Program-made: the position numbers and the translations under genes | Shown here: piece after piece, positions 1 through 205 of the stretch | Layout: each line of letters begins with the position of its first letter | Position numbering within the stretch: position 1 is the stretch's first letter | The notes under the pieces: generated by a model | The model's database searches: none | What the model was told of the DNA's origin: nothing | The model's input: only the letters and a program-made list of their open reading frames with translations | NCBI RefSeq assembly: GCF_003334385.1 | Contig: NZ_QOWN01000229.1 | From: Escherichia coli | GTDB lineage: Bacteria; Pseudomonadota; Gammaproteobacteria; Enterobacterales; Enterobacteriaceae | Reading direction: 5' to 3' (one strand) | DNA length: 205 bases

Positions 1-205
1 CAGGGACATCGCAAACAATATGAAGACGGATTTCTTCTCTGCCGTGACTCTTTTCACTCATTGCGTAACTGTCATGCTCTGGATTATTTAATTCTTTCAG
101 CGGAAATTTTTCCTCAAAGGCTTTATTAAGCCGCCCCTGGTTTCCTTTTACAGCGAATAAATAATCACCTCCCTGTTTTTGTATCTTCTCTGCAATATCT
201 TTCTG
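1..205 (-). CDS. ISAs1-family (H-repeat-associated, YhhI-like) DDE transposase; internal fragment, truncated by the window at both ends
   Basis: Minus-strand frame with first codon at 205..203 (CAG, Gln) and last complete codon at 4..2 (CCT, Pro); base 1 starts the next codon. 68 codons, no stop. Translation: [68 protein letters not shown]. The other two minus-strand frames hit stops within the first ~55 nt, and all three plus-strand frames contain stops (TGA 21-23, TAA 89-91, TAA 127-129). The peptide, including the [13 protein letters not shown] block (bases 134-172), matches my recollection of the E. coli K-12 H-repeat-associated proteins nearly residue for residue. This is recall, not a search result. 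Gene symbol is left blank because several near-identical paralogues exist (yhhI, ydcC, ybfD, plus pseudogene copies) and 205 bp cannot distinguish them. Confidence 0.85.
1..205 (-). mobile_element. Internal portion of an ISAs1-family insertion sequence (H-repeat / H-rpt element); element ends not in window
   Basis: Follows from the transposase call above. No terminal inverted repeats, target-site duplications or insertion junctions are visible, so element boundaries and completeness cannot be assessed. GC is about 40% (82 of 205, counted by hand). Confidence 0.7.

Follow-up and report, generated by a model that had tools for sequence, protein, structure and literature searches.

A 205-bp stretch of Escherichia coli DNA lies inside an H-repeat transposase frame and most likely derives from the rhsC-linked ybfL pseudogene copy

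A 205-bp stretch of E. coli DNA (contig NZ_QOWN01000229.1 of assembly GCF_003334385.1; hereafter the window, meaning the whole stretch that was analysed), with a G+C content of 40%, raises the question of which element it belongs to, which of the several copies of that element it represents, and whether this copy still encodes a complete transposase. An initial annotation, made from the letters alone, had described the window as lying entirely within the gene of a YhhI-type H-repeat transposase of the ISAs1 family. Judged from sequence comparison, the window is a segment of the H-repeat transposase (ISEc1 in ISfinder nomenclature, ISAs1 family), a well-known and ordinary element, in which we distinguish the following features.

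Positions 2–205, minus strand: H-repeat/ISEc1 (ISAs1-family) DDE transposase, 68 complete codons (translation, NF033564, and 100% identity to features annotated 'ISAs1 family transposase').
Positions 30–152: span that distinguishes the ybfL-type allele from the K-12 paralogs (alignment and difference table).
Positions 28–47, minus strand: second copy of an imperfect 20-nt internal direct repeat, TCACGGCAGAGAAGAAATCC (repeat search of the K-12 locus).

Frame 1 of the minus strand is free of stop codons across the whole window and spans 68 codons, while stops are present in each of the other five frames, exactly as had been noted at the outset. Because mononucleotide shuffling of the window also gave at least one fully open frame in 12% of 20,000 cases, an open frame of 68 codons is on its own weak evidence, and the case rests on similarity. 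The NCBIfam model NF033564 (ISAs1 family transposase) matched the 68-residue peptide with an E-value of 6.2e-16 and 58.5 bits (profile positions 149–217 of 314), a score that falls below the whole-protein cut-off of 70 bits because only 69 of the 314 profile positions are covered by the fragment; residues 19–378 of K-12 ybfL, the part of its frame that follows a stop codon, scored 414.7 bits over profile positions 1–314. The Pfam model DDE_Tnp_1, which had been proposed as the check on the translation, gave a marginal match to the fragment (E 0.008, model positions 88–139) and was barely informative, so the NCBIfam model specific to the family took its place and proved decisive. In many E. coli chromosomes, moreover, features annotated as ISAs1-family transposase match the window at 100% identity. 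An Rfam scan of both strands at a permissive threshold yielded SCARNA4 as its best match, with 16 bits where the gathering score is 60 (E 0.61), which is at chance level and indicates that the window holds no RNA element. The frequency of open frames among shuffled windows and the marginal Pfam match would both be expected if the frame were a chance feature or part of an unrelated protein family, but the E-value and bit scores obtained with NF033564, the complete identity to annotated ISAs1 features and the lack of any Rfam match of note rule this reading out. The family assigned by the initial annotation is therefore upheld, and so is its placement of the window in the central region of the protein, the codons corresponding to residues 177–244 of a 378-codon frame, with base 1 being the first base of codon 245.

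The domain layout of the protein is clearest in the two intact K-12 relatives, YdcC and YhhI, which score 416 and 412 bits, respectively, on NF033564 (cut-off 70). In YdcC, Pfam places DDE_Tnp_1_assoc (PF13808) at residues 9–94 (E 6e-33) and DDE_Tnp_1 (PF01609) at residues 102–343 (E 2e-30). The latter domain is shared with the DDE transposases of the IS4 and IS1380 families, to whose catalytic-domain profiles the H-repeat transposase shows weak similarity (NF033592, E 7e-4, and NF033539, E 6e-6); its scores, however, are 18.8 bits against a cut-off of 115 and 25.2 bits against a cut-off of 180, so far below these thresholds that it is not a member of either family. A PDB sequence search with full-length YdcC returned no solved relative, the best match being CheY at an E-value of 0.97. 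Following IS4-like DDE enzymes, we take D109 (AIDGKT), D172 (TTDAMG) and E306 (HVENKLH) as the candidate catalytic triad by motif. The window starts five residues past D172 and ends 62 residues ahead of E306, and on this motif reading it would represent the linker between the second aspartate and the glutamate, with none of the probable catalytic residues inside it.

Alignment with the H-repeat copies of K-12 separated these closely similar paralogs from one another as follows.

ybfL (b0705): 205/205 positions identical to the window, no residue changes.
ydcC: 202/205 positions identical, one residue change.
yhhI: 201/205 positions identical, two residue changes.
ybfD: 199/205 positions identical, three residue changes.
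yncI: 62% identity, 28 residue changes.

In plus-strand coordinates, the window differs from both ydcC and yhhI at positions 152 and 128, from ydcC also at position 78, from yhhI also at positions 141 and 59, and from ybfD at positions 128, 116, 80, 79, 59 and 30. YdcC (b1460, RhsE-linked) and YhhI (b3484, RhsB-linked) are both intact putative transposases of K-12 (ISEc1) with the same element ends, and over the window region they are 98.5% and 98.0% identical to it, with the changes E219A in the former and N198T and M225I in the latter. In contrast, ybfL (b0705), the H-repeat pseudogene of the K-12 RhsC element, shows no difference within the window and has the same strand logic and the same frame. 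The label 'YhhI-type' was accordingly right in pointing to a close paralog of yhhI, but the allele is not that of yhhI, from which it departs at four bases and two residues; among the K-12 copies, only ybfL is identical. Over the entire element, the yhhI and ydcC units are 95.5% and 95.0% identical to the ybfL unit, and they are 1,291 bp long with uninterrupted frames, whereas the ybfL unit measures 1,290 bp.

The K-12 ybfL unit extends from CAGGGAAAGATCACGTAA to TTTCGTAATCTTTCCCTG, with 18-nt imperfect terminal inverted repeats that are 89% complementary, and when it is aligned with the ydcC and yhhI units, similarity begins at CAGGG and ends at CCCTG, exactly at the termini. A single gene of 1,137 nt (378–379 codons) fills nearly all of the unit. 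Downstream of rhsC in K-12 (L004:10303-12928) there are three tandem H-repeat pieces, ybfQ, ybfL and ybfD, and only the middle one, ybfL, is full-length: on the left, ybfQ consists of 380 bp of left end and breaks off abruptly at the start of the complete 1,290-bp unit, and on the right, the ybfD copy has been shortened both at its left end, by the first ~20 nt, and by an internal deletion. In E. coli, this array is situated between the rhsC toxin locus and ybgA/phrB. Insertion sequences of the ISAs1 kind are expected to generate direct target-site duplications. No direct duplications were seen flanking the ydcC (L002:7674-8964) and yhhI (L003:8236-9526) units, and the flanks of the ybfL unit are other H-repeat pieces. 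The internal direct repeat listed above, in which TCACGGCAGAGAAGAAATCC is 80% identical to TCAAGACGGATAAGAAATCC located 259 nt upstream in the gene, is probably a chance match, as short repeat families often are.

Turning to the surroundings of exact matches, we inspected eight loci from seven strains: K-12 (two records), 720632, 300709, S1-IVC-02-A, E2528-C1, EC17CM13 and PRO_A-2576-6M-A_ESBL. All of them lie at one site, between ybfC and ybgA and downstream of the core gene of an rhs locus with its C-terminal tip fragments, in the order phrB-ybgA-ybfD-[copy]-ybfQ-ybfC-rhsC fragments, and in all seven strains the copy is annotated as a pseudogene, K-12 ybfL included. Direct reading of the sequence revealed a TAA at codon 18 in six of the seven strains, the seventh copy having lost its 5' end to IS1A. 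This codon lies on the plus strand about 475–477 nt past the right-hand end of the window, and the conceptual translation of the copy in K-12 (379 codons) meets no other stop; a match with one mismatch that was also inspected again sits at the rhsC-linked locus and carries the same codon-18 stop. With a TAA at this position, the ybfL copy cannot make full-length transposase and is a relic. Taken by sequence identity, the window is very probably an internal 205-bp segment of the H-repeat in its ybfL allele, coming from the rhsC-linked pseudogene copy. Calling it a 'transposase gene', as the initial annotation did, is apt for the frame and needs amending for the gene, every inspected exact-match copy in the seven strains being annotated as a pseudogene.

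Several rhsC-linked loci have changed further. In S1-IVC-02-A it is an IS1A (L007:2811-3508) that removes the 5' end of the ybfL-type copy, and in 720632 an IS1A (L005:4944-5641) together with an MFS transporter gene occupies the place of the ybfC/rhsC side. The rhsC-linked copy of strain Z1323CEC0008 (L012:2097-3233, minus strand), a strain without the ybfQ fragment, has seven private changes in codons 106–123, one common to L013 (strain 13KWH46, described below), and two more private changes in codons 170–171; this bunching suggests short tracts of conversion by a more distant paralog.

The same 205 bases could, instead, come from an intact and potentially active ISEc1 gene, whether in an unsampled strain or Shigella or at another Rhs-linked site. 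In STEC379, the ISEc1 gene WP_000420795.1, at another Rhs-linked site, has only two mismatches to the window, its codon 18 reads CAA and its frame is unbroken; paralogs evidently exchange blocks, so that these 205 nt could be carried by an intact copy; and the inspected sample is small, at eight loci from seven strains out of roughly 1,200 exact-match records. Yet every inspected exact-match locus, as well as the one-mismatch locus, proved to be the rhsC-linked pseudogene, and no other K-12 copy is identical to the window, which makes an intact source unlikely. The intact transposase gene of STEC379 (L011:3375-5205) closely follows, on the downstream side, an Rhs-type toxin locus, and the pairing of H-repeat with Rhs recurs here away from rhsC; the toxin locus includes a restriction-endonuclease-fold toxin, a SUKH-3 immunity-like gene and an RHS fragment.

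A second stop-bearing copy bears on the history of the rhsC-linked pseudogene. Strain 13KWH46 has, next to yafV/ivy/fadE, an H-repeat copy (L013:2097-3233, minus strand) with the same codon-18 TAA as ybfL, to which it is 97.4% identical and which it likewise equals in length at 1,290 bp. The two frames are separated by 14 synonymous and four non-synonymous changes, giving a pN/pS of 0.07 (p 3.5e-7 against neutrality). If taken at face value, this synonymous excess between two TAA-sharing copies would favour re-initiation after codon 18 and a useful protein with a shortened N-terminus, such as an inhibitor of transposition by analogy with Tn5 Inh, and the K-12 record does annotate ybfL from codon 26 onward. 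The differences, however, are distributed in blocks: the yafV copy is ybfL-type over coding nucleotides 1–260 and 656–987 and shows the states of the intact paralogs over nucleotides 288–606 and 1032–1104, the latter two blocks containing 13 of the 18 differences. Purifying selection on the stop-bearing frame was rejected on these grounds, the differences forming conversion-like blocks that match intact paralogs. Exchange between paralogs, by recombination or gene conversion, accounts for the pN/pS pattern, so that a functional truncated protein is not needed; such a product would also miss part of the N-terminal domain (residues 9–94), and we regard it as extremely unlikely. By their sequences, the H-repeat paralogs are demonstrably block mosaics, showing that the copies recombine or undergo gene conversion with one another.

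By megablast, the window was found in 5,314 of 5,426 complete E. coli genomes, at a median of four places per genome and nearly always on the chromosome, and every one among the matches listed is annotated as an ISAs1 or ISEc1 family transposase. Of 40 rows taken at even intervals from the ranking, nine were 100% identical, implying that roughly a fifth to a quarter of the records, or ~1,200, are exact; the eight loci inspected above were drawn from these. Across E. coli genomes, plasmids, phages and one genome per species (collections outside which Shigella chromosomes lie), exact matches occurred in E. coli chromosomes only. Among plasmids, 22 records matched, none at 100%, and several of these are chromosome-sized records; among phages, there was a single match at 98%, to positions 628–832 of an unannotated 1,547-bp record (OR845860.1, 'Escherichia phage ECO95 1-6-1'). 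With so few and non-identical plasmid records and one phage record, the H-repeat element is essentially chromosomal. The phage record itself appears to be a piece of H-repeat DNA from the host and not phage sequence.

Beyond E. coli, a 110-nt allele-specific core of the window had no exact match in a set of about 100,000 species, each represented by one genome, and a 41-nt core shared without change by the K-12 paralogs was present in six species representatives, namely Escherichia albertii, E. whittamii, Escherichia sp. E1V33, a Citrobacter MAG, Pseudocitrobacter vendiensis and an unclassified proteobacterial MAG. The copies in these six are 95.6–98.0% identical to the window by blastn and are the closest found outside E. 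coli. The enterobacterial origin that had been suggested at first is borne out by these comparisons and can be narrowed to E. coli, the sole holder of exact matches in the collections covered.

The H-repeat resembles other members of the ISAs1 family in being an element of 1.2–1.5 kb that is filled by one DDE transposase gene and bounded by short terminal inverted repeats, and it differs from the family in that its copies occur almost only beside Rhs loci and that the ybfL copy is defective. The prototype of the family, which the initial annotation also placed in Vibrio and Aeromonas, is ISAs1 of Aeromonas salmonicida, and another member, ISPmar4, has Paracoccus marcusii as its host. ISPmar4 is listed with the transposable elements that trap plasmids revealed in Paracoccus (PMC3281130), which shows that the ISAs1 family is mobile elsewhere, and IS1548 of Streptococcus agalactiae, a 1,316-bp member, alters the expression of several genes (PMC7096684). 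The E. coli H-repeat itself has not been seen to transpose (PMC3032704), and ISAs1 circles were not detected in a study of the K-12 mobilome (bioRxiv 10.1101/2024.07.17.603846).

Going by the family, the transposase of intact copies would bind the terminal repeats and then cleave and join DNA by means of its DDE triad, and the ybfL unit, which keeps both ends, could in principle be moved in trans by YdcC or YhhI. A ybfL-type copy that is not dead in spite of its stop codon, either as the source of a shortened transposase derivative that regulates intact H-repeat copies or through movement in trans by way of its intact ends, is in our estimation very unlikely; were it true, the recurrence of the TAA allele at another site, beside yafV, would be in keeping with movement of such a copy.

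Read as the ybfL-type relic, the window is of little significance in itself, the H-repeat being a long-known, multi-copy and Rhs-linked element of E. coli that the initial annotation had correctly called well described and not novel. Its exact allele is a marker of the ybfL copy at rhsC, which about a quarter of sequenced E. coli possess, and read mapping from the window is ambiguous owing to a median of four near-identical copies per genome. For the genome of this organism, H-repeat copies act as substrates for recombination and gene conversion, as the mosaic patterns illustrate.

Follow-up and report, generated by a model that had tools for sequence, protein, structure and literature searches.

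The 205-nucleotide stretch of Escherichia coli DNA analysed here (the window) is very probably a piece of ybfL, a full-length but nonsense-mutated copy of the insertion sequence ISEc1 in the H-repeat array that closes the RhsC island of K-12-like E. coli; this assignment is drawn from sequence comparison. In a six-frame translation, frame 1 of the minus strand stayed open across all 68 codons of the window, and the remaining five frames contained stops. The encoded peptide matched NCBIfam NF033564 'ISAs1 family transposase' (E=6e-16, profile positions 149-217 of 314), and its score of 58.5 bits lies below the 70-bit whole-protein cut-off for the sole reason that the peptide is a 68-amino-acid fragment. 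Together with 100% identity to annotated ISAs1-family pseudogenes, these results bear out the preliminary description, which had read the window as an ISAs1/H-repeat transposase fragment. Going by the sequence and by what is generally known of DDE transposases, we place the window after the second Asp region (TDAMGCQ, immediately upstream) and ahead of the Glu region (HWHVENKLHW, downstream), and presumably no DDE catalytic residue falls within it.

Upon comparison with the four H-repeat copies of K-12, we found that the window is the antisense strand of ybfL codons 177-244 in a 378-codon frame, corresponding to approximately positions 672-876 of the 1,290-bp element, and that it is identical to K-12 ybfL at 205 of 205 positions. 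Alignment to the other K-12 copies gave five mismatched nucleotides for ybfD, three for ydcC and four for yhhI, and these three to five differences make the window's copy of origin identifiable (Table 1). The exact match in K-12 MG1655 is a pseudogene with an internal stop that has ybfQ and ybfD on either side and is named ybfL (b0705) in the reference record. A 205-bp IS fragment can thus be assigned to one chromosomal copy by a few base differences. It had been stated earlier that nothing in the window shows its flanks; the window indeed holds no flank information of its own, but its base pattern does identify the copy.

A megablast search matched the window in 5,314 of 5,426 complete E. coli genomes, with a median of four copies per genome and up to nine. 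Nearly all genome matches are chromosomal, every match listed is annotated as an ISAs1 family transposase, and the best match is at least 99% in 2,519 records. Copies this numerous are also 95-99% alike, and sister copies do occur in other contexts. The window could therefore stem from another H-repeat copy in an unsampled genome (at RhsB, RhsE, the nfrB site, a type VI border, an O-antigen cluster or on a plasmid), or gene conversion could have carried the ybfL pattern elsewhere, and its flanks would then not be those of RhsC. We consider such an origin quite improbable. Besides the differences from the other K-12 copies, the window shows two to six mismatches to all other sampled H-repeat copies, and every exact match that we inspected sits at one locus. 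We inferred the flanks of the window from identical copies in public genomes, opening the exact-match locus in eight strains from different sources, including K-12, out of about 2,500 records matching at 99% or better. In all eight the window falls in the ybfL pseudogene between ybfC and ybgA, with the NCBI annotation 'internal stop'. In the plasmid collection, matches occurred in only 20 of 72,556 records; they ranged from weak to near and none was exact, several of the records are megabase-sized, and one 42.7-kb record that we opened carries the chromosomal genes nfrA, nfrB and ybcH. A plasmid origin of the window was rejected on these grounds.

Measured against the 1,291-bp H-repeat of RhsE (ydcC, H-rptE) as a ruler, the ybfC-ybgA interval resolves into three head-to-tail H-repeat copies in the order ybfQ-ybfL-ybfD (C1, C2 and C3). 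C2 (ybfL), the middle of the three, is the sole full-length copy, and both neighbours are truncated; on its left it adjoins C1 at position 381, and on its right C3 at position 25. C2 has the layout of an ISAs1 element, a single ORF collinear with H-rptE over positions 1-1291, and carries 18-nt terminal inverted repeats (CAGGGAAAGATCACGTAA / TTTCGTAATCTTTCCCTG) that are complementary at 16 of 18 positions (89%); the terminal inverted repeats of ISEc1/H-repeats begin CAGGGAAAGAT. In its sequence, which the window matches exactly, its 1,290-bp one-ORF structure, its 18-nt inverted repeats and its NF033564 match, the element corresponds to H-rptC2, the ISEc1/H-repeat (ISAs1 family) known as ybfL. 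Sister copies go under the NCBI name 'ISAs1-like element ISEc1 family transposase'. From the ISEc1 family at large ybfL differs in being a relic with TAA at codon 18 and without a target-site duplication.

Table 1. Coordinates of the window, the RhsC-linked H-repeat array and H-repeat-associated features at other sites. Identities of array copies are to the ruler element.
Feature	Location	Strand	Basis or detail
ybfL pseudogene internal segment (H-repeat copy C2; ISEc1, ISAs1 family)	window 1..205	-	translation, NF033564, 100% identity to K-12 ybfL
ybfL-only base among the four K-12 H-repeat copies	window 128		A on + strand, T in sense; other three copies A in sense
Further copy-discriminating positions	window 30, 59, 78-80, 116, 141, 152		alignment of the four K-12 copies
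Non-invariant sense-strand positions	54, 65, 78, 90, 126-128, 147, 176		alignment of window with ybfL, ybfD, ydcC, yhhI
C1, ybfQ	element positions 1-381; NC_000913.3 736,302-736,681		90% identity
C2, ybfL	element positions 1-1291 (1,290 bp); NC_000913.3 736,682-737,971		95% identity
C3, ybfD	element positions 25-913		96% identity
C3 right-end piece, older relic	element positions 1225-1291		86.6% identity
C3 including relic	NC_000913.3 737,972-738,925
K-12 RhsC island (9,562 bp)	L004 7394-16955		alignment with e1-39
16 nt outside array left end	L004 14287-14302		TTTTGCGTTCCATTTG
Complementary start-codon regions in the array	L004 14443-14458, 14823-14838, 16091-16105
Strain 720632 (NZ_CP025842.1), insertion in ybfC	L006 10339-15756		insert about 5.3 kb, IS1A-bounded
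Strain 720632, annotated CRISPR array	L006 14462-14855
ECO8855, full intact ISEc1	L009 8009-9299
ECO8855, H-repeat right-end relic (66 bp)	L009 15389-15451
K-12 yncI	L002 10587-11640		about 67% nucleotide identity to H-repeat
K-12 yrhC region	L003 13873-14271
KSC1031 yncI	L021 5915-7041
2021CK-01784, intron-interrupted ISEc1 and adjoining copy	L022 3799-8291
CDE6306, nested ISAs1/H-repeat	L023 7002-8658
S65EC, lone intact ISEc1	L027 7710-9000

Elements of the ISAs1 family move by means of a DDE transposase that acts on short inverted repeats. ISEc1 would encode such an enzyme and move with a 10-bp target duplication, as the duplications seen in sister copies suggest. The preliminary description had proposed to locate the element's terminal inverted repeats and target-site duplication; the former are present on C2, but we found no target-site duplication flanking either C2 or the array as a whole. 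C2 presumably lacks one because its neighbours are other H-repeat copies. The missing duplications speak for a rearranged relic and not for exclusion from the ISAs1 family.

The ybfL frame starts at element position 144, and TAA replaces CAA at its codon 18. Because of this stop the copy would be unable to make transposase; it also lacks a usable context, and it is in all likelihood dead and immobile, a relic rather than an active member of its family. The remaining 360 codons after the stop are all open. The intact paralogue YdcC carries Pfam PF13808 (6e-33) and PF01609 (2e-30); ybfL agrees with it at 366 of 378 amino acids, and the codon differences are mostly synonymous (32 versus 12 non-synonymous). 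A long open frame, a synonymous bias and one allele fixed at one site in many strains would also fit a domesticated ybfL, or one still expressed, for example by re-initiation past the early stop, with a product that serves the host at the Rhs locus. We regard this as very improbable indeed, since the open frame and the synonymous bias are as expected of a recently inactivated IS copy, and six of the 11 amino-acid replacements (the stop itself excluded) cluster in the first 55 codons, around the stop. Moreover, the flanking copies are truncated, strains exist with one or two copies or without the island, and NCBI annotates ybfL as a pseudogene in all eight strains. As a dead IS copy, ybfL would at present serve only as repeated DNA that recombines with its neighbours.

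Two small sequence features accompany the array. The 16 nt just outside its left end are 88% complementary to the transposase start-codon region of each copy (Table 1), and the heptamer TCCATTT is common to this left-flank sequence and to the target duplication of a sister copy in strain ECO8855, described below; the sharing involves two sites only and could be target preference or chance. No structured RNA of an Rfam family reached the gathering score over L004 7000-17600, which covers the island and the array.

The array forms the end of a classical Rhs element. At all eight exact-match loci the gene order is rhsC-ybfB-(orphan rhs, ybfO)-ybfC-ybfQ-[ybfL]-ybfD-ybgA-phr. In strain e1-39, ybfA lies directly next to ybgA, an empty site from which the whole island is missing. 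Alignment with this strain places one island border just past the ybfA terminator and the other 29 bp outside the final H-repeat end, and the block, being missing from e1-39, is therefore accessory DNA. The window lies approximately 1.4 kb inside the right edge of the island, with the core genes ybgA-phr beyond. RhsC (annotated by NCBI as 'rhs element protein RhsC') has 1,397 amino acids, with the core end PISNIDPLGL at residue 1238 and a tip of 150 amino acids (151 with the stop symbol). Directly 3' of rhsC lies ybfB, a small ORF and putative immunity gene; ybfO is an N-terminally truncated rhs fragment with a DPIGL motif and its own tip, and ybfC follows. We read this cargo as a putative Rhs toxin/immunity locus. 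GC content divides the island sharply: the two core pieces have 62% (61.6%) and 60%, the tips and small ORFs 37-40% (tip plus ybfB, 36.7%) and the H-repeat array 39%, compared with 54-56% in the neighbouring core genes. NCBIfam models found no family past the RHS core end in the RhsC tip, the YbfO tip, YbfB or YbfC, and no vgrG, PAAR or DcrB-like genes are annotated beside K-12 rhsC. The RhsC element of K-12 was reportedly described by C. W. Hill's laboratory in the early 1990s. Our locus agrees with it in gene order, in the contrast between a GC-rich core and AT-rich tips, and in having an orphan core/tip module and H-repeats at its end, and K-12-like strains show no difference from it. The RhsC region has been given as b0699-b0706 (PMC3032704).

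These flanks allow the remaining expectations of the preliminary description to be placed. Its observation is confirmed and its interpretation, that H-repeats mark Rhs and O-antigen loci, is supported. In all eight exact-match strains the copy lies beside rhsC-ybfB-ybfO-ybfC, with core genes reached only 1.4 kb away on the other side, so that the locus is a 9.56-kb accessory island and not an isolated IS among core genes. The suggested linkage to O-antigen genes fails for the ybfL copy, for which we found no glycosyltransferase, wzx/wzy or rfb-type gene within 20 kb of the exact-match locus and no nearby tRNA, and holds for a sister copy in strain CDE6306. The adjacent cargo, named earlier as the likelier place for something unusual, is accessory Rhs cargo as expected, but it is that of classical RhsC and we found nothing unusual in it. 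The locus is the ordinary, already known RhsC-linked H-repeat array of K-12; it is among the accessory loci of E. coli K-12 that have been described best, and a dead IS copy there has little discovery value.

The slot between ybfA and ybgA varies among strains. The stretch from ybfC through the array to ybgA was covered to at least 80% in 2,765 of 5,426 genomes. Compared with K-12 RhsC, other strains have one or two H-repeats, IS1 insertions, a pseudogenised rhsC (also in some strains at the exact-match site), another Rhs cassette or an empty slot. SZQ1 retains C1 plus one copy, 2013C_3963 a single copy, and PT109 both C1 and C2, with a different right flank of 360 bp behind them. The spans in SZQ1 (2,594 bp) and 2013C_3963 (2,214 bp) fit in-register deletions of 1,266 and 1,646 bp, sizes that homologous recombination among tandem copies would produce. 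In-register recombination of this kind may shift the array between one, two and three copies across strains. In strain 720632 an IS1-bounded insertion lies within ybfC. It carries genes for an MFS transporter and a kinase of the FGGY family as well as an annotated CRISPR array, and it resembles an IS1 composite transposon by which a chromosomal CRISPR-bearing segment was brought into the RhsC island. In ECO8855 the slot holds a different Rhs cassette, consisting of a DcrB-like gene, Rhs, a small ORF and symE. A full intact ISEc1 stands on its ybfA side, upstream of the DcrB-like/Rhs cassette, and an H-repeat right-end relic lies beside ybgA, in the same position as in K-12 despite the other cargo.

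To view the ybfL locus among its sisters, we inspected H-repeat copies at seven distinct chromosomal sites, including genomes whose best match lies elsewhere. Six of the seven adjoin genes for Rhs or type VI secretion effectors, and the seventh is in an O-antigen cluster. In K-12, ydcC follows rhsE-ydcD-yncI and yhhI follows rhsB-yhhH-yrhC, both closing Rhs elements, and yafF is a 280-bp H-repeat fragment beside yafV. Elsewhere, sister copies stand between an Rhs/type VI effector cassette and nfrB, or between a type VI secretion cluster or Rhs and yafV, and vgrG, PAAR or DcrB-like genes accompany Rhs at other H-repeat-marked sites. The O-antigen case is CDE6306, where an intact ISAs1/H-repeat is nested in an older, partly deleted H-repeat between wcaM and gnd. 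An H-repeat remnant likewise marks the recombination junction of the Salmonella O-antigen group D2 (PMC3715488); the remnants in such rfb clusters belong to the same IS family, as does the CDE6306 copy, whereas the window-matching copy lies outside any polysaccharide locus. That H-rpt adjoins Rhs tips has been noted before (PMC3032704), and a study of rhs evolution leaves H-repeats unmentioned (PMC2935791). H-repeats would thus appear to build up in O-antigen clusters and at the edges of islands with Rhs/type VI effectors, and this would make the window a marker of such a locus.

The rule proposed in the preliminary description agrees with these seven sites but is not absolute. In genomes of the S65EC type an intact ISEc1 stands by itself at the RhsE site, with the core gene ansP on one side and the core gene yddH on the other; the Rhs element is missing, together with yncG, yncH and pptA (yncG through pptA). 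The left end of this ISEc1 is of the RhsC-type terminal sequence and not of the RhsE type.

Several sister loci have further peculiarities. The CDE6306 copy has glycosyltransferase and acyltransferase genes on one side and an LTA-synthase-family gene upstream of gnd on the other, and the cluster also contains an IS5 insertion. In 2021CK-01784 a group II intron reverse transcriptase gene (ltrA) lies inside one ISEc1, splitting H-repeat positions 1-1087 and 1085-1291 by approximately 1.9 kb; at this site, the border of type VI secretion and yafV, the interrupted copy has another ISEc1, an intact one, as its immediate neighbour. K-12 yncI is a divergent ISAs1-family pseudogene directly upstream of H-rptE. 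Downstream of rhsB-yhhH, in the yrhC region of K-12, H-rptB breaks into an ORF with its left end. The broken ORF appears to be a fragment of a gene for a HEAT-repeat-like protein, possibly an orphan immunity gene, and in one strain the corresponding neighbour is annotated 'HEAT repeat domain-containing protein'. A Shigella flexneri 8.76-kb 'plasmid' (NZ_CP055112.1) is a small non-mobilizable circle with an intact ISEc1, symE, an HTH regulator and a xerC-like recombinase, and instead of a plasmid the record may represent an assembly artefact or an island that has been excised.

Two sister copies preserve the traces of insertion. Around the ECO8855 copy a 10-bp target sequence (TGTCCATTTT) is duplicated, and other strains contain its reconstructed empty site with 100% identity across 400 bp; around the KSC1031 copy the duplicated 10-bp target is GCGTTAAACA. 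The duplications and the matching empty site indicate that ISEc1 has transposed within E. coli. They add comparative evidence for its movement, of which a genome paper reports no experimental observation (PMC3032704). The KSC1031 copy belongs to an rhs-ydcD-yncI-H-rpt block that is 96.7% identical over 5,062 bp to the block of K-12. In K-12 it is located at min 32, and in KSC1031 at the yafV border, behind vgrG and beside yafV. The homology stops exactly at the right end of the H-repeat. Only KSC1031 has the full duplication, K-12 having just the left copy of the 10-mer.

One-ended transposition as the means of moving the K-12 RhsE block was not supported: the 10-mer to the right of the element end (GGCATTATTG) was sought upstream of rhsE, and neither it nor even a 7-mer of it was found there. 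All-against-all BLAST of the 300-bp left flanks of seven copies revealed no homology that would point to a shared unit or target left of the H-repeats; the left-flank difference between the two copies at the nfrB site is due to an IS3 that abuts one of them, and is uninformative as to an H-repeat-specific junction. The RhsC island as a composite transposon bracketed by H-repeat ends was likewise rejected for the RhsC locus, whose ybfA-side border contains no 13-nt H-repeat terminal repeat at up to two mismatches.

Beyond marking these loci, ISEc1 might take part in their turnover. It would then favour Rhs, type VI effector and O-antigen loci; adjacent cassettes would be deleted, swapped or moved at breakpoints supplied by its ends and its homology, and the array would be part of what diversifies RhsC. 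We hold this possibility to be rather unlikely on present evidence; it would add to the assignment of the window to the dead ybfL copy and not replace it. The distribution of the seven sites invites it, as does the fact that a recent bona fide insertion, that of ECO8855 with its target duplication and empty site, again lies just upstream of an Rhs cassette. This cassette is bracketed by a full H-repeat and a right-end relic in the same orientation. In addition, the homology between the K-12 and KSC1031 blocks ends at the right end of the element, in S65EC this element end joins a point lying 260 bp deeper in pptA, with Rhs gone, and an IS-mediated recombination model has been proposed for Salmonella group D2 (PMC3715488). 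The several junctions located precisely at H-repeat ends would fit deletions anchored at these ends, together with recombination between bracketing copies. Other observations run counter to it: the ybfA-side border of the RhsC island has no H-repeat terminal repeat, the K-12 RhsE block has no flanking 10-bp duplication, and the left flanks of different copies share no homology. The co-location could also reflect mere tolerance of insertions in AT-rich, dispensable DNA, and the sample is small and without phylogenetic control. Somewhat more doubtful still is the stronger form of the proposal, in which an active, site-biased ISEc1 repeatedly makes cassette borders by adjacent insertion, end-anchored deletions and recombination between bracketing copies.

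With the window assigned to ybfL at the end of the RhsC island, H-repeats emerge as dependable markers of the loci for Rhs, type VI effectors and O-antigen: all seven sites fit, with the cargo lost in one lineage. If the proposed role in cassette turnover were true, H-repeats would be part of the mechanism by which Rhs, type VI effector and O-antigen cassettes are swapped and deleted, and not bystanders.
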